The translations under genes and the position numbers were made by a program. Positions 1-64,000 of a stretch of 64,000 bases of DNA are shown here, in pieces. This DNA comes from Patescibacteria group bacterium (lineage in GTDB: Bacteria > Patescibacteriota > Patescibacteriia > Patescibacteriales > UBA12465). The notes beneath the pieces were generated by a model. That model saw nothing but the letters and a program-made list of their open reading frames with translations, had not been told where the DNA came from and did no database searches. The stretch is from positions 35,656-99,655 of the forward strand of contig JBAYIC010000003.1 of NCBI GenBank assembly GCA_041665845.1, read 5' to 3'. Position 1 is the stretch's first letter; each line of letters starts with the position of its first letter.

Positions 1-104
1 ATTAATTTCTGAAGAGCTTTGCCAAACAATGATTCTCCATTTTTAATTCTCTCAACGATCATCGCTTTGATTAACTTAAATTCAACATTATTTACTGTGT
101 TCAT
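1..104 (-). CDS. partial CDS, hypothetical (N-terminal 34 codons; continues beyond window start)
   Basis: ATG at 104-102 on minus strand reads MNTVNNVEFKLIKAMIVERIKNGESLFGKALQKL with no stop before position 1. It lies 60 nt downstream of queE on the same strand. No recognisable family. Confidence 0.3.
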   Translation of the reverse strand, partial: MNTVNNVEFKLIKAMIVERIKNGESLFGKALQKL

Positions 105-163
105 TTTGGAATTATTTTTGGTTGTTAATATGCTTTTTATGTTTTATTTTCATCTAAAGTATT

Positions 164-850
164 TCATTTTTTCTTAGCAGACTTTAGAATTAATTCTTTT
201 CTTTCTGATTTCCAAATAATCTTATGTAATTGTATTCCAATCCGTACCTGCAAATTATCCTCTAATACCCATTGAGCCAACTTATCAGCCTTAACTCCTC
301 CAATCGGAGAAAAAATAATATTAGTCTTGCCAATAAGATTATATTTTTTAATAACATCTTTAGCAAACTGATAATCAAGTCTACTCTTCATAATAAATTT
401 AACTTGATCCTTTTGTTTAAGTACTTTTAAATTATCAAAATGCATACTTTTGTGCATCAAGGAACTAGGGCATTTAATATCTAGAGAATATAGGACATGA
501 TTAGAGTTGGGAAATTTTGCAATATCCATTGATCCGTTAGTTTCAATATCAAGCTGAAAACCAGCTTTTAATAAAGCCATCATTAATGTTTTAGTATTAG
601 CCTGATTGAGTGGTTCTCCTCCGGTAATACAAATAAATTTCACTCCTTGTATTTTAGCTTCTTCAACTAAAATCTTAATATCGGTTATTACTCCTTTACC
701 GTAGGCATATTTTGTATCGCAATAGGAGCAACGTAAATTGCACCCTGCTAGTCTAATAAAAAATGTGGGCAGGCCGGAATGAATTCCTTCCCCCTGGATG
801 GATTTAAATTTTTCAATAATATTAATTGTTTTTTCCATAATATGTAACAT
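164..850 (-). CDS. queE: 7-carboxy-7-deazaguanine synthase QueE (radical SAM)
   Basis: Radical-SAM cysteine triad CNLRCSYCDTKY near the N-terminus. QueE-like length, and position in a folE2-queD-queE operon. Confidence 0.85.
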   Translation of the reverse strand: MLHIMEKTINIIEKFKSIQGEGIHSGLPTFFIRLAGCNLRCSYCDTKYAYGKGVITDIKILVEEAKIQGVKFICITGGEPLNQANTKTLMMALLKAGFQLDIETNGSMDIAKFPNSNHVLYSLDIKCPSSLMHKSMHFDNLKVLKQKDQVKFIMKSRLDYQFAKDVIKKYNLIGKTNIIFSPIGGVKADKLAQWVLEDNLQVRIGIQLHKIIWKSERKELILKSAKKK

Positions 851-1172
851 AACTATCTGGGGTCTCCCAAAGTTCTATTTTATAAATAGGCAAATCTTTT
901 TCTAAATGTTCCCAAATCCAAACAGCCATATTTTCTGCAGTCGGCTGTTTAATTATATCGTTGATATAACTATGATCTAAAATACTCAATACTTTTTTTT
1001 CAACTATCATTTTAATGGTACTAAAATCAAAAACCATTCCTGATTTTTTATCAACATTTCCCTTCAAAGTAACATTAAGCAAATAAGTATGCCCATGTAA
1101 GAATCGGCATTTCCCTTTATAATTCATCAGCTTATGGGCTGAATCAAAAGAAAACTTTTTAGTAATCATCAT
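822..1172 (-). CDS. queD: 6-carboxy-5,6,7,8-tetrahydropterin synthase QueD
   Basis: CxxxHGH zinc motif (CRFLHGHTY) and PTPS fold length. Start placed at internal MMITKK (the track's longer ORF would overlap folE2 by 52 nt). Confidence 0.8.
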   Translation of the reverse strand: MMITKKFSFDSAHKLMNYKGKCRFLHGHTYLLNVTLKGNVDKKSGMVFDFSTIKMIVEKKVLSILDHSYINDIIKQPTAENMAVWIWEHLEKDLPIYKIELWETPDSYVTYYGKNN

Positions 1173-1185
1173 ATTAATTTCTTTT

Positions 1186-1965
1186 TTATTTTTCGTTGAT
1201 AATGATGGCATAAGCGTTATGGCTATGAATTGATTCAAAACTTAAACATTTAATAATATAATCTTCGACGCGTTTATCTTTTCTCGCCCAAACTCCAATT
1301 TCTCTAACGACATCTTCTACAAACATCGGATTTTCATACATTTTTTCCGTAACATATTTTTCATCAACTCGTTTTAATAAAGAAAATAATTCACAACTAG
1401 CGCTCTTCTCAATCACTTTAATCAGATCATCAATATTTATATACTGACGTGATTTAATGCGTAATGAAACTTCAGCTCTTTGATTATGAGCGCCGTAGCG
1501 ACTAATTTCTTTACTACAGGGGCAAAGTGTAGCAACTGGAACCTTGACTTGAAAATAGCCAATGAACTGATTTGTACTATTTAATTCGTATTCAATTTTA
1601 CATTGATAACTCATTGAAGAAGGTTTTCCAGAAACTGGCGCTTTTTTATTTAAAAAATAAGTAAAATCAAAATTTATTTTTGAGGTTGTTGATTCAAGCT
1701 TATTTTTAATATTTTTTAAGGTTGTCATTAATAATTTTTCATTCAACTCCTTATCTTTTATTTGATGAGCGATTTGAGAAAATCGGCTCATGTGAGTTCC
1801 TTTTAAAGTCGCGTCTAAATCAACCCCCATAGAAACATTGGCAATTATTAATTGCTTTTTAGCATTAGTACCGAAGAAAAGGGGAATATTCAAACCAGCA
1901 ATACCAACTTCACTAATTTTTAAATCTCGATGATCTTTTTCTTTTTGAATATCTTTCATCTTCAT
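1186..1965 (-). CDS. folE2: GTP cyclohydrolase FolE2/MptA family
   Basis: Conserved CPCSKE...HNQR metal-site motifs of type-2 GTP cyclohydrolase I, at about 260 aa. First gene of the deazaguanine precursor set. Confidence 0.8.
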   Translation of the reverse strand: MKMKDIQKEKDHRDLKISEVGIAGLNIPLFFGTNAKKQLIIANVSMGVDLDATLKGTHMSRFSQIAHQIKDKELNEKLLMTTLKNIKNKLESTTSKINFDFTYFLNKKAPVSGKPSSMSYQCKIEYELNSTNQFIGYFQVKVPVATLCPCSKEISRYGAHNQRAEVSLRIKSRQYINIDDLIKVIEKSASCELFSLLKRVDEKYVTEKMYENPMFVEDVVREIGVWARKDKRVEDYIIKCLSFESIHSHNAYAIIINEK

Positions 1966-1973
1966 ATATAAAA

Positions 1974-2408
1974 TTAATTTAAATCTTTAGACAAGAACAT
2001 AGCAATTTCTTTGCCCGTGTTATCATAATATCTATCATTAAAGCCGCAAACCCGAAAACCATTTTTGAGATAAGCGATTAAAGCGTTGCTTAAAGAAGGC
2101 GCCTCAGCCATAACTGTTCTCGCTTTAATGGCCTTAGCTTCTTTAATAATCTTTTTAATCAACTTGGTCCCATAACCATTTTTACGAAAATTAGGATGCA
2201 CAAAAATATCTATCACTGAAGCTGAATTGTTCCATAAATAGTGGTGAAAACCGCTAAAGCCGATAATTTTATTATTTTCAACCCCCACATAGAAATAATC
2301 ATGATTGCCTTCAATAATTTTTTTAAAATCTCTAATCTCTTTAAAATATTTATCATTCAGGCGATTAATTTCTGGGAGGTCTTTAATTGTTGCCCTTAAT
2401 ATTTTCAT
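1974..2408 (-). CDS. GNAT family N-acetyltransferase
   Basis: Acetyl-CoA binding R-x-x-G-x-G motif (RKNGYGTKL) and GNAT-size protein (144 aa). Confidence 0.7.
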   Translation of the reverse strand: MKILRATIKDLPEINRLNDKYFKEIRDFKKIIEGNHDYFYVGVENNKIIGFSGFHHYLWNNSASVIDIFVHPNFRKNGYGTKLIKKIIKEAKAIKARTVMAEAPSLSNALIAYLKNGFRVCGFNDRYYDNTGKEIAMFLSKDLN

Positions 2409-2842
2409 ACATTTATATCTAACTTTTTTATTACTGAGAGATAAACCCTCTCAAACCATTCAACTTTATCTAACTCCATAATTTCCTTTAATCCAAAGAA
2501 TTTTATTTTCTGCCCTTCTCTTAAAAATATATTCTGAATATTGCCTTGATAAAGAAACGAATAAATGAAATGATGATATATTTTATCTCCTCCAATGTCT
2601 TCAATCTCACTAATAAATATCGGGGTTATATCTAAACCCAGCTCTTCTCGCACTTCTCGTTTTATGCATTCAAGCGGCGTTTCCTTAATTTCCTTACCGC
2701 CACCAATCATCCCCCATTTTGCCGAACCGTTAATCTTAGGGTCTTTATCTCTTAATTGCAATAGCACCTGTTGATTGCTATTTATAATTAAAACCTCACA
2801 AACTTCTATAATTTCCATTTTATTTAATAATTGCCCTATCAA
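2405..2842 (-). CDS. NUDIX hydrolase
   Basis: Nudix box GGGKEIKETPLECIKREVREELGL (GX5EX7REUXEEXGU). The start may be the internal MEIIEV (2818), which would remove the overlap with the upstream gene. Confidence 0.75.
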   Translation of the reverse strand: MIGQLLNKMEIIEVCEVLIINSNQQVLLQLRDKDPKINGSAKWGMIGGGKEIKETPLECIKREVREELGLDITPIFISEIEDIGGDKIYHHFIYSFLYQGNIQNIFLREGQKIKFFGLKEIMELDKVEWFERVYLSVIKKLDINV

Positions 2843-3989
2843 TCTCTAATTTTCTTCTTTGGGCGGCATGAAGGGTATTGATAGATAAATTATGATAAAA
2901 CTCACTTAAATAACCAGGGGTAATGTCTAAAGATTTCTCTACAGCAATAATAAAATCTAATTTATTATTTCTAGCCATCTTCCCGGCTCTAATTCTAGGA
3001 ATCCAACTGTTTTTAATCAGTCCGGCCGGATCTTTCAAGGGATTAATCCTTACCCTACCTTTTAAATCATAGCCCCCAGCTAATAAACAAATTGCTCTTT
3101 TAAGACAAGCATCACATTTACCGCAACCGCCGCCGTAATAACAAGTTATCGTATCAAATGGACTGATACCATATTTCTTTTCCCAGTTTTTACGCCAATA
3201 CGCAATTACTTCGGACTTTGAATAAGCGCTAAAAGGTGAACCAGCCTTCACTGATTTATTAGATTCAATAGAAAAAAAATATGAAGCTTTGTTGAAAAAA
3301 TACTGGCTCTTATCTTTATTCTTACGAAAACCCATCTCATCTTTATGCGCACATAAATATATAAATTTTTTTGATGCTTGAGAAAATTTTAAAATAGAAT
3401 TAGCCAAACTTAAAAATAAAAAGTTTCTTCCAGGGATAATAAAATCCCAATCTTTCCAACCACGCAAGATATCTTTTTTTAAATTAATCTTTAAAATTAA
3501 CGGTTTTATTTTTAACTTATCGGTAATTTTTTTTACCGCCTTATGCTCGGCCGTATTATTTCTCTGGCCAAAGTCTATCCATAGAGGTAAAACTTCAGTT
3601 TTCTTATCAAAAGCATAAAGCAAGCCGGCGGTGCTATCCAATCCGCCGCTAAAATTTAAAACAGCGCCAACATTTTTAAGAGTATTAGTATTATAATCCA
3701 AAATCTTAATTGCATCTGGGGCCTCTTTTAATTGTTTTAATCTAATATTAAACTTCATCGGAGCAATCCGATGATTAATAATATATGAAAGGAAGGTGCT
3801 TAATCTATTGATATCGATTTTCTTAGAAAAAGAATCATTAATAGATATACCATTACTTTTATTATAGCCGGTTAGAATTGTTAAAATTGCTAACTTAGTA
3901 AAATTATCTAAAAATACACTAGTAAAACCTAGGGTCGAGCTATTTACTAACATATCTCCGTCATTTTTTTTTATTTTTCCAATTTCCAT
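2820..3989 (-). CDS. queC: 7-cyano-7-deazaguanine synthase QueC homolog with N- and C-terminal extensions
   Basis: PP-loop SGGLDST at about residue 113. QueC-like DFGQRNNTAEH segment and C-terminal zinc site C-x6-C-x2-C-x2-C (CYYGGGCGKCDAC). About 105 extra residues N-terminal and about 85 C-terminal to a typical 220-aa QueC. Confidence 0.75.
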   Translation of the reverse strand: MEIGKIKKNDGDMLVNSSTLGFTSVFLDNFTKLAILTILTGYNKSNGISINDSFSKKIDINRLSTFLSYIINHRIAPMKFNIRLKQLKEAPDAIKILDYNTNTLKNVGAVLNFSGGLDSTAGLLYAFDKKTEVLPLWIDFGQRNNTAEHKAVKKITDKLKIKPLILKINLKKDILRGWKDWDFIIPGRNFLFLSLANSILKFSQASKKFIYLCAHKDEMGFRKNKDKSQYFFNKASYFFSIESNKSVKAGSPFSAYSKSEVIAYWRKNWEKKYGISPFDTITCYYGGGCGKCDACLKRAICLLAGGYDLKGRVRINPLKDPAGLIKNSWIPRIRAGKMARNNKLDFIIAVEKSLDITPGYLSEFYHNLSINTLHAAQRRKLEIDRAIIK

Positions 3990-3990
3990 A

Positions 3991-4713
3991 TTATATTTTT
4001 TTTGCTATCCACCATAACCGATGGGCTCGCAAAATAATTCCTCCTTTTTTATGCATCAATTCTATCTGGGCTAAATATTTTGTATCTTTCTTTTTATCAA
4101 AATCAGCAATGATTGGTGTTCTTTCTAAAGTTCTAACTACAGCGTTAAGAGAAGAAAATTTTTGATGGTATACAAAATCTTTTAATAAAACTTTTTTAAG
4201 TTTAAACTGGTCAAAAAGCTTCTGTACCGATTCTCTTTTTTTTATAAAATACGGAAAATTTTGACCTCGATTAAAAATCTTTTTTAATTCTATTTTATCA
4301 GTTTCGCCGATAGTCTCTTCAATTAAAAGTCCATCCTTTTTTAAAACTCTTAAGGCCTCCTTAAAAAAAATAGAATTGGCTGATACTGGGCCACGAGAAC
4401 TATAAACAACATCAAACATTTCATCTTTAAATGATAGCTTCCGACCGTCCTGGACTTTGAATAATACATTCTCTATTTTTTGATTTTTTTTATCTTTATT
4501 GGCAGTTTTTATATAATTCGCAAAACAATCAATACCGATAATTCTTTTACAATGACGAGATAGCTGTGTGGTGAGTTCACCAGAGCCACAACCTAAATCT
4601 AAAACCACAAAATCTTTACTAATATTTTCAACTAATAGCTTTAAAAACGCTGGTTTAGCACCACAAACTACTTGAGCGCCAGATTTAAACTGATATCTGC
4701 TAAATTGTTTCAT
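3991..4713 (-). CDS. class I SAM-dependent methyltransferase
   Basis: Motif I VLDLGCGSGELT, and acidic residue at the end of beta2 (IGID). First gene of the operon that continues into queC. Confidence 0.7.
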   Translation of the reverse strand: MKQFSRYQFKSGAQVVCGAKPAFLKLLVENISKDFVVLDLGCGSGELTTQLSRHCKRIIGIDCFANYIKTANKDKKNQKIENVLFKVQDGRKLSFKDEMFDVVYSSRGPVSANSIFFKEALRVLKKDGLLIEETIGETDKIELKKIFNRGQNFPYFIKKRESVQKLFDQFKLKKVLLKDFVYHQKFSSLNAVVRTLERTPIIADFDKKKDTKYLAQIELMHKKGGIILRAHRLWWIAKKI

Positions 4714-4755
4714 TTTATATTACAAAAAATAATTAGTTCGACTATACGACTAGAA

Positions 4756-5319
4756 TCAATTTTTGTCACTATAATTTACCACTGTCATATCCGATAGATT
4801 ATAAATATTCACAAAGCGACTATCAGCTGAAATATTTTCTCCTTCTCCATAGCCTCTTTCAATTCCCAGTACCGCAAATTTTGAATTAGATATCCAATAC
4901 AGCCCACTGAAACTACAAGCCGTTCCGCACTGAGCGACTATATAAACCTTGGCTTCTTTTAAATCCCATAAAGAAACCGACATATCTGGTTCGCTAGTAG
5001 AAATTTCTAAAGCATAAACTTTATTAGGATTATTTTTTATAATTTCACCATGATACGGCGGATCGGATTTGAAAAAAATAGGTTGGCCATCGGCTTGAAA
5101 ATAAGAATCAACAGAAGAAGTGTTTATTTCATCTAAAGAAAACTCTCGAGTGGAAACGAAATGATATTTATCCGCCTCCGGCAACTCAACGAAATCTCGA
5201 TTTTGTAATATCTCGGTTGATGACATAGGAATTTTAATGTCATGCTTATAAAAAAAGACGAAAAATATTATTCCCGCTACCAGTATTATAACCAACAATA
5301 TTTTTAGAATTGTTTTCAT
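4756..5319 (-). CDS. hypothetical membrane-anchored protein
   Basis: N-terminal hydrophobic helix (ILKILLVIILVAGIIFFVFF) then a soluble domain. Start chosen at MKTIL. Divergent from tsaD. Confidence 0.45.
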   Translation of the reverse strand: MKTILKILLVIILVAGIIFFVFFYKHDIKIPMSSTEILQNRDFVELPEADKYHFVSTREFSLDEINTSSVDSYFQADGQPIFFKSDPPYHGEIIKNNPNKVYALEISTSEPDMSVSLWDLKEAKVYIVAQCGTACSFSGLYWISNSKFAVLGIERGYGEGENISADSRFVNIYNLSDMTVVNYSDKN

Positions 5320-5389
5320 AAAAAATATCTTATATATCTTAAATAATAGCACTATTTGTCTTTTTCTGAAAATAACCTACAATACATAT

Positions 5390-6436
5390 ATGTATATTCT
5401 TGGAATAGAAACTAGCTGCGACGAAACCGCTGCTTCAGTTATTAAAGCCGATCGTAAGACCGGAAGAGTTGTAGTTTTATCGAACATTATTTCTTCACAA
5501 ATTGAAATTCATCAAAAGTATGGCGGCGTTGTTCCGGAAGTAGCGGCCAGAGAACATGTTCTAAATATTTTACCAGTTATAGATGAAGCACTATCAAGAG
5601 CGAAAATAACTCATAAAAAACTTGATTTAATCGCTGTTACTAAGGGACCGGGACTTATTACCTCTCTTATGACCGGCATGGAGACTGTAAGAACCTTAGC
5701 TTTTGCTTGGAACAAACCAGTAAAAGAAGTAAACCATATCGAAGGCCATATTTATTCTAATTTTATTAGCCCAGAGAGCAAGATCAATTTTCCGGCAATC
5801 ATTTTAACAGTTTCCGGCGGACATACTAATCTTGTCTTAATGGATAAAAATAAAAAAATAAAAATAATTGGGGAAACTTTAGACGATGCAGCCGGCGAAG
5901 CCTTTGATAAAGGTGCAAAAATGATGGGGCTTGGTTATCCAGGAGGACCGATAGTTTCTAAATATGCTAGTATATACAAACAAAATAATACAAATCGCCA
6001 AGTTAGCGATATTAATCTCCCTCGCCCGATGTTAAATTCTAGTAATCTTAATTTTTCTTTTTCCGGCTTAAAAACCGCTTTACTATACCAACTTAAAAAA
6101 GATAAAAATTGGAAAAATCGAATAGAAGAATACTGTTTTGAGTATCAACAAGCAATTATTGATGTTTTAGTTGGGAAAACGATTAAAGCAGCCATAAAAT
6201 TACATGCTAAAACAGTTATGCTATCGGGAGGCGTAAGCGCTAATAGTGAATTACGTAATTTCCTCAAAGAAGCGGTAAATAAAAAATTAAACAGAATAAA
6301 TTGTTTAGTCCCTAATTTTGAATATACGACCGATAATGCAGCAATGATTGCAACTGCTGGTTTTTTCACGTCCTTAAACCACAAAACTACTAAATTTTCT
6401 AAACTACAGGTTGATCCTAGTTTACAACTTAAATAA
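5390..6436 (+). CDS. tsaD: tRNA N6-adenosine threonylcarbamoyltransferase TsaD (Kae1/Gcp family)
   Basis: N-terminus MYILGIETSCDETAASV plus the H-x-E-G-H metal site (VNHIEGHIY). About 348 aa, ASKHA fold family. Confidence 0.9.
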   Translation: MYILGIETSCDETAASVIKADRKTGRVVVLSNIISSQIEIHQKYGGVVPEVAAREHVLNILPVIDEALSRAKITHKKLDLIAVTKGPGLITSLMTGMETVRTLAFAWNKPVKEVNHIEGHIYSNFISPESKINFPAIILTVSGGHTNLVLMDKNKKIKIIGETLDDAAGEAFDKGAKMMGLGYPGGPIVSKYASIYKQNNTNRQVSDINLPRPMLNSSNLNFSFSGLKTALLYQLKKDKNWKNRIEEYCFEYQQAIIDVLVGKTIKAAIKLHAKTVMLSGGVSANSELRNFLKEAVNKKLNRINCLVPNFEYTTDNAAMIATAGFFTSLNHKTTKFSKLQVDPSLQLK

Positions 6437-6473
6437 GATAAGCTAAAATCCAATTATTGATACCACTAAATAT

Positions 6474-6547
6474 GGCTTGATGGCGAAGTGGTCCAACGCT
6501 GCAGTTTGCAAAACTGCCATTCGTGGGTTCGACTCCCACTCAAGCCT
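6474..6547 (+). tRNA. tRNA-Cys (anticodon GCA)
   Basis: Cloverleaf: acceptor GGCTTGA/TCAAGCC, anticodon stem GCAGT/ACTGC with loop TTGCAAA, T-arm GTGGG TTCGACT CCCAC. No encoded CCA. Confidence 0.85.
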
Positions 6548-6556
6548 CAAATAAAA

Positions 6557-6590
6557 CTCTTAACTGACCAAGGTTGAGAGTTTTTATTTT
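6557..6590 (+). terminator. rho-independent terminator after tRNA-Cys
   Basis: 8-bp stem ctcttaac/gttgagag (one GU) followed by tttttatttt. Confidence 0.6.
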
Positions 6591-7096
6591 AATTTGACAA
6601 GGCCTGTGCATAACTTGTGTTTTAAGTGTATAAATATATTTTTTTAGTCTAAGATAGCCTGGACTTAAATATTTAATTTTTAATAATCTATATTAATATT
6701 AGCTAAATATTAACTGTACACTAACTTTAGTCCACAATACTTGACCCCTATTTTTAAAAGTGCTATTATTATAGTAGGTTCTTTAACTAACTCCTTATAT
6801 CCTTGTTGCCAATGCTGACGTGGCAAGGAAATTCCCGAGCAAAAATAAAAAACTAGCGTGCTAATCAAAAAGAAATAAGATTTAATAAAAGTCAAAAAGA
6901 AATTTTTACTAAATCTCATTGAAAATTAGCAAAAATAATTAAAATATTAAGTTTTAACATGCTAGGAGTTGGTGCAAGATATACTATTTAAGTCAGCAAG
7001 TAGCTTTAATACCTCAAAAATACAGTAAAAACTGTGATAAAGAGGTATGAGGCTCAGACGATGGCCCAGTATTTATTTTTATATATAATAAAAAGC

Positions 7097-7124
7097 GGCC
7101 CGTTCTGGGCCTCTTTTTATTTTC
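7097..7124 (+). terminator. GC hairpin + T-run (terminator-like) in long intergenic region
   Basis: ggccc-gttct-gggcc followed by tctttttatttt. No annotated plus-strand gene upstream. Confidence 0.45.
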
Positions 7125-7193
7125 AAAAAAACCCTGTATATTAGAACCATGCTTGATGAGTCTTAATCTAAAAACGGCTAAATATCCAAAATT

Positions 7194-8258
7194 ATGTCAT
7201 TATCAATTGGAATTGTTGGCTTGCCAAACGTTGGCAAATCAACTTTATTTAACTTATTAACCAAAAAGGGGGTCGAAGCCGCTAATTATCCTTTTTGTAC
7301 CATAGATCCTAACGTCGGAGTTGTAAAAGTCCCTGATTTTCGCCTAGAAAAGTTAGCTGAAGTCTCAAAACCAAAGAAAATCATCCCAACTACTATTGAA
7401 TTCGTCGATATTGCTGGTTTAGTGGCTGGGGCAAGCAAAGGAGAGGGCTTGGGAAATCAATTTTTGGCTCACATTAGAGAATGTAACGCCATCTGCGAAG
7501 TGATTAGAGATTTTAAAGATAAGAATATTATTCATGTTAATGGTAAAATCGACCCAGCTGATGATAAAGAAACGATTAATATGGAACTAATTTTCGCTGA
7601 TTTAGCAACGGTAGAGAAAAGATTGGATAGAATGAAACGTGATGTAAAAAGTGGCGACAAGGAAATTAAAAGCAATTTAGTAGTCTTAGAAAAAATATTT
7701 GCTCAATTGAGTGCCGGAAAAGCAATTAGAGAGCTAGAATTTGAAGAAGAAGACTTAGTGTTTGTTAAAAGCTTAAGTCTTTTAACTATTAAGCCTATTC
7801 TTTACCTCTTAAATACCGATGAGGAAACCGCTGGTGATGTTCTACCGGGAACCAATGAAGAAATAATTAACATTAATGTAAAACTTGAAGAAGAAATCGT
7901 TAATTTACCTGAGGAGGACCAAGCGGAATATATTAAAGAACTTGGTTTATCGCAAAGCGGCCTTGATAAACTTATCCAAAGCGCTTATAAATTGCTCGGC
8001 CTTGATACCTTTTTTACGACCGGTCCGGACGAAACTAGAGCTTGGACGATTAAGAAGGGTTCGAAGGCGCCACAAGCGGCGGGAGAAATCCATACTGATT
8101 TCATTAAGGGCTTTGTTCGCGCGGAAGTCATTAACTGGGAAAAATTTATTGAATGTGGTTCAGAAGGTAAAGCAAGAGAACTAGGACTGATGAAAATTGA
8201 AGGGAAAGAATATATAGTTTCTGATGGAGATGTTTGTAATTTTTTGATTAATAAATAA
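7194..8258 (+). CDS. ychF: ribosome-binding ATPase YchF (Obg-family GTPase)
   Basis: G1 motif GIVGLPNVGKSTLFN, Obg-type G domain with insertion and C-terminal TGS-like domain. About 354 aa. Confidence 0.9.
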   Translation: MSLSIGIVGLPNVGKSTLFNLLTKKGVEAANYPFCTIDPNVGVVKVPDFRLEKLAEVSKPKKIIPTTIEFVDIAGLVAGASKGEGLGNQFLAHIRECNAICEVIRDFKDKNIIHVNGKIDPADDKETINMELIFADLATVEKRLDRMKRDVKSGDKEIKSNLVVLEKIFAQLSAGKAIRELEFEEEDLVFVKSLSLLTIKPILYLLNTDEETAGDVLPGTNEEIININVKLEEEIVNLPEEDQAEYIKELGLSQSGLDKLIQSAYKLLGLDTFFTTGPDETRAWTIKKGSKAPQAAGEIHTDFIKGFVRAEVINWEKFIECGSEGKARELGLMKIEGKEYIVSDGDVCNFLINK

Positions 8259-8300
8259 AACCTCATTTAGTTTTAGTTATTAAATTAACTAGCCAAAGAA

Positions 8301-8337
8301 AAAAGCCTGATGCATAAACAACATCAGGCTTTTTATT
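8301..8337. terminator. bidirectional rho-independent terminator (ychF / convergent membrane-protein gene)
   Basis: Stem gcctgatg/catcaggc flanked by an A-run and a T-run. Confidence 0.65.
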
Positions 8338-8362
8338 AAACAATTTTGGAAATCTTATATTC

Positions 8363-9658
8363 TTATAACTTAAGTTCCCAAAATTCATGTCCAATTTGAT
8401 CAATTCTTGTTCGGAGCCTTTCCTTCATCGGCTCCATGAAATCAAATCTTTCATAGCAATCAATTGCAAATCTTTGCAATCTTTGCAATTCTTGTTTTGC
8501 CATATCCTTTTCTAAACTGTCATCACTTTTTTTGTAAAAATGACCTAAACAGTTTACTAAGCCAGTAAAGGCATCGACGTTAAACACTTTAGTTGAGGCA
8601 TTAAACAGGGAGTCATAGCATCCCCGTTCTGAATAAACTAAGTAACTCAAAACTAATGCCGCTTTTTTATTAGAGGCCTTAAATAACAACGGCCATTCAT
8701 TAAGAGAGAGCCGACCAGAAACAGTAGTAAATACTAAATAACTAAGGTTATTTAGTAGGCACTGGTCGATTACAGCATTCAAGAATTCCGAGTCCAATTT
8801 ATATTTTGCATGACCAATTATATAGCAAATATATTTTGTATCCTCAGCGGTGAGTTTTTTCCCAATTTTTAATCCGGTTAGAAAAGCCTCTAAATAAAGT
8901 GCTTTCTGCTTTTTATTAAGATCTTCATCTCCAGATGTTACTTCGGAAAAATAAACATACATGTTTCCTAAATTGAATAAGGAAATATTGATAAAGAGAT
9001 CAACTGCTGCTTTTCGGATTTTTTCAGCTTTTACTCGCTTCATTCTTTCGATTCTCAGTTTAATCCAAGACTGATAAAACCTTTCTGGAATTTTTGTCAG
9101 AACTATAAGCGCGACGTAAAATCCGACTAGCATAATTTTACCGCTTCCATTTTCATCAGGTCGTCCAAAATAATACTGAATAACCAGAGCGTGAATAATG
9201 AAAATAATAAAGGCAATTAATAAAACTCCAAAAAATCTAAAACAACCAAGAAGCGCATTTTTGTGCAGTAAATAAACAGCGTACAATTCAGCAAGTCCAA
9301 AAATAATAGTCCAAAAAGTTGGTACTTCTCCGTAATAAATTACGAAAATAATTACTGCTAGGCCTGCTAAGCCGAGGGTGACGGCAATATCAAGCATCTT
9401 TTGTAGCTTCACATTTACTACTATAACCTGAGGATCCCAGGTCAGCATTTCTGCTATAATTTTCGCCCATACGCCGAAAATCGCCAATGTAAATGCACTT
9501 AAAAAGACAATCCACCCGATAGGCATACCGAGTAGTGTAAACCCACAGCCCATTAAGCCTGCCCAAAATAGCAGGCTAATACCGAACACCCCAACAAAAA
9601 TACTCCTAGCAACGCCTACGGTCGCTAAAAAAGCAAAAAGTTTTGTTTTCATTACCAA
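8363..9658 (-). CDS. hypothetical integral membrane protein (about 6 TM + cytoplasmic domain)
   Basis: N-terminal half made of hydrophobic helices, C-terminal ~230 aa soluble. No recognised motif. Confidence 0.5.
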   Translation of the reverse strand: MVMKTKLFAFLATVGVARSIFVGVFGISLLFWAGLMGCGFTLLGMPIGWIVFLSAFTLAIFGVWAKIIAEMLTWDPQVIVVNVKLQKMLDIAVTLGLAGLAVIIFVIYYGEVPTFWTIIFGLAELYAVYLLHKNALLGCFRFFGVLLIAFIIFIIHALVIQYYFGRPDENGSGKIMLVGFYVALIVLTKIPERFYQSWIKLRIERMKRVKAEKIRKAAVDLFINISLFNLGNMYVYFSEVTSGDEDLNKKQKALYLEAFLTGLKIGKKLTAEDTKYICYIIGHAKYKLDSEFLNAVIDQCLLNNLSYLVFTTVSGRLSLNEWPLLFKASNKKAALVLSYLVYSERGCYDSLFNASTKVFNVDAFTGLVNCLGHFYKKSDDSLEKDMAKQELQRLQRFAIDCYERFDFMEPMKERLRTRIDQIGHEFWELKL

Positions 9659-9867
9659 TAATTTTTAAAGTAACCCTTATCCGGGTCGGAATTCCTAGGA
9701 TTCAACGCTTAGATTACTAAAATCTATGCGCCCCAAGAACCCCTCATAATAACACCTTAACGCTATTTTTGTCAAGGTAGGGGATCTTACTCGTGAGTTG
9801 TCCGATTTTTGAAAATTGCCTAAACAATAACCTATTGCCGGCTTTGTGGATTTTACTCAATAAAATA

Positions 9868-11061
9868 TTATTCTTTTTCTAAGACAACAATTTCTCTAAA
9901 AACTTTTTGTCCTGGACGACCATAAATTATTGTTCCGCGTCTGGTTGTAGTCTTTTGTATAATTCCGTTGCTTCTTAAATGTTCCGGGACAAAGTTAATA
10001 ATTTTAAAACCATTAAAATTAGGACTAATCGGTTTATTGCCATAAAATACCGGCCAAATCATTACAACGCGTCCTCCTGGGACTAAAACTTCATAAAATT
10101 CTTTTATCGCTCCCGTGTATAGACTATCTAATTCCTTAACGATTTGTTCGAACTCTATCCTCCCTCTTTGCGGGCCTAGATATGGTTCAGTAATAATCGC
10201 CGCGACGCTTTCCGCTTTAATAAATTTAGATAGAGCTAAAACATTTTTAACTAAAAATTTGAACTTAATATCATTTAATTTATATAACTCTTTCATCCAA
10301 GAAATATTTTTCTTCGTATCTTCAATGGCCCGAATAGAAACATCAGACCCAAAAATATTTTTATAGCTCATGATAATTGCTTCACTCAAAATAGTTCCGG
10401 AACCACAAAATGGATCAATAATTAAAGCCTCTTTATCATTTACCTGCGCAAGATTAATCATTATCTGAGCAAGTTTTGGCGGTAGCATTCCGGATAAGTC
10501 ATCACGCGCCGGGCGGCCGAAATCACGAAGTGATAAATCTTTAAAAGGTTGAACCGCTAAAGTTTCGCCAATAAAAATTTTATTTTCGTGTTCTACTAAA
10601 ACAATTTCGATTCCTCTAGTTAATAATTTATTTTGGGCAATCACAACGCTAGATAAAGTTTTCTCGCGACTAACAACAAAGCGCGAACTCACATTTTCTT
10701 CACTAAAATGTTTTTTAAGTCTTAATCCTAAATCTTTTTTATCAAATACACGCACGCCATAATCGGAAAAACCAAAATTAAATTTACCATCGCGACTCAC
10801 TTGTTTTTTAGAATCAGCTAAATTAATTACATTTTGTAAAATAATATCTCTCCCAAAAGGCGCTTCCAATTCTTCTTTAATTATTCCTATTTTAATAACT
10901 CCGCCTAAACGACCAATCAAAGTTTCTGGACTAATTTCCGCTACGCTTTCTACTACTAAAAAATCAGGTGCTACTAAAACAGCATCTCTAACATCCATCA
11001 GCGAAGCAAGTTCGGCAATAGATAAAGCGGTATTATTCCCTAAAACAAAAAAGTATTTCAT
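9868..11061 (-). CDS. THUMP-domain class I SAM-dependent RNA methyltransferase (Trm14/TrmN/RlmL-like, guanine-N2 type)
   Basis: Motif I DPFCGSGT and amino-methyltransferase motif IV ITEPYLG (NPPY-like), with an N-terminal THUMP-like region. Confidence 0.6.
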   Translation of the reverse strand: MKYFFVLGNNTALSIAELASLMDVRDAVLVAPDFLVVESVAEISPETLIGRLGGVIKIGIIKEELEAPFGRDIILQNVINLADSKKQVSRDGKFNFGFSDYGVRVFDKKDLGLRLKKHFSEENVSSRFVVSREKTLSSVVIAQNKLLTRGIEIVLVEHENKIFIGETLAVQPFKDLSLRDFGRPARDDLSGMLPPKLAQIMINLAQVNDKEALIIDPFCGSGTILSEAIIMSYKNIFGSDVSIRAIEDTKKNISWMKELYKLNDIKFKFLVKNVLALSKFIKAESVAAIITEPYLGPQRGRIEFEQIVKELDSLYTGAIKEFYEVLVPGGRVVMIWPVFYGNKPISPNFNGFKIINFVPEHLRSNGIIQKTTTRRGTIIYGRPGQKVFREIVVLEKE

Positions 11062-11325
11062 ATAGAGCTATCATAACCTTCTCTCTTGCTTTTTGCAAAT
11101 ATCTATGATAAAGTCCTGATACAAATAAATAACAATGATATCTTTCCCATGTTTCAACCCTAGTGTTGGAATAATTCTCTAAATATTAGCAGAATTAAAG
11201 GTATTCTAAGCCCCAAAGGTTCTTGGAATACTTGGGGATTTTATTTAACTGTGGGATTTTAGAGAATTTAGAGATTTTTTAACAATCGTTTAAATCGACT
11301 TCATCCCTTAAGTATTATAATAAAT

Positions 11326-11850
11326 ATGTCTAAGACAAAAAAATCAACTATTGGCCATTATGAAATGCTTTTCATTATGCCAAACAAATTTACCGAAGAC
11401 GAAGCAAAAGCGGTGATTGAAAAAGTTGAGAAGACTATCGCTGATGGCGGTGGGCAAATCAGCTACCGTGAATATTGGGGCAAAAAAAAGCTTGCTTATG
11501 AAATCAAACATAATGCTTACGGCTATTATAGCCTATGCGAGTTTGATTTAGAAAAAAGCGCTTTAACTGCTATCGACCAAAATTTGCGTCTATCAACCGA
11601 TGTTCTTCGTCATCAAATCGTCATCAAAAAATCAAAAACTGATGAAGAACTTGCTCATGACAAGAAAATCAACGCAAAAATTGTCGCTAAGAAAGCCGAA
11701 GAAGAAAAAGAGGCCAAAATAAAAGAAAGCAAACAGGCCGGAGCCCCAGAAGCGGCTTCTAAATCCGCTCCTAAGAGGGAGAAAAAAACTGATATGAAAG
11801 ACTTGGACGAAAAATTGGAAGGCATCTTAAGTGCTAAAGATTTAATTTAA
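11326..11850 (+). CDS. rpsF: 30S ribosomal protein bS6 with K/E-rich C-terminal extension
   Basis: YEMLFIMPNK...KLAYEIKHNAYGYY is the S6 signature. Conserved rpsF-ssb-rpsR gene order. Confidence 0.85.
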   Translation: MSKTKKSTIGHYEMLFIMPNKFTEDEAKAVIEKVEKTIADGGGQISYREYWGKKKLAYEIKHNAYGYYSLCEFDLEKSALTAIDQNLRLSTDVLRHQIVIKKSKTDEELAHDKKINAKIVAKKAEEEKEAKIKESKQAGAPEAASKSAPKREKKTDMKDLDEKLEGILSAKDLI

Positions 11851-11901
11851 TAATTCTTGTGTTCGCCGCTTGCGGCTGGACTTAAGAATTTGTCCAAAAA
11901 T

Positions 11902-12339
11902 ATGAATTTAAACAAAGCCATGATCATCGGTAACGTAACCCGTGATCCTGAATTGAAAAATACTCCTTCTGGACAAAGCGTCGTTTCTTTCGGCGTTGCG
12001 ACTAACTTAGTCTGGACCGACCAAGGAGGCCAACAACAAAAGAAAACTGAATTTCATAATATAATTGCTTGGAGAAAATTAGCCGAAGTCTGTGCTAAGT
12101 ATCTAAAGAAAGGCTCAAAGGTATATATCGAAGGTCGCTTGCAGACAACTGATTGGGCTGGTCAAGATGGAGTAAAGAGATACCGAACAGAAATCGTTGC
12201 CGAAAATATGATTATGTTAGATAATAAAACAGGTGGCGCTCCAACCGGGACATCGATGGGTAGCTCAAGCGAACAAATTATAGAGATCCCTGAGGATCCG
12301 ATGGAGGAAGAGATACGCGTTGAAAATATTCCTTTTTAA
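11902..12339 (+). CDS. ssb: single-stranded DNA-binding protein
   Basis: OB-fold SSB N-terminus MNLNKAMIIGNVTRDPEL and acidic C-terminal tail ending IPF. Start at internal ATG after the rpsF stop. Confidence 0.85.
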   Translation: MNLNKAMIIGNVTRDPELKNTPSGQSVVSFGVATNLVWTDQGGQQQKKTEFHNIIAWRKLAEVCAKYLKKGSKVYIEGRLQTTDWAGQDGVKRYRTEIVAENMIMLDNKTGGAPTGTSMGSSSEQIIEIPEDPMEEEIRVENIPF

Positions 12340-12352
12340 ATAAATAATAAAT

Positions 12353-12565
12353 ATGAACAATAAAAAAACCAAAGAATGCTATTTTTGCGTTAATAACCTA
12401 GAAGTCGATTATAAAGATACTAGGACTTTAAAACGTTTCATTAATTTTTACATGAAGATTCTTCCTGGAAAAAGAACTGGCGTTTGCGCTTGGCATCAAA
12501 GAAAGTTAGCAACTGCTATCAAACGATCTCGCGTAATGTCCTTGCTTTCCGCTACTCATAAATAA
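12353..12565 (+). CDS. rpsR: 30S ribosomal protein bS18
   Basis: S18-like length and C-terminus (KRSRVMSLL), third gene of the rpsF-ssb-rpsR block. Confidence 0.85.
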   Translation: MNNKKTKECYFCVNNLEVDYKDTRTLKRFINFYMKILPGKRTGVCAWHQRKLATAIKRSRVMSLLSATHK

Positions 12566-12584
12566 AAATTAAAACCAAAAACCT

Positions 12585-13145
12585 ATGCTAAATTTTAACG
12601 AAATAAAAACCGGCAAGGTCATTAAGTTAAATAGCGAACCTTACGTTATTATAAAAACTGATCATCATAAAACAGCTCGTAGCGGTTCAGTCCTGAAGGT
12701 TAAATGCCGCAATTTGATAAATGGTAATATTTTAGAAAGAACTTACCAAGGAGCGGAGAAGGCTGAAGAGGGCGATACCGAAACTAAAAAAGCTAATTTC
12801 ATGTATAAAGAAAAGGAAGAGGCCTACTTCATGGATAACGAAAGCTATGAACAATTTAATTTACCGTTGGAAGAAATCGGCGAACCAGCTAAATTCTTAA
12901 AGGATGGGACTGATGTTGATGTATTATACTTTGAAAGCAAACCAGTAACTATCAGCCTACCAATTAAAATGGAATTTAAAGTTGTTAGCGCCCCGCCTAG
13001 TGTTAAGGGTAATTCCGCCGGAAATGTTAATAAGCAAGTAGAAATAGAAACCGGAGCATTGATTAATGTACCATTATTTATTGATGAGGGTGATATTATT
13101 AGAATAAACACCGATACGGGAGAATATGTCGAAAGAGTTAGTTAA
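12585..13145 (+). CDS. efp: elongation factor P
   Basis: EF-P N-terminal KOW-like region (IKTGKVIKLNSEPYVIIKTDHHK) and three-domain length of 186 aa. Confidence 0.9.
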   Translation: MLNFNEIKTGKVIKLNSEPYVIIKTDHHKTARSGSVLKVKCRNLINGNILERTYQGAEKAEEGDTETKKANFMYKEKEEAYFMDNESYEQFNLPLEEIGEPAKFLKDGTDVDVLYFESKPVTISLPIKMEFKVVSAPPSVKGNSAGNVNKQVEIETGALINVPLFIDEGDIIRINTDTGEYVERVS

Positions 13146-13163
13146 TTATAGATATAAACAAAG

Positions 13164-13199
13164 CACCTCCGAGAACTAGGGAGGTGTTTTTGTTTATTT
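13164..13199 (+). terminator. rho-independent terminator after efp
   Basis: Stem cacctcc/ggaggtg followed by tttttgtttatttt. Confidence 0.7.
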
Positions 13200-13250
13200 T
13201 TGTTTAAGAGAGGCAAATGGTATAATTAAAATATACTTAAAATTGTATTT

Positions 13251-14639
13251 ATGCTAATTGTTTTAATTTTAGCTATTATATTTTTCTTGATTATTGCGGC
13301 TCTCCGACAAGACTTAGCTTTGTGTTTTATTATTGCCCTCCTCCCCACCTATCTTGTTCGATTTAGTATAATGGGGATACCTTTTACATTTTTAGAAATA
13401 ATGATTCTCAGTAGCTTTACCGTTTGGTTTGTAAAAAATATTTTACCAAATTTAAATTCTTGGCTGAAAAACAGAAAACAAAGGTTAGCTTATCCATTTG
13501 GGTTAGAAATAATTGCCATAATTATTTTTTCTTTCATGGCCGTCGCTGTAACCGGATTTAATACAAGCGCAATGGGAATTTGGAAGGCTTATTTTTTTGA
13601 ACCGATTCTTTTATTTATTTTGATCTTGAATGTTTGGCCGAAAGAAGATGGACAAAAAAAAATAATTTCTGCCCTACTTATCGGTGCGGCTGGAACAGCC
13701 TTAGTTGCATTATTTCAACAAGCAACCGGACTTTTTATCTTTAATAAATTTTGGGCAGATATTGAAACCAGGCGTGTTGTTTCTTTTTTCGGTTATCCTA
13801 ATGCCGTCGGGCTTTTCTTAGCCCCATTAGTAATGATCTTCATCGGTTATTTATTTTCTCTAAAAGATAAGGGGGCAAAATTAATCATTAATCGAATAAT
13901 TATCGTTGCAATTATAATTGCCTCCTTATTATCAATTTATTTTGCCAAGTCAGAGGGAGCAATTGTTGGGCTAATAGCGGCGCTATTTTTATTTTGCTTA
14001 CTAGCTAATAAAACACTGCGCGTCCTCGCTATCTCGATTGCAGTTATTGCTTCGATTACCATTATTTCTATTCCTAGCCTTAAAACATTCGCGACTGATA
14101 AAATATTTTTACGAGACTTATCAGGAGAAATAAGACAAAGACAATGGAAAGAAACAATAATGGCTTTAAAGGGCTGGAAAATTATAACCGGTAACGGCTT
14201 AAGCGGATATTCAGCCGCTGTCAAACCATATCATCAAGAAGGAATTTTCTTTAACCGCGATAAAATAGAGAACTTTGATTCTAGATTATACGAAAGTGCA
14301 GAATTGCGTGCGAAATATTGGCAGCCGGTAGAAATATATATGTATCCTCATAATATCTTTTTAAATTTCTGGAGTGAATTAGGAATACTAGGTGCTTTAG
14401 TCTTTGTTTGGTTAATTATTAAATATTTAATAATCTCACTCCAAATTGCTCTTCCAAAGAATAAACAGAAAAATTACTTTGCTTTAGGATTATTTAGCGC
14501 AATGATAGTTATCATTGTTCATGGTCTAGTTGATGTTCCCTATTTTAAAAATGATTTATCGGCGATGTTCTTCATTTTCTTAAGCCTACTTAGTTCTTTA
14601 ATGTTGGATATAAAAATAAAAGAAATAAAAAAAATATAA
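13251..14639 (+). CDS. O-antigen ligase / Wzy_C family polytopic membrane protein
   Basis: More than 10 TM helices. Wzy_C-type loop with RQRQW...GNGLSGY (R-x3-W...G-x-G-x-G pattern). Confidence 0.6.
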   Translation: MLIVLILAIIFFLIIAALRQDLALCFIIALLPTYLVRFSIMGIPFTFLEIMILSSFTVWFVKNILPNLNSWLKNRKQRLAYPFGLEIIAIIIFSFMAVAVTGFNTSAMGIWKAYFFEPILLFILILNVWPKEDGQKKIISALLIGAAGTALVALFQQATGLFIFNKFWADIETRRVVSFFGYPNAVGLFLAPLVMIFIGYLFSLKDKGAKLIINRIIIVAIIIASLLSIYFAKSEGAIVGLIAALFLFCLLANKTLRVLAISIAVIASITIISIPSLKTFATDKIFLRDLSGEIRQRQWKETIMALKGWKIITGNGLSGYSAAVKPYHQEGIFFNRDKIENFDSRLYESAELRAKYWQPVEIYMYPHNIFLNFWSELGILGALVFVWLIIKYLIISLQIALPKNKQKNYFALGLFSAMIVIIVHGLVDVPYFKNDLSAMFFIFLSLLSSLMLDIKIKEIKKI

Positions 14640-14649
14640 ATATAATAAT

Positions 14650-15375
14650 ATGAATGCAGTTCTACAAAAAGTAATCGCTGATAGTGGTTTAGCCTCAAGA
14701 CGAGAAGCCGAAAAAATGATCAAAATGGGTTCAATTAAAGTTAATGGTAAATTAGCATCACTCGGCGATAGAGCTGATATAGAAAAAGATATTATTACCG
14801 TTCGTGGTAAATTACTTCCAAAAAAAGCGGATAAGATTTATGTAAAACTTAATAAACCGGTTGGCTATACTTGTACTAACCGCTCTTTCCCGGGCGAACA
14901 AAATGTTTTTCAACTTATTTCATTAAAAGATAGACTGTTTTCTGTCGGCCGTTTAGATAAAGATAGTCGCGGCATCATTATTCTTACAAATGACGGTGAC
15001 TTAGCTCAAAAAATTTCTCATCCCCGAATGAAGCATGAAAAAATCTACGAAGTAAAACTATTTGATCAAAGAGGCGAAGCCCTATCGCCTAGCGATGGGC
15101 GAAAAGTTGCCGGATCTCTTGTTAAGGGAGTTGAAATTGGTGAAGGCGATGGAATTTCTAAAGCAAAGCATGCCGAATATTTACAAAACAATTTATTTGG
15201 CATAATCTTAAGTGAAGGTAAAAAAAGACAAATCAGAAGAATGTTCGGGGCTTTAGGTTTTAGGGTCGCTGATTTACAAAGAATTAATTTTGCCGGTATC
15301 GGCTTGGGCGGGATTAAAGAAGGTGAATGGAGAAATTTAAGCCAACAAGAGGTAGAAAAATTAAAGAATAGATAA
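14650..15375 (+). CDS. RsuA/RluB-family pseudouridine synthase (S4 domain + catalytic domain)
   Basis: N-terminal S4 RNA-binding region and catalytic motif VGRLDKDSRGIIILTNDGDL containing the catalytic Asp. Confidence 0.8.
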   Translation: MNAVLQKVIADSGLASRREAEKMIKMGSIKVNGKLASLGDRADIEKDIITVRGKLLPKKADKIYVKLNKPVGYTCTNRSFPGEQNVFQLISLKDRLFSVGRLDKDSRGIIILTNDGDLAQKISHPRMKHEKIYEVKLFDQRGEALSPSDGRKVAGSLVKGVEIGEGDGISKAKHAEYLQNNLFGIILSEGKKRQIRRMFGALGFRVADLQRINFAGIGLGGIKEGEWRNLSQQEVEKLKNR

Positions 15376-15380
15376 AAACG

Positions 15381-15468
15381 GGAGACGTGGCAGAGTTGGT
15401 TGAATGCGCCACACTCGAAATGTGGTATACCAGAAATGGTATCAGGGGTTCGAATCCTCTCGTCTCCG
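15381..15468 (+). tRNA. tRNA-Ser (anticodon CGA), class II with long variable arm
   Basis: Acceptor GGAGACG/CGTCTCC, anticodon stem CCACA/TGTGG with loop CTCGAAA, variable arm TATACC...GGTATC, T-loop TTCGAAT. Confidence 0.85.
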
Positions 15469-15537
15469 CTAGTAAATTTTAGGCTAATACTAGTCTATTT
15501 TATTTAAATGTTCAATTGACAATCGTAATATATTTAC

Positions 15538-15566
15538 TTGACAATCATAAATATCTGCTTTACAAT
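15538..15566 (+). promoter_or_regulatory. sigma70-like promoter TTGACA-N17-TACAAT, start codon about 7 nt downstream (leaderless or near-leaderless)
   Basis: Exact TTGACA at 15538-15543 and TACAAT at 15561-15566 with a 17-nt spacer. A second TTGACAATC copy lies 22 nt upstream (15516). Confidence 0.6.
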
Positions 15567-15573
15567 AGCTAAT

Positions 15574-16596
15574 ATGAATGACAAATCGATTAAAATTAGA
15601 GAATTTATTTTCAGAATGTTACCAGCACATTCTAATAACATTGTAGCTTTGACGGCAGCTGAATTTGGTATGACGCGTCAAGCGGCTCATTTATATATAA
15701 CTAAAGAAATAAAAAGTGGAAATATAGTTAAAACTGGTGAAACAAAATCAGCTAGATATTTCTTAATCGGCGGTGAAAAAGTCGAATTTAGTTGTAAAAT
15801 AAAAACGGGACTGGAAGAAGACAGAATCTGGTCAAAGTATGTAAAACCTATGATTTTGAAATATTCTTATAATATTCAAACTATCATTGCCTTCGGTTTT
15901 ACAGAGATTTATAATAACGCAATAGATCATTCCAACGGGACAATAATATATGTTCAAATTGAAGTTATAGGAGATAATATAGTAATAACAATAATGGATA
16001 ACGGGATAGGAATATTTAAAAAAATCCAAGCATCTTTAAAACTAGACTCTATAAGAGAATCTTTGTTGCATTTATCAAAAGGTAAGTTTACTACTGACCC
16101 GACAAAACATACGGGCGAAGGAATATTTTTTACTTCTAGGATTTTTGATCGATTTTCTATATTATCAAGCGACCTATATTACAGTTTTAAAGATCAGGAC
16201 TGGCTACTTTCTAGTGAAAAAAATGAAACTTTTGGCAAAGGGACATTAATAAAAATGATCATCTCTAAAAATTCTAAAAAAACACCAAAAGAAATTATGG
16301 ACAAATATACTGACGAGGAATTTGGTTTTTCTAAAACAACAGTCGCTGTAGCTTTGAGCGCGGATCCCAACGATCCTCACGTTTCAAGATCCCAGGCAAA
16401 GCGTTTAATGATGGGTTTGGATAAATTTAAAACCATAGTTTTAGATTTTAAAAGCATCCCCGATGTAGGCCAGGCATTTGTTGATGAAATATTTAGAGTT
16501 TTCCAGAACGAACACCCTTCTACACAAATCCAATATATAAACGTGAATGAGGACGTGGAGAATATGATTAAAAGGGGGACGCTATTAAAATCTTAG
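15574..16596 (+). CDS. fused wHTH / GHKL (RsbW/SpoIIAB-like anti-sigma-type kinase) / STAS-like (DUF4325-like) protein
   Basis: N-terminal HTH-like segment (VALTAAEFGMTRQAAHLYITKE), GHKL N-box EIYNNAIDHSNGT and G-box IMDNGIGIFKK, then a C-terminal about 100-aa STAS-like region. The track's TTG start (15538) is rejected because it is the -35 box. Confidence 0.55.
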   Translation: MNDKSIKIREFIFRMLPAHSNNIVALTAAEFGMTRQAAHLYITKEIKSGNIVKTGETKSARYFLIGGEKVEFSCKIKTGLEEDRIWSKYVKPMILKYSYNIQTIIAFGFTEIYNNAIDHSNGTIIYVQIEVIGDNIVITIMDNGIGIFKKIQASLKLDSIRESLLHLSKGKFTTDPTKHTGEGIFFTSRIFDRFSILSSDLYYSFKDQDWLLSSEKNETFGKGTLIKMIISKNSKKTPKEIMDKYTDEEFGFSKTTVAVALSADPNDPHVSRSQAKRLMMGLDKFKTIVLDFKSIPDVGQAFVDEIFRVFQNEHPSTQIQYINVNEDVENMIKRGTLLKS

Positions 16597-16645
16597 TATA
16601 AAAAATCTTGTAATAGATTGTAACTTTATTTATGCGAGAAATTTT

Positions 16646-17254
16646 ATGTTTAAAGAATTTTACAACAAATTATATTCAGAAAATGAAATTACTTATGAAG
16701 ACGGAAAGCCTGATGATATAGTAGAAGATATACTTAAATTTAAGTCATTCGGTTCGGCCTTAGAAATTGGCGCTGGCGAAGGAAGAAACGCCTTATTTTT
16801 AGCAGAACATGAATTCCAAACAACTGCCCAAGATATTTCTCAAGTGGGCATAGAAAAAATAAATAAATTATCCAAAGAAAAACATATAGACATAAAAACA
16901 GAAATCAGCGATGTTCGTTCATTAAATTTAAATTGTAATTTTGATGTTTTAGTTTGTAGCTCTATGTTGCATCAACTTACACGAGAAGAAGCCTTAAAAT
17001 TAATTGAGCAAATTAAAGAACATACAAATCCGGAGGGATTAAATGTAATCAAAACCTTTACAGAAAACGGAGACTTCTATCGGACAAACCCTGATACGAA
17101 TAATTTTTATGTAAAAAATGATGAGCTTCAAAAGCTTTATGAAGGATGGGAAATTTTAGAATATAAGGAGTCTGAGAGTGAAGCGCATAAACAAAATCCA
17201 GATGGGAGCCAAATGATAAACATATCAGCAAAAATACTAGCAAAGAAAATATAA
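16646..17254 (+). CDS. TehB-like class I SAM-dependent methyltransferase
   Basis: Motif I LEIGAGEGRNALFLA. The C-terminal block LYEGWEILEYKESESEAHKQNPDGSQ closely parallels the TehB C-terminus. Confidence 0.75.
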   Translation: MFKEFYNKLYSENEITYEDGKPDDIVEDILKFKSFGSALEIGAGEGRNALFLAEHEFQTTAQDISQVGIEKINKLSKEKHIDIKTEISDVRSLNLNCNFDVLVCSSMLHQLTREEALKLIEQIKEHTNPEGLNVIKTFTENGDFYRTNPDTNNFYVKNDELQKLYEGWEILEYKESESEAHKQNPDGSQMINISAKILAKKI

Positions 17255-17283
17255 ATATGCCAAAAGTAAAATAATTCGAACTT

Positions 17284-17862
17284 ATGTCGAATATTAATGA
17301 AAACAAAATAAAAGAAGAAGCGGAAAAGCATTTACTTCGATGCCGTCCTGGTGATAGAAATCATGCTCTTAGAGTTGTTGAGTGGATTAAAGAACTTGGA
17401 AAGAATCACACCGATCTTCTCTTAATAATTACCGCGGGATACATTCACGATATAGGTTGGGAGGGGGTGTTCCCAGCATGGAAAGAAAAAATTACTTTTG
17501 ATGAATTGATTCAATTTGAAAAACAGGCAAATAATAACTCCATGAAATTTGCCACAAATTTTCTAAATGACTTGGGGTTTGAAGATGACGATATAGTAAC
17601 GATTAACCGACTTATCAAAGCGGCTGACGAACACAAATCCGAAAAAGACGACGAGGCAGTCATTGTTGACGCTGATCAATTGAGTAAAATGAACATTAAT
17701 CATCTCAAAGAAAAATTCAAGCCATCAGAATGGATGAAAATGCATGAACTGTGGTTTAGGAAATTTCCAGAACGAATACAAACTGAAAAAGGTAAGGAGA
17801 TATACCCAAGTTTATTGGATAAACTAAAAAATGCCATTGAAAAAGAAATTGCCACTACCTAA
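17284..17862 (+). CDS. HD-domain phosphohydrolase
   Basis: H...HD metal motif: HALRVVEW ... GYIHDIGW. Confidence 0.65.
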   Translation: MSNINENKIKEEAEKHLLRCRPGDRNHALRVVEWIKELGKNHTDLLLIITAGYIHDIGWEGVFPAWKEKITFDELIQFEKQANNNSMKFATNFLNDLGFEDDDIVTINRLIKAADEHKSEKDDEAVIVDADQLSKMNINHLKEKFKPSEWMKMHELWFRKFPERIQTEKGKEIYPSLLDKLKNAIEKEIATT

Positions 17863-17938
17863 AACATAGTCTATTATAACGGATAGCCGATATAGACATT
17901 TTAACATGTTTGTTTAAGCACTAATTATAAATTTATTT

Positions 17939-18394
17939 ATGCGAGAAATTGAAAGAATAATTGTATCCGCTCTAATCTTTAGCAAAGACGGAAAGTTATT
18001 AATGGGCCAAAAAGATCCGGTAAAAGGCGGTGTATACCCCGATTGTTGGCATATCCCTGGTGGAGGAGTTGATGTAGGGGAAACATTAGAGCAAGCTCTT
18101 CAACGCGAAGTGTTAGAAGAAACGGGAATTGATATTTCTAATTATGAAATTGTTACCGTTCCTTTTATTGATTCGGCAATTACAGAAAAAACTCTAAAAA
18201 CAGGCGAGGTGGTATTATGTAAGATGGAGTTTAATCGTTTCGAAATTTATATAAATAATAAAACTGCTGAGGAAATAAAGCTAAGCCCCACGGACGACCT
18301 AGTAGAAATACAATGGTTCGATAAAAAAAGGTTGTCTGATATAAAAAATATTCCCGGCGGAAAGGAATTTTTCCAAAAAATGGGTTATATTTAA
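17939..18394 (+). CDS. NUDIX hydrolase
   Basis: Nudix box GGGVDVGETLEQALQREVLEETGI. Confidence 0.75.
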   Translation: MREIERIIVSALIFSKDGKLLMGQKDPVKGGVYPDCWHIPGGGVDVGETLEQALQREVLEETGIDISNYEIVTVPFIDSAITEKTLKTGEVVLCKMEFNRFEIYINNKTAEEIKLSPTDDLVEIQWFDKKRLSDIKNIPGGKEFFQKMGYI

Positions 18395-18411
18395 AAACAT
18401 TATTAATTTTT

Positions 18412-18903
18412 ATGAAAAGTAGCAAAATGGTTATTTGTAATGATATAGAAGGTAAAAAATATAAAGTTGGTTCTAACCAATTAAGTTTCAGGCCATCTGT
18501 ATATGGAGTAATTATAAAAAATGGAAAGATTTTATTATCAAAACAATGGGGCGGTTATAATCTTCCGGGAGGAGGAATGGATCTGGGAGAAACAATAGAG
18601 GGCGCCTTAAAAAGAGAAGTATTTGAAGAAACCGGTATTAAAATACGAGTTGGAAAAGTTATTGACTGTAAAAACTCATTCTTTAAACTTCCTTTTTCGG
18701 GTAAATATGTTCACTCCATTCTCATGTTTTATACTTGTGAGGCGCTAAATAATAGAATAGATACCAAGAAATTAAGTAATGACGAAAAGCAATATAGCGA
18801 TTTTCCAGAATGGATGGATTTAAAAAATCTTAAAAAATTAAAATTTCGTTGTTCAATTGACAGTTCAAATATTATTAAAAAGGCGTTAGCAAAAAAGATA
18901 TAA
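18412..18903 (+). CDS. NUDIX hydrolase
   Basis: Nudix box GGGMDLGETIEGALKREVFEETGI. Paralogue of the preceding gene, 18 nt downstream of it. Confidence 0.75.
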   Translation: MKSSKMVICNDIEGKKYKVGSNQLSFRPSVYGVIIKNGKILLSKQWGGYNLPGGGMDLGETIEGALKREVFEETGIKIRVGKVIDCKNSFFKLPFSGKYVHSILMFYTCEALNNRIDTKKLSNDEKQYSDFPEWMDLKNLKKLKFRCSIDSSNIIKKALAKKI

Positions 18904-18905
18904 AT

Positions 18906-19403
18906 ATGCCCAAAGTAACCATCAGATATCAATTAATAAAGGACGCTCGGAGGTTTTTTGAGATTTTAAATAATCCTAACTTTATTTATTTTCCTACTTC
19001 TGTAAACTCGGTCGCCGAGGAGAAAAAGATACTCAAAGAAAATGCTCAAAAAAGAAAAGATAATATATCATGGAATTATTCTATTCTTTACGGTAATCAG
19101 TTAGTAGGCGGAATTGGCGTAAGAATTAATCGCACTCGTCCTTATGCTGGTGAGATTGGCTATTTTGTTGATGAAAAATATTGGGGGAAAGGAATAAGCA
19201 CCCAAGCAGTTAAACTAGCCGAACAGGAGGGCTTCAAAAAGCTTGGTTTAAACAGAATAGAAATAATTATGCGCCCAGAAAATAAGGCGAGCGAAAAAGT
19301 TGCTATTAAAAACGGCTACAAAAAAGAAGGGCGGATGAAGAAGGCTATTAAAGATAAAAACGGAATGATGAGAGATGCCCTTCTATATGCTAAAACTTTA
19401 TAA
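18906..19403 (+). CDS. GNAT family N-acetyltransferase (RimJ/RimL-like)
   Basis: GNAT fold length of 165 aa. Motif A region YWGKGISTQAVKLAEQEGF. Starts 3 nt after the preceding stop. Confidence 0.7.
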   Translation: MPKVTIRYQLIKDARRFFEILNNPNFIYFPTSVNSVAEEKKILKENAQKRKDNISWNYSILYGNQLVGGIGVRINRTRPYAGEIGYFVDEKYWGKGISTQAVKLAEQEGFKKLGLNRIEIIMRPENKASEKVAIKNGYKKEGRMKKAIKDKNGMMRDALLYAKTL

Positions 19404-19429
19404 ATATTCTTATCAATAAAATCTACAAA

Positions 19430-19482
19430 AAATAAAAAAGCTTCGTTTCCAACATTAATTGTCGAAAACGAAGCCTCTTTTA
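19430..19482. terminator. bidirectional terminator between convergent genes
   Basis: Stem gcttcgttt/aaacgaagc with a long loop, flanked by an A-run and ctctttt. Confidence 0.5.
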
Positions 19483-20034
19483 AACTTCTTGTGCCGCCAG
19501 AAACAAAGCGTGATGTTGGTTGACATCTTCTTTATACGTGAGATCAACCTTGAAGTCTTGATTTACTCCGACGATACTGGGGTAAAGCTTTACTATCCCA
19601 TGACGGAGACTAAGGTGATCATTGGAAAGGATAAAATATTTTCCTTTACCATTTAAAACCCCGTCTTCCTTAATGAGCTTAGCGAGTACACTCATCTCAA
19701 TGATATCAGATGTCTGAAATTTTGCTTGTTGCAATAATTCTAAAGCTTCTTCATCATTAGGATAAGGGTTTTCTCCTCCCTCCCACAAGTCAATTAACGA
19801 AAGTCTCATTAGGTTTCTGGCTCCTGTCTTTTTCGACTGGAGCCTCAACACATCCAGACTAACAATTGACGACATAATAGGTGCAAACGCCATGAGTGTA
19901 GAGGCATAATACACCTTAATCAACTTTTCCCAAACTACTTTGAATTTCAGCGGTTCGGGCTTTTTAATTTCTGAAGTTTCAGCGCCTCGCCATCTCGGTA
20001 GCGCTAGTTGCGTAACTGGTACGAAAGGACTCAT
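19480..20034 (-). CDS. hypothetical protein (compositionally GC-richer than surroundings)
   Basis: 184-aa ORF with no recognised motif and visibly higher G+C than the flanks. Confidence 0.45.
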   Translation of the reverse strand: MSPFVPVTQLALPRWRGAETSEIKKPEPLKFKVVWEKLIKVYYASTLMAFAPIMSSIVSLDVLRLQSKKTGARNLMRLSLIDLWEGGENPYPNDEEALELLQQAKFQTSDIIEMSVLAKLIKEDGVLNGKGKYFILSNDHLSLRHGIVKLYPSIVGVNQDFKVDLTYKEDVNQHHALFLAAQEV

Positions 20035-20211
20035 TAATTTGAGTTTTAGTTAGTAAAAAATTGTTAATAAACACAAATTACATCTTAACCCTTTAATTAA
20101 AATCTGTCAACATGTAATAAGTGAGGGCAAGATAAGAAAAACGAAGATTCATTTGATAAAAATCAAAAAATTGATATAATCAATAAGACAACTTAAATTA
20201 ATAATAAATAT

Positions 20212-20865
20212 ATGATGCCAGACCAACAATTTAATAATTTTATAAAACCAGTTAATCCAACGAAACCAGAAGAAGAAATAAACCAACTTCCCGATGATTT
20301 TCCAAAATACCAAGCTCCCGACCAAGACCAATATAAAATTTCCCGTGCCGGAATGCCTGAAAATGATAAGAGAATGTTTTTTGATAACAAAGGTCAGCTA
20401 GACGAAGAAATGACTACTAGACTATGGTATGGCATTACAAAAGCAGCACAAATGAATAATGTTAACATTCCAACTGAAGATCCGCGAATTATAGAGATAG
20501 CCTCCATTGGAGCTTTAAAAGGAATCCCTTTTAAGGAATGCATTGAAAAATCTGGAGCATATACATCAATGGCCTCTCTACCAGAAGGAGACGCGGAAAG
20601 ACAAAAGCTCCTTGATTTCCAAGCTAATATAATTTCACGTTCATTTACTAAAAATTTACGAGAAAATATTGCTAGTGTACCAGAACTTTCAGCTATCATA
20701 AATCGTTTTCTAACGGCTAAAATACAAAACGAAGCCAATCTTTCAAGAAAAACGATGCTTAAAGATCAAGGGAATGATGATGATTTAACCAAAAAATTAA
20801 GAGAGGAATATTTAGCCGCTTACAAAGAACTCGAGGATGCGGTAAAAAAGAACAATTTAAACTAA
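20212..20865 (+). CDS. hypothetical protein
   Basis: 217-aa ORF that is N-terminally Pro/Gln/Asp-rich. No family recognised. Confidence 0.45.
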   Translation: MMPDQQFNNFIKPVNPTKPEEEINQLPDDFPKYQAPDQDQYKISRAGMPENDKRMFFDNKGQLDEEMTTRLWYGITKAAQMNNVNIPTEDPRIIEIASIGALKGIPFKECIEKSGAYTSMASLPEGDAERQKLLDFQANIISRSFTKNLRENIASVPELSAIINRFLTAKIQNEANLSRKTMLKDQGNDDDLTKKLREEYLAAYKELEDAVKKNNLN

Positions 20866-20878
20866 TCAAGCTTCCACA

Positions 20879-20909
20879 CAAAAAAACAGAGCTAACACTC
20901 TGTTTTTTA
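20879..20909. terminator. bidirectional rho-independent terminator
   Basis: Stem acagag/ctctgt, loop ctaaca, with A-run and T-run on either side. Confidence 0.6.
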
Positions 20910-20934
20910 AATATATAAAATTTAAAAGAAAAAA

Positions 20935-21795
20935 TTAAAATTTCCCTGGTTGTCCAGTTATTTTATCTACCATTTTCTTTTCAAAAGACATCCCTACAGC
21001 TGCTGCGCCGCGCGCCTCATTTTCATCTTCTTCTTTTTGCATTTTTACAATTTTTTCTCTTTGCTCAGGTGTTTCAATTTTAATAATGTTTCTATCATCC
21101 AATTCGATAAAATCTCCCCCTCCCTTAATCTGAGCTCTTATTATCGGCCCCGCTTCTTTGTTAAACTCATTTCTCTTTTTTTCTTCAAATAGCTCCCCTT
21201 CTTTAAAAAATCGATCGCTACCCTCTCTATATGGCAGGCGTCCAGCTTTCTCTTTAAATTCCTGGTCCCTCTTCAGTTTACCGCGGTCCCATCTTTCTCG
21301 CTCCTCTTCAGCAGTGGGCATATGAATATCATAAATTTTATAAAAACTCCCTTTTGAATACACCTCATCGCCTGGTTCTAATTTTTTATTTTCTCCTTTT
21401 TCGCTACCATTCTCTTCTGCGTTCGCTAATGGCGGCTTTTCTCCTTTTTCTAACTCAACCCTAGTAATACTTTCGTCATTTTTTAATTTCTCAAAATCTA
21501 CGTAATTACCATTACCTAATTTATTATAAAGAGTTTTTAGTTGCTCTTCCGCCTGCGTAACCTCATAAGGTAAGTCGCTATTATTCTCAGGTATACCAAT
21601 ACTTTCTCTCTCTTTATTAATCTCTGCTAAAGAGTCGTTTTTATTTTCTCGAAATTTTTCAAGCTCCTGATTAAACACCGACGGCTTAATTTGTTCGGCA
21701 ACTTCAGGCGCATTTTCTACGACTGCTTCATTTTGACCGGGCATTACTTCTGGATTAGTTTTCTTTTCAAATGGATTTTGATGTTCAGGATTCAT
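20935..21795 (-). CDS. hypothetical highly charged (E/K-rich) protein
   Basis: 286-aa ORF of low-complexity acidic/basic composition, with no signal peptide. Confidence 0.45.
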   Translation of the reverse strand: MNPEHQNPFEKKTNPEVMPGQNEAVVENAPEVAEQIKPSVFNQELEKFRENKNDSLAEINKERESIGIPENNSDLPYEVTQAEEQLKTLYNKLGNGNYVDFEKLKNDESITRVELEKGEKPPLANAEENGSEKGENKKLEPGDEVYSKGSFYKIYDIHMPTAEEERERWDRGKLKRDQEFKEKAGRLPYREGSDRFFKEGELFEEKKRNEFNKEAGPIIRAQIKGGGDFIELDDRNIIKIETPEQREKIVKMQKEEDENEARGAAAVGMSFEKKMVDKITGQPGKF

Positions 21796-21816
21796 ATAAT
21801 TAATTATTAAAAAAAG

Positions 21817-23952
21817 TTATTTAATCGGCAATGAAAAGGAAAAAGTAACTCCTCTATCTTCTTTAGTTTCAAATATCAATTCCCCGCCATGAGCACTAAC
21901 AATTTTTTTGGCAATAAATAAACCAAGACCAAAACCATTAGGCGAAACCGCGATTGCTTCTGGGCTACGAAAAAATTTCTTAAATATTTCAGGTTTGCTA
22001 TCATCCGTAATACCAATACCATTATCAGAAATAGCGACTATTAGCTTTGATTTTTTGTTAAACGTTTCTTTCTTAACAGAAATATCTATCTTCCCTTCAG
22101 CGGAGACATAATTAATGGCATTAGCTAATAAAATACCCAGAACCGTTTTAATTTTAGTAGCATCACAAATGACTTCGGAATTAATCTCATCATCTTCAAT
22201 TGTGAGTTTTATCTTTTTATTATTAAGATTTATTTGATTATCTTCAACAACTCGATTTATCAAATCTGTTATCTTTACCGGCTTTTTAGCAAGCATGACT
22301 TTCTTCTCTTCAATTTCTAAAACGGTTACTAGTTGATCGAGTTGGCGCCCCAAGGAAAGTATCCCATAATAAGCGGATCTAACTGTCTCAGTTTTCTCTT
22401 CCGGAGAAATTGTGTCATCAAAGAAAAGCTCTAAATTATAACGCGTTATCGTCACTGGCGTTCTAAGTTGATGAGAAACAACAGAGACAAAATTTGATTT
22501 AACTTTATCCAATCTTTTTAACTCCTCATAAGAACTAGCATTATCAATTGCAAAGCTCATTTCCCAGGCGACATGACGTAAAAGTCTAAGATCTTCTTGA
22601 GTATAGGGGTCTTGAGATTTTTTAGGGCCAAGTAAATACACGCCAATTAATTTATTTTTAAGCTCAATCGGAATAACCAATGCAAAATCATTTTTAACCA
22701 ATTCTTTAATAACCTGGTTAACTGATACATCTGGTATATCTTTATTATAATTATCTCGTTCTAATTCATCTTTATCTAAGATTCTTTTTTTATAAATATT
22801 AAGATATTTAATAATCGGATTATTGTGTTTTAATTTAAAATTCTCTGTTTCTCTACCGATAACTTGACGAGAAATGAAATTACCTTTAGGAATAAGAATC
22901 ATAATTTCGCCATGTTCAACCTTTAAGGCGTCGGTTATAACCTTATTAATGATTTCGAGAGTCTTATCTAAATTTAAGCCGATTTCATGAATACTTGATT
23001 CAATTTTTCTCGCAACATCAGAAAATTTATATTGCTGCTTAAAGAATATCTGATCCGTCGCCTTTTCTAAAAATTTCTTGATTGGCGAAAAACCAAAGGT
23101 AATAAAAAAGGACGGAATAATAAAGTTCCAAGGGGATTCTACCTGCAAAAAAATAATCAAAAAATAGCTAGCGGACGCATATATAAAGATAATTGTGGAT
23201 AATAAGAATGTATAAATAGCCCCTAAGCGCAAAATCACACCGATATTCATCAAACGATAACGTACAATTGCGTAATATATACAGGCAATCAATATAATCG
23301 GACTAAAATTTCCGATTATAAATACCTCCCGAGAAACTGTATTTTGTAAAAATAAATTAAATGTTAAAGTAATAATCGAAGTAACAGCAAATCCAAAAAG
23401 GACATATCGAACCTGCATTTTTTTGATTCCTATAATCCGGTGCAACTGCACAATTTGGTAACCAATAGCAATAATTAAATAAACTAAGATCAAAGCAGTA
23501 TAAACATTAAACCATGGCCCAAAGTCAAAACCAATTTTGTTATTATCAAAATTTATATTTCTAATTATTTTATCGGTTAAAATTAAACCGGAAATAAATA
23601 GGGTTGGTAGCACCAACCAAACAGCATATTTGCTTAGTTTTCTATTCGGTTCGGGAAAATTAAGTAAGAACAAAAAAATAAGGAAGAAAACAAATGGACC
23701 AAGTATAAAGTCGAGCTTCAGAAAAATAATTGCGAAGTCGGCTGAGGTCAACAGGTTTTCCAGAAAATTACTTGCGCACCAAACAGCTAACACTATCGAG
23801 AGCAGAAAAAATAGGCCGTTAGTGAGAGATTTCTTATTTCTTGAAAAAGCGGCATATCCCAAACTAGCCATTGAGATTGAAATAAAGAAAGTAACGATGA
23901 TAAAGAATATTAACATAAAAATATAAAATAATATGATTATATTATATCTCAA
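21817..23952 (-). CDS. sensor histidine kinase with polytopic N-terminal membrane domain and GAF-like domain
   Basis: About 8 N-terminal TM helices. HisKA H-box SHQLRTPVT and HATPase_c N/G boxes (LANAINYV, ISDNGIGI, GFGLGLFIAKKIV). No response regulator is adjacent. Confidence 0.8.
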   Translation of the reverse strand: MRYNIIILFYIFMLIFFIIVTFFISISMASLGYAAFSRNKKSLTNGLFFLLSIVLAVWCASNFLENLLTSADFAIIFLKLDFILGPFVFFLIFLFLLNFPEPNRKLSKYAVWLVLPTLFISGLILTDKIIRNINFDNNKIGFDFGPWFNVYTALILVYLIIAIGYQIVQLHRIIGIKKMQVRYVLFGFAVTSIITLTFNLFLQNTVSREVFIIGNFSPIILIACIYYAIVRYRLMNIGVILRLGAIYTFLLSTIIFIYASASYFLIIFLQVESPWNFIIPSFFITFGFSPIKKFLEKATDQIFFKQQYKFSDVARKIESSIHEIGLNLDKTLEIINKVITDALKVEHGEIMILIPKGNFISRQVIGRETENFKLKHNNPIIKYLNIYKKRILDKDELERDNYNKDIPDVSVNQVIKELVKNDFALVIPIELKNKLIGVYLLGPKKSQDPYTQEDLRLLRHVAWEMSFAIDNASSYEELKRLDKVKSNFVSVVSHQLRTPVTITRYNLELFFDDTISPEEKTETVRSAYYGILSLGRQLDQLVTVLEIEEKKVMLAKKPVKITDLINRVVEDNQINLNNKKIKLTIEDDEINSEVICDATKIKTVLGILLANAINYVSAEGKIDISVKKETFNKKSKLIVAISDNGIGITDDSKPEIFKKFFRSPEAIAVSPNGFGLGLFIAKKIVSAHGGELIFETKEDRGVTFSFSLPIK

Positions 23953-24047
23953 ATACGTATCAAAAACAACAAATTAGCTAAAATGAAAAAACCTGCTTCT
24001 TATAGAAACAGGTTCTTCTAAAAAAATTTTATTTTAACCGATACTTT

Positions 24048-25007
24048 TTAGATCGGCTTTGTTTTGCAACAACATTCCGGAATCTTCCCCAATATTCTTG
24101 TTTGGCGATATTGTTCTATCGCTTGATAAATAGCAGGAGAACATTTTGGACAATTTTCTGGAATAGCAATCGGCGGTGGCTCATCGGTGAATCCTCCGAT
24201 TAACACCGGCCAATTGTTTTTATTAATTTGTTCTATTATTTCTAAAATTGACCACAGAGTCGGCGGCTTAAAATTACCGGCGAAAAATTCAGTAGCCATT
24301 TTAGTGTTGGTTTGAACAAAAGCACATGATAAATGCACCTCATTAACTCCCAAAGATACAACATAATTAATTGAGGATAGAGCTTCTTCCAAAGCTTCTT
24401 GTTCTGATAAGCCTAATGGCTTCAAAAAAATATATACAGCTACTTCAGCGCCAAAATTACGAATTATTTTTACCTTTTCTTCAAATAATTTTAGTGATAA
24501 ACCTTTTTTAATTATTCGGTTTCTCACATAGTCACTATAACTTTCTAAGCCAATCCCAATCGTGAGACGTTTTTCATGACCAATAGTCTCAACTGCTTCA
24601 GCAATTTTCGCTTCCTTGATGTATTCACAACGATTCTCAATAAAGAGCCGGGTAACGAAGGGATTTTTAGCAACTCGTTCATAGAGATAACGTTGAAATT
24701 TTACTGGGATTTCTTTATCATTCCAAAAGCTACCGCCATTATAAATAAACAATTCTTTTGGCTTAGATAAACGAGCTTCTTTTTCGGCCAAATAATACAT
24801 TAATTTAAAAACTCCACTACAAAATAAATGTCCATGCGTATATTTATTAGTAGAGTTTCCAAAACCACACATTGTACAACCACCGGTATTTTTAAAATAT
24901 TCACAACCGGCTCCAGGAAGCATTAAAGTCCACCTTGAGATTTCTTTCTTTTCTCTTAGGGAATACTTAGGACTTATTTCTGAATACAAATTTAAAAAAC
25001 TATTCAT
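24048..25007 (-). CDS. radical SAM protein, YhcC/TIGR01212-like (Elp3-type radical SAM core without HAT domain)
   Basis: Cys cluster GAGCEYFKNTGGCTMCG (C-x8-C-x2-C with GGCT[FM]C as in YhcC), at about 300 aa. Confidence 0.6.
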   Translation of the reverse strand: MNSFLNLYSEISPKYSLREKKEISRWTLMLPGAGCEYFKNTGGCTMCGFGNSTNKYTHGHLFCSGVFKLMYYLAEKEARLSKPKELFIYNGGSFWNDKEIPVKFQRYLYERVAKNPFVTRLFIENRCEYIKEAKIAEAVETIGHEKRLTIGIGLESYSDYVRNRIIKKGLSLKLFEEKVKIIRNFGAEVAVYIFLKPLGLSEQEALEEALSSINYVVSLGVNEVHLSCAFVQTNTKMATEFFAGNFKPPTLWSILEIIEQINKNNWPVLIGGFTDEPPPIAIPENCPKCSPAIYQAIEQYRQTRILGKIPECCCKTKPI

Positions 25008-25010
25008 CTT

Positions 25011-25781
25011 TTATATTTTTTCTTTCTTAGCAACAGAAATGTTTTCTCTAAACTTAATAGGAACACGAGCGATTAACCACGCCCATAACCTACGAAGCGG
25101 CCAGTTATAAAAAGGATTTTTACGATAAAGCAAAACCCCATAGTTTTCACTGGGCGGATCCGGAAAATATTCCGGCAGAACTTTAATTGAGCAGACTCCA
25201 TCTTTTTCGTACATGCGTAATTCAGGATCACGCAATTTACCATGGCGTTTTAGTTTAATATACTCTTCTGGAGTAATCTCGGGATGATGTTTTTTATAAT
25301 TACTGTAACCTGGCATACGGGAACCAATGAAGATTCCTTTTTTGTTATTAATAATCATATTAATCCAAGCTTGAAGAGTTAAACCAAAACCTAATTGCTG
25401 ACCACTCATGGTTTTATGTACAGAAAGGCTAATTCCGTACATATACTTAGCATCGGGTTTATGGCTCTTAATAATTGTCCCGTTATCTGTTATCGAGTCC
25501 CAAGAAAAATGTGGAAAATTTACCACATTATCTACATACTCAAACGACAAATAGCCGACTATTTTACCCTCATAAAGAGCAATGATATTTCCGGCCGGAA
25601 ATATTTCTATCCGGGATTTAAGCTTGAAGACACTAGCGCCATTTTCTCCCCAAACATTTTGTTCTAACTCCGCGAGTTTCGTAATATCGGTCAAGGTAGC
25701 CGAACGAAAAATAAATTTAGTCCTTTTTGTTTTTGTTTCCATGTTTAAGTTTCCTTTCTTATTTTGATTGTTAATGTTCAA
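25011..25781 (-). CDS. GNAT-like acetyltransferase domain protein with ~100-aa C-terminal extension
   Basis: N-terminal GNAT-like region (TLTDITKLAELEQNVWGENG...ALYEGKIVGYLSFEY). Immediately upstream of the radical SAM gene, with a 3-nt gap. Confidence 0.5.
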   Translation of the reverse strand: MNINNQNKKGNLNMETKTKRTKFIFRSATLTDITKLAELEQNVWGENGASVFKLKSRIEIFPAGNIIALYEGKIVGYLSFEYVDNVVNFPHFSWDSITDNGTIIKSHKPDAKYMYGISLSVHKTMSGQQLGFGLTLQAWINMIINNKKGIFIGSRMPGYSNYKKHHPEITPEEYIKLKRHGKLRDPELRMYEKDGVCSIKVLPEYFPDPPSENYGVLLYRKNPFYNWPLRRLWAWLIARVPIKFRENISVAKKEKI

Positions 25782-25834
25782 TTTGAATTTTAGAAATAAA
25801 AAAAATAAGGCCTTCGCCTTATTTTCTATATTCT

Positions 25835-25909
25835 GCGGAACGGAAGGGACTCGAACCCTCGACCTCCTGCGTGACAGGCAGGCGTTCTAACCAACTGAAC
25901 TACCGCTCC
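25835..25909 (-). tRNA. tRNA-Asp (anticodon GTC)
   Basis: Reverse complement GGAGCGGTAGTTCAGTTGGTTAGAACGCCTGCCTGTCACGCAGGAGGTCGAGGGTTCGAGTCCCTTCCGTTCCG, with anticodon loop CTGTCAC. Confidence 0.85.
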
Positions 25910-26096
25910 TCTTATTTCTTTTAAAAAGGCTTACTTAACAGCAAGTCACAGAAAAAGCATAGCAAAAAGATTATTATTTGTCAAAAGATACAAATATCCA
26001 AAAAACTTGCAAAAACAGGGTATATAGACTATAATTTAAACAGAACTAGAAAGATTTAGTTTTTTTAATTTACGCTAGTATAGAAAAATAAACGAT

Positions 26097-26486
26097 ATGT
26101 CAGCGGAGAATCAAATCAATAAAAAAACCGTCGAAGAAATAAAGGCTTCTCTTTTAGTACAAAAAAAACAAATATTAGAAGACCTTAATGATATTTCTAA
26201 GCTAGATACTCATGAAGCTGATAGCCGGGGTACTCAGTTTCCTGAATACGGTGACAAGCCTGATGAAAATGCCCAAGAAATAAGCGATTTTTCTACTACT
26301 GTCGCTACTCAAAAAATATTAGAAAAAAGCTTAGAAGATATTAATAAGGCTTTAGATAGAATTGAAAAAGGTACTTACGGTACCTGTAAATATTGCGGTA
26401 AATTAATCAATGAAAAACGATTGATGGCTAGACCAACTGCTGGTGCTTGTGTCGCCTGCAAGACCGAGCTTCAAGAAAATGAATAA
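26097..26486 (+). CDS. DksA/TraR-family C4 zinc-finger protein
   Basis: C-terminal CKYCGKLINEKRLMARPTAGACVACK four-Cys finger after a coiled-coil region. Confidence 0.7.
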   Translation: MSAENQINKKTVEEIKASLLVQKKQILEDLNDISKLDTHEADSRGTQFPEYGDKPDENAQEISDFSTTVATQKILEKSLEDINKALDRIEKGTYGTCKYCGKLINEKRLMARPTAGACVACKTELQENE

Positions 26487-26958
26487 AATTTTAACAAAAA
26501 GACTCTTTACAAACATAGCTATTATTACAGTAATAGCTATGTTTTTTATAGCTGACCGCTATTTAAAAGGATTAGCCCTAAGAACTGGAATAAACAACGG
26601 GAAATCGCTCTTTAACCAATATTTTTTGTTTAACTTTACGGAAAATCACAATATAGCCTTTTCTCTACCTCTCTCCGGCCCTATTCTTAATATTATAATT
26701 ATTTCTTTAATAATAGCTATAATATTTATAATAGGGCAATTAATCATAAAAAACCGAGCCTTAACCCAAGATTCATTGATATTGACATTTATTCTATTTG
26801 GTGCTATAAGTAATATAGTTGATCGCTTGCAATATGGCTTTGTGATTGACTATTTAGAGCTTAAATACTTCACTGTTTTTAATCTCGCTGATGTGATGAT
26901 TAGTTTAGGTGTCCTTACTTTAATCTTTAAATTAACAAAAAGTAAAAAAATATGTTAA
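26479..26958 (+). CDS. lspA: lipoprotein signal peptidase II
   Basis: Four TM segments and conserved FNLADVMISLGV block with catalytic Asp. Start at internal MNKIL. Confidence 0.8.
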   Translation: MNKILTKRLFTNIAIITVIAMFFIADRYLKGLALRTGINNGKSLFNQYFLFNFTENHNIAFSLPLSGPILNIIIISLIIAIIFIIGQLIIKNRALTQDSLILTFILFGAISNIVDRLQYGFVIDYLELKYFTVFNLADVMISLGVLTLIFKLTKSKKIC

Positions 26959-27647
26959 AAAGCAATCTTGAGAGATATGAAATGGCAGAGAATCAAATTA
27001 TTGAGTCGTCATCTCTTTTAGAGGAGGATACTATTGGAAAAGTTAACGGAAAGCAATACAAAGAGGAAGCTTATAACACCCTCTACCCGGAAAGGTGTCG
27101 GCTAGATAGTCTAGACAGCACTGAACGTTTTGAAAAAATTTTAAAAATAAGAGAAGATGCGCAAGCAGAATTTCAAGATGTAAAAAGTTTTAACAGAAAA
27201 TTTGTTCCACTTGAAAAAGCAATGGCGCTGGTTGAAAAATGCCAAACTGGCGATCCTGAAAATCCTAGTCGTTTTTTTGCCAATAAATTATATCAAGCTG
27301 TGAAAGACCGCTTTGTCGGTGATAAGTATATATTAAAATTTTTTTCTGCCACTGGAGGAACTCATTTAGATGTTTCACATGGTATTGATTGTTATTTTAA
27401 ACTTTACGATAAAGAAAGCGGAAAAGAATTAACCAGAGCAACAATAGATTTAACTCAAAATCCCAAAAAAGATAAAACCAAATCGGATGTCTTAATTTAT
27501 ATTAAAGATGAGGACCGCGAAAAGTTGGATGGTAGCCGAGGTAATAATCGTTTTGACCCCGCATTTTTAAAAAAAGTAATTGAGGAAGAAACAGAAAAAA
27601 TTACTAATGCCATGATTGAAAATTATCAAAGAAGAGATAGCAAATAA
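26952..27647 (+). CDS. hypothetical protein
   Basis: 231-aa ORF with no recognised family. Confidence 0.45.
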   Translation: MLKSNLERYEMAENQIIESSSLLEEDTIGKVNGKQYKEEAYNTLYPERCRLDSLDSTERFEKILKIREDAQAEFQDVKSFNRKFVPLEKAMALVEKCQTGDPENPSRFFANKLYQAVKDRFVGDKYILKFFSATGGTHLDVSHGIDCYFKLYDKESGKELTRATIDLTQNPKKDKTKSDVLIYIKDEDREKLDGSRGNNRFDPAFLKKVIEEETEKITNAMIENYQRRDSK

Positions 27648-27684
27648 ACATAGTTATAGTACAAACTAAAAAAACCAATATATC

Positions 27685-28035
27685 GTGAACCAAAAAACAA
27701 AAACTGACTTAATTGGTACAACCAGAAAACCAGAACCAATTAGCCAGGAAGATTTTGATATTCTGGTAGCACGAACCATTCATAGTGGATTTGAATGGGA
27801 ACGTGCAATTTCCATGTGCTTCTGCAGTAGATGCGGAACATACGGAGAAACACCCAAGGCATACGTCGAAGACTTAATAGAAAAAATGACAAGTCTCGGC
27901 CAAACGCCAGCCATTGCTTTGGATGATAATAATCCAAAACAATTTAGAAAGTATTATTTCGTAATCAATAATTGTGAAGTTTGCCAACAAGAAGGCGAAC
28001 AAACCACAAAAATTGATATGATATATAAATTCTAA
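27685..28035 (+). CDS. hypothetical small Cys4 zinc-ribbon-like protein
   Basis: Paired CxxC motifs (CSRCG ... CEVCQ) separated by about 50 residues. Confidence 0.45.
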   Translation: MNQKTKTDLIGTTRKPEPISQEDFDILVARTIHSGFEWERAISMCFCSRCGTYGETPKAYVEDLIEKMTSLGQTPAIALDDNNPKQFRKYYFVINNCEVCQQEGEQTTKIDMIYKF

Positions 28036-28087
28036 GTTTTCTACGTCCGTGCCTGTTTGGCACAACAAAAGGGGTTAAGCTTTCTGC

Positions 28088-28522
28088 TCAACCCTTTTTT
28101 ATTTTTATTTCTCTTTTATTTTCTGTAAGATGCGAGATTGATATAGAAATTATTTTTTTAGGCAAAACTTTTTTCACTTTTTCTGCCCATTCAATCGCCG
28201 TTACCGTGATGCTCGAGTCTAAAAATTCTTTTATACCTAAATTCTCTAAATCTTTTCCGGAAGTTAAGCGATAAGAATCGATATGGCAAAATTCTTTTAC
28301 TTTTGACCCAGCTTTTGTTTTGTACAATTTTAAAATATTGAAAGTTGGGCTATTAACTTGAATCTTTACGCCTAGACCTTTAGCTAAGCCTTGCAAGAAA
28401 GTAGTTTTCCCAGCGCCTAAGTCTCCACTAAGCGCAAAAACTTCTCCGCCGAGGCATGCCTTACCAATTTCAAATCCCAAGGCCGTTGTTTCTTGTTGGT
28501 TGTGAGTAATAATTTTTTTCAT
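28088..28522 (-). CDS. tsaE: tRNA threonylcarbamoyladenosine biosynthesis protein TsaE (YjeE ATPase)
   Basis: Walker [11 protein letters not shown] and SPTFNI motif. Start at internal MKKII, so the ORF does not run into tRNA-Val. Confidence 0.8.
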
Positions 28523-28580
28523 ACATGATAAACATGATAAATAAAAAAACAGACGCGGTGAGCGACTGTTTTTATATGGG

Positions 28581-28654
28581 TGGGCGCACAAGGATTCGAA
28601 CCCTGGACCCCTTCGGTGTAAACGAAGTGCTCTAACCAGCTGAGCTATGCGCCC
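28581..28654 (-). tRNA. tRNA-Val (anticodon TAC)
   Basis: Reverse complement GGGCGCATAGCTCAGCTGGTTAGAGCACTTCGTTTACACCGAAGGGGTCCAGGGTTCGAATCCTTGTGCGCCCA, with anticodon loop TTTACAC. Confidence 0.85.
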
Positions 28655-28693
28655 TCAAGCGGCTAAGCCGCAAATAATATAGCGAACGAACGG

Positions 28694-28777
28694 TGGGCGA
28701 AAGAGGATTTGAACCTCCACAGCCTTGCGGCCACAAGCCCCTCAAGCTTGCGTGTCTACCAATTTCACCATCCGCCC
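28694..28777 (-). tRNA. tRNA-Leu (anticodon GAG), class II
   Basis: Reverse complement GGGCGGATGGTGAAATTGGTAGACACGCAAGCTTGAGGGGCTTG..., with anticodon loop TTGAGGG and a long variable arm. Confidence 0.85.
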
Positions 28778-28798
28778 AATAATTTTCTAACAAGAAAA

Positions 28799-29125
28799 TT
28801 ATTTAACTACTTTTTCTTTTAATTTTTTCTTATAGCCGGAACGGAGATAATAAAGTTTAGCTCGTCGTACTTCAGCAATTTTTTTAATTTCAATTTTAGT
28901 AATAGTCGGAAGGTTAAGTGGAAATATTTTTTCTACACCAACACCATCAGAAACTTTACGAACAGTAATGGTCGCTCCGATTTCTTTATTATGCTTGTGA
29001 GCAATAATCATTCCTTCAAAGTATTGAACTCTTTCTTTTTCTTCTCCCTTTGAATTAAGTTCTTTAATTTTTTGATAAACCCTGACGGTCATGCCCGGTT
29101 TTAATTCCATTTTAGTTTCAACCAT
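28799..29125 (-). CDS. rplS: 50S ribosomal protein bL19
   Basis: L19 signature region GMTVRVYQKIKE...VQYFEGMIIA...TITVRKV. 108 aa. Confidence 0.85.
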   Translation of the reverse strand: MVETKMELKPGMTVRVYQKIKELNSKGEEKERVQYFEGMIIAHKHNKEIGATITVRKVSDGVGVEKIFPLNLPTITKIEIKKIAEVRRAKLYYLRSGYKKKLKEKVVK

Positions 29126-29206
29126 ATAGTTGGTAAATATATAAACGAGATTTATTAAATCCCGTTATTTTACTTTTAATTTTATAAATCTTGTCTAATA
29201 TTATAA

Positions 29207-29776
29207 TTAATTTTTGGATATGTCAAGATTTTTCTCAACAAATTCATAAACAGACTGAAAAACCTCGTCTTGTGTCAAATTTGTGGTATTTAGGTAAAAA
29301 TCGTAATTTTTCACATCATTAACATCAATTCCGTAATACTTCTGGTATCTGAGCCTATCGCTCACTAAACGCTTTCTTAAGCTCTCCTTTACATCTTCAA
29401 TACTTCCAATGTTTCTATCTTCATTTCTATCGTTTTCTTGCTGTAAATGGCCAAAAACTCGTCTATTACCCTCATCTTCATTAACATCTAAATAAAGCTT
29501 CAAAGAGTGCGGGATAAGAAACCAGGAGGTTCTTCCCTCAACTACAAAATTATCCTCAGTTTCCCCTAATTTCTTCTGATATTCATCGACTTCCTGATCA
29601 GTTTTAGGATCAGTTTCTCCTAATTTATTATATTCTGCTAGGGTCATGCCTCTTTTTTTAGCTGCTTCTCGTCTCAATCCACCCATATAATAACGTGGCC
29701 AACCTAATTTTTCGGATAACCTTTGTGCGATAGTGCTTTTCCCGGAACCATGAGCTCCGCTAATTGATATTATCAT
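29207..29776 (-). CDS. cmk: cytidylate kinase-like (d)CMP kinase, P-loop NMP kinase
   Basis: P-loop ISISGAHGSGKST and VVEGRTSWFLIPHSLKLYLDVNEDEGNRR, which matches the cmk core/LID pattern. Confidence 0.65.
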   Translation of the reverse strand: MIISISGAHGSGKSTIAQRLSEKLGWPRYYMGGLRREAAKKRGMTLAEYNKLGETDPKTDQEVDEYQKKLGETEDNFVVEGRTSWFLIPHSLKLYLDVNEDEGNRRVFGHLQQENDRNEDRNIGSIEDVKESLRKRLVSDRLRYQKYYGIDVNDVKNYDFYLNTTNLTQDEVFQSVYEFVEKNLDISKN

Positions 29777-29910
29777 AAAAATATCTTAGCTGATTACCTT
29801 TCAAAAATCAATAAATTACCTTATAATGAAAACAGTTAAAGGCCCTGGGCCATTTTTGATTTTAATAAACAAGCTTTTTCGCTTCTGAAGCGATAAAATT
29901 CTATTTTGAT

Positions 29911-32900
29911 ATGTATTTAGAAAAACTGGAAATTCAAGGATTTAAATCTTTTGCCAATAAAAACAAATTAATATTTTCCGGAATGGTTGATAATAAAAGA
30001 AAAGGCCTAACGGCTATTGTCGGCCCCAATGGTTCAGGAAAATCAAACGTTGCCGATGCTATTCGCTGGGCGCTGGGTGAACAAAGCCTAAAAACTCTAA
30101 GAGGCAAAAAAAGTGAAGATGTAATTTTTTCCGGCTCCGATCAAAAAAGCCAATTAGGTTTAGCCGAGGTTTCTCTTTTTCTTAATAATGAAGAGGCGGT
30201 TAAAAAAAATTCCGAACAACCGAAAACGATTGAAAAAGAAAGTGATCTTGATCAAATTATTACCAGCTGTTCTGAAATTGTTATTACTCGTCGTATTTTT
30301 AGAAATGGCGACGGCGAATATTTGTTGAATGGAAATCGTGTCCGTTTATCGGATATCCAGATGCTCCTTGCTAAAGCAAACTTCGGACAAAAAACTTATA
30401 GCGTTATCGGCCAAGGGATGGTAGAAAATTTTTTAAGTTCATCGGCCGCGGAACGTAAAGATTTTTTTGATGAAGCGACTGGCGTAAAACAATTTCAAAT
30501 CAAACGTGATTCTGCTCTCAATAAATTAGAAGCTAGCTATGAAAATTTACAACAGGTAGATATGCTTCTAGTTGAAATCAGGCCGAGATTAAAAAGCTTA
30601 ACTAGACAAGTTGATAAATTGAAACGCCGCAGTGAAATAGAGGGTGAATTAAATTCCGCTCAATTTAATTATTATGGTTTTCTTTGGCAAGATATTAATC
30701 AAAAATTAGATTCTTTAAACGGACAATTTTTAGAATTAGAAAAAGTAAAAATTGACCATGAAAAAAAATTAGAGAAATTAACTGAGGATTTAAATAAAAT
30801 AAGAACGACCGATAATTTTCGGGAAATCAATGAACTCCAACCTCGCCTTAGAGACTTAGAGAATCAAAAAAGCCAATACCAAAAGAAGCTATCTAAACTT
30901 CAAGCTGAACTTGAGGTTCAATTAGAAGCCCAAGGACAATTTGATGTTTCCTGGTTAAACAACAAAGCGGGAGAGTTAGGGGCTGAATTAGAAAATATTT
31001 CTTTAGAAATAAATTCTCTAGAAAAAAGCCGCCCCAAACTAGAAGAAGAATCTTTAAGCGCAGAATTAGCTGAAACCAATAAAGAAATATCTACTTCTGA
31101 AGAAACGAAAAGAGCAATTAGTCGTTTAGAAAATGAACAATTTAATTTTAATAGACAAATAAGTAAACTCGAAGCAATCTTAGAAGCGAATTTAGAAGCG
31201 CAAGGGCAATTTGATGTTTCCTGGCTAAGCGGAAAACAAGAAGAATTATTAAACGAATTTAAAAAAATAACCGAAGAAACAGAAGCCCTCCGCCAAGAAA
31301 ACAATCGAGAAGAAAGCGAGGAAATGAAGCTTAAATTAAATAAGATTCAACAAGATCTCGGCTCTCTTAATAAAGAGCTGGCCGTTATTAATGATAAGAT
31401 AAAAGCCGCCGCTAAATCTGGGACTAAAGATGAAGAAATCGGCAAAATAATTGATGAATTTTTGCAAAAACTAGACGGTATTAATTCAACCGCTAGCTTA
31501 GAAGAAGTAAAAAAACTAATTGCCGCCGCCAAGAAAGATTTTCAAATTAAAATTAAAGCAACTTTAACCGGAGAAAGCGATGAAGATGCTCTGCGTATTC
31601 AAGAAATACAAACCACCATTATTAATCTAACCGATAAGCGCCAAATTATTCACAATCGATTAAATGAAGAACTTTTACGCCTTTCGACTATCAACGAGAG
31701 ACTGCGCATGACCGAAGAAAAGAAAATTCAAGTTCAAAGAGAGCTAGAAGATATCAAAACAAAGTTAGAAAAAGCTCAAATTAAATTTGATGCCGGTAAA
31801 ATAGAGGATGAAAAGATAATTGTTACTAAAAAAATTGTTGAACTAGAAAAAGAAATAGAAAAATTAAAATCTTCTTATCAAGGAACAGCCCTGCAAGAAA
31901 AGAGGCAGCAAATTTTAGAGAAAATTCAATCCTGTAGATTAAAAGATTCTTCTATTAATGAGAGAATGAGATTGCTTCGTGATAAAAAAGAACAGCTAGA
32001 AAATGAAATCACTGATATCAAGAGCAAGGTAGCAAAAAGTGAAGTTAAGTTTGATGCTTCTGCTATTGATAACGAGAAAAAAGAACTAAACCAGCTGGTT
32101 GAAGACCTTAACCAGGAAATCAATATTATTAATTCAAAGCTTGAAAATTTAAACCAAGCCAAAGAAAAAGAAAAAGGCCAAATGTTTGAATGCCAAAAAA
32201 ATATTCAAGCCTTACAACAAGAAATTAATTCCATCGCTACTAGATTGAACGATTTAAAAATTAATTCCACCAGACAAGAAACAAAATTAGAAGATTTAGA
32301 AAATAATATAAGAAACGACGAGTTAAACATCAGTGATATCAAAGTACATAAGATTGCTGGCGAAGCGATTGACTTAGAGCGTTGGCAAAAAACGCTTAAC
32401 AATAGTAAAACTCAATTAGAGCAAATCGGAGGAATTGATCCGGAAACAGAAAAGGAATATACGGAAACAAAAACTCGTTATGATTTCTTAAGTTCTCAAA
32501 CTGAAGACTTAAACCAAGCGGTTAAATCTTTAGAACAGGTAATCTACGAGCTTGATATGAATATCAAGAGTCGCTTTGACCAAGAATTTAAAATTATTTC
32601 CGAAAAATTTAATGATTACTTTAAAATTCTTTTTAATGGCGGCTCAGCTAAAATTTCTAAAATCCTAATTGAAGATTTAGAAAAAGAAGAAGCAAAAAAT
32701 GGCAATACAAATAATGATACTATTAACCAAGGCTTAACCCCAGCAGAAATAGAAATGAAACAAGCGGCAAACGAAAAAATGAAAAAAATAAAGTTCTTAA
32801 AAAAATACAATGCCGTTGGTTTGGCAGGAATTGAAATTCAAGCAATCCCTCCTGGTAAAAAAATCCAAGCAGTTACCATGCTTTCTGGAGGCGAAAGAGC

Positions 32901-33177
32901 GTTAACGGCGATTGCTCTTATTTCGGCTATTATTAGCGCTAATCCTTCTCCATTTGTTGTTCTTGATGAAGTTGATGCCGCGCTTGATGAATCTAATTCT
33001 GAACGTTTAGCGAGAATTCTCGATGATCTATCTGATAAAACTCAGTTTATCGTGATTACTCATAATCGCGCTTCTATGCGCCGGGCTAGTATTTTATACG
33101 GAGTAACTATGCAATCAGACGGGGTAAGCAAATTACTAAGCGTTAAACTCGATGAAGTGAAATTAGATAATAAATAA
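29911..33177 (+). CDS. smc: chromosome segregation protein SMC
   Basis: N-terminal Walker A GPNGSGKSNVADAIRWALGEQS, long coiled coils, C-terminal signature LSGGERALTAIAL and Walker B VVLDEVDAALD. Contains an internal near-repeat (see findings). Confidence 0.9.
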   Translation: MYLEKLEIQGFKSFANKNKLIFSGMVDNKRKGLTAIVGPNGSGKSNVADAIRWALGEQSLKTLRGKKSEDVIFSGSDQKSQLGLAEVSLFLNNEEAVKKNSEQPKTIEKESDLDQIITSCSEIVITRRIFRNGDGEYLLNGNRVRLSDIQMLLAKANFGQKTYSVIGQGMVENFLSSSAAERKDFFDEATGVKQFQIKRDSALNKLEASYENLQQVDMLLVEIRPRLKSLTRQVDKLKRRSEIEGELNSAQFNYYGFLWQDINQKLDSLNGQFLELEKVKIDHEKKLEKLTEDLNKIRTTDNFREINELQPRLRDLENQKSQYQKKLSKLQAELEVQLEAQGQFDVSWLNNKAGELGAELENISLEINSLEKSRPKLEEESLSAELAETNKEISTSEETKRAISRLENEQFNFNRQISKLEAILEANLEAQGQFDVSWLSGKQEELLNEFKKITEETEALRQENNREESEEMKLKLNKIQQDLGSLNKELAVINDKIKAAAKSGTKDEEIGKIIDEFLQKLDGINSTASLEEVKKLIAAAKKDFQIKIKATLTGESDEDALRIQEIQTTIINLTDKRQIIHNRLNEELLRLSTINERLRMTEEKKIQVQRELEDIKTKLEKAQIKFDAGKIEDEKIIVTKKIVELEKEIEKLKSSYQGTALQEKRQQILEKIQSCRLKDSSINERMRLLRDKKEQLENEITDIKSKVAKSEVKFDASAIDNEKKELNQLVEDLNQEINIINSKLENLNQAKEKEKGQMFECQKNIQALQQEINSIATRLNDLKINSTRQETKLEDLENNIRNDELNISDIKVHKIAGEAIDLERWQKTLNNSKTQLEQIGGIDPETEKEYTETKTRYDFLSSQTEDLNQAVKSLEQVIYELDMNIKSRFDQEFKIISEKFNDYFKILFNGGSAKISKILIEDLEKEEAKNGNTNNDTINQGLTPAEIEMKQAANEKMKKIKFLKKYNAVGLAGIEIQAIPPGKKIQAVTMLSGGERALTAIALISAIISANPSPFVVLDEVDAALDESNSERLARILDDLSDKTQFIVITHNRASMRRASILYGVTMQSDGVSKLLSVKLDEVKLDNK

Positions 33178-33266
33178 TTCATAATAAATTTAAGCCCTCT
33201 TTATCTATAAAAGATTATAATAAAACCGTTCAAATAATGAACGGTTTTATTTTTAATTTTAAAAAA

Positions 33267-34775
33267 ATGGCGATAAAAATATTATCAGCTGCTCTTTCTG
33301 GAATTGAAGCGGAGATAATCGAAATTGAGGCGACTGCTGGTGGCGGTGATTTTGGTCAAATAACAATTGTTGGTCTACCGGATACTTCTGTTTCTGAAGC
33401 TAAAGAAAGAGTTCGGAGCGCGCTCCTTAATGGCGGCCTTGAATTTCCAAAAAGAAAAATAACTGTTAATCTTGCTCCAGCGGAAATTAGAAAAAGCGGA
33501 CCAATCTATGACTTACCGATTGCTATTAGTATCTTGTCTTTGAAATATAAATTTAATTTTGATTTTTCTACTTGTTTAATTGCCGGGGAGTTATCATTAA
33601 CGGGAGAAGTACGAAAAATAAGAGGCGCTGTTTCTATGGCGATTAAAGCTCGCGAACGTGGTTTAAAATATTTGTTTTTACCTTTTGAAAATGCTAAAGA
33701 AACTAGTCTAATAAAAGAGCTACTAATTTTTCCGGTAAATACCCTGCGTGAATTAATAGATCATTTAAATAAAAAAACATTAATCATTCCTTGTAAATCC
33801 CAAGTGTTCTATTTCAAAAACAAAATCACAATTGATTTTTCCGATATAAAAGGACAAGAAAAAGCTAAGCGAGCCTTAGAAATTGCTATTGCTGGAGGCC
33901 ACAATATATTAATGAGCGGACCGCCAGGAAGCGGGAAAACTATGCTCGCTAAAGCAGCGGGTGGTATTTTACCGCCATTATCTGAGCAAGAAAGACTAGA
34001 AGTCTCAAAAATATATAGCGTCGCTAATAATTCAGAAAATGTGAATAGCATTCAAGCGAGACCATTTAGAGCTCCTCATCATAGCGCTTCTATGGCAGCT
34101 TTAATAGGCGGCGGAACGAAATTTAGGCCAGGCGAAATATCTTTAGCTCATCTAGGGGTCCTATTTCTAGATGAATTTCCGGAATTTTCTCGTGATGCCT
34201 TAGAAAGTTTGCGCCAACCTTTAGAAGAAGGAGAAATTGTAATAAGTCGTGCTGCTGGAAATTTAAAATTACCGGCTAAATTTATTTTAATCGCCGCTAT
34301 GAACCCTTGCCCTTGCGGCTTAAACGGGATGAAAGGAAAGGAATGTACCTGTAGCCAAGAAAAGATAAAAAACTATCGACGTAAAATATCCGGACCGATA
34401 CTAGATAGGATAGATTTATATATTGAGGTATTGAACCTTAATTTAATGGAATTAGATGAAAATGTAAAAAGAGAAAATTCAATTAATATCGGCGAGAGAA
34501 TAAAAAAAGCTAGAAAAATTCAAGCTGAACGCTTATTGACTCTTTCTTTATCTCTAAATTCATTCTTAACATCAAAACAAATCAAAAAATTTTGCCAAAT
34601 TAATAAAGCCGGCGAAGAATTGATTATCTCGGCCGCCAAAAATCTGAGTTTTTCTAATCGCTCTTATTTTAAAATTTTAAAAATTGCTAGAACTATCGCC
34701 GATTTAGACGGCAAGGAAATAATTGAAGAAAAGCATCTGGCCGAAGCTCTGCAATATAGACCGAGATTGGAATAA
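33267..34775 (+). CDS. comM: YifB/ComM family Mg-chelatase-like AAA+ ATPase
   Basis: N-terminal Lon-like domain (ILSAALSGIEAEIIEIEA), Walker A GPPGSGKTM, Walker B VLFLDEFPE, C-terminal Mg_chelatase_C region. Confidence 0.85.
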   Translation: MAIKILSAALSGIEAEIIEIEATAGGGDFGQITIVGLPDTSVSEAKERVRSALLNGGLEFPKRKITVNLAPAEIRKSGPIYDLPIAISILSLKYKFNFDFSTCLIAGELSLTGEVRKIRGAVSMAIKARERGLKYLFLPFENAKETSLIKELLIFPVNTLRELIDHLNKKTLIIPCKSQVFYFKNKITIDFSDIKGQEKAKRALEIAIAGGHNILMSGPPGSGKTMLAKAAGGILPPLSEQERLEVSKIYSVANNSENVNSIQARPFRAPHHSASMAALIGGGTKFRPGEISLAHLGVLFLDEFPEFSRDALESLRQPLEEGEIVISRAAGNLKLPAKFILIAAMNPCPCGLNGMKGKECTCSQEKIKNYRRKISGPILDRIDLYIEVLNLNLMELDENVKRENSINIGERIKKARKIQAERLLTLSLSLNSFLTSKQIKKFCQINKAGEELIISAAKNLSFSNRSYFKILKIARTIADLDGKEIIEEKHLAEALQYRPRLE

Positions 34776-34847
34776 AACCGTTCTTTAAAAAATTGGAATA
34801 ATCGGCCAGTATGCGTTATAATATAAGCAACTACAAAAAATAAAAAT

Positions 34848-36227
34848 ATGCTTAAAAAAATAACAGTTCTTTTTCTGTTAGCCATCTTTTTTCTTGGTTC
34901 TGGTTTTGGTTGCAAAGTCAACGATCAAGCTACCGCTAACGCGATGAAGCCGGTTACTCTAACATATTGGCGGGTTTTCGATGGCGCCGATGCTTTTGAC
35001 GAAATAATTAAGAATTACCAAATTTTACACCCTTTTATTAATATCGAATATCGCAAGCTGCGCTACGAAGAGTATGAGACTGAGCTTCTAAATGCCTTGG
35101 CCGAGGATAGAGGCCCAGATATTTTTTCTATCCATAACACCTGGATTAGAAAATATCAATCAAAAATAACAGCCATGCCCGATACAACCGCTATCGCCTA
35201 TCTGGTAACCCAAGGAACATTAAAAAAAGAAATCATCCCAGAATTAAGAACGACGCGCAGTTTAAGCACTAAAGAAATTAGAGATAATTTTGTTGATGTC
35301 GTTGGCAAAGATGTTATTTTAAATGATGGTAAAGTTTACGGTTTACCTTTATCGGTTGATACGTTAGCAATGTTTTATAATAAAGACCTTTTAAATAATG
35401 CCGGTATCAGTGAAACTCCAAAATATTGGAATCGCGATTTTTTGCAAGCTGTAAAAAAACTAACTAAACAAGATCCTAAAAGAGGATTGATTCAATCAGG
35501 AATAGCGATGGGCGGTAGTTCGAATATTGAGAGATATAGCGATATTCTAGCGGCGCTGATGATGCAAAATGGGGCGAATATGATAAGCGATGATGGTCGA
35601 GTATTATTTCATACCGTTCCTGAATTTGCCAGAGAAACCAATTATAATCCTGGACTTGAAGCCTTAAGATTTTATACTGATTTCGCTAACCCAACCAAAG
35701 AGTCTTATTCTTGGAACGGCGAGCTTAATAACTCTTTAGAAATGTTTATCAACGGAAATCTAGCAATAATGTTCGGTTACTCATATCATATCCCGCTGAT
35801 CAAGGCGGGGGCACCAAAATTAAATTTTTCAATTGTTAAATTCCCTCAAATAGAGGGGACCCCTCCGACTAATATTAACTTTGCTAATTATTGGGTAGAA
35901 ACTGTTTCTAAAAAGAGCAAGCACCCCAATGAGGCTTGGGATTTTATTCAATTTATGGTTAAAGAAGAACAAGCGAAGCTTTATTTAAAACAAACCAAGA
36001 AACCAACCGCCCTGAGATCTTTAGTCGCCAGCCAAAAAACTGATGATGAAATTGGAGTTTTTGTTGATCAAGTCTTAACCGCTCGAAGTTGGTATCGAGG
36101 AAAAAATGTTACTGCGGCTGAAGATGCTATTAAAGAATTAATTGATCTAGCTTTAAACAATACTAGCGATAAATTACAAAAAATTATTAATACTACGGCC
36201 GCTAAAATTCAACAAACTATTAACTAG
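34848..36227 (+). CDS. ABC transporter extracellular solute-binding protein (family 1, sugar-type), lipoprotein
   Basis: Signal peptide with lipobox-like LGSGFGC. About 460 aa periplasmic binding protein composition. Confidence 0.65.
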   Translation: MLKKITVLFLLAIFFLGSGFGCKVNDQATANAMKPVTLTYWRVFDGADAFDEIIKNYQILHPFINIEYRKLRYEEYETELLNALAEDRGPDIFSIHNTWIRKYQSKITAMPDTTAIAYLVTQGTLKKEIIPELRTTRSLSTKEIRDNFVDVVGKDVILNDGKVYGLPLSVDTLAMFYNKDLLNNAGISETPKYWNRDFLQAVKKLTKQDPKRGLIQSGIAMGGSSNIERYSDILAALMMQNGANMISDDGRVLFHTVPEFARETNYNPGLEALRFYTDFANPTKESYSWNGELNNSLEMFINGNLAIMFGYSYHIPLIKAGAPKLNFSIVKFPQIEGTPPTNINFANYWVETVSKKSKHPNEAWDFIQFMVKEEQAKLYLKQTKKPTALRSLVASQKTDDEIGVFVDQVLTARSWYRGKNVTAAEDAIKELIDLALNNTSDKLQKIINTTAAKIQQTIN

Positions 36228-36233
36228 AGCTAT

Positions 36234-36695
36234 ATGTTAAAAAAGCTTTTCTTAGCAACAATCTTGTCGGGAATATTTATTATAAATTTAGCGGCTGTTC
36301 AGGCAACAACATCGCCTACCGGTTTAGTACCAAAAGCGACCGGCGAAGCTTCTGTGGGATGTAATGCTCCAGCAGGGTCGGGACTTGATGATAAAACTTA
36401 CTGCGGAGATTATCGTCTTGAAGATTTTATTTCTATTGCAATTATCGCTTCTAAATGGATATTAGGAATAGTCGGCTCCTTATCTTTAGTGATGTTTATT
36501 TATGGCGGAATAATGTTTTTAATCTCAGCTGGTTCTAGCGATAAGATCGGACAAGCAAGAAAAATAATTATTGCCGCCATAGTCGGGTTAGTTATTGTTT
36601 TCTCCAGTTATTTAATCATTCAATTTGTGGTCAGTGGAATCGGAACGGTTGATAAATATAAATTTGATGGGAAGATTGATGTAACAACGCCTTAA
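36234..36695 (+). CDS. small secreted two-helix membrane protein, divergent paralogue of the 41195-43877 pilin-like family
   Basis: Signal peptide, then IYGGIMFLISAGSSDKIGQARKIIIAAIVGLVIVFSSYLIIQF, matching the family pattern (hydrophobic helix / short polar loop / IGL.IVL.AY.I..F helix). Confidence 0.5.
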   Translation: MLKKLFLATILSGIFIINLAAVQATTSPTGLVPKATGEASVGCNAPAGSGLDDKTYCGDYRLEDFISIAIIASKWILGIVGSLSLVMFIYGGIMFLISAGSSDKIGQARKIIIAAIVGLVIVFSSYLIIQFVVSGIGTVDKYKFDGKIDVTTP

Positions 36696-36731
36696 TCAAA
36701 GATAAGCTAAATAATTACTAACCAATATCCC

Positions 36732-37391
36732 ATGGTTTCTTTCACACCAAAAAGAATAATCTCAGAAAATAGTTTAGGCGAAGAGTTGAGGAGAATTAGA
36801 AATTTTAAAAACCTAAAAATTGACGAAGTCGCTAAAAAGCTTAACATTAGAAGTGAATATTTACTAGCGATTGAGGCCGAAGATCTTTATTCTTTACCGG
36901 CCGGATTATATGGTAAAAATTTTCTTAAACGTTATGCTGATTTTCTTGGCGCCGATAAAAAACTAACCGCTAAGTTTCTAGAAGAAACAGGAATGAAAAC
37001 AGCCGCTGAAGATCCTTTTTCTCAGAAAATACTAAAGAAAAGTAAATTTTTAATTTTTCCAAAAATAATCAGAAATCTAGCAATCGGGTTAGCGGTTCTA
37101 ATTTGTTTTCTTTATCTACTTTTCTATTTTAAAAAAATAATTTTACCGCCAGAACTATTAGTCACTCAGCCCGATCGTAATTTAATGACCAAGGAAGCAG
37201 TAATTTTAATAACTGGCTCAACCGATAAAGAAGCTGAAGTAAAAATAAATGGCGAATTAGTTCTCAATAACAACAATGGGGAATTTTCACAATTAATCAA
37301 TCTCAAAAAAGGGGTTAATAATCTTGAAATTAGTGCTAAAAAAAAATATAGCCAAGACAATATCATTATCAGACAAATATTAGTTGAATAA
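36732..37391 (+). CDS. RodZ-like cytoskeleton protein (XRE HTH + TM + C-terminal domain)
   Basis: HTH LGEELRRIRNFKNLKIDEVAKKLNIRSEYLLAIE...LPAGLYGKNFLKRYADFLG, typical of the RodZ N-terminus, followed by a TM helix. Confidence 0.6.
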   Translation: MVSFTPKRIISENSLGEELRRIRNFKNLKIDEVAKKLNIRSEYLLAIEAEDLYSLPAGLYGKNFLKRYADFLGADKKLTAKFLEETGMKTAAEDPFSQKILKKSKFLIFPKIIRNLAIGLAVLICFLYLLFYFKKIILPPELLVTQPDRNLMTKEAVILITGSTDKEAEVKINGELVLNNNNGEFSQLINLKKGVNNLEISAKKKYSQDNIIIRQILVE

Positions 37392-37953
37392 TAAAAAGTA
37401 TATGTTCGAAATAAACAAGACCGCCCTATTTGACATTACTGCTATTTTGCATAAGATATCAGTAGAGGAAAAACAAAAAATAGCTGAACTTGGTTGCGGA
37501 AATTTTGGTTTTTTTACTTTTCCCTTAGCTAGGCTGGTCGGCCGCTCTGGTAAAGTCTATGCCGTCGATATTATAAAATCAACCTTAACCGAGATAAAAG
37601 ATAGGGCAGCGAAAGAAAACATGCCGCAAATAATCCCTATTTGGAGTAATTTGGAAATATTTAAGGCTACTCAAATAGAATCCGATAGTTTAGACAGCGC
37701 CTTATTAGTAAACATTCTCCACCAATCGGAAAAAAGAGCAGAAGTTATCAGAGAGGCGACTAGAATGTTAAAAAGAGGAGGAAAACTCTTAATCGTCGAG
37801 TGGAGTGGAGCTGATTCTCCTTTAGGCCCAAAGCCGGAAAAAAGGTTAAAAATTGAATCTTTAAAAGCGGCGGCCAACAAATTAGGGCTAGATATTAAGG
37901 AAGAATTTGCTGCTGGTCCTTATCATTACGGTTTAGTATTAATTAAATTATAA
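37384..37953 (+). CDS. class I SAM-dependent methyltransferase
   Basis: Motif I IAELGCGNFGFF, motif II VYAVDI. 189 aa. Confidence 0.65.
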   Translation: MNNKKYMFEINKTALFDITAILHKISVEEKQKIAELGCGNFGFFTFPLARLVGRSGKVYAVDIIKSTLTEIKDRAAKENMPQIIPIWSNLEIFKATQIESDSLDSALLVNILHQSEKRAEVIREATRMLKRGGKLLIVEWSGADSPLGPKPEKRLKIESLKAAANKLGLDIKEEFAAGPYHYGLVLIKL

Positions 37954-37959
37954 AAAATT

Positions 37960-38343
37960 ATGAAAACTCTCCTTACTTGGAACTATTGGTTTACGGTTAA
38001 TCCTGGACCAGCCTCACTATTAAAACTACAAGCCTTTATTGGGATCTTAGTTTTGTTAATTATCATCGCGATAGCAGTCTCAATTGCAAAAAAACGAGGG
38101 GGAATATATAAAGGATTGTTTAAAAAATTATATAATTTCTCATCAGCTAATTTTATTATCGGCTTAATTATTCTCTTTTTCAATTACGAAAACGTCCCTT
38201 TCTTTTCTTCTAGAATGTGGCTCGGATTTTGGTTTTTAGAAATGATTATCTGGGGATTATACATTCTTAAAGATTTAAAAAGAATTCCTCAGAAAAAAAA
38301 GGAAATAGAGGCGGCGAAAGAACTAAAAAAATATCTTCCTTAA
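37960..38343 (+). CDS. hypothetical small membrane protein
   Basis: Three predicted hydrophobic helices and nothing else recognisable. Confidence 0.4.
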   Translation: MKTLLTWNYWFTVNPGPASLLKLQAFIGILVLLIIIAIAVSIAKKRGGIYKGLFKKLYNFSSANFIIGLIILFFNYENVPFFSSRMWLGFWFLEMIIWGLYILKDLKRIPQKKKEIEAAKELKKYLP

Positions 38344-38420
38344 TGACCTTGCAACCAGCATTACTCTTGTAAAAAATATTAAAATTATAAAGCCTCAAAT
38401 CGAGGCTTTATTTAATAAAT

Positions 38421-38777
38421 ATGAAAACGCAAACTCTAGGCCATTTTGGCGAAGAATTAATCTGTAAATATTTAAAAAATAATAATTACAAAATAATAAA
38501 CAATAATCATCGACTCGGACGCTTAGAAATCGATATTATTGCAACAAAAGCCGGTCGTTTATATTTTTTTGAGATAAAAACCAGAATAAAAAATGAAGAA
38601 AGTATCAAAGAAATACCTCTTCAGAAATCTCAAGCGAATAATTTAAAAAAAGCGGCTAGACGATACGCTACTACTCATCATATCAACTTAGAACTTATTA
38701 ATTTTGATTTAATAATAGTATTGCTCGATCGTCAAAAAAATACAGCAACCATTAAACGTTACGAAAATATCTTTTAA
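38421..38777 (+). CDS. YraN-family (UPF0102) endonuclease-like protein
   Basis: GEELICKYLKNNNYKIINNNHR...EIDIIA...YFFEIKTR, the YraN restriction-endonuclease-fold signature. Confidence 0.75.
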   Translation: MKTQTLGHFGEELICKYLKNNNYKIINNNHRLGRLEIDIIATKAGRLYFFEIKTRIKNEESIKEIPLQKSQANNLKKAARRYATTHHINLELINFDLIIVLLDRQKNTATIKRYENIF

Positions 38778-39498
38778 TCATTTTTAAATTAAATCTAAAC
38801 AAAACCAATTTTTTGATAAATTGGAAACTATCGCTAAAAATTCTAATTTTACTCTTTTTTGTGCTAGCTCTATTCTCACGCCAGGTAACCGCTATCTCTA
38901 AAACTTTTAACTTCGCGATTCCTGCTAAAACAACTAGTTCGGTATCAAAAAACCAATCATCATCAACTAAAAATTTTTCTATTTTTTTAAAAGCCGCGCT
39001 ACTTATTACTTTAAAACCACATTGAATATCTTGGACTTTATGATTTAACATTAATCTCGATAAAAAGGCATAACTCTTCGAAATTATTCCTCTTTGCAAA
39101 GATCGCTGTGCTGAAGCACCGGATATGAATCGAGAGCTAATAACTAAATCGGCTTCTTTCTTTAAAACTGGCCTCACTAATCTTTCTACGGCCTCTAAAG
39201 AAACGGCTAAATCAGCATCCATAAAAACTAACACTTCAGCGTCGCTTCTGCGCCAACACAATTTGATAGCTCCGCCTTTACCGGGCCTTTCAATATTTAT
39301 CAGATCTAATTTATCAAAAAAGCTATTTTTTACGCTCTCGACGATAAGAGCGGAGTCATCACTAGAACCATTAATCACGCCGATTATTTTCCAATCAAAA
39401 TCAAGCTTAATTGTATTTAAACAAGAAATCAGTTGTAAAAGATTATTTTCAATTACCTCGGCTTCATTTCTGATTGGTAAACAAAAGTCAACTCTCAT
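38752..39498 (-). CDS. GT2 glycosyltransferase, polyprenyl-phosphate sugar synthase-like (Dpm1/ArnC-like)
   Basis: GT-A fold motifs including FMDADL (DxD-like). Size and composition typical of dolichyl/undecaprenyl-phosphate sugar synthases. Confidence 0.7.
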   Translation of the reverse strand: MRVDFCLPIRNEAEVIENNLLQLISCLNTIKLDFDWKIIGVINGSSDDSALIVESVKNSFFDKLDLINIERPGKGGAIKLCWRRSDAEVLVFMDADLAVSLEAVERLVRPVLKKEADLVISSRFISGASAQRSLQRGIISKSYAFLSRLMLNHKVQDIQCGFKVISSAAFKKIEKFLVDDDWFFDTELVVLAGIAKLKVLEIAVTWRENRASTKKSKIRIFSDSFQFIKKLVLFRFNLKMIKRYFRNV

Positions 39499-39512
39499 AC
39501 TTTATATTTAAA

Positions 39513-41063
39513 TTAATTTCGAAAGTAAATTTTTGCAACCTTATCTTGATAGATAACTTCCCAGCCGTTTTCATCATCAAGATATTTTCTTAAATGATTA
39601 ACAGCCCGTAAATCACTATCTTTAATACCAAAAAATATTTTTTCCCATTTTTTAGCAGTTATCTGTTTATCTTCGGCACTCATTAAAATTAATTTTATAT
39701 TATACTCATCTAATTTTTCGCTTTGATTATTACCGGCACTAAAAAAATTATAATATTCTTGAATAAGCGTCCAGTTAGCAAACTCAACTTGCGGTAAACG
39801 TCCATCAATAAAAAGCTTTCTTTCCGGAATAGCCCAAATCATAAATCCCCCCCAATCATAGTTATTTAAAATCTTATCATCATTATACTGTGAATTATTT
39901 TTTAGAAAATCTATTGCCTCACAAGGATAATTATAACAAAAAGAGGAAAATGGAGTCTGAGTGAAATGAGTCGCTGAGAATTGAACGATGGCGATTAAAC
40001 AACCACAAAAGACTACAAGATATTTCAACCAATTATAATAAGCGACTTTTATTTCTTTAAAAAACGGGCTAAAAATATCAATCATTAAGCTAAAGGAGAC
40101 AACAAAGAACAAGGGAAAATGCCGACGAGACTTAAGGCTTAAGACTAAAAAAACAAATGATAAAAAAATTTCCCAAATATTTAGTTTTTGCCTTTTTTGC
40201 AATCTAAAATAAACATATAGAATTAAGGCGACCGCTCCCAGCGCCAAATAAATTAATTGATCATAGCGGAAGGGAAAAGAGGATTGTGGTAGCCATTCTT
40301 TAATCAGCGAGAGATATGCTTTATTTTTATATCCTAATAAAAAATTATAAAGCTCTAGCCGATACGGCGTTAACCCAGTAACTATTAGAGATAACAGGGC
40401 AAAGAGAGAAAATGAGCTAAGTTGCTTTAACTCGCCATTTTTAGTAATTATTTTTTCAAATAATTTAATTCCTATCCAAGAAAAAATAATAAAGAAGCCA
40501 ATTAGAAAACTAGCATGTAAATTAGCCCAGAGGAAAAACAAGGGCGGTAAGAACAATAAAACGCGCCAATTTTTAGATCGACTATAATGGTCAATGATTA
40601 TTAAAACTAACAAAACAAACAAAAGAGCTAGCTCTTGTATTCTAACCCCGAAATGTGGAATGGCCGCTAAGACCCCAAACAATTGAAAACTCGCTATTAA
40701 CCAAAAATTAGCCCTATCTTTTAATACCTGGCTAACATAAAAGTTAAGAATAACCAAGATTAAGATTATGAGTCCTGCAAAAATATTAACTAAAGCCGCA
40801 TAACCATAGTGATCATAAATATAATAAATAGCTAAATTACTTAACCACTCATGATCAACCCAATTGCCATGATAGGTGTAGTTATAAGTATTGAGCTGAG
40901 GAATTTGATAAGTAGTAGCTATTTCTTGACCAACTTTCAGATGCCAGCCAAAATCAGGATCGAGATTAGAAAAACCGCCTTTAACTAAAATGATAAATAA
41001 TAATAAATAGAAAAAAACCCAAAAAACGTAAACAAACTTTATTTTTTTTATCGCTTCTAACAT
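39513..41063 (-). CDS. polytopic membrane protein, probable GT-C-fold glycosyltransferase (ArnT/PMT-like)
   Basis: About 11 TM helices plus a C-terminal soluble domain. Directly downstream of a polyprenyl-phosphate sugar synthase-like GT2, the classic donor-synthase/GT-C pairing. The family assignment is inference. Confidence 0.45.
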   Translation of the reverse strand: MLEAIKKIKFVYVFWVFFYLLLFIILVKGGFSNLDPDFGWHLKVGQEIATTYQIPQLNTYNYTYHGNWVDHEWLSNLAIYYIYDHYGYAALVNIFAGLIILILVILNFYVSQVLKDRANFWLIASFQLFGVLAAIPHFGVRIQELALLFVLLVLIIIDHYSRSKNWRVLLFLPPLFFLWANLHASFLIGFFIIFSWIGIKLFEKIITKNGELKQLSSFSLFALLSLIVTGLTPYRLELYNFLLGYKNKAYLSLIKEWLPQSSFPFRYDQLIYLALGAVALILYVYFRLQKRQKLNIWEIFLSFVFLVLSLKSRRHFPLFFVVSFSLMIDIFSPFFKEIKVAYYNWLKYLVVFCGCLIAIVQFSATHFTQTPFSSFCYNYPCEAIDFLKNNSQYNDDKILNNYDWGGFMIWAIPERKLFIDGRLPQVEFANWTLIQEYYNFFSAGNNQSEKLDEYNIKLILMSAEDKQITAKKWEKIFFGIKDSDLRAVNHLRKYLDDENGWEVIYQDKVAKIYFRN

Positions 41064-41194
41064 AGAAATCGCTATTATAAGGCTAACATTCCCTATTCTA
41101 TCATAGGGCGATTTATTTGTCTTGTTGAAAGTAATATGCTAAAATTAGAGATGTAAAATTAAATTTATAAACATTAAAGAAAGGGGGTGAAAAT

Positions 41195-41605
41195 ATGAAA
41201 AAAATTTCTAAACACTTAATTTCATTAGCTATCATTTCTTTGTTAGTTCTACCTATTTTTGCTATCCCAGTTAGCGCACAAACTGGTTCTCAATTTGGGA
41301 CAACGGAAGTCAATACTGGACTAAACGGAATTTTAGCTAGCGGTGATCCAAGAGAAATGGTTGGCCGCATTATCAACGTCGCCCTAGGGTTCTTAGGCGT
41401 AATCGCCGTTGTTATCATCTTAATGGGTGGCTTCAAATGGATGACTGCCGGCGGAAATGAAGATAAAGTTGCTGAAGCTAAAAAATTGTTAGGAGCTGGT
41501 GTTATCGGCTTAGCAATCGTTTTGGCCGCTTGGTCTGTTGCAAATTTCGTTGTTACCTCTATCTACAACGCTACTAGCGCGACCAATGCTACTACATTTG
41601 AATAG
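41195..41605 (+). CDS. VirB2/TrbC-like small secreted two-helix protein (pilin-like), paralogue 1 of 6
   Basis: Strong SD AAAGGGGGTGA 7 nt upstream. Signal peptide ending VSAQT. Conserved GGFKWMTAGGNEDKVAEAKK loop between two hydrophobic helices. Confidence 0.6.
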   Translation: MKKISKHLISLAIISLLVLPIFAIPVSAQTGSQFGTTEVNTGLNGILASGDPREMVGRIINVALGFLGVIAVVIILMGGFKWMTAGGNEDKVAEAKKLLGAGVIGLAIVLAAWSVANFVVTSIYNATSATNATTFE

Positions 41606-41691
41606 TATGACGTGGTTCTCATCTTTGGTATGGGAATCACTGGTCCAAGTATAAAATGTTTACGCTTGGACCAGTGAATAAATACTTTTTT

Positions 41692-42084
41692 ATGAAGAAA
41701 AAAATCTTATCTTTTTTGGTTTTGATGTTTGCTATTGCTACAATATCTTTTCTTTTTTGGAACCCAGTTTTTGCTCAAACCGATCCAACCATAGACGGAT
41801 TAAATGAAAGCGCTAAAAAAGTTACCGCCTATGATACTAGTGCGAGCTATACTAATTTCTTGCAAACTAAGGCTGGGGTAATAATCGGTGTTGTTTTATC
41901 TTTTGTTGGCGTTCTCTTTTTAGCTCTAATGATTTATTCTGGTATTACTTGGATGACGGCTCAAGGGAATGAACAGCAAGTAACTAAAGCCAAAGGTCTC
42001 CTAATTAATGCTGTAATTGGGATTATAATCGTTTTTGCCGCTTACGCTATTACCTCCTTTATTGGTAGTAATTTCCTTGGTTAA
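41692..42084 (+). CDS. VirB2/TrbC-like pilin-like protein, paralogue 2
   Basis: Signal peptide ending VFAQT. SGITWMTAQGNEQQVTKAKG loop and second helix IGIIIVFAAYAITSF. Start at internal MKKKIL. Confidence 0.6.
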   Translation: MKKKILSFLVLMFAIATISFLFWNPVFAQTDPTIDGLNESAKKVTAYDTSASYTNFLQTKAGVIIGVVLSFVGVLFLALMIYSGITWMTAQGNEQQVTKAKGLLINAVIGIIIVFAAYAITSFIGSNFLG

Positions 42085-42107
42085 GTAAAAGTCTAAAACA
42101 AACAAAA

Positions 42108-42512
42108 ATGAGAAATTTCTTAACGAAAAACTCTATAAAACTATTGGCGTTAATCTTATTATTGGCGCCTGTTTTTATTTATAGCCAAGCGGCATATGGA
42201 CAAGATACTGGATATGATTTTGGTAAAGATAGCGGCTTAAATCAAACCGCTGATTCTGGCGGTTTTCTAACTGGAGCGAGCGCAATGACTGTAGATAGTC
42301 TACTAGCTAGAACTATTGCCGTTGTTTTGAGCCTAATTGGAGTTATTTTCTTAGTTTTTATAGTCTATGGAGGGTTCACTTGGATGACGGCTGATGGTAA
42401 AGAAGAAAAAATAAAATCAGCCAACACAACTATCACTAATTCATTATTTGGACTGATGATTACTCTTTCAGCCTATGTAATCAGTTATTTCTTAATTAAT
42501 TATTTCAGATAA
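42108..42512 (+). CDS. VirB2/TrbC-like pilin-like protein, paralogue 3
   Basis: Signal peptide ending AYGQD. GGFTWMTADGKEEKIKSAN loop. Confidence 0.6.
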   Translation: MRNFLTKNSIKLLALILLLAPVFIYSQAAYGQDTGYDFGKDSGLNQTADSGGFLTGASAMTVDSLLARTIAVVLSLIGVIFLVFIVYGGFTWMTADGKEEKIKSANTTITNSLFGLMITLSAYVISYFLINYFR

Positions 42513-42514
42513 TT

Positions 42515-42925
42515 ATGAGAAGTAAAATTAAAATAACAATTATCTTATTATTTCTAGCAATTACCTCCTTTTCTATAGTTCCAACTACAAAAGCCCAGGA
42601 GGGGATTCTTAAAGAAACTAAAAAAACTGAATTTAACAATAATTTAAATACTTTTGCCGATCAAGCGGCGATTGAAAGACAAAAAAGTCTAGAAGAAATG
42701 ATTGGAACGGCTATCAGAGTAGTGTTAACTGCTTTGGGAACGATTTTTATTGCCATGATGTTTGTTGCTGGGAATACTTGGATGCAAGCGGCTGGAAATG
42801 AAGAAAAAATAAAAAAATCACAAGAACGGATTCGATCCCTAATCATTGGTTTAATCATAGTGCTTATAGCTTATGCTCTAAGTGCGGGATTTTCTGGATT
42901 ATTGTCTAGAGCTTTATTAAAATAA
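42515..42925 (+). CDS. VirB2/TrbC-like pilin-like protein, paralogue 4
   Basis: Signal peptide ending TKAQE. AGNTWMQAAGNEEKIKKSQ loop. Starts 3 nt after the preceding stop. Confidence 0.6.
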   Translation: MRSKIKITIILLFLAITSFSIVPTTKAQEGILKETKKTEFNNNLNTFADQAAIERQKSLEEMIGTAIRVVLTALGTIFIAMMFVAGNTWMQAAGNEEKIKKSQERIRSLIIGLIIVLIAYALSAGFSGLLSRALLK

Positions 42926-42958
42926 ATTTCTTTATCTTAGATTTATATTAGAAAAGTT

Positions 42959-43432
42959 ATGAAAAAGTTTATTAAATTATCAATCCTATTGTCATTATTT
43001 TTGTTCTTAATTATTCCTTTTTCAGTTGGAGCTCAGATCGGTGACCGTCAATATCAAGAAGATTTCGAGCCAGACTTACAAGCAGATGAGACTAGCCTCA
43101 ATCCTCCACCAGCTAATCCATCTAATATGCCGACCCTAAAAGAAAGGTTGATGTCAGTTGGCGGTGCGGCTGGGTTTACTACCGATGAAACTAAGGCTTC
43201 AACCCCAAGAATAGTTGGTTTAATAGTCGGGGCTTTCATAAATTTTACCGGGTTAACATTCATTGTTTTGATGATTATTGCCGGTTACGGCTGGATGACC
43301 TCAAACGGAAATGAAGAGAAAGTTAAAAAATCAGTGAGTACAATTAAGGCCTCTATTATTGGTTTAATAGTTTCCTTATCCGCTTGGGCAATTTGGAGCT
43401 TAATTTTCCAGAGATTAATAATAGGCGGTTAA
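42959..43432 (+). CDS. VirB2/TrbC-like pilin-like protein, paralogue 5
   Basis: Signal peptide ending VGAQI. AGYGWMTSNGNEEKVKKSV loop. Has a longer Pro-rich mature N-terminal region. Confidence 0.6.
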   Translation: MKKFIKLSILLSLFLFLIIPFSVGAQIGDRQYQEDFEPDLQADETSLNPPPANPSNMPTLKERLMSVGGAAGFTTDETKASTPRIVGLIVGAFINFTGLTFIVLMIIAGYGWMTSNGNEEKVKKSVSTIKASIIGLIVSLSAWAIWSLIFQRLIIGG

Positions 43433-43445
43433 AAAAGATAAAAAT

Positions 43446-43877
43446 ATGATAAAAACAAAAAAAATCGCTTTAGCTTTATTTTCTTTAGGATTATTTTTCC
43501 AATTATTTTTTGGCTCAATTGCTTCTGCCCAATTACTTAGTACTACTACGGATTTAGATGGAATGACTAGAGTAACAAAAAATGCTGCTAATCTTGGAGA
43601 TATTTCAGTCGGTACCTTGGTTGCTCAAATAATAAAAGTTACCCTGAGTTTTTTAGCAATCATATTTTTAATCTTGATAGTTTTTGCTGGATTTAAATGG
43701 ATGACTGCTGGGGGAAACGAAGAACAAATCAAAAAATCAACTTCAACTATTACCGCGGCCGTTATTGGTTTAATAATTGTTCTTGCGGCTTATACAATAA
43801 CCTACTTTATCTTTAAGCAATTACCGTTTACCGGAGGAAGCAGTATTCAAGTTATGACTGGCGATGGTCAAAAATAA
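43446..43877 (+). CDS. VirB2/TrbC-like pilin-like protein, paralogue 6
   Basis: Signal peptide ending IASAQL. AGFKWMTAGGNEEQIKKST loop, second helix IGLIIVLAAYTITYF. Confidence 0.6.
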   Translation: MIKTKKIALALFSLGLFFQLFFGSIASAQLLSTTTDLDGMTRVTKNAANLGDISVGTLVAQIIKVTLSFLAIIFLILIVFAGFKWMTAGGNEEQIKKSTSTITAAVIGLIIVLAAYTITYFIFKQLPFTGGSSIQVMTGDGQK

Positions 43878-43962
43878 TATATTACTATTTTACAAATTGA
43901 AAAGGGAGCATCTGTGAAAGATACTCCCTTTTTATTTTTTGCTCTTGGTGAGCGTTTTGGCG

Positions 43963-44838
43963 TTACGGAAACCTTGGGGCCACTGCATAATTAAAGCAGG
44001 ACATCCCCTGATATTTCTTTTCTTGACCATCGATAGTCATCTTTCTGGGTTCACCAGAGCGACGTCCATTGATGTAGATTTCAATCATATACACTCCGGG
44101 GAGTAAATAATTCACCTCCATAGATTTAGGAGGAATCATGGTAGAAAATTCCCCAATTCCACCAACTTGGCGGGCAATAAAGTTAACTGGTTCGACATAC
44201 ATGTTGTCGAAGATAACTTTATAGCCACTCTGACGACCAGAAGGATTAATCGCTGCATTTAGGTTTTCTTCAACTTTAGTAATTACGAGCTCGTCCAACC
44301 TAGTTGAGTGTGAGCGAGAACGTTGATTCCTGTTTAACCTACTTAACCGAGTCGGAATAGAACGATCCATCGGATCAGCTTTAGGAGTTTTAGTAATCAT
44401 TGGTGTAGTAGTTGGAACGGTAGCAGTAGAGTCTTTAGCCGAAATGTTCAGCTTAGTGGGTTTTGATTGAGCAGTCAGTTGAATTTTTTCCTGTTGCACT
44501 TCGTAAAGAGCCTTTGTTAGATCCTTTACTTTTTGGTCAGCAGTTACAACCAGTTTAGAAACGGAGTCAGCTTGTTCATTTAGTTTTTTTACCAATATGC
44601 CCGCAGCATCTCTTTTGTTTGCGTCATCAGCCCTCGAGCCGATGAGTGTTTGCTGCTTTGCTTCCCTCTGAAGCGAAAATACTTTTCGAGTTTTCTCAAC
44701 CTCGAATTTCTTTTCAGCCTGAGCGAGTTCGGATTTAGCTTTTTTAATTTGGCGCTCCACTGAAGCCAAACCCTGAGCAAACGACTGGCCAACGGTTACT
44801 ACAACCATCAGCACTAAAACTACTAACATTTTTTTCAT
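43963..44838 (-). CDS. hypothetical secreted coiled-coil protein
   Basis: Signal peptide MKKMLVVLVLMVVVTVGQSFAQG, coiled-coil region, Thr/Pro-rich linker and C-terminal globular domain. Confidence 0.45.
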   Translation of the reverse strand: MKKMLVVLVLMVVVTVGQSFAQGLASVERQIKKAKSELAQAEKKFEVEKTRKVFSLQREAKQQTLIGSRADDANKRDAAGILVKKLNEQADSVSKLVVTADQKVKDLTKALYEVQQEKIQLTAQSKPTKLNISAKDSTATVPTTTPMITKTPKADPMDRSIPTRLSRLNRNQRSRSHSTRLDELVITKVEENLNAAINPSGRQSGYKVIFDNMYVEPVNFIARQVGGIGEFSTMIPPKSMEVNYLLPGVYMIEIYINGRRSGEPRKMTIDGQEKKYQGMSCFNYAVAPRFP

Positions 44839-45064
44839 GATTTCTACGTTTTATATGATTTTTATTTGTTAATATACATTTTTACTTCTAACAATTATAT
44901 CACAATAAACAAAATTTGTCAATAATCTTATCCCCTTCCTATCCCCAGCCTACCATTGACTTTTAGCAGTTCTTATGCTAAGTTACTTAGTCAAGAAAAT
45001 CCCAGCTTGATCATAATCAATGATGATATGCTAGGGATTTTTTATTTGGCTAATATTAAACAAT

Positions 45065-45679
45065 ATGAAAATAATCCGAACAATTAGAGAGGAAATTGTA
45101 CCTCTCAGTAAACAGCAGGGGGTAATTCTCTTAGTAATTATCGCCTGTATCTTCCAATTCGTCCTTTTCTATGCACCAGCGCTTGCTGATGACGCCGTAA
45201 AACAAGCCAAAGCCCAAACAAATGAAGAAGATATGCTTGTTTTTAATGAAGTAATGATTAAAGATTCAATCACCAACACGGCAACCAAGAGCCAAGAAGC
45301 TTCTTCAACACCAGTCGTTATTACTGTCCCAGAAAGCACACCAGCCTCTTCAACCCCAGAATATAAGATTGTTAGAACCAGTACCCATACAATGACTGCT
45401 TATAACTCCGAACCTGGTCAAACTGATGATTCTCCTTGTATTACCGCTAACGGCTTCAATGTTTGTAAACATGGCGAAGAAGATACTATTGCAGCCAATT
45501 TTCTAAAGTTTGGAACAAAAGTTATGATCCCAGAATTATTTGGCGATAGAGTATTTACTGTTCGTGATCGCATGAACCAAAAACATCCTAATCGAGTAGA
45601 TGTTTGGATGAAGGATCATTCTAACGCTATGAAGTTCGGCGTTAAGGTCGCTAAAATCCAAGTAATCGAATATAATTAA
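45065..45679 (+). CDS. 3D-domain (MltA/RlpA-like double-psi beta-barrel) cell-wall protein
   Basis: TAYNSEPGQTDDSPCITANG...IAANFLKFGTKVMIPELFGDRVFTVRDRMN...VDVWM, typical of the 3D domain with three conserved Asp. N-terminal membrane anchor. Confidence 0.65.
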   Translation: MKIIRTIREEIVPLSKQQGVILLVIIACIFQFVLFYAPALADDAVKQAKAQTNEEDMLVFNEVMIKDSITNTATKSQEASSTPVVITVPESTPASSTPEYKIVRTSTHTMTAYNSEPGQTDDSPCITANGFNVCKHGEEDTIAANFLKFGTKVMIPELFGDRVFTVRDRMNQKHPNRVDVWMKDHSNAMKFGVKVAKIQVIEYN

Positions 45680-45705
45680 AAAAAATAATTTTCAAATTAG
45701 TAAAA

Positions 45706-45740
45706 CAAAAAACGCCTCCTTAATTGGAAGCGTTTTTTGT
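45706..45740. terminator. bidirectional terminator between convergent genes
   Basis: acgcctcc/ggaagcgt hairpin flanked by an A-run and a T-run. Confidence 0.5.
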
Positions 45741-45763
45741 ATAATTTGTATAATGGGTTTTAT

Positions 45764-48175
45764 TTAGAAGAATAAACTAAGGAAGCCTCGCTTGCGTCTG
45801 AGTTGTTTTTCTTTTTTAACAATTGCGATTGTTGTTGGAATAACTGAATCAGGATTTAAAGATAAACTATTAATTCCCTGTTCTACTAAAAATTCAGCAA
45901 AGTCTGGAAAATCACTTGGACCTTGTCCGCAGATACCAACCTTACGACGGTTCTTTTTAGCGGAAGCAATTAAATTTTTAATTAATATTTTTACCGCCTC
46001 ATTTCTTTCATCAGAGCTACCAATTACTTCAAGAGTTCCGCCAGAGTCGCGATCTATTCCTAAAGTAAGTTGCGTTAAATCATTAGAACCAATGGAGAAG
46101 CCATCAAAAATATGACAAAACTTATCAGCTAAAATTATATTGGCCGGAATTTCTGCCATCATATAAACTTCTAAACCATTTTGTCCGCGTTTCAAACCAT
46201 TCTCCGCCATAATTTCCAATACTTTACGGCCCTCTTCAATGGTGCGGCAAAAAGGAACCATGACCTTCAAATTATTTAACTTCATTTTTTCACGAACAAT
46301 CTTAATTGCTTGGCATTCAAGCTTGAAGGCTGGTAGAAATACTTTTGAATAATAACGACTCGCGCCCCGAAAACCAATCATCGGATTAGATTCAATTGGC
46401 TCATAGGCTTTACCGCCAATTAAGTTAGCATATTCATTGCTTTTAAAATCACTGAGACGGAAAATAACATCCTTAGGATAAAAAGCGGCCGCGATCATTG
46501 CCATCCCCTGCGCTAAACGATCAACAAAATATTGTTTTTTATCATCATAACCGACTGTTAACTTATCAATTAATTTTTTAGCATCTTGATCAATTAATTT
46601 TTTATAATTAATTAAAGCAAGCGGATGAATCTTGATGTAGTTATTGATAATAAATTCCAATCTCGCTAGGCCAACGCCATCATTGGGAATCATCGAGTTT
46701 AAAAAGGCCATATCCGGTTCACCAATATTTAACATGATTTTTGTTTTTGGTTTTTTTAAATCCTTAACGTCTGTTGTTTCTAATTTAAATGGTATTAGTC
46801 CTTCATAAATATAACCCTTTTCTCCTTCCGCACAGCTCACGGTAATTTTTTTACCGGTTTTTATTTTAGTCGAAACATTTTTTGTCCCAACTACACAGGG
46901 AATTCCCAATTCACGAGAAACTATCGCCGCATGGCAAGTACGTCCCCCTTTATCAGTTACAATCGCGGAAGCAATTTTCATAATCGGCTCCCAATCCGGA
47001 TCAGTCATATCAGTTACCAGCACTTGCCCAGGTTTAAAACTAGCAATATTTTTAATACTCATCATCCTGTTAGCTATTCCCGAGCCAATCTTATTACCAA
47101 CACTTTGACCCGTACAAATTAACTTGCCTTTCTTTTCTAGACTATATCTTTCAATAATATTTTTATTATGAACACTTTGAACCGTTTCTGGGCGAGCTTG
47201 AATAATAAATAATTCGTTAGTCCGGCCATCTAAGGCCCATTCGATATCCATTGGTCTCCCATAATGTTCTTCGATCATCATTCCCCACTCAGCTAACTGA
47301 ACAACTTGCTTATCGGAAATCGATTGTTTTAGTTGATCAAACGCAGAAACGGGAATGTTTTTTACCGGATTTTTACCCTTAAAGTCATAAATCATTTTCT
47401 TAGATTTTTGACCGATACTTTTAGAAATTATCGCCTTAGTCGGTTTAAAGAAATAAAATTCATCGGGCGTAACATGTCCCTGAACAATATTTTCACCTAA
47501 ACCAAAAATCGAATTAATCAAAACGGCATTCTTAAAACCTGATTCTGTATCAATCGTGAACATAACCCCGGATGAGCCTAAATCAGCTCTAACCATTTTC
47601 TGGACGCCCACTGATAGCGCGATAGAGAAGTGATCAAACTTCTTATCAACTCGATAAGAAATAGCCCGATTAGTAAACAAAGAAGCGATACATTTTTTAA
47701 CGGCTAAAAGTAAGTCTTTATCACCGGTAACATTTAAAAAGGTTTCTTGTTGCCCGGCAAAAGAAGCATCGGGTAAATCTTCCGCCGTTGCGCTTGAACG
47801 AACTGCAACATCAGTTCCCTTTGATTTATACTGAGCGGATAAAGTTTTATAAGCGGAAATTATTTCATCAGCGAAATCTTTCGGGAAAGGAACAGAAATA
47901 ATTAATTTTCTAATTTCTTCACCGCGTTTCATTAAATCTTTAATATCGTGCGTATCCAAACCTTTTAAGATTTTTTTTATTTTTGTTTTTAAATCGGCTG
48001 ATTCAAAAAAATATCGGTAGGCATTAGCAGTAGTTGCAAATCCATTAGGGACGCGCAAACCTTTTTTAGCTAAAGTGCAGTACATTTCCCCAAGAGAAGC
48101 ATTCTTGCCGCCGACTTCCGGGACATCCTTAATAGAAGTTTCTTCAAAAAATTTAACGTATTTGTTCTTAGTCAT
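45764..48175 (-). CDS. ppsA: phosphoenolpyruvate synthase (PEP-utilising enzyme family)
   Basis: N-terminal VGGKNASLGEM (PpsA ATP-grasp), central phosphohistidine motif GGRTCHAAIVSRELGIPCVVG, C-terminal PEP-utilisers TIM barrel. About 800 aa. Confidence 0.85.
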   Translation of the reverse strand: MTKNKYVKFFEETSIKDVPEVGGKNASLGEMYCTLAKKGLRVPNGFATTANAYRYFFESADLKTKIKKILKGLDTHDIKDLMKRGEEIRKLIISVPFPKDFADEIISAYKTLSAQYKSKGTDVAVRSSATAEDLPDASFAGQQETFLNVTGDKDLLLAVKKCIASLFTNRAISYRVDKKFDHFSIALSVGVQKMVRADLGSSGVMFTIDTESGFKNAVLINSIFGLGENIVQGHVTPDEFYFFKPTKAIISKSIGQKSKKMIYDFKGKNPVKNIPVSAFDQLKQSISDKQVVQLAEWGMMIEEHYGRPMDIEWALDGRTNELFIIQARPETVQSVHNKNIIERYSLEKKGKLICTGQSVGNKIGSGIANRMMSIKNIASFKPGQVLVTDMTDPDWEPIMKIASAIVTDKGGRTCHAAIVSRELGIPCVVGTKNVSTKIKTGKKITVSCAEGEKGYIYEGLIPFKLETTDVKDLKKPKTKIMLNIGEPDMAFLNSMIPNDGVGLARLEFIINNYIKIHPLALINYKKLIDQDAKKLIDKLTVGYDDKKQYFVDRLAQGMAMIAAAFYPKDVIFRLSDFKSNEYANLIGGKAYEPIESNPMIGFRGASRYYSKVFLPAFKLECQAIKIVREKMKLNNLKVMVPFCRTIEEGRKVLEIMAENGLKRGQNGLEVYMMAEIPANIILADKFCHIFDGFSIGSNDLTQLTLGIDRDSGGTLEVIGSSDERNEAVKILIKNLIASAKKNRRKVGICGQGPSDFPDFAEFLVEQGINSLSLNPDSVIPTTIAIVKKEKQLRRKRGFLSLFF

Positions 48176-48267
48176 AAAACTAAATTTACTAAAATTTTAT
48201 TTTTATTTATAGAGTCATTATAACACAAACTTTACTTTATAAAAATAATTGTTTAATATAGAAATAT

Positions 48268-48349
48268 GCGGACGTGGCGAAACTGGTAGACGCACTTGGC
48301 TTAGGACCAAGCGGGGCAACTCTTGAGAGTTCGAGTCTCTCCGTCCGCA
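48268..48349 (+). tRNA. tRNA-Leu (anticodon TAG), class II
   Basis: GCGGACGTGGCGAAACTGGTAGACGCACTTGGCTTAGGACCAAG..., anticodon loop CTTAGGA with a long variable arm. Acceptor GCGGACG/CGTCCGC. Confidence 0.85.
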
Positions 48350-48354
48350 CAAGA

Positions 48355-48379
48355 AAAAGCGCTTTTAAGCGCTTTTTTT
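48355..48379 (+). terminator. rho-independent terminator after tRNA-Leu
   Basis: aaaagcgc/gcgctttt 8-bp stem followed by a T-run. Confidence 0.7.
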
Positions 48380-48434
48380 AATTGTTTTAATTAATCATTT
48401 TGCTAATAAATCCTAAACTTGGTAAAATTTAGAT

Positions 48435-49268
48435 ATGATAAATCTACTACATACTTATCTTCCAGAACCAATCCTCTTTAGTTTCGGCCCCCTATCTATC
48501 CATTGGTATGGCTTATTTATTGTAATTGGAATAATCGCCGCGCTTCTAGTTAGTTTTAGGCTAGGAAAAAAATATTACCATATAACACGGGACGAAATTT
48601 TCGACTTAAGTTTTTGGTTAATAATTTGGGGGATAATAGGTGCTAGAATATATGATGTTTTTCTTCAGCTTCCATATTATATAAACCATCCCGCACAAGT
48701 TTTAGAAATTTGGAAGGGTGGGTTAGCTATTCATGGAGCTATTATCGCCGGATTAATAGTAATATATTATTTTAGTAAAAAGAGAAAAATAGAATTTTTT
48801 AAACTAACGGCTCTCCTCGTTCCTGGATTAGCATTAGGACAAGCAATTGGACGATTTGGAAATTATTTCAATCAAGAATTATTTGGCCTACCAACCAATC
48901 TCCCCTGGGGAATTCCAATTAGCATATTCAACCGTCCGGCAGACTATATAACTTATCAATATTTTCAACCAACTTTTTTATATGAAAGTTTGGGATGTTT
49001 TTTAATTTTTTTATTATTATATAACGCAAATCGTTTGTTAGAAGGATATAAAACATTAAATAAATCTTTTTATGTTTGGTCAACGGTTGCTTATATGGTA
49101 TTATATTCTTTGCTAAGATTCTCTCTTGAATTTATTCGTGTTGATTATGCGCCAATACTCTTTGGGCTTCGCTTACCGCAAGTTATGAGTCTAGTTATCA
49201 TCTTTATTTCAATATTAGTATTAATAATACAAAAAAATGTTTGGGACAAAAGAAAAAATAAAAAGTAA
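48435..49268 (+). CDS. lgt: prolipoprotein diacylglyceryl transferase
   Basis: Lgt signature blocks GARIYDVF, IWKGGLAIHGAIIAG, RFGNYFNQELFG. 7-TM topology. Confidence 0.85.
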   Translation: MINLLHTYLPEPILFSFGPLSIHWYGLFIVIGIIAALLVSFRLGKKYYHITRDEIFDLSFWLIIWGIIGARIYDVFLQLPYYINHPAQVLEIWKGGLAIHGAIIAGLIVIYYFSKKRKIEFFKLTALLVPGLALGQAIGRFGNYFNQELFGLPTNLPWGIPISIFNRPADYITYQYFQPTFLYESLGCFLIFLLLYNANRLLEGYKTLNKSFYVWSTVAYMVLYSLLRFSLEFIRVDYAPILFGLRLPQVMSLVIIFISILVLIIQKNVWDKRKNKK

Positions 49269-50418
49269 TCGTTATAGACGATATATTACATACATCATGG
49301 GATTTATCCTATCAATCTCCGCTGCTTTACCAGCGTATATTCAATCCAGTCTTTTAAAACAGTATATTAATTTAGAGGCAATTAGTTTATTATTTGTTGC
49401 TTCTAATATTATTACTGCGGTAATGATTGGTTTTTTCCCGAAAGTTATCAAAAAATTAGGGAATTATTTTACGACTAAAGCAGTCATGATTACTTATGGT
49501 ACTGCCCTGCTCGGATTAGTTGCGACTAATAGCGTAGTGATAATTATTATTTCATTTTTACTTTTTATAATAAGTTCTAATTTACTTTGGATAAACATCG
49601 ATATTTTATTGGAAGACGCTTCGTCTGATGGAAAAACTGGAATCATCAGGACTCTATATTTAACCCTAAATAATTTAGGCTGGATATCAGCACCGATGAT
49701 ATCGGCTTATTTAGTAAATGTAGGCGGCTATACTTTACCATTTTTAATATCGGCGGCCTTAGTTTTTCCTGTATTTGCCATCCTAATAGCTAAAAGAAAA
49801 AACTTAAATGTTTCTAAAAAATATAAAAAAGAAAATCTCGTAAAAAGTTTTAAAAAATTATGGGCTAACCCAAATTTAAAAGGAGTCTTTATCGTCGCTA
49901 CCCTTTTAAATCTATTTTACAGCTGTGCTGTACTTTACGTCCCCATTTATCTAAATCAAAATTTAGGAATAGATTGGCGAGAACTTGGTTGGATGTTTGC
50001 TGTCATGCTTTTACCATTTAGTTTATTTGAACTTCCAGCCGGATATTTAGCTGATAAATATCTTGGAGAAAAAGAAATTATGTCGCTCGGGTTATTTATT
50101 ATTTTTATTTCTTTAATTCTCTTTTTTCTTATTAAAGTTCCGACTCCTTGGATTTGGGCAGCTGCTTTATTCTTAAGTAGAGTTGGTGCAGCTCTAGTAG
50201 ATTCAATGAGAGATACTTATTTCTTCAAAAATGTAAATTCTAAAGAAGTCGGTTTTATTAATATTTTCCGAATGACTGGTCCCTTGGGATATATAATCGG
50301 TACAGCAACGGCTTCATTCTTCTTAATATTTTTCCCCATTAACTATCTTTTTCTAATATTTGCCGCAATTATGATTCCAGGATTCTATTATATTGCTTTA
50401 ATTAAAGATACAAAATAA
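49237..50418 (+). CDS. MFS transporter
   Basis: 12 predicted TM helices with MFS-like spacing. Overlaps the lgt 3' end by 32 nt. Confidence 0.6.
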   Translation: MFGTKEKIKSNRYRRYITYIMGFILSISAALPAYIQSSLLKQYINLEAISLLFVASNIITAVMIGFFPKVIKKLGNYFTTKAVMITYGTALLGLVATNSVVIIIISFLLFIISSNLLWINIDILLEDASSDGKTGIIRTLYLTLNNLGWISAPMISAYLVNVGGYTLPFLISAALVFPVFAILIAKRKNLNVSKKYKKENLVKSFKKLWANPNLKGVFIVATLLNLFYSCAVLYVPIYLNQNLGIDWRELGWMFAVMLLPFSLFELPAGYLADKYLGEKEIMSLGLFIIFISLILFFLIKVPTPWIWAAALFLSRVGAALVDSMRDTYFFKNVNSKEVGFINIFRMTGPLGYIIGTATASFFLIFFPINYLFLIFAAIMIPGFYYIALIKDTK

Positions 50419-50482
50419 AGTAACAAAAATAATTGACTTTAAACCGATTATTTTATAAGATGATAAGCGTAAAAAGAAGATT

Positions 50483-50555
50483 GCGGGTATCGTATAATGG
50501 TTTTTTATATCAGCCTTCCAAGCTGAGGATAGGGGTTCGATTCCCCTTACCCGCT
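50483..50555 (+). tRNA. tRNA-Gly (anticodon TCC) with enlarged D-loop
   Basis: Acceptor GCGGGTA/TACCCGC, anticodon stem TCAGC/GCTGA with loop CTTCCAA, T-arm AGGGG TTCGATT CCCCT. Confidence 0.75.
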
Positions 50556-50562
50556 CATAACA

Positions 50563-50590
50563 AAAAAGGTGCCAATGTTGGTGCCTTTTT
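50563..50590 (+). terminator. terminator-like hairpin + T-run after tRNA-Gly
   Basis: aaaaaaggtgccaa/ttggtgcctttttt stem with two GU pairs. Confidence 0.5.
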
Positions 50591-50701
50591 TGTATTTTAA
50601 AAATAGAAAGCTTTGAAAAATTTTATTTGACATAAAGACTAATTTAATGTTAAATTACCTAGTTCTTTAAAAAATGTGTTAAACCTTATAAAACGTTAGA
50701 A

Positions 50702-51358
50702 ATGGAAAAACAAGATCATTTGCCTTATCACCAAAGCTTAGTTAAGTTTTTGGAGATTATTGAATTAGATTCTCAGGAGTTTATTAGTATGGAGCCGGTA
50801 TTTATTTGTCGTTTTCGTTTAGAATCTGCCGTGCTTTTGAGTCATATGCAGATTGTAAAAATTCCTGAAAAGGAATTAAACTTCACTGCCGTAAATTTAC
50901 TCTCATTCTATAAAGAATTCATGATTCGTTATGAACATCTGATGGATGAAGCGACTTCTTTTAGTAAAGTAAACGAGAAAGAAGTTATTGGCCATTGCTT
51001 TATGAATGCCGTCCATGACTTAATTTCGCGCCCGTCTGAATCCCCGGAAATTCCGGAATTAGAAACCATAAACTGGTTTGATGTTCCCGACGATCAATCG
51101 GATGAAGCACTGGGCCTTAGATTAGCCGGAGAACTTCTGCTAAACAAGGGGCTCTCTGTAAATCAAATAACTTCTTTGTGCGGGAAAGCGGCCTGGTTTA
51201 TGAAAAATTATGGCGATATCCGATCAGCCGCCATGGAAAAGGTTTTAAAGATAGAATGTCCAAATTTCTTTAGAGAATGGGGCAGTTTATTTATTAAAAC
51301 GTGGACCTGGCCGTCACAGTTAACCGAATCAGAATTTGCAACCGTAAAAACTAATTAA
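50702..51358 (+). CDS. hypothetical protein (GC-richer block after tRNA-Gly)
   Basis: 218-aa ORF with no recognisable family and composition deviating from the flanks. Confidence 0.45.
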   Translation: MEKQDHLPYHQSLVKFLEIIELDSQEFISMEPVFICRFRLESAVLLSHMQIVKIPEKELNFTAVNLLSFYKEFMIRYEHLMDEATSFSKVNEKEVIGHCFMNAVHDLISRPSESPEIPELETINWFDVPDDQSDEALGLRLAGELLLNKGLSVNQITSLCGKAAWFMKNYGDIRSAAMEKVLKIECPNFFREWGSLFIKTWTWPSQLTESEFATVKTN

Positions 51359-51370
51359 AAAAAGCAAATC

Positions 51371-51682
51371 ATGAATCTGCAAATCAATGCACTTCGAGCA
51401 GTAACTGAAATTGTAACTCATCCAAAGGACAAAGTGTATGTCCTCAAAGTTACAATCACAGGGCTTTACCAGGAACGCACAAGACTGCATCCTTTTATCG
51501 TAAGAGCCCTGAAAGCTAGCAATCTATCAGTCGTTGATTCCATGTCACTGGGAGAAACCGGGCCGTCTGTTATCGAAATTCTAAACTGTACCAGCCTTAT
51601 GTTTATTGACTTGGTGCGCAAGAATAATTTTTTTATAATCAAAGAAATCGAACCTGAATTTGAAGAACAAACTGAACAATGA
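51371..51682 (+). CDS. hypothetical protein
   Basis: 103-aa ORF. Its N-terminus (LQINALRAV) resembles that of the next gene. Confidence 0.4.
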   Translation: MNLQINALRAVTEIVTHPKDKVYVLKVTITGLYQERTRLHPFIVRALKASNLSVVDSMSLGETGPSVIEILNCTSLMFIDLVRKNNFFIIKEIEPEFEEQTEQ

Positions 51683-52152
51683 ACACAAATGTATCTCAAG
51701 AACAAATTAATGCTCTTAAATGTCTAATTATAAATTTAGACGGTGACAATGAAGTGAAAAAAGTAATTTTTGCTTTAATTGATGCCAGTGAATGCCTGAC
51801 TAAACCCGTCGCCTATACGACCACCTCCCCCGAATTAATTAATAAAATTAGTCTATTTATTAACTCCGGTGAAGGAATACGTCTAAAGGGGTTGATGAAA
51901 TTACTTGGGGCGAATTTTAACCCTGACAGTAATCACCAATCAACGAAGAATTTCGCAATTACAGCTGATTCCGCATGGCGATTTTCAAAGCACGATGGCT
52001 GTCTCTCAAACGGAAAATTTATTGTCGAAATGCTACCGGGATGTGATGATACAAGAACATTCTGGTTATCATTTCACTCGTATGATCCTGATGCCGCTCA
52101 AATCTCCGAAGCGCAAGTTAATCAGATGGGGCTGCCTATCTTGGTAACATAA
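51679..52152 (+). CDS. hypothetical protein
   Basis: 157-aa ORF overlapping the previous stop by 4 nt. N-terminus EQINALKCL. The stop codon lies inside a tandem 14-nt direct repeat. Confidence 0.4.
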   Translation: MNTNVSQEQINALKCLIINLDGDNEVKKVIFALIDASECLTKPVAYTTTSPELINKISLFINSGEGIRLKGLMKLLGANFNPDSNHQSTKNFAITADSAWRFSKHDGCLSNGKFIVEMLPGCDDTRTFWLSFHSYDPDAAQISEAQVNQMGLPILVT

Positions 52153-52169
52153 CTATTGGTAACATAACT
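52141..52169. repeat. tandem direct repeat 2 x ttggtaacataact (1-nt spacer)
   Basis: Exact 14-nt copies at 52141-52154 and 52156-52169, spanning the stop codon of the last hypothetical gene. Confidence 0.9.
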
Positions 52170-52178
52170 TAATAGCAA

Positions 52179-52209
52179 GGCCGGGTGTAACACTATCCCG
52201 GCCTTTTTT
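52179..52209 (+). terminator. rho-independent terminator
   Basis: ggccggg/cccggcc stem, 11-nt loop, T-run. Confidence 0.7.
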
Positions 52210-52272
52210 ATTTCTCCCATTGATTTATTCTTAATAATGAGTTAACATTACTATTATTTACTATCTATTTAT

Positions 52273-52395
52273 ATGGCAAAAAGATCTACCGGAGTTGGAA
52301 AAATGAAGAAATCACATTCCCCTAAAACCAAGAAACGTTTAGAAATTAAACGTTTAATGCTTGAAGAGAAGGCGGCAAAAAGAAAAAAGGGCTAA
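52273..52395 (+). CDS. small basic protein (40 aa), not in ORF track
   Basis: ATG...TAA reads MAKRSTGVGKMKKSHSPKTKKRLEIKRLMLEEKAAKRKKG (about one third K/R). Sits between two terminators (52179-52209 and 52425-52452), so it looks like a stand-alone transcription unit. Confidence 0.3.
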   Translation: MAKRSTGVGKMKKSHSPKTKKRLEIKRLMLEEKAAKRKKG

Positions 52396-52424
52396 ACTAT
52401 AAGCATATTTCTTAAACAACTCAC

Positions 52425-52452
52425 CAAAAAACAGGCCTTAAGCCTGTTTTTT
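52425..52452. terminator. bidirectional rho-independent terminator
   Basis: acaggc/gcctgt stem flanked by an A-run and a T-run. Serves the small ORF on the plus strand and the DoxX-like gene on the minus strand. Confidence 0.6.
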
Positions 52453-52473
52453 GTTATATAAGAACCTAAAATT

Positions 52474-52890
52474 CTATTTTTTGCTCAACTTTAATAAAGA
52501 TACTAAAATTATTAAAAAAACAAAATGCATGAAAAAATCGGTTACAGTAGCATCAAAAACAAATAACTCTTCCGCTTTATCAATAATTCCCTGCCCATTA
52601 ATCATTAAGGCTCGACTAAGAGCAACAATTAAAAACAAACTAAAAATTAAAGATATTTGTTTAACAAATTTATTAAATAGCAGCGTCATACCGCCGCCGA
52701 TTTCAATAATCAGAATAAGCCAAGTAAAAAAAGATGGCAATTCCAATTTTATTAATTCATTTTCAGCTGCTACCGGATTAAATATTCTGTAAACCCCGGC
52801 CGAGATAAAAACAACGGCCATCAAAGTTCGCAGAATATCATGAGGCTCAATAATTATTTTTTTAAAATTTCCCAAAGTCATATTTAACAA
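52474..52890 (-). CDS. DoxX-family small membrane protein
   Basis: Four hydrophobic helices at DoxX-like length (138 aa). Confidence 0.45.
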   Translation of the reverse strand: MLNMTLGNFKKIIIEPHDILRTLMAVVFISAGVYRIFNPVAAENELIKLELPSFFTWLILIIEIGGGMTLLFNKFVKQISLIFSLFLIVALSRALMINGQGIIDKAEELFVFDATVTDFFMHFVFLIILVSLLKLSKK

Positions 52891-53569
52891 TTTGTTTTTT
52901 TATTGTTCGATTAGTAATTGTAAATAAACCCATTTTTAAATATTTCCAGCCGACATTCCAAAACCCTTCCTTCTCTATTCGACGTGAAGAATATAATAAC
53001 TTAGTTGATTTTATAATTCTGAATTTTCCTTGTTTCGATAATCGGGCGCAATAATCATAATCTTCTGCAAGCACAACTTTTAAATCGAAGCCATTTATCT
53101 TTTCATGAGCACTGCGCATTGCCATCAAACCGGCGCCAACCGCAGCCGGATGTTTTGAGCACTGCTTTAGAAAACAAACTAAATTATAAATAAAAGAATA
53201 AAGATTGTAAGACAATTTATTCGGATTAAAAACAAAAAAGAAACCAGCGGCGATAAGATTATTATTAATAAATTCCTGATAAGAATTCTTTAAAAAATTA
53301 ATCGGTAGAACAGAATCAGCGTCTAAAAATAATAATACTTCCCCTTTAGCAATTTCGGCTCCATGATTGCGTTGAGCGGATGGATGTTTAATCTTTGGAT
53401 TAATAGTTACTCGAGCGCCGAATTCTTCTGCAATCATAATAGTACGGTCGACTGAACCGCCATCAGAAATAATTATTTCATAATCAGAAAATTCTTGTTT
53501 TTTAATCGAATCCAAAAGACGCGGCAAATACTTTTCCTCATTCAAAGCTGGAATAACAATTGATAACAT
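52862..53569 (-). CDS. GT2 family glycosyltransferase
   Basis: LSIVIPALNEEKYL (N-terminal GT-A motif) and DADSVLP (DxD). Confidence 0.75.
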   Translation of the reverse strand: MLSIVIPALNEEKYLPRLLDSIKKQEFSDYEIIISDGGSVDRTIMIAEEFGARVTINPKIKHPSAQRNHGAEIAKGEVLLFLDADSVLPINFLKNSYQEFINNNLIAAGFFFVFNPNKLSYNLYSFIYNLVCFLKQCSKHPAAVGAGLMAMRSAHEKINGFDLKVVLAEDYDYCARLSKQGKFRIIKSTKLLYSSRRIEKEGFWNVGWKYLKMGLFTITNRTIKKQIVKYDFGKF

Positions 53570-53573
53570 AAAC

Positions 53574-54614
53574 TTAAAATATTGTCCGGGCTAATTCCCA
53601 ATAACTTTTATCATCATTCTTATATTGATAATACCACCATTCAACTCCCCAAAGATAAGCTTTAGAAAAATCGATATTAATTCCATATTGAAGATTAGCC
53701 TTAAACTGTTCTAAATTAAACGATTTATCAGCCTCCCGTTTAGAAAGATAAATGATATTTCCGTGAGGAACCCAGGGCTCTGCTTGCAACTCAATAATTA
53801 ATCGATCCTCTTTAGGGATTCCAGCGAAATAAGCTTTTAAGCCATAAAACCAAGCTGGAATAGGATAACGAACGTATCCGCTCCAATTACCCCAAACAAC
53901 TCGATAGACCGTACTCCCAAAAATATCGGCTAATTTTGCCTCTCTTTTCCAAGTACTTAATTCTCCGGTTGCCGAAATAATAACCGGCCGAGAATCAAGA
54001 GTCTTAACTGTTTCTAGTTCTTTTTGAAAAAACCACTCATCGCTAGGCGGACATACTCCAAATTCATTAAAAAATGGTTCATTTTCTAATTGCCAAGCAG
54101 TAATTGCTTCTCTATCTTTATAATGATTAACCGTATTGGTAAGCATTCTAACCGTTCTTGCTTGGGTTACCGATAAGTTTTCTTTGTTGGTCCATTCCGG
54201 AGCATGACATTCTGGCCAACGCGGTAAACGCCAACCAATATTAACAATAAAATTAACTCCACGTTTTTGCCCCTCGCTAATTATGTAATCATAATCAGTA
54301 AAATCAAATACTCCGGGAGTTTTTTCAATCTCATCCCAATATATAGGTAGTCTAATTTCTTTAACTTTTAAATCATCCAGTACCGCTAAATAAACTTCTT
54401 TGGGGTCCAGTCCCATTTCTCGACAAAATTTTGTCGAAAAAGTAACTCCAAAAAATCCAGGTTTGTATTGTAAATTTTTTTCTAACGGATAATTATTAGC
54501 AATCTTAAAAAAATAAAATATAATTGCAATAACTAAAATAATACCAATCAAAAAGATCTTTTTAAAGTACTTAATTATTAAATTGTTTTTTTTAAAAAAG
54601 TTTCTTATCAACAT
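53574..54614 (-). CDS. membrane-anchored clan GH-A (TIM-barrel) glycoside hydrolase-like protein
   Basis: N-terminal TM anchor. WQLENEP (the NEP catalytic acid/base motif of GH5-like enzymes) and a later IIELQAEPW candidate nucleophile region. Confidence 0.5.
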   Translation of the reverse strand: MLIRNFFKKNNLIIKYFKKIFLIGIILVIAIIFYFFKIANNYPLEKNLQYKPGFFGVTFSTKFCREMGLDPKEVYLAVLDDLKVKEIRLPIYWDEIEKTPGVFDFTDYDYIISEGQKRGVNFIVNIGWRLPRWPECHAPEWTNKENLSVTQARTVRMLTNTVNHYKDREAITAWQLENEPFFNEFGVCPPSDEWFFQKELETVKTLDSRPVIISATGELSTWKREAKLADIFGSTVYRVVWGNWSGYVRYPIPAWFYGLKAYFAGIPKEDRLIIELQAEPWVPHGNIIYLSKREADKSFNLEQFKANLQYGINIDFSKAYLWGVEWWYYQYKNDDKSYWELARTIF

Positions 54615-54642
54615 AGACTAAAAGATGGTATAAAAATTAATT

Positions 54643-55578
54643 TTAAGTAGCAATAAAATAAAGACCGATCATAATTAAAATAACCGCCAAGGTTTTCTGT
54701 AAAATTATTTTCCAAGAAAAATTAACTTTTAATAACTTAGGAGATAAAACTGCTAACCCGGCGCTGATAATTAAAAGAAAAGCGTATTGAAAGCCTTGCA
54801 AAGCATTAACGATAGCTACTGACCCTAAAAAAATAGCATAATTTTGCAACATAAATCCAGACGCTCCTAAAATTTGATTAAATACAACTAGTGTATTATT
54901 TTTATTAGGATTTTTTTTCTTAAATAAAGAAATAATTTTTTCTCGATCAGTCTTTCTAATTAAAAAAATCAAAACAAACAAACCGGCGCCTAATCTATTC
55001 CAAAGAAAAGCGCTTAAAAATGGTTGATCAGCGTAAGTATATTTACTAATAATAAAATAAGATGAATATGCTAGGGCTGAAAGAAGAGCAACCCATAAAC
55101 CACCGCTACCGATGTTTTGATTCACCTGTAACTTATTTAGAACTCTTGTAAGATAACTACGAGATTGAGGTAAAAAGGCGATTACAATTGCTCCAATTAA
55201 AAGAAGCGTCATTCCCAACCATTGATTTGAAGTAAAGCTTTCCTTGAAGAACAAAATAGAAAAAATAATCGAAAACACTGGCGTTAAACCACCGATAAAA
55301 ACTAGAATTCTGGCGGCTTCGCCTCTTTTTAAGGCTTCGTATAAAGACCATAGAGCAACGGCAAATACAAAACCCGCAAATAAGTTAAGAAATAATAAAA
55401 AAAATCCCGGCCATTTTAAAAACCAGGGGGCGATAACTAAAACGATTAAACCTAAAATACAAGCAGCAAAAGCATAAGCCTTAGCACTTTTCAAAACATT
55501 ATCAACTACAAACTTATCAAGCAAATTAGCAACTGCTAACAATAAATAAGCGCTAAGTGCAACAATGAGCCAACTCAT
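54643..55578 (-). CDS. EamA/DMT-superfamily transporter
   Basis: 10 predicted TM helices in two five-helix halves. Confidence 0.55.
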   Translation of the reverse strand: MSWLIVALSAYLLLAVANLLDKFVVDNVLKSAKAYAFAACILGLIVLVIAPWFLKWPGFFLLFLNLFAGFVFAVALWSLYEALKRGEAARILVFIGGLTPVFSIIFSILFFKESFTSNQWLGMTLLLIGAIVIAFLPQSRSYLTRVLNKLQVNQNIGSGGLWVALLSALAYSSYFIISKYTYADQPFLSAFLWNRLGAGLFVLIFLIRKTDREKIISLFKKKNPNKNNTLVVFNQILGASGFMLQNYAIFLGSVAIVNALQGFQYAFLLIISAGLAVLSPKLLKVNFSWKIILQKTLAVILIMIGLYFIAT

Positions 55579-56864
55579 AAATTATTTTCTATTAATAATT
55601 TCTTTTCTATCCTATACGTCCCTAAACTATCAGCATTTAAAAATCCATCCATCGCCGCTCGAGCTAAACGGCCTGAGTTAAGATCATTAAATAACCATTC
55701 GTCAACATATTTCGGATCAAGACTATCTATCCCAACCCCGACTGAAAGTAACCATTCGCGATTAAAATCTTCTTGGCTACCAACCGGAGAAGCAATCACA
55801 ATTGGTAATCCTAAACCGCCATAAAAAGATAACTCTGATGGCTTAGTCCAAAGAATATCGGTTGCATGCAAACATTGATTGAAAATTTTAAAATATTCTA
55901 TTTTATTTTTACTAAATATGATTTTAACATTTTTACAATTATCAAGTTGAGAATTTTTAATTTCTCGAGCAAAATAATCAGCCACTTCTTGCCTATTACC
56001 AGCAACTAAATTAAGAATCACTTCTTTATTTTTTATCTTACTAATCAACTTTCGCATAATGGTAACACCAATTTCTTTTTGCGCCCCAGCCCCGCCGACC
56101 GCAAAAGTAATCGTTAGCGGTTGAATATTTTTTTCTTTCAGACAATCAGGAATTTCTTTTTGCAAAAGTGCTTTTTCTTTTTTACGATAATTGTATTCAG
56201 GATCAAGCGCGATGATTCTTCTGGCTAAATCTTCTTTTAATATTTCCTGTTTAGTACCAACATTTTCTTTCGGTAGGGGAAATCCGGAAATAATTATATT
56301 CTCTTCTTTTACGCCATACATTCTCAGTCTTATTTTTACTTTTTCACTCGGTGCAAAAAATTTAGTACGGCTATTTTTAGGATTAATCGGCGCCCAGGCT
56401 CTAGAAATATCGGTATCACAAATAATACAATATATATCGCCTTGATAATTATGATATTCAGCCATATAAGCAACTACAAAAAAAGTAGTTACTAGGGGTA
56501 ACCTATCAAGACTTAATTTATCAATTAAATCTTTACCTAGGCCCTTTTTTATAGACTTAAAAAAATATTTTTGTTGCGTAGTTGTTCCGGAAAGATTTCT
56601 AAAAGGATAGAGCGGTGGTATTTTTTGAAAAAAATCCATCACCTCAAAAACAATTTTTCCTAAAACTGGAATTTTCTTAAAACGAGAAATTTGTTCATAC
56701 GATCTAAGTAAATTCAACCAATATTTTTTTTCCCAGCTCGGTATATCTTTATAATCGTTAATAGTAAGAACATCACCGCCACCAAGATCCATTAAAGGAT
56801 AGGCCGCTCGCTGATGTCCATAACCCATATCGGCTGCTACCAAATTTATTTTTTTAATACTCAT
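55575..56864 (-). CDS. GT-B glycosyltransferase, UgtP/MGDG-synthase/MurG-like (GT28-type)
   Basis: N-terminal LVAADMGYGHQRAAYPL resembles the MGDG-synthase/UgtP N-domain GxGH motif. GT-B length. Confidence 0.5.
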   Translation of the reverse strand: MSIKKINLVAADMGYGHQRAAYPLMDLGGGDVLTINDYKDIPSWEKKYWLNLLRSYEQISRFKKIPVLGKIVFEVMDFFQKIPPLYPFRNLSGTTTQQKYFFKSIKKGLGKDLIDKLSLDRLPLVTTFFVVAYMAEYHNYQGDIYCIICDTDISRAWAPINPKNSRTKFFAPSEKVKIRLRMYGVKEENIIISGFPLPKENVGTKQEILKEDLARRIIALDPEYNYRKKEKALLQKEIPDCLKEKNIQPLTITFAVGGAGAQKEIGVTIMRKLISKIKNKEVILNLVAGNRQEVADYFAREIKNSQLDNCKNVKIIFSKNKIEYFKIFNQCLHATDILWTKPSELSFYGGLGLPIVIASPVGSQEDFNREWLLSVGVGIDSLDPKYVDEWLFNDLNSGRLARAAMDGFLNADSLGTYRIEKKLLIENNL

Positions 56865-56910
56865 AAGTAAAGCCTAAATTAAATGCTTAAAATAAAGTCC
56901 GCTCTAATTA

Positions 56911-57831
56911 TTATAGCAATTTAGGCTTCATTTGAATATATTGATAAGCGCTCAAAGCGGCGATGGTTGCTTGTCCCATTGCAATAGTGATTTGTTTAAA
57001 TTCACAATCAGTAACATCGCCGGCCGCATACAGACCAGGCGTTTTAGTTTCCATATTATTCCCTACTAAAATTTGATTTTTATCGTTACGCTCAACAAAT
57101 TCAGAAACCAAATCAGTGCTCGCAATACGGCCAACTTCAACAAAAACTCCATCAACCAAAATTTCTCTCTCCGAAGCATCTTTTCTATCTAAAACAATAA
57201 CTTTTTCAACTTTACCAGAACCTGAAATATCTTTTATTTCTGCGTTCATGATTATTTCTATATTTTTTCTTTCTTTGACTTCATTCATCAGCGTATCAAA
57301 GGCTTTAAAAGTATCATTTCTATGAATAAGATAAATTTGTGAAGCTATTTTAGACATAAACTCAGCGGCATCAAGTGCAGAATTACCACCACCAATTATC
57401 GCTACTTTTTTGTTCTTATAGAAAGGGCCGTCACAATTAGCACAATAAGAGACCCCCTTGCCATTAAATTCGATTTCACCAGGGACAGCTAAACGTCGTG
57501 GAGAAAGCCCCATAGCGATAATTACCGTTTTAGCTTCAAATGATTCTCTAGCGGTATGTAATAAAAAACTATCCGTGTTTGTCTTTTCTATTTTTTGAAC
57601 CTCATCATCCTTAAATTCTACTCCAGCGTTACCGGTTTGTTGTCTAATTCTTTGAATAAGTTCAAAACTTTTAACTATTTCAAAACCAGGGTAATTTTCA
57701 ATTTCATTCGCCCAAACTAATTGACCGCCAAGTTCTTTGCCAATAATAAGAGTTTTCATTTCCCTTCTAACCGCATATATACCAGCCGTCATACCAGCTG
57801 GTCCTGAACCAATTATTATTACATCATACAT
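56911..57831 (-). CDS. trxB: thioredoxin-disulfide reductase
   Basis: FAD motif DVIIIGSGPAGMTAG, redox-active CANCDG, NADPH motif VAIIGGGNSALD. 306 aa. Confidence 0.85.
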   Translation of the reverse strand: MYDVIIIGSGPAGMTAGIYAVRREMKTLIIGKELGGQLVWANEIENYPGFEIVKSFELIQRIRQQTGNAGVEFKDDEVQKIEKTNTDSFLLHTARESFEAKTVIIAMGLSPRRLAVPGEIEFNGKGVSYCANCDGPFYKNKKVAIIGGGNSALDAAEFMSKIASQIYLIHRNDTFKAFDTLMNEVKERKNIEIIMNAEIKDISGSGKVEKVIVLDRKDASEREILVDGVFVEVGRIASTDLVSEFVERNDKNQILVGNNMETKTPGLYAAGDVTDCEFKQITIAMGQATIAALSAYQYIQMKPKLL

Positions 57832-58117
57832 AAAACTAGAAGCACCTCAAGAAAGAGGTATAAAATTAATGAATTATAATTATATTATAAGGTTTTTAAT
57901 CATTAAAAGCAATCAAACAATATTTAAGACTTTAAAAAATAATAAAAATAACAAAAGTTTAATTCTAGCCAAATATTTTAACATAATAACATCTTTTCCA
58001 CAGTTTTTACTCTAAAATATTTTATTTAATATTAGCCAAATAAAAAAGAAAAGTCTACATTTTTGTAGACTTTTCCTCTGTTTTTAATAAAAATTAATTT
58101 ATTTCTTTTAAGGTATT

Positions 58118-58702
58118 TTAATTCTTAGATACTTCTAAAACTACCTTCAAAATAGCTTCATAAACTGGTAGGCCAGAGGAGCTCGAAAAATGACCTTGGT
58201 TATGTTCAATTATTATTTCTGAAACTAAAATATCCTTAAAATCATCTATATTATCCATCGGAACATATGGATCATTATCAGAAAATATGGCCGCGCTTTT
58301 TAACATATGTCTCTTAACAGAGACTAAATCAAGCGGCGTATTAAGCCATTCATTTATTATTTCTTTTGAAAGGCTATCCTCGCCCATATTTGTTAACCTT
58401 CGGAAGAATCCAGCAACAAAAACTGCTCCCCCGACTGATTCTTTGTCTAGCAAAGTACACAAATAACGAGCAATAGCTTGGCAACCAATGCTATGACCAA
58501 TAAAAAAGGTATCCTGGTCAACTTTACCAACTGCACTAGCGATGGCGTCGACCCAGGGTTTTATTCTCGGTTCATTAGTATTAGGCATTTGTATCGGAAA
58601 AACTGTAAATCCAGAATTCTCTAGTTCCCTTTTAATCCAAAAAAACCAACCTTCGTTTGCAGTACCGCCCCAACCATGAATAATGAATACTCTTTTAGAC
58701 AT
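58118..58702 (-). CDS. alpha/beta-hydrolase fold serine hydrolase (YdeN/RBBP9-like)
   Basis: IIHGWGG N-terminus and nucleophile elbow GHSIGC. 194 aa. Confidence 0.6.
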   Translation of the reverse strand: MSKRVFIIHGWGGTANEGWFFWIKRELENSGFTVFPIQMPNTNEPRIKPWVDAIASAVGKVDQDTFFIGHSIGCQAIARYLCTLLDKESVGGAVFVAGFFRRLTNMGEDSLSKEIINEWLNTPLDLVSVKRHMLKSAAIFSDNDPYVPMDNIDDFKDILVSEIIIEHNQGHFSSSSGLPVYEAILKVVLEVSKN

Positions 58703-58798
58703 ATTTAATTTACATTCTCTACGTATCTAATTAATTTATATTATCATTATAACATAACTGACTATAAAACAAAAAACTGGTCTAAGCCAGTTTATTTG

Positions 58799-58872
58799 TG
58801 GACCATAAGGGACTTGAACCCTTGACCTCTTCCATGCCATGGAAGCGCTCTAGCCAACTGAGCTAATGGCCC
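58799..58872 (-). tRNA. tRNA-Ala (anticodon GGC)
   Basis: Reverse complement GGGCCATTAGCTCAGTTGGCTAGAGCGCTTCCATGGCATGGAAG..., with the G3:U70 Ala identity pair and anticodon loop ATGGCAT. Confidence 0.85.
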
Positions 58873-58996
58873 TTTCTGATAATGTTCTGCGCAGAACATT
58901 TTTATAATTTTATTAACACCTCATCCCTACAAAACAATTAACCTTTGAACTGTATTGTTCCTTGAGGAACAAAAAGGAAAAAATAATTCAAACTAC

Positions 58997-59029
58997 AACA
59001 ATTATAGCTAATATTGGATTAATGTCAAG
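58997..59029 (-). promoter_or_regulatory. putative promoter TTGACA-N16-TATAAT for tRNA-Ala
   Basis: Minus strand reads ttgacattaatccaatattagctataat. Followed by the palindrome tgttccttgaggaaca near the predicted +1. Confidence 0.45.
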
Positions 59030-59087
59030 AGTTTCAAACGCTAACTTATTACTTCTTTGTCAATCTATTGACAAATATAAAACTACG

Positions 59088-59159
59088 TGTTCCCACCAGG
59101 AGTCGAACCTGGATCTAGAACTTAGGAGGCTCTCGTTCTATCCATTGAACCATGGGAAC
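59088..59159 (-). tRNA. tRNA-Arg (anticodon CCT)
   Basis: Reverse complement GTTCCCATGGTTCAATGGATAGAACGAGAGCCTCCTAAGTTCTAGATCCAGGTTCGACTCCTGGTGGGAAC, with anticodon loop CTCCTAA. Confidence 0.8.
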
Positions 59160-59250
59160 AATATTATCTCCCTAAAAAAATATTAGTAAATTTCTATTAG
59201 GAACCTGAGTTCATATTATACTAAAACTTTTTGTTTTTCAACTTTTTTCT

Positions 59251-59279
59251 TTGACAAGCAGATTATATTAACCTAAAAT
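59251..59279 (+). promoter_or_regulatory. putative promoter TTGACA-N17-TAAAAT upstream of the bactofilin gene
   Basis: tttgacaagcagattatattaacctaaaat lies about 40 nt before the ATG at 59318. Confidence 0.4.
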
Positions 59280-59317
59280 GATAATCAGCTAGGCTATTTT
59301 ATTCACCTTTTAAATAT

Positions 59318-59725
59318 ATGTTCAACAAAGAAAACAAACTGGAAAAATTTAAAGACGCGGAAACAATAATTGGCGCCTCAATTAAAGTAAAAGGGAACTT
59401 TCATGGACAAGGAAATATTGTTATTGAGGGAACTTTAGAGGGATCTTTAAAAACTGATGCCAATATTTTCATTGGAGAGAAAGCAAGAGTGACTGCAAAT
59501 ATTGAAGCAAAAGATTTAATCGTTAACGGCGAAATAAAAGGAAGTATTAAAGTTAAAAGTTACTTATCACTTGGCGGAACCGCTAAAATAAACGGTGATG
59601 TTCAATATGGAGAATTATCAATAGAAAGAGGCGCAATTATTAACGGACAACTTATTGCTATAAATGATACTAATAAAAAAGGGGAAGTAAGGGAAGCAGA
59701 AAAAAATCAAGAGACTGAAGAATAA
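59318..59725 (+). CDS. bactofilin (polymer-forming cytoskeletal protein, DUF583/CcmA family)
   Basis: Repetitive beta-helical bactofilin core (GNIVIEGTLEGSLKTDANIFIGEKARVTANIEAKDLIVNGEIKGSIKV...) with an acidic C-terminal tail. Confidence 0.75.
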   Translation: MFNKENKLEKFKDAETIIGASIKVKGNFHGQGNIVIEGTLEGSLKTDANIFIGEKARVTANIEAKDLIVNGEIKGSIKVKSYLSLGGTAKINGDVQYGELSIERGAIINGQLIAINDTNKKGEVREAEKNQETEE

Positions 59726-59750
59726 ATCATAGCCGTCTTAAAATACTTCT

Positions 59751-60488
59751 ATGCACGTCTATATATACGACGACTATTTAAATAAGAGTAAATACACGAA
59801 GGCTGTAAACCGCATGGAAATCAGGCTTACGGATCTTGGTTTAAACGGAAAGATTATTCGTTTGGGTGGAATCAAAAATATTAAAGGAACTGTTCAAAAC
59901 GAAATCAAGCTTGGCGCTAAAACCATTGTGGCTGTTGGTAATAATCAAACAGTTAATAAAATCATCGGCGCAATTATTGATACCGATATCTATGGTGATT
60001 TTCAGAAAAAAACTTTACTCGGTATAATACCTATCGGAGATGATAATTCGATTGCCGCTTCTTTTGGAATTAGAAACGAAGAAGACGCCTGCAATATTCT
60101 ACTCGCGAGACGTATAGAAAAAATTGATCTAGGATTGGTCGGCGATCATTATTTTTTAAACGATGCAATTATAGAAAGCGAAGGCACAAATATTAATTTA
60201 GGCGATTACTCTCTCGAGTCCGAAGAAAAGGGAACCGTAAGAATTATAAATCTTCTCAGTGATAAGCATAACAACATTAACTCTAATCCTCATGACGGGT
60301 TATTAGATATAGTTATTACTCCTCGTAAAAAAAGTCAAACAATTTTAAAATTAAATAAATTTGAGGTTACTAACGAAAATGAACAACTGCTAGTTGACGG
60401 CGTAATCTCAGTTAAACTCCCAGCCGAAGTTAGTGTAGTAAGAGATCTAGTTAGCGTGATTGTTGGGAAAGAGAGATCCTTCCAATAA
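59751..60488 (+). CDS. DAGK_cat / YegS-like lipid kinase homologue with degenerate GGDGT motif
   Basis: TIVAVGNNQTVNKIIGAII aligns with the d.iv.vGGDGTvnev motif, with GGDGT replaced by GNNQT. GIIPIGDDNSIAASFGI aligns with the GiiPlGTGNDfAR block. Confidence 0.5.
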   Translation: MHVYIYDDYLNKSKYTKAVNRMEIRLTDLGLNGKIIRLGGIKNIKGTVQNEIKLGAKTIVAVGNNQTVNKIIGAIIDTDIYGDFQKKTLLGIIPIGDDNSIAASFGIRNEEDACNILLARRIEKIDLGLVGDHYFLNDAIIESEGTNINLGDYSLESEEKGTVRIINLLSDKHNNINSNPHDGLLDIVITPRKKSQTILKLNKFEVTNENEQLLVDGVISVKLPAEVSVVRDLVSVIVGKERSFQ

Positions 60489-60774
60489 CATTTCTCCAAC
60501 AAAAAAGACCGGCTTAAACGGGGAGGCAAGAAAACTGTTTCTAGGGACTTTCGAGCTATAAAGCCGGAAAATCCTAGGAAACAAATCCCCATGCTTGTCG
60601 TGCCTATCCCGTTTGAAACGGCCTTTTTAAAAAGTAGTCATCAAAAGACGACTTGTTAATATACCACGTACAAAAATCTTTGTCAATAGAGTTATACACA
60701 TTTTATGAACAAACAAAAACCCCGCTAAAACGGGATTTTTTGTTAAGTTCTTATGAAGCCTCTTAAAGTCTAAT

Positions 60775-62640
60775 TTATACCTTAATTACTACTGGCAAAA
60801 CCATCGGGCGACGCTTGGTGGACTGAAACAGAAATTGGCCAATTTCATTTCTAATCTTGTTTTTAATATAATCGTCATCGGCTAAAGTCATCGGGTTCTT
60901 ATCTTTAACTATTTTCTTTACCTTCATTCTAGTTTTCTCAATTAAATCACGGTTTTCCTTCATATGGACAAAGCCACGCGAGATAAGGTCAGGATTGCCG
61001 ATAATTGCCCCCGTCTTAGCGTCAATTGTTGCAATAATCACAATCATGCCATCATCGGCCATCATACGCCTATCACGTAAAACTATCTCTGAGACGTCAC
61101 CAACGCCAAGGCCGTCAACCATCACATAATCAGTATTAGCTTTTTCTTTAAGAACTAAAGGTTGTTTACCTTTTTGGAACTTAATAATTTGACCATTATC
61201 GAGAACAAAAATTTGATTATCACGGAATCCTTCGCGTAAAGCTAATTTTTTCGCCTCAACTAACATATAATGATTAGCGTAAACCGGCAAAAAATAATCG
61301 GGCTTAATTTGATGCAAAATCTTCTTTATATCATCGATATTAGCATGGCCACCGGAGTGAACATCCATAATACTGCTATGGATAACATTATCGCTTAAAC
61401 GATATAGCTGATCTTTAACTTTCTGCACGGAACGTTCATTACCGGGAATAACCGAAGAGGAGAAGATTATTACATCAGATTTCTTAATACTGATAAAGCG
61501 ATGATTACCATTAACAATCCTGGAAAAAACAGCATTAGATTCTCCTTGAGCACCGGTGCATATTACTACAATTTTATTTTCTGGATATTTATCAATATCT
61601 TCAACTGGGATAATAGTATTTTTATGAGCGGGGATATAACCCAACTCTTGAGCGATTTTAACATTCATTTTCATTCCATAACCGTCTAAAGCGACTTTCT
61701 TACCAATCTGTTCAGAATAAGCTAAGAGGCTGGTAACACGTTCTAGTTGGGAAGCAAATGTACCAATAATAACTCGTCCAGGAGCACCACTAATAAGTTT
61801 TTCTAAATTACCTTGGCTAGTTTTAATTGGGACTCTTTCCTTCGAATAAGCAACACCAAGACTTTCTAGCATTAAAATACGGGGAGCTGGTAACTGGGCT
61901 AAACGCTCGTAACCAACTATTTGTCCCTCCATCGGATCGCCTTCAATCATCCAGTCGCCAGGATGAATAACGGTTCCGTGCGGCGTGGTGATGATAACGC
62001 CAACCGCGTCAATGATAGAATGCTCAACTTGGAAAAAACTTATTTGGAATTTACCCAAAGCGATTTTTTGATCAATCGAGTTAATCGTAATTGTTTTGAG
62101 ACTTTTGGTTGTCCCACGTTTATAGTCTTCTTGACGATGTTTAATCATCGCTAGCGTTAATTTCATACCAACAATCGGCGGGTTGCCTAATTGTTCTAGT
62201 AGAATGGGGGCGGCGCCGATATGGTCAAGATGACCATGACTAAAAATAACGCCACGGATATTTTTTTCTTTACCGCGTAAAGAAGCAACATTAGGAATAA
62301 TGTAATCAACGCCCGGCATATCCTCATCAGCGAACTGTAAGCCCATGTCTAAAATGATAATATCATTATCATATTCAAAAACGGTGCAATTACGACCGAC
62401 TTCTTCTTGCCCTCCAAGCGGACAAATTTTTAACCCAGATATTCCGGGAACCGGCTTCATCGCGCTCACATTGGTATTCCGATTAGTATTTGGGAAATGC
62501 GGCCGCGGTTGAACGGCGGCGATATTTTTTACCGCCATCGGCTGATTCGATAATTGATTAGGTTCACCGCGTCGCGGCAAACGATTAGAAAAGCTTTTCC
62601 GAGGCATAGCCGTCGGAGCATTTTGATCTTTAACAAACAT
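60775..62640 (-). CDS. rnj: ribonuclease J (metallo-beta-lactamase / beta-CASP) with ~65-aa basic N-terminal extension
   Basis: HxHxDH motif FSHGHLDHIGA, beta-CASP and C-terminal domain. 621 aa. Confidence 0.85.
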   Translation of the reverse strand: MFVKDQNAPTAMPRKSFSNRLPRRGEPNQLSNQPMAVKNIAAVQPRPHFPNTNRNTNVSAMKPVPGISGLKICPLGGQEEVGRNCTVFEYDNDIIILDMGLQFADEDMPGVDYIIPNVASLRGKEKNIRGVIFSHGHLDHIGAAPILLEQLGNPPIVGMKLTLAMIKHRQEDYKRGTTKSLKTITINSIDQKIALGKFQISFFQVEHSIIDAVGVIITTPHGTVIHPGDWMIEGDPMEGQIVGYERLAQLPAPRILMLESLGVAYSKERVPIKTSQGNLEKLISGAPGRVIIGTFASQLERVTSLLAYSEQIGKKVALDGYGMKMNVKIAQELGYIPAHKNTIIPVEDIDKYPENKIVVICTGAQGESNAVFSRIVNGNHRFISIKKSDVIIFSSSVIPGNERSVQKVKDQLYRLSDNVIHSSIMDVHSGGHANIDDIKKILHQIKPDYFLPVYANHYMLVEAKKLALREGFRDNQIFVLDNGQIIKFQKGKQPLVLKEKANTDYVMVDGLGVGDVSEIVLRDRRMMADDGMIVIIATIDAKTGAIIGNPDLISRGFVHMKENRDLIEKTRMKVKKIVKDKNPMTLADDDYIKNKIRNEIGQFLFQSTKRRPMVLPVVIKV

Positions 62641-62683
62641 GTTTTTTTTATTAAGTTTTATGAGTTATCTACTTGATAAATAA

Positions 62684-64000
62684 TTACCAAGTTAGTTTTT
62701 TATTTGTATTTATATACCAATCAGAAATATTACTTAGGCGATCAGCTGGCTCAATAACGGCTTGGCCAAAAAATCCTTTAACTTTTTTACTCTGCACATA
62801 GCTATATGTCGGTGAATATAAAAATATGACGGGAACTTCTGCAGTTATTATTTCTTGAAAACGGTTATATTTTATTTTTCTATCTTCATCAGAAATAGCT
62901 CCTCTAGCTTCAACTAGAAGTTTATCCACTTCTTCGTTATTATAGCCGGTTATATTCAAGCCTTTTGCTCCGGCCTGAGTGGAGTGCCAAAAAGCAAATT
63001 CATCCGGATCGCCGCCGACTGATTGGCCATAGATTAAAGCTTCAAAGTCTCGATTCTTTATGATATTAGCCGCTTGTTCTAGCGGAATTGCTTTAAGCTC
63101 AACCGTCATTCCAGCCGCCTCCCAATCAGCTTTTATTTTTTCAGCAACAGCAACATTACTATTTAAATCAATAACCGTTAAGATAATTTTAAATGCTTTT
63201 CCCTCGAGACTCTTTCTAGCCTCTTCCGGGGCATAGCTATATTTAGTAACGTTTGAGTTATAAGCAAAACTAGTTTTTAAAATTGGACTATCAGCGTCTT
63301 GATAAACATCAGAAAAAACATCAGTTAAAATTCGATCTTTATTAATCGCTTTAGCTAGAGCAATTCTTAAATCTTTGTTTTCTAAAGATTTATTTTTTGC
63401 TTTATTTAAAAATACTCCAACTACTTGCGGCCTAACTAAATTAAAAATATTTGAAGAATCTTTAGCAAGGAGCTCTTGTCTTTCGTTGAAGGGAAGATAA
63501 CTTAAGCCATCTACTTGATTACCATTAAAACTTTTAATTGCTTCAACATAATCAGCAAAAAATTTAAAAATAATATTCTTGATATAAGCCTTCTGATTAT
63601 AATAATCAGGATTAACTTCTAGGCGGTACTCTTTCAAATCTCCACTTTTACTTTTCACTAGTGATTTAAATTTATACGGGCCTGATCCAATTGGTTTTAA
63701 ATTAAGATCTGTTAGGCCGGCGGCATCGGGACTAATATTTTCCCAAATACTTTTCGGTATAATACCAAAAGTAAGCATTTCTAAAAAGGGCGCATATGGT
63801 TCTGATAAAATAAACTTCACTGTTTGTTCATCAATTTTTTCTGCCGTAACATTTGCGAGTTCATTTCTTAAAGGAGAGCGATAATTTTCATCCTTAATTA
63901 AATTTAAAGTAAAAACGATATCAGCTGCTGTTAAATTTTCGCCATTATGCCATTTTACATTGTTTTTGATAGTAATTAAATATTCTTTCTTATTATCAGA
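62684..64000 (-). CDS. ABC transporter substrate-binding protein, family 5 (peptide/nickel type), 5' partial
   Basis: The reading frame stays open upstream of the track's ATG (63820) to the window edge. The upstream translation ...WHNGENLTAADIVFTLNLIKDENYRSP... is the SBP_bac_5 W-x-DG-x-PLTA-DV signature, so the gene starts beyond 64000. Confidence 0.7.
   Translation of the reverse strand, partial: SDNKKEYLITIKNNVKWHNGENLTAADIVFTLNLIKDENYRSPLRNELANVTAEKIDEQTVKFILSEPYAPFLEMLTFGIIPKSIWENISPDAAGLTDLNLKPIGSGPYKFKSLVKSKSGDLKEYRLEVNPDYYNQKAYIKNIIFKFFADYVEAIKSFNGNQVDGLSYLPFNERQELLAKDSSNIFNLVRPQVVGVFLNKAKNKSLENKDLRIALAKAINKDRILTDVFSDVYQDADSPILKTSFAYNSNVTKYSYAPEEARKSLEGKAFKIILTVIDLNSNVAVAEKIKADWEAAGMTVELKAIPLEQAANIIKNRDFEALIYGQSVGGDPDEFAFWHSTQAGAKGLNITGYNNEEVDKLLVEARGAISDEDRKIKYNRFQEIITAEVPVIFLYSPTYSYVQSKKVKGFFGQAVIEPADRLSNISDWYINTNKKLTW

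What the first reader, a model, noticed from the sequence alone, without database searches (positions are those of the whole stretch)
15516..19403. Promoter-to-terminator cluster: fused wHTH / RsbW-like GHKL kinase / STAS-like protein, then TehB-like MTase, HD hydrolase, two NUDIX hydrolases and a GNAT
The lead gene (15574-16596) joins in one polypeptide an N-terminal HTH-like segment, a GHKL ATPase core with anti-sigma-factor-kinase-like N and G boxes (NAIDHSNGT; DNGIGI), and a C-terminal about 100-aa STAS-like module. Together these form a self-contained partner-switching kinase and antagonist attached to a DNA-binding domain. It sits behind a textbook TTGACA-N17-TACAAT promoter whose +1 is at or within a few nt of the ATG (leaderless), with a second TTGACAATC copy 22 nt upstream that could be an operator. 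Five enzymes follow on the same strand with gaps of 3-77 nt: a TehB-like SAM methyltransferase, an HD phosphohydrolase, two paralogous NUDIX hydrolases and a GNAT. The block ends at a bidirectional terminator (about 19430-19482). This could be a stress or phage-triggered nucleotide-pool sanitising or depleting module governed by a one-component serine-kinase switch. That reading is speculative, but the lead gene's domain fusion is unusual and visible directly in the sequence.
Basis: partly seen in the sequence, partly recalled or inferred. Interest (0 to 1): 0.65.

Follow-up and report, generated by a model that had tools for sequence, protein, structure and literature searches.

The report
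Self-regulated HTH–kinase–STAS solo gene
The lead gene belongs to a very large, unstudied family of one-protein switches (DNA-binding domain, anti-sigma-type kinase domain, STAS-like domain) that carries its own promoter inside three conserved DNA repeats, while the five enzyme genes behind it are chance neighbours.

Summary
The 340-aa lead protein (15574-16596) has a MarR-type winged HTH, a SpoIIAB-like GHKL domain and a DUF4325 STAS-like domain. TehB-like, HD, two NUDIX and GNAT genes follow it on the same strand.

The "nucleotide-sanitising operon" reading fails. None of 80 species genomes, and none of the closest relatives (70-88% identical), has these enzymes next to the gene. No other partner gene is conserved either. 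The lead gene is a solo unit.

The new result is a cis-element. Such arrays precede family members in many phyla: 69 of 85 loci have three or more units, against 1.9% of control upstream regions. The repeat motif changes together with the HTH recognition helix.

The best model is an autorepressor that sits on its own promoter, with DNA binding gated by the ATP-binding GHKL/STAS module. This would be a single-chain, domain-permuted analogue of CapK/CapS (2026). The signal and the output are unknown. The STAS-like domain lacks the canonical phospho-serine. Some arrays lie without the gene in phage contigs, and divergent family members lie in prophages.

The parts
15381..15469 (+). tRNA-Ser(CGA), the upstream boundary. 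Its 3' end, a small hairpin (about 15480-15497), the repeat array and the gene form the nucleotide block shared with the closest relatives.
   Evidence: ARAGORN and Rfam at 57.5 bits. DNA alignment with L089, L092 and L091. tRNA scan of relatives. Hairpin fold -7.8 kcal/mol.
15516..15523 (+). Repeat unit 1, TTGACAAT. Proposed operator site.
   Evidence: family-wide array
15538..15545 (+). Repeat unit 2, TTGACAAT. It contains the -35 hexamer (15538-15543).
   Evidence: 22 bp from unit 1
15559..15566 (+). Repeat unit 3, TTTACAAT. It contains the -10 hexamer TACAAT (15561-15566) and ends 7 nt before the ATG, with no Shine-Dalgarno sequence between them.
   Evidence: 21 bp from unit 2
15574..16596 (+). 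Lead gene: a 340-aa wHTH / GHKL / STAS-like protein, annotated in databases as a DUF4325 or STAS-like domain-containing protein.
15574..15771 (+). MarR/ArsR-type winged HTH (residues 1-66). The recognition helix is residues 35-47 and holds R35-Q36.
   Evidence: AlphaFold secondary structure with pLDDT above 90. Pfam hits on homologous N-termini. PDB profile hit to an ArsR-family protein. The R-Q pair goes with the TTKACAAT arrays.
15811..16314 (+). GHKL (Bergerat-fold) ATP-binding domain of the SpoIIAB/RsbW type (residues about 80-247). It has the N box E111/N115, the G1 box D142-x-G144-x-G146, and a lid reading K169-G-K-F-T-T-D-P..H179-T-G-E-G183.
   Evidence: Pfam HATPase_c. Invariant residues. 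Foldseek to SpoIIAB, TM 0.72-0.77. BLASTP to a SpoIIAB sequence recalled from memory.
16336..16584 (+). DUF4325 STAS-like domain (residues about 255-337). S271-R272-S273 are invariant at the start of its first helix. G299-Q300-A301 occupy the canonical phospho-serine position.
   Evidence: Pfam DUF4325 at 9.3e-14. Foldseek hits to RsbS 6jhk_B and to SLC26 STAS domains. Invariant residues. Secondary structure.
16646..19403 (+). Five same-strand neighbour genes: TehB-like methyltransferase 16646-17254, HD 17284-17862, NUDIX 17939-18394, NUDIX 18412-18903 and GNAT 18906-19403. They may be read through from the lead promoter in this genome but are not part of the conserved unit.
   Evidence: Pfam and NCBIfam. 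No plus-strand terminator call between 15574 and 19403, and a promoter-like site at 17849-17877. Absent next to all homologues. HD homologues lie elsewhere.
19434..19480 (.). Terminator hairpin shared by convergent transcription units. It is strong on the minus strand and weaker on the plus strand.

Best explanation
Gene 15574-16596 is one member of a very large, uncharacterised family of roughly 340-aa single-chain regulators. Each has a MarR-type winged HTH, a SpoIIAB/RsbW-type GHKL ATP-binding (kinase-like) domain and a DUF4325 STAS-like domain.

The gene is an autonomous unit. Its promoter lies inside an array of three direct 8-bp repeats (TTGACAAT, TTGACAAT, TTTACAAT; 22 and 21 bp apart, about two helical turns). 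Unit 2 supplies the -35 box and unit 3 the -10 box. The mRNA of this copy is probably leaderless.

Most likely mechanism:
- Shown: the array is conserved with the gene, and the motif changes together with the recognition helix.
- Inferred: several protomers bind the three units through the winged HTH on one face of the DNA and repress the gene's own transcription.
- Inferred by analogy with CapK/CapS and with SpoIIAB/SpoIIAA: the ATP-binding GHKL domain and the STAS-like domain form a sensor. ATP binding, hydrolysis or phosphotransfer changes oligomerisation or DNA binding.
- Unknown: the signal, and any output beyond autoregulation.

The five enzyme genes downstream are unrelated accessory genes that happen to follow on the same strand in this genome. 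At most they are read through from the lead promoter.
For: Architecture. Pfam finds HATPase_c and DUF4325. Relatives hit MarR_2 and HATPase_c_2. The AlphaFold model has mean pLDDT 79. The best PDB matches are SpoIIAB (1til, 1l0o, 1tid; probability 1.0, target TM 0.72-0.77), then a SigF anti-sigma factor (8jzt) and the RsbS STAS domain. The ATP-site residues are invariant in 78 sequences from many phyla.

Family size and fixed architecture..

Solo status.
- No conserved neighbour among the flanking genes (three on each side) of the roughly 80 loci.
- The downstream gene is on the opposite strand in 41 loci and on the same strand in 35.
- At most 4 of 130 neighbouring proteins share any Pfam family.
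- The closest relatives have entirely different neighbours.

Array.
- 69 of 85 loci have three or more units at 20-23 bp spacing, against 19 of 976 control upstream regions.
- The unit consensus is G-TT[G/T]ACAAT, and the last unit ends 12 nt or less before the start codon in 32 of 59 loci.
- Of 44 assessable variable-spacer arrays found blind in metagenomes, 38 lie directly upstream of a family member.
- In the 64-kb window the paired motif occurs only here, and single sites are not enriched: 9 found against 11 expected.

Co-variation. 63 of 64 loci with TTKACAAT arrays have R-Q in the recognition helix. Loci with other motifs have SRTT, TPTT, TRMT or SVQA instead. Fisher p = 1e-7, not corrected for phylogeny, and about four independent lineages.

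Analogy. CapK/CapS (PMC13373217).
Against: - No experiment exists for any family member, and no literature was found.
- TTGACA and TACAAT are also the sigma-70 consensus boxes. Part of the motif's conservation could therefore come from RNA polymerase rather than from the HTH.
- The STAS-like domain lacks the canonical phospho-serine, so the CapS/SpoIIAA-type switch cannot be copied directly.
- A regulator that regulates only itself has no evident output.
- About 15 arrays in phage contigs and 5 in metagenome contigs have no family gene nearby, so the array has a life beyond autoregulation.
- The inter-domain geometry of the model could not be inspected because no coordinates were available.
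Confidence: 0.6

Rival explanations
1. The six genes form one stress- or phage-triggered operon in which the kinase switch governs a nucleotide-pool sanitising or depleting set of enzymes (methyltransferase, HD, two NUDIX, GNAT).
For: All six genes lie on the same strand, with gaps of 2-76 nt. There is no plus-strand terminator call between 15574 and 19403, and a hairpin follows at 19434-19480. NUDIX and methyltransferase domains give weak PADLOC hits (PDC-S07, mad2).
Against: - None of 80 species-representative loci has a TehB, HD or GNAT homologue anywhere in the flanks held (up to 8 kb a side); the few weak NUDIX hits there lie 2-7 kb from the gene, not next to it.
- Relatives at 88%, 86%, 81% and 70% identity have wholly different neighbours.
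- HD homologues at 65-69% identity lie among unrelated genes.
- A promoter-like site (10/12) sits in the 76-nt gap before the first NUDIX gene.
- The PADLOC hits are generic domain matches.
Confidence: 0.05
2. Conflict-system reading. The protein is a one-gene anti-phage or phage-phage exclusion factor, behaving like a moron (a phage accessory gene with its own promoter). It binds repeat arrays on incoming DNA, or is titrated by arrays that phages carry, and its GHKL kinase/ATPase is the effector or trigger.
For: - About 40 distinct prophage-like IMG/VR contigs encode divergent family members next to terminase, tail, endolysin, integrase and repressor genes.
- phrog_3364, a phage family of unknown function, matches the HTH-GHKL part.
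- About 15 arrays of the same AAGGTTGACAAT type lie without the gene in real phage contexts.
- Distribution across phyla is sporadic, with no synteny.
- A few neighbours are defence genes: JetC/JetD, reverse transcriptases, Cas1 and four SNase-LTD proteins.
- The closest characterised relatives by architecture, CapK/CapS and VapKSC, are immune regulators.
Against: - The lead protein has no PADLOC hit.
- There is no recognisable toxic effector domain.
- Nothing was found in 50,697 GenBank phages or 72,556 plasmids.
- No systematic defence-island context appears in the window or in most loci.
- The window copy sits among housekeeping-type genes (tRNA, pseudouridine synthase).
Confidence: 0.2
3. 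The array is only a compound sigma-70 promoter (phased -35 and -10 look-alikes). The winged HTH binds other, unidentified targets, so the protein is an ordinary trans-acting regulator or a DNA-tethered anti-sigma factor.
For: TTGACA is the -35 consensus and TACAAT is close to the -10 consensus. The spacing of 21-22 bp puts the hexamers 17-18 bp apart. The GHKL domain resembles SpoIIAB, which binds a sigma factor.
Against: - Three to five units are kept where two would suffice.
- The full 8-mer plus the flanking G is conserved in both GC-rich and AT-rich phyla.
- Lineages with a changed recognition helix have a changed repeat. In Nitrospinota this is a 17-bp palindrome overlapping a separate TTGACA-17-TATAAT promoter.
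- No sigma factor gene is linked.
Confidence: 0.12

Closest known systems
CapK + CapS, regulators next to immune operons (Chambers et al., EMBO J 2026, PMC13373217)
   Same: It uses the same three domain types: HTH, an anti-sigma-type GHKL kinase and STAS. In CapK/CapS the DNA-binding STAS protein represses its own promoter and the kinase releases it. This is the best working analogy.
   Different: - CapK/CapS is two genes (CapK is HTH-STAS-GHKL, CapS is STAS-wHTH). Here there is one chain, ordered wHTH-GHKL-STAS.
- CapS has an absolutely conserved phospho-serine. This family has G-Q-A at that position.
- CapS binds TTAA palindromes. Here there are three direct TTGACAAT repeats.
- capKS precedes an immune operon in 348 of 443 cases. 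This family has no conserved neighbour.
- No sequence-level link was detected: the PDB searches returned neither, whether or not their structures are in the copies searched.
SpoIIAB/SpoIIAA and RsbW/RsbV partner-switching modules
   Same: The GHKL domain is structurally closest to SpoIIAB and has the same N, G1 and lid motifs (FTT[K/D]P..G-x-G). The C-terminal domain has the STAS fold.
   Different: The parts are fused into one chain with a DNA-binding domain. No sigma factor or phosphatase partner gene is present. The canonical serine on STAS helix 2 is missing. Nothing shows that a sigma factor is bound.
VapKSC toxin-antitoxin (same paper) and PIN.4 genes coupled to DUF4325 genes (Matelska et al. 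2017, PMC5499597)
   Same: Both pair a GHKL kinase with a small STAS-type protein. DUF4325-encoding genes are reported as transcriptionally coupled to a VapC-like PIN group.
   Different: No PIN or other toxin gene lies next to this family. Whether VapS belongs to DUF4325 was not tested here.
Iteron-type autoregulated promoters of plasmid Rep proteins (own knowledge: P1 RepA, R6K pi, RK2 TrfA)
   Same: Both have direct repeats at about 22-bp phasing, bound by a winged-helix protein, with the gene's own promoter embedded in the repeats.
   Different: There is no replication context. The protein has no Rep fold, and nothing was found in 72,556 plasmids. This is a resemblance of layout only.
phrog_3364 (PHROGs; function unknown)
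   Same: It matches residues 86-241 of the window protein at E = 1e-10, and also matches the prophage-borne homologues.
   Different: It covers only the HTH-GHKL part and is itself uncharacterised.

Membership tests
Database family 'DUF4325 / STAS-like domain-containing protein' with the HTH-HATPase-DUF4325 architecture | DUF4325 (PF14213) match above the gathering score | tested here: met
   51.3 bits against a cut-off of 23
Database family 'DUF4325 / STAS-like domain-containing protein' with the HTH-HATPase-DUF4325 architecture | HATPase_c match, and full-length collinearity with family members of about 340 aa | tested here: met
   HATPase_c at 32.9 bits against 26.4. Homologues align over residues 1-335.
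Database family 'DUF4325 / STAS-like domain-containing protein' with the HTH-HATPase-DUF4325 architecture | Array of direct repeats at 21-22 bp spacing directly upstream (a signature defined in this study) | tested here: met
   Units at 15516, 15538 and 15559. 69 of 85 loci have three or more units.
Anti-sigma factor serine kinases (SpoIIAB/RsbW; Pfam HATPase_c_2) | Bergerat fold with N, G1 and G2/lid motifs of the SpoIIAB type | tested here: met
   Foldseek probability 1.0, target TM 0.72-0.77. Invariant E111, N115, D142, G144, G146, G181 and G183. Alignment.
Anti-sigma factor serine kinases (SpoIIAB/RsbW; Pfam HATPase_c_2) | HATPase_c_2 gathering score reached | tested here: inconclusive
   The window protein scores 22.8 bits against 27.4. 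Several relatives pass at 30-36 bits.
Anti-sigma factor serine kinases (SpoIIAB/RsbW; Pfam HATPase_c_2) | Linked sigma factor and separate antagonist genes; binding of a sigma factor | tested here: not met
   No such neighbours in the window or in about 80 loci. Binding itself cannot be tested with these tools.
Anti-sigma factor serine kinases (SpoIIAB/RsbW; Pfam HATPase_c_2) | Serine protein kinase activity | not testable with these tools
   Needs an in vitro kinase assay.
STAS anti-sigma antagonists (SpoIIAA/RsbV/RsbS) | STAS fold | tested here: met
   DUF4325, described by Pfam as a STAS-like domain. Foldseek hit to RsbS 6jhk_B at probability 1.0, and to SLC26 STAS domains.
STAS anti-sigma antagonists (SpoIIAA/RsbV/RsbS) | Conserved phosphorylatable Ser/Thr at the N-terminus of helix alpha-2 | tested here: not met
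   The equivalent position, before helix 300-313, is G299-Q300-A301, invariant or nearly so in 61-78 sequences. The position was assigned by hand against SpoIIAA, whose sequence was recalled from memory.
CapK/CapS | Two adjacent genes: HTH-STAS-GHKL kinase followed by a STAS-wHTH repressor | tested here: not met
   A single gene ordered wHTH-GHKL-STAS. No STAS-wHTH gene is adjacent.
CapK/CapS | Located upstream of an immune operon | tested here: not met
   No conserved downstream gene: 41 of 76 downstream genes are on the opposite strand. PADLOC hits among neighbours are scattered.
CapK/CapS | Activation by single-stranded DNA and phosphorylation-dependent release from DNA | not testable with these tools
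   Needs biochemistry. W86 and W210 are invariant; I put them forward, without evidence, as candidate ligand-contact residues.
Known anti-phage defence systems (PADLOC-DB v2) | Match of the lead protein to a defence-system model | tested here: not met
   0 families at E of 0.01 or less
   No TehB, HD or GNAT homologue in the flanks of 80 loci, and only weak NUDIX hits 2-7 kb away; nor in the closest relatives. HD homologues lie elsewhere.

The most novel reading that the evidence does not exclude
The family is a new kind of one-gene, promoter-resident sensor found across bacteria. Its cognate DNA array is also used in trans. Phages carry arrays without the gene, either as targets or as decoys that titrate the protein, and prophages carry their own divergent copies. 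Gene and array would then form a protein/DNA-element conflict pair, comparable in logic to BstA and its aba element (own knowledge), rather than a mere autoregulator.
Probability: 0.15. Interest if true: 0.85.

Novelty: new variant of a known kind. Interest (0 to 1): 0.6.

Why it matters
Thousands of bacteria, from genome-reduced Patescibacteria to Proteobacteria and Chloroflexi, carry this protein, and nothing is known about it.

The work gives a concrete, testable handle. The protein has a defined DNA site: three phased TTGACAAT units that contain its own promoter. Each of its three domains has clear predicted roles and mutable residues: R35/Q36, N115/D142, and S271/S273.

It also extends the recently discovered CapK/CapS logic (a kinase plus a STAS domain controlling a repressor) to a fused, stand-alone form. 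That form is far more widespread than capKS itself (443 loci reported).

Arrays in phage contigs and family copies in prophages suggest a possible role in phage-host conflict.

For annotation, the result warns against reading same-strand gene runs in Patescibacteria genomes as operon-level modules.

Tried and rejected
- PDB sequence searches with the full protein and with the C-terminal domain returned no CapS, VapS or SpoIIAA-type match.
- Literature searches for DUF4325, TTGACAAT repeats, STAS/GHKL and 'STAS-like' found nothing on this family apart from the CapK/CapS paper.
- tblastn against GenBank phages and PLSDB plasmids gave no hit, including with a prophage-borne homologue as query.
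- Longer family members (390-684 aa) were checked for informative extra domains. None was found, and they look like gene-calling fusions.
- I considered that the winged HTH might mimic sigma region 4, because it reads TTGACA. I rejected this at the family level: the N-termini hit MarR, ArsR and HTH_11 models, not Sigma70_r4.
- I considered an integrative island at tRNA-Ser. There is no composition shift, no integrase, and no direct repeat of the tRNA end downstream. Homology with relatives ends at the stop codon.
- I considered a regulon within the window. No second paired site exists in 64 kb.
- Most exact triple-motif hits in the public collections are plain tandem or coding repeats and were set aside (69 of 120 metagenome hits and about 22 of 37 viral hits).

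Full report
**Setting.** The window is 34% G+C. Its lead protein is identical to one annotated in a Patescibacteria (CPR) metagenome-assembled genome. The region shows no composition shift. tRNA-Ser(CGA) at 15381-15469 lies immediately upstream of the finding.

**Observation check.**
- The lead gene is 15574-16596 (340 aa). Homologues start MN(N/D)KS, which fixes the ATG at 15574 rather than the upstream TTG.
- Pfam finds HATPase_c (32.9 bits) and DUF4325/STAS-like (51.3 bits), both above their cut-offs. HATPase_c_2, the RsbW-type model, scores 22.8 bits, just below its cut-off.
- The downstream genes are a TehB-like SAM methyltransferase (far below the TehB equivalog cut-offs), an HD protein, two NUDIX proteins and a RimL-like GNAT.
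- The TTGACA-17-TACAAT promoter at 15538-15566 is the best promoter-like site in the region, at 11/12.
- The hairpin at 19434-19480 is strong on the minus strand (-31.6 kcal/mol, z -8) and moderate on the plus strand (-14 kcal/mol, z -3.6). It is mainly the terminator of the convergent gene.

**The lead protein.** An AlphaFold2 model built from a 61-sequence alignment has mean pLDDT 79. The N-terminal winged HTH exceeds pLDDT 90, and only the ATP lid (171-180) and one linker fall below 50.
- Foldseek against the PDB ranks SpoIIAB first (1til, 1l0o, 1tid; probability 1.0, target TM 0.72-0.77). A SigF anti-sigma factor (8jzt), Hsp90, GyrB and histidine-kinase ATP domains follow. The RsbS and SLC26 STAS domains match the C-terminus.
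- A pairwise BLASTP to a SpoIIAB sequence that I recalled from memory aligns the N box, the G1 box and the lid: FTTDP..TGEG against FTTKP..SGMG.
- The N-termini of 82 homologues hit MarR_2 (41), HTH_11 (32) and HTH_24 (32). A profile of these N-termini hits an ArsR-family structure.
- In 78 sequences from many phyla, the invariant residues include E111, N115, D142, G144, G146, K169-G-K171, T173, D175, H179, G181-E-G183, S271-R-S273, G299, F302 and D304. The ATP site is therefore intact.
- The position that carries the phospho-serine in SpoIIAA, RsbV and CapS is the N-terminus of STAS helix alpha-2, here just before helix 300-313. It reads G299-Q300-A301.

**The fusion is not rare.** One search returned more than 7,900 clusters at 90% identity, and the top 120 are all about 340 aa long. 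A scan of 1.84 billion representatives found 715 clusters at 50% identity with E below 1e-30, nearly all full length. At least 584 species genomes carry the family. They include Patescibacteria, Chloroflexota, Planctomycetota, Nitrospinota, Nitrospirota, Acidobacteriota, Gemmatimonadota, Burkholderiales, Gammaproteobacteria, Desulfobacterota, Spirochaetota and Omnitrophota. Databases call these proteins 'DUF4325 domain-containing protein', 'STAS-like domain-containing protein', 'anti-sigma regulatory factor (Ser/Thr protein kinase)' or 'ArsR family regulator'. No paper on the family was found.

**The operon idea fails.**
- With the window's TehB-like, HD, NUDIX and GNAT proteins as queries, 80 species loci held with up to 8 kb of flank on each side contain no TehB, HD or GNAT homologue. 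The only NUDIX hits there are a few weak ones 2-7 kb from the gene.
- The closest relatives have unrelated neighbours. The 88% relative has LAGLIDADG upstream and PadR, pentapeptide and LRR genes downstream. The 86% relative has RelB/ParE and HD upstream and a convergent AdoMet decarboxylase. The 81% relative has DUF4202 and an aminotransferase. The 70% relative lies divergent from dnaA-dnaN.
- Clustering of the flanking genes (three on each side) finds no family shared by more than 6 loci.
- The next gene downstream is on the opposite strand in 41 loci and on the same strand in 35.
- At most 4 of 130 neighbouring proteins share a Pfam family.
- The HD gene's own homologues (65-69% identical) sit among unrelated genes.
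- In the window, read-through from the lead promoter remains possible, because no plus-strand terminator is called. However, a 10/12 promoter-like site lies in the gap before the first NUDIX gene.

**The new finding: a conserved repeat array.** I aligned the 110-130 nt upstream of the homologues. In the window the units are TTGACAAT (15516), TTGACAAT (15538) and TTTACAAT (15559), spaced 22 and 21 bp, and the last ends 7 nt before the ATG.
- The same layout, three (range 2-5) direct copies of TT[G/T]ACAAT at 21-22 bp, precedes family members in AT-rich CPR and in GC-rich Burkholderiales alike.
- 69 of 85 loci have three or more phased units, against 19 of 976 (1.9%) control upstream regions from the same loci.
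- The unit logo is G-TT[G/T]ACAAT, with a weak A/G-rich 5' flank. The last unit ends 12 nt or less from the start codon in 32 of 59 loci. In the CPR group the distance is typically 6-7 nt with no Shine-Dalgarno sequence, which fits a leaderless mRNA.
69 are plain tandem or coding repeats. Of the 51 with variable spacers, 38 lie directly upstream of a family member, 7 are at contig ends, 1 has the gene elsewhere and 5 have no family gene nearby.
- In the 64-kb window the paired motif occurs only here. Single sites are not enriched: 9 found against 11 expected.

**The HTH reads the repeats (inference).** 63 of 64 loci with TTKACAAT arrays have R-Q at positions 35-36 of the recognition helix. Lineages with other upstream motifs have other helices:
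- Nitrospinota have SRTT or TPTT. Their motif is a 17-bp palindrome, ATTACCACTAGTTATAA..TTATAACTAGTGGTAAT, which overlaps a separate TTGACA-17-TATAAT promoter.
- L074 has TRMT, with the motif TGTTATAAAC.
- L071 has SVQA, with the motif TGTTTACTA.

Fisher p is 1e-7, uncorrected for phylogeny, and the signal rests on about four independent lineages. This argues that the array is the protein's own operator rather than only a compound sigma-70 promoter.

**Mechanism proposed.**
- Shown: the architecture, the intact ATP site, the array linked to the gene, and the co-variation of HTH and motif.
- Inferred: protomers occupy the three units on one DNA face and occlude the -35 and -10 boxes, giving autorepression.
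- Inferred by analogy: the GHKL domain and the STAS-like domain form the signal-sensing part.

The closest characterised system is CapK/CapS. There an HTH-STAS-GHKL kinase, activated by ssDNA, phosphorylates a STAS-wHTH repressor on a conserved serine and releases it from its own promoter and from that of the adjacent operon. The present family differs in five ways: one chain instead of two genes, a different domain order, no canonical serine, direct repeats instead of palindromic sites, and no dependent operon. It therefore works like CapK/CapS at most in outline and is not a member. My own suggestions for where to look first are these. The acceptor or ligand-contact residues could be the invariant S271/S273, which lie at the N-cap of STAS helix alpha-1 in a position reminiscent of RsbR T171 (own knowledge). 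The invariant W86 and W210 may compare with CapK W68.

**Phage connections (unexplained).**
- The exact triple motif occurs in 37 IMG/VR contigs, none with a family gene in the flanks held. About 15 of them have variable spacers and the same AAGGTTGACAAT core as proteobacterial loci. They sit among real phage genes (P22-type coat, DnaB, RusA, integrase, methylases), with no recurrent downstream ORF.
- Separately, 60 IMG/VR loci (about 40 distinct) encode divergent family members at 32-43% identity with different recognition helices. They lie next to terminase subunits, tail, endolysin, integrase and repressor genes.
- phrog_3364, of unknown function, matches the HTH-GHKL part.
- GenBank phages and PLSDB plasmids nevertheless give no hit, and PADLOC has no model for the protein.
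- A few neighbours in cellular genomes are defence genes (JetC/JetD, reverse transcriptases, Cas1, SNase-LTD), without any pattern.

A role in phage-host conflict is therefore possible but unproven.

**Local context in close relatives.** The nucleotide block shared by the window, L089, L092 and L091 runs from the 3' end of a tRNA-Ser through a small hairpin and the array to the stop codon, where similarity ends abruptly. The window and L089 have whole tRNA-Ser genes with different anticodons (cga, gga). In L092 and L091 ARAGORN finds no tRNA at that spot, and only a 3' remnant aligns. CPR copies are 60-88% identical across CPR lineages although synteny is absent. Together this suggests that the gene and its promoter move, or are retained, as a unit.

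**Verdict.** The object of interest is an autonomous gene-plus-array module of a huge uncharacterised family. It is best described as a fused, permuted, stand-alone variant of the kinase/STAS/HTH regulators typified by CapK/CapS. Its signal and output are unknown.

Noticed in passing
L097/L108, L098, L099, L104, L111, L112, L115/L124, L116, L118, L121, L122, L125, L126 (IMG/VR contigs); L168, L202, L213, L216, L238 (metagenome contigs): TTGACAAT x3 arrays without the gene: variable spacers, AAGGTTGACAAT core, 21-22 bp period, and no family gene in the flanks held. Several lie in real phage genomes. Two lie next to tRNA genes: L097/L108 directly after a tRNA 3' end, and L126 about 100 nt before one.
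   Followed up: partly
L254-L313 (IMG/VR contigs): Divergent family members (32-43% identity, different recognition helices such as ISLNTVYRY) lie in about 40 distinct prophage-like contigs. They sit beside terminase small and large subunits, tail, endolysin, integrase and repressor genes, a position typical of phage accessory genes that carry their own promoter (morons).
   Followed up: partly
window 15381-15573; L089 7812-8000; L092 about 7890-8000; L091 about 4530-4638: In the four closest relatives the gene is preceded by a tRNA-Ser 3' end. The window (anticodon cga) and L089 (gga) have a whole tRNA. L092 and L091 have only a 3' remnant at that spot. L091 also has a whole tRNA-Ser(tga) about 950 nt upstream. 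A conserved small hairpin, TAGGCTAATA(C/T)TAGTCTA followed by a T-run, comes next.
   Followed up: partly
L024, L034, L045, L075 (Nitrospinota loci), upstream of the homologue: These loci replace the direct repeats with a long palindrome, ATTACCACTAGTTATAA..TTATAACTAGTGGTAAT, which overlaps a perfect TTGACA-17-TATAAT promoter. Their recognition helix reads SRTT instead of SRQA.
   Followed up: partly
L003-L006 (homologue P0018, 70% identical): Here the family gene lies divergent from dnaA-dnaN across a 412-bp intergenic region that holds its repeat array. That places it in the presumed origin region. This is probably coincidental.
   Followed up: no
window 19480-21795: Three ORFs (184 aa on the minus strand, 217 aa on the plus strand, and a Glu/Lys-rich 286 aa on the minus strand). 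The first has only weak, sub-threshold Pfam matches and no NCBIfam, PADLOC or PHROG match; the second has no PHROG match and was not run against the other libraries; the third was not scanned at all. They lie between the cluster and a 711-aa membrane sensor histidine kinase (21817-23952, minus strand).
   Followed up: no
window 17849-17877: A promoter-like site, TTGCCA-17-TATTAT (10/12), lies in the 76-nt gap before the first NUDIX gene. The NUDIX-NUDIX-GNAT trio may therefore have its own promoter.
   Followed up: no
window 2405-2842 (minus strand): A third NUDIX-family ORF in the window, weakly similar to the first NUDIX of the cluster (E = 7e-7).
   Followed up: no

Follow-up and report, generated by a model that had tools for sequence, protein, structure and literature searches.

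Tandem arrays of pilin genes have been described in Patescibacteria: 441 arrays of 2–11 genes each were counted in 383 assemblies, an array being defined as at least two PF18895/VirB2-like genes that are in tandem or separated by one non-pilin gene (PMC12102498). They are particularly numerous in Microgenomatia and Saccharimonadia, and the identity between paralogues has a mean of 25% and a maximum of 54% (PMC12102498). In Southlakia epibionticum ML1, an array of six pilins is located within a type IV secretion system (T4SS) cluster and is essential (PMC10633639; PMC12857230); TM7x carries a "Sec-secreted array" of the same kind (PMC10633639, PMC12102498, PMC12857230). Pilin genes are found near virB4 in 1135 of 1948 assemblies, a proximity that is common, not defining (PMC12102498). 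As for their function, reviews mention a pilus only as a possibility and describe no purified or imaged filament of the PF18895 family (PMC12857230).

Here we describe an array from a Falkowbacteria-like metagenome contig (class ABY1, Patescibacteria), whose closest relatives are Candidatus Falkowbacteria. The window, that is, the whole stretch of DNA that was analysed, is 64,000 nucleotides long. The array is indeed an operon, encoding six small, related membrane proteins of the pilin family, with a seventh copy nearby, and the features discussed below are as follows.

36234–36695, plus strand: pilin copy 7, divergent, 153 aa (PF18895 score 30.0 bits)
38752–39498, minus strand: GT2 glycosyltransferase of the polyprenyl-phosphate-sugar synthase type (Pfam Glycos_transf_2)
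39513–41063, minus strand: polytopic membrane protein of 516 aa that runs divergently from gene 1; its fold is of the GT-C (oligosaccharyltransferase-like) type
41117–41145, plus strand: putative promoter, a pattern match from a consensus scan (TTGTCT, 17 nt, TG-TAAAAT), located upstream of gene 1 at a distance of about 50 nt
41180–41190, plus strand: strong Shine-Dalgarno-like sequence of gene 1, AAAGGGGGTGA
41195–41605, plus strand: pilin gene 1, candidate major subunit, 136 aa (34.7 bits)
41609–41683, plus strand: RNA double hairpin with covariation, located between cistrons immediately 3' of gene 1
41692–42084, plus strand: pilin gene 2 (32.1 bits), 130 aa with the start as corrected; the ORF opens at 41656 (142 aa)
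42108–42512, plus strand: pilin gene 3, orthologous to position 3 of the relatives, 134 aa (27.9 bits)
42515–42925, plus strand: pilin gene 4, 136 aa (24.3 bits)
42959–43432, plus strand: pilin gene 5, with the longest variable segment, 157 aa (26.1 bits)
43446–43877, plus strand: pilin gene 6, 143 aa (31.2 bits)
43898–43940, no strand assigned: intrinsic terminator between convergent genes, its 11+4 bp stem having an A-tract on one side and a T-tract on the other

An earlier note on this DNA had described six consecutive paralogues on the same strand and a seventh copy, and this description holds: the ORFs are all found and, when the window, translated in six frames, is searched with a profile of the seven copies, only these seven match it (E values of 1e-37 to 1e-50; 0.15 for the next-best match). 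The intergenic gaps, which had been given as 2–47 nt, are in fact 50, 23, 2, 33 and 13 nt. The start of gene 2 is probably the ATG at 41692 and not that at 41656, since the latter falls in the loop of hairpin B of the RNA element, while the former is conserved among relatives. The product of gene 1 is 100% identical to the NCBI protein P0007, where it is named "pilin", and that of gene 5 is identical to WCT50_02235 (P0004). Copy 7 sits about 4.5 kb upstream of the six genes, between a solute-binding-protein gene and a RodZ-like gene, a position that it also occupies in relatives. The array is surrounded by conserved housekeeping genes.

The locus resembles the published arrays of Patescibacteria in that its products belong to PF18895 and have the same architecture, its paralogues are divergent (the other copies are 27–36% identical to gene 1), its six tandem genes fall within the definition given above and within the range of 2–11, and it is chromosomal, in a monoderm ultrasmall bacterium. 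It differs from them in being located outside a T4SS cluster, with no VirB4 in the 76 kb examined, and it belongs to ABY1, not to the two classes that are especially rich in arrays. It is thus an ordinary example of a published family, the classification of which is unaltered by the new features. The strict one-to-one orthology, the RNA double hairpin and the GT-C/GT2 neighbours that we describe below are not mentioned in PMC10633639, PMC12102498 or PMC12857230.

The assignment of the seven proteins to a pilin family, already proposed in the earlier note, is borne out by profile searches. PF18895 (T4SS_pilin, "Type IV secretion system pilin") is the best Pfam match for all seven copies, and five score above its curated gathering cut-off of 26.6 bits; genes 4 and 5 miss it by 2.3 and 0.5 bits, respectively, and score 147–150 bits (147 for gene 4) against the seven-copy profile, in which they are themselves included. 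The 2058 homologues carry PF18895 almost uniformly.

The more specific proposal of a VirB2/TrbC identity stands as regards PF18895 and the existence of documented multi-copy arrays in Patescibacteria, but similarity to the classical proteins remains below accepted thresholds. Against PF04956 (TrbC/VirB2, cut-off 27.9 bits), gene 2 is the best with 21.2 bits (E 3.4e-4), gene 3 has 12.7 bits, and the Pfam scan gives no match for the remaining five copies; several close homologues carry a precomputed PF04956 match, and one is labelled VirB2 by JGI. Aligning 54 family members with five annotated VirB2/TrbC proteins from MPF_T plasmids (hhalign) gives a probability of 20.7% and E 1.1e-3 over 55 columns, below accepted thresholds, with the helices in the same order and a G-x-x-W-M common to both families at the end of helix 1. 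The array proteins also share with Agrobacterium VirB2 and RP4 TrbC a long signal peptide, a helical hairpin and a short charged loop. They differ from them by a variable N-terminal segment of 25–58 aa, and there is no sign here of cyclisation or of a TraF-like peptidase; the genuine VirB2/TrbC genes taken for comparison lie between virB1 and virB3, whereas the array has no adjacent virB3 or virB4. Direct homology to classical VirB2/TrbC is only weakly supported by these comparisons. Searches of PDB sequences with the family HMM returned nothing below E 1, only designed helical proteins and no solved pilin, and fold searches found only generic helical hairpins, the array hairpin being inseparable from hundreds of unrelated ones.

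Another resemblance is to the Mycoplasma ICE proteins Mbov_0395 and MMCAP2_0565, which are part of a conjugation system of a monoderm. Among the NCBIfam models, NF045849 (Mbov_0395 pilin-like conjugal transfer protein, cut-off 40 bits) ranks first for genes 1 and 6, with both helices covered; genes 1, 6 and 7 were scanned with it, and all three score below the cut-off (26.7, 31.3 and 9.3 bits, respectively; E 3e-6 for gene 1 and 1.2e-7 for gene 6). This likeness is consistent with the MPF-FATA ancestry proposed for the T4SS of Patescibacteria, although in Mycoplasma the protein is a domain of 80 positions and its gene is carried by a mobile element, unlike the chromosomal six-gene array. By tblastn with gene 6, none of 72,556 plasmids (PLSDB) matched; in that collection, therefore, the family is not detected on plasmids.

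All copies have an N-terminal hydrophobic signal-like segment, a variable segment and two long hydrophobic segments that flank a conserved loop. Hydropathy and the AlphaFold2 model (helices 2–27, 52–84 and 89–133) agree with the signal peptide and two helices announced for each copy, and this is the architecture of PF18895: a signal peptide, then a C-terminal pair of hydrophobic helices. The signal-like segment ends in A|Q or G|Q (A|T in copy 7). The inter-helix loop is conserved as had been said, but its motif is looser than first written: W-M-[TQ]-[AS]-x-G-[NK]-E-[EDQ]-[KQ]-[IV]-x-x-[AS], where the residue that precedes W is K, T or G. It was also correct that the paralogues vary most in the mature N-terminal segment: on average, the six of the array are 19% identical to one another in this segment, 34–37% in the helices and 53% in the loop.

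That the six genes behave as a single operon is supported by their tight spacing, the presence of a single promoter-like site and the terminator at the end (the region 43865–43975 folds with -29 kcal/mol, z -3.95). A terminator-like site inside gene 3 (42146–42169) was treated as a chance match. The same conclusion had been drawn earlier from the strong Shine-Dalgarno sequence of gene 1 and its absence from the other genes. The sequence itself is indeed exceptional for this genome, gene 1 being one of only two of the 55 genes of the window with a Shine-Dalgarno-like match of at least 5 bases, but the argument is invalid: 50 of the 55 genes have no Shine-Dalgarno, so that its absence from genes 2–6 says nothing about the operon.

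The element that follows gene 1 is a stable RNA structure (minimum free energy -34.3 kcal/mol, z -4.6). Of its 26 pairs, 18 show compensatory changes, and 95% of the cells of the alignment are paired, against 35–46% when the partners are slid. Searching with a covariance model yields a single copy in the window, likewise one in each of 22 related loci, and about 45 further copies in metagenome loci, each just after a gene-1-type pilin. No Rfam family matches the double hairpin, and relaxed thresholds give only chance matches to microRNA-type hairpins in this region. The sequence of the stem is conserved; there is no U-tract straight after it, the T-run starting 9–12 nt later. Intercistronic stem-loops, such as that 3' of papA, set subunit ratios in fimbrial operons. 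Like the papA stem-loop, the element is a stable structure that immediately follows, on the 3' side, the first gene of a multi-subunit filament operon, presumably that of the major subunit; it differs from the papA stem-loop by its two hairpins, its conserved stem sequence, the lack of a direct U-tract and the lack of an Rfam family. Judging from sequence alone, the double hairpin probably stabilises, or partly ends, the gene 1 transcript.

The machinery to which such pilins would belong is not encoded nearby. As the earlier note had said, VirB4, VirD4, VirB6 and type IV pilus ATPases are absent from the window (Pfam scans of about 60 ORFs), and no T4SS ATPase or channel gene is present in the 76 kb examined of the 102-kb contig. 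VirB3 is not found in the window either and, within 10 kb of about 90 related arrays (2.25 Mb of loci), neither VirB4, VirD4, VirB6 nor VirB3 was found by single-sequence searches run with no positive control; Pfam scans detect no T4SS parts among the large ORFs near distant arrays. Searching all fetched loci by jackhmmer with Agrobacterium VirB4 and VirB6 and pCF10 PrgJ, PcfC, PrgH and PrgI gave zero matches, a weak result since no known VirB4 of Patescibacteria served as a positive control. In Table S1 of PMC12102498, VirB4 is present in 17 of the 19 Falkowbacteria assemblies that we considered. Most likely, the T4SS machinery of this lineage is encoded elsewhere in the chromosome.

What does adjoin the array is a pair of putative glycosyltransferases. 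The 516-aa protein has no Pfam or NCBIfam match, but its AlphaFold2 model (pLDDT 88.3) has the features of a GT-C enzyme: a polytopic fold, an acidic loop motif and a C-terminal external domain. In a Foldseek search of the PDB, the best 21 matches are STT3, AglB, PglB and DPY19 (E 2e-6 to 7e-4, query-normalised TM-score up to 0.65), and the C-terminal domain resembles the globular domain of AglB-S2 (E 3e-3). The family has an invariant D-x-D (D34-x-D36) in the first external loop and, for the canonical catalytic motif WWDYG, only a similar invariant one, N-x-Y-x-W-G-G. The best NCBIfam matches of the GT2 are AglJ, ArnC, PpgS and a Dol-P-hexose transferase, all below cut-offs. In most related arrays the GT-C protein and the GT2 are likewise encoded upstream and divergently; a homologue of the GT-C protein adjoins 49 of 67 related arrays, including some in a different chromosomal context (L095, L155). 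Three more arrays (L151, L163, L168) adjoin a GT2 and another orphan polytopic protein of 525 aa; the latter was considered as a relative of the 516-aa protein, but common ancestry is unsupported (hhalign P 0.016–0.07).

These neighbours suggest that the pilins may be glycosylated. A filament-subunit gene beside a membrane GT-C glycosyltransferase and a polyprenyl-phosphate-sugar GT2 is also found in the pilA-tfpO and pilA-tfpW systems of Pseudomonas and in archaea, where AglB glycosylates pilins and archaellins. In streptococci, GtrB and a GT-C enzyme O-glycosylate Ser/Thr-rich disordered regions outside the cytoplasm (PMC11092751), and the exposed pilin segments, with 20–24% Ser+Thr, are likewise disordered and Ser/Thr-rich. 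On the other hand, the proteins modified by those systems are type IV pilins, archaeal pilins or unrelated membrane proteins, while the enzyme here belongs to an unannotated family and the pilin is a putative acceptor. Sequons (N-x-S/T) are modestly enriched in the C-terminal tails of the pilins (66 observed, 45.0 ± 5.5 in shuffles) and not in the N-terminal segments (155 observed, 142 ± 10 in shuffles).

Three other readings of the array have to be weighed. The six genes could encode interchangeable alternative major pilins, serving antigenic variation or the matching of host strains, as proposed for the multi-copy VirB2 of Bartonella and Anaplasma; such a role is also suggested in PMC12102498. 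The concentration of paralogue variation in the exposed N-terminal segment speaks for this idea, all the more as this segment also evolves fastest among orthologues. Yet each of positions 1–6, and likewise copy 7, corresponds one-to-one to its orthologue in at least 19 related loci, whose PEP-synthase identity ranges from 92% down to about 70%, and the number and order of the genes are stable. The paralogues are therefore old and individually maintained, in contrast to a fast-turnover variation cassette, and the antigenic diversification proposed earlier is not supported. Gene 1 is the most conserved position (80–85% identity across species in which PEP synthase is 87–92% identical), and gene 3 is among the fastest-evolving. 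All six genes belong to a single operon, where nothing points to silent cassettes, to inversion sites or to gene conversion, and a dedicated RNA element follows gene 1 only. Orthology, stable order, the single operon and this element together favour fixed, non-equivalent roles; fixed major and minor subunits would fit the orthology better than antigenic variation, and we regard interchangeable pilins as unlikely.

The proteins might, instead, not be T4SS pilins in this lineage but small surface glycoproteins, or carriers, anchored in the membrane, on which the GT-C and the GT2 would act; they would then form or decorate the envelope independently of VirB4. The recurrence of GT-C and GT2 genes beside related arrays, the failure to find VirB4, VirD4 or VirB6 near any of them, the Ser+Thr content and the tail sequons would all suit such a role. 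But members of PF18895 lie inside T4SS clusters and are essential there in Saccharibacteria; glycosylation and pilus formation are compatible; most of the GT-C adjacency belongs to a single syntenic clade, in which the gene order could have been inherited; and the sequons are only modestly enriched, with no enrichment in the N-terminal segments. We consider this reading rather improbable. As for holins, bacteriocin-immunity proteins or other unrelated small proteins with two membrane helices, the topology is generic enough for them, as are the helical hairpins returned by fold searches, but none of the seven copies has a match in PHROGs, so that a holin or phage identity was rejected, no such family appears among the Pfam or NCBIfam matches, and the genes around the array are housekeeping ones, not those of a phage or a bacteriocin system. 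Holins also do not typically have a cleavable signal peptide. This last possibility appears very improbable.

We conclude that the array consists of six anciently duplicated PF18895 pilins encoded in a single operon, which would probably be the subunits of a T4SS pilus or of a pilus-like channel extension, gene 1 being the major subunit and the others minor ones. Each precursor would probably be exported by Sec, and its signal peptide then removed. The mature protein is predicted to expose a short disordered N-terminus, rich in Ser, Thr, Gly and Asn, outside the cell, and to keep a hydrophobic helical hairpin in the membrane, with the conserved Lys/Glu-rich loop on the cytoplasmic side, a topology shared with VirB2-type pilins. 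These proteins would most likely serve to build, in a VirB4-dependent manner, the pilus, or a pilus-like extension of the channel, of the monoderm-type T4SS carried by most Patescibacteria. Gene 1 probably encodes the major subunit, because no gene of the window has a stronger ribosome-binding site, no other copy is as conserved and the RNA double hairpin comes right after it; genes 2–6 and copy 7 would be subunits of lower abundance with fixed, distinct roles. More tentatively, and with a good deal of doubt, the operon and a dedicated GT-C and GT2 may form, in this Falkowbacteria-type lineage, a self-contained module which glycosylates the exposed Ser/Thr/Asn-rich ends of the pilins, the double hairpin acting in cis and setting the ratio of major to minor subunits. 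We know of no VirB2-type pilin reported as glycosylated and, if this is true, it would be, to our knowledge, the first glycosylated pilus of the conjugative type (VirB2 class).

Patescibacteria represent a large share of uncultivated bacterial diversity, and those that have been cultivated live attached to host cells. The T4SS with its pilin array is among the few systems shown to be essential for this lifestyle. The ancient, position-specific orthologues described here argue for a multi-component structure rather than for antigenic variation, and the conserved RNA structure after the first gene points to a controlled stoichiometry. Across the clade, the location of the array apart from the secretion ATPase and its link to a pair of glycosyltransferases raise the possibility of a glycosylated pilus, or of a role that may be independent of the T4SS.

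Six plus-strand open reading frames at 41195-43877 and a seventh at 36234-36695 are present as described in the earlier note. A profile built from the seven copies, searched against the six-frame translation of the 64-kb window, matches exactly these seven (E 1e-37 to 1e-50), and its best match outside them has an E value of 0.15. The copies are 27-36% identical to gene 1. Each begins with a hydrophobic signal-like segment ending in A-Q or G-Q (A-T in copy 7), followed by a polar segment of 25-58 residues and then by two long hydrophobic segments flanking a conserved loop, W-M-[TQ]-[AS]-x-G-[NK]-E-x-[KQ]-[IV]. Variation had been said to lie mainly in the mature N-terminal segment; this is correct, since the six array paralogues are 19% identical there, compared with 34% and 37% in the two helices and 53% in the loop. 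The spacing first given for the array genes has to be corrected, to gaps of 50, 23, 2, 33 and 13 nt. Copy 7 (plus strand) starts 6 nt past a solute-binding-protein gene and ends 36 nt before a RodZ-like gene, an arrangement conserved in the clade; its variable segment contains two cysteines (CNAPAGSGLDDKTYC) and its loop departs from that of the array (ISAGSSDKIGQARK).

The Pfam family PF18895, 'Type IV secretion system pilin', is the top match for all seven copies, five of which exceed its cut-off (26.6 bits). Used as a database query, the seven-sequence profile returns 2058 homologues, nearly all with PF18895; one of them, 100% identical, carries the NCBI name 'MAG: pilin [Patescibacteria group bacterium]'. 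The links to classical conjugative pilins are weak. Pfam TrbC/VirB2 scores 21.2 bits on gene 2, under its cut-off of 27.9, and the NCBIfam 'pilin-like conjugal transfer protein' of Mycoplasma ICEs scores 27-31 bits, under a cut-off of 40. When the array family is compared, profile to profile, with five genuine VirB2/TrbC genes from MPF_T plasmids (all beside virB3, and four of the five also adjoining a virB1-type lytic transglycosylase gene), the probability is 21% and the E value 1.1e-3; the helix order is the same in the alignment, and in both families helix 1 ends with G-x-x-W-M. No PDB sequence was matched when the pilin family was searched as a profile. For the named family, PF18895, the pilin interpretation is right; its extension to classical VirB2 and to a functioning pilus is inferential.

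As a class, such pilins are already annotated and already published. Quinonero-Coronel et al. (2025) used PF18895 and PF04956 to search 3,035 Patescibacteria genomes. They reported VirB2-like pilins in 1,948 assemblies that have VirB4, of which 1,135 carry them near virB4, and 441 arrays of 2-11 pilin genes each across 383 assemblies; identity within arrays averages 25% and reaches 54% at most (PMC12102498). Wang et al. (2023) found that a predicted pilin series within the T4SS cluster of Southlakia epibionticum is essential (PMC10633639), and a 2025 review describes this series as six VirB2-like pilins of conserved structure and divergent sequence (PMC12857230). In the light of these reports, the array of the window is a further example of the kind described.

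The nearest relatives, as judged from PEP-synthase identity (92-70%), are Candidatus Falkowbacteria (GTDB class ABY1). In many related genomes, including the complete 977-kb chromosome CP066698.1, the block from SMC to PEP synthase is kept: SMC - ComM - SBP - pilin 7 - RodZ-like - methyltransferase - x - UPF0102 - GT2(-) - 516-aa membrane protein(-) - six pilins - PEP synthase(-). When about 60 window ORFs and 12 kb of flanks are scanned with Pfam, only housekeeping genes appear (SMC, ComM, solute-binding proteins, RodZ-like, PEP synthase, Lgt, LspA, EF-P, SSB, TsaD/E and RNase J); no VirB4, VirD4, VirB6 or type IV pilus ATPase is detected, in agreement with the earlier note. In the source clade the pilin arrays consistently lie apart from any T4SS ATPase, as judged from searches within 10 kb of about 90 related arrays. 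The cognate machinery is probably elsewhere in the source genome, since 17 of the 19 Falkowbacteria assemblies among rows of Table S1 of PMC12102498 are VirB4-positive.

Just downstream of the array, two conserved genes, at the same position in relatives, have no function assigned by family. One (43963-44838, minus strand) encodes a secreted protein of 291 aa that matches no family and whose N-terminal half resembles a coiled coil; the other (45065-45679, plus strand) encodes a 204-aa protein with a weak match (E 4e-5, far under the cut-off) to the C-terminal part of the cell-wall-binding Ent proteins of Bacillus. The PEP synthase (45764-48175, minus strand) also has archaeal relatives, 55-63% identical, in MAGs of DPANN and other groups (Woesearchaeota, Nanoarchaeota, Altiarchaeota, Thermoplasmata), and several of its close Patescibacteria relatives are mislabelled in public records as 'uncultured Gammaproteobacteria' or 'Methanosarcinales'.

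A promoter-like site before gene 1 (41117-41145), a strong predicted terminator (43898-43940) within the 85-nt gap that precedes the convergent gene, and the tight gene spacing support the view that the array would be one transcription unit. The argument for an operon based on the Shine-Dalgarno site of gene 1 fails, because 50 of the 55 window genes checked lack an SD-like motif between -21 and -4. Matches of at least 5 bases are found only for gene 1 (AAAGGGGGTGA) and the gene at 56911-57831; that gene 1 has one of the only two strong sites in the window suggests that it may be highly translated.

Antigenic variation, which had been proposed for the array, is not favoured: in at least 19 related loci, the best match of each array position is the same position in the window. 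Gene 1 is the most conserved (80-85% identity where PEP synthase has 87-92%) and genes 3 and 4 are the least (53-68%); among orthologues, change is fastest in the N-terminal segment and C-terminal tail and slowest in helix 1 and the loop. The duplications are old and each copy has been retained; this favours copies with structural roles of their own, as one major and several minor subunits, rather than antigenic variants that could replace one another. Another lineage has arrays next to dnaA-dnaN with fused 'double pilins' of 259-262 aa containing two PF18895 units (contig L095, 10001-10780; database proteins P0001 and P0002). Within long arrays of up to 13-14 matches, very large ORFs (300-1150 aa) also match the pilin profile (contig L158, 6560-9238 and 9219-12689; also L156, L167 and L173); these may be big extracellular proteins with a pilin-type membrane hairpin.

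The spacer between genes 1 and 2 (86 nt) folds into a pair of neighbouring hairpins, with an energy of -34.3 kcal/mol and a z score of -4.6:

41609-41683, plus strand: two-hairpin RNA motif, directly 3' of gene 1
41638-41640, with 41613-41615 or with 41674-41676: possible alternative pairing between hairpins A and B

In an alignment of 19 species, 18 of the 26 pairs show compensatory double changes, and 95% of the cells are paired, versus 35-46% with slid partners; none of 500 shuffles attains the observed values. A covariance model finds a single copy in the window, one in each of 22 related loci (0.9 Mb), and about 45 further copies in metagenome loci, each of which directly follows a gene-1-type pilin, with two copies where this pilin is duplicated. 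The count is one per locus over more than 60 related loci, and no Rfam family matches. On metagenome contig L130 (1066-2113), two tandem gene-1-type pilins each have their own 3' double hairpin, so that gene and RNA element duplicate together. The CAC that opens hairpin B could pair with a GTG just 5' of hairpin A, which would then have 11 bp.

The hairpin bears on the start of gene 2. The longest-ORF start, 41656, which the gene caller also chose on Logan contig L081, lies 36 nt upstream of the conserved start. The start is most likely the ATG at 41692 (130-aa product), because the ATG at 41656 falls in the loop of the conserved hairpin and because the downstream ATG-AAG-AAA start is conserved in relatives. 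The double hairpin is not a canonical terminator, since the T-run starts 9-12 nt past the stem. We infer that it may stabilise or attenuate the transcript, which would raise the level of gene 1 relative to that of genes 2-6. Well supported as a new RNA motif, it is a candidate for a cis-regulatory or stabilising element of a new kind.

Upstream of the array lie two glycosyltransferase-like genes, which are likely a two-gene unit:

38752-39498, minus strand: GT2 gene, overlapping the 3' end of the UPF0102 gene (38421-38777)
39513-41063, minus strand: 516-aa polytopic membrane protein, divergent from the array

The 516-aa protein has no match in Pfam or NCBIfam. It has 454 detectable homologues; among the 120 listed, none has a functional name, and those with an organism name are from Patescibacteria. 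Its AlphaFold2 model (pLDDT 88, pTM 0.88) resembles GT-C glycosyltransferases: the 21 top PDB matches (E 2e-6 to 7e-4) are the oligosaccharyltransferases STT3, AglB and PglB and the C-mannosyltransferase DPY19, followed by AftA and ArnT, and the C-terminal domain alone matches the globular domain of AglB-S2. L-D-x-D-x-G-W-H, in the first external loop, and N-x-Y-x-W-G-G are invariant in the family. The top NCBIfam matches of the GT2 protein are polyprenyl-phosphate-sugar synthases (AglJ, ArnC, PpgS, Dol-P-hexose transferase).

Of the 67 arrays whose upstream sequence is long enough, 49 have a 516-aa protein homologue immediately upstream of their first pilin gene (one in the dnaA-dnaN context, L095, and one co-oriented, L155). 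Three arrays without it adjoin a GT2 homologue and a different orphan protein, about 525 aa long and with 7-8 membrane helices. Ser and Thr make up 20-24% of the exposed pilin segments. The C-terminal tails contain more N-x-S/T sequons than shuffled sequences do (66 observed versus 45.0 ± 5.5), and the N-terminal segments show no such excess; Y-N-x-T just past helix 2 is often kept in gene-1 orthologues. This adjacency, much of which falls in one syntenic clade, together with the modest sequence signal, suggests that the array pilins may be glycosylated. We found no publication that ties these pilin arrays to a glycosyltransferase or to an RNA motif.

The class of array is already known; what is new in the window is the RNA motif after gene 1 and the GT-C/GT2 linkage of the array, which make specific experiments possible.
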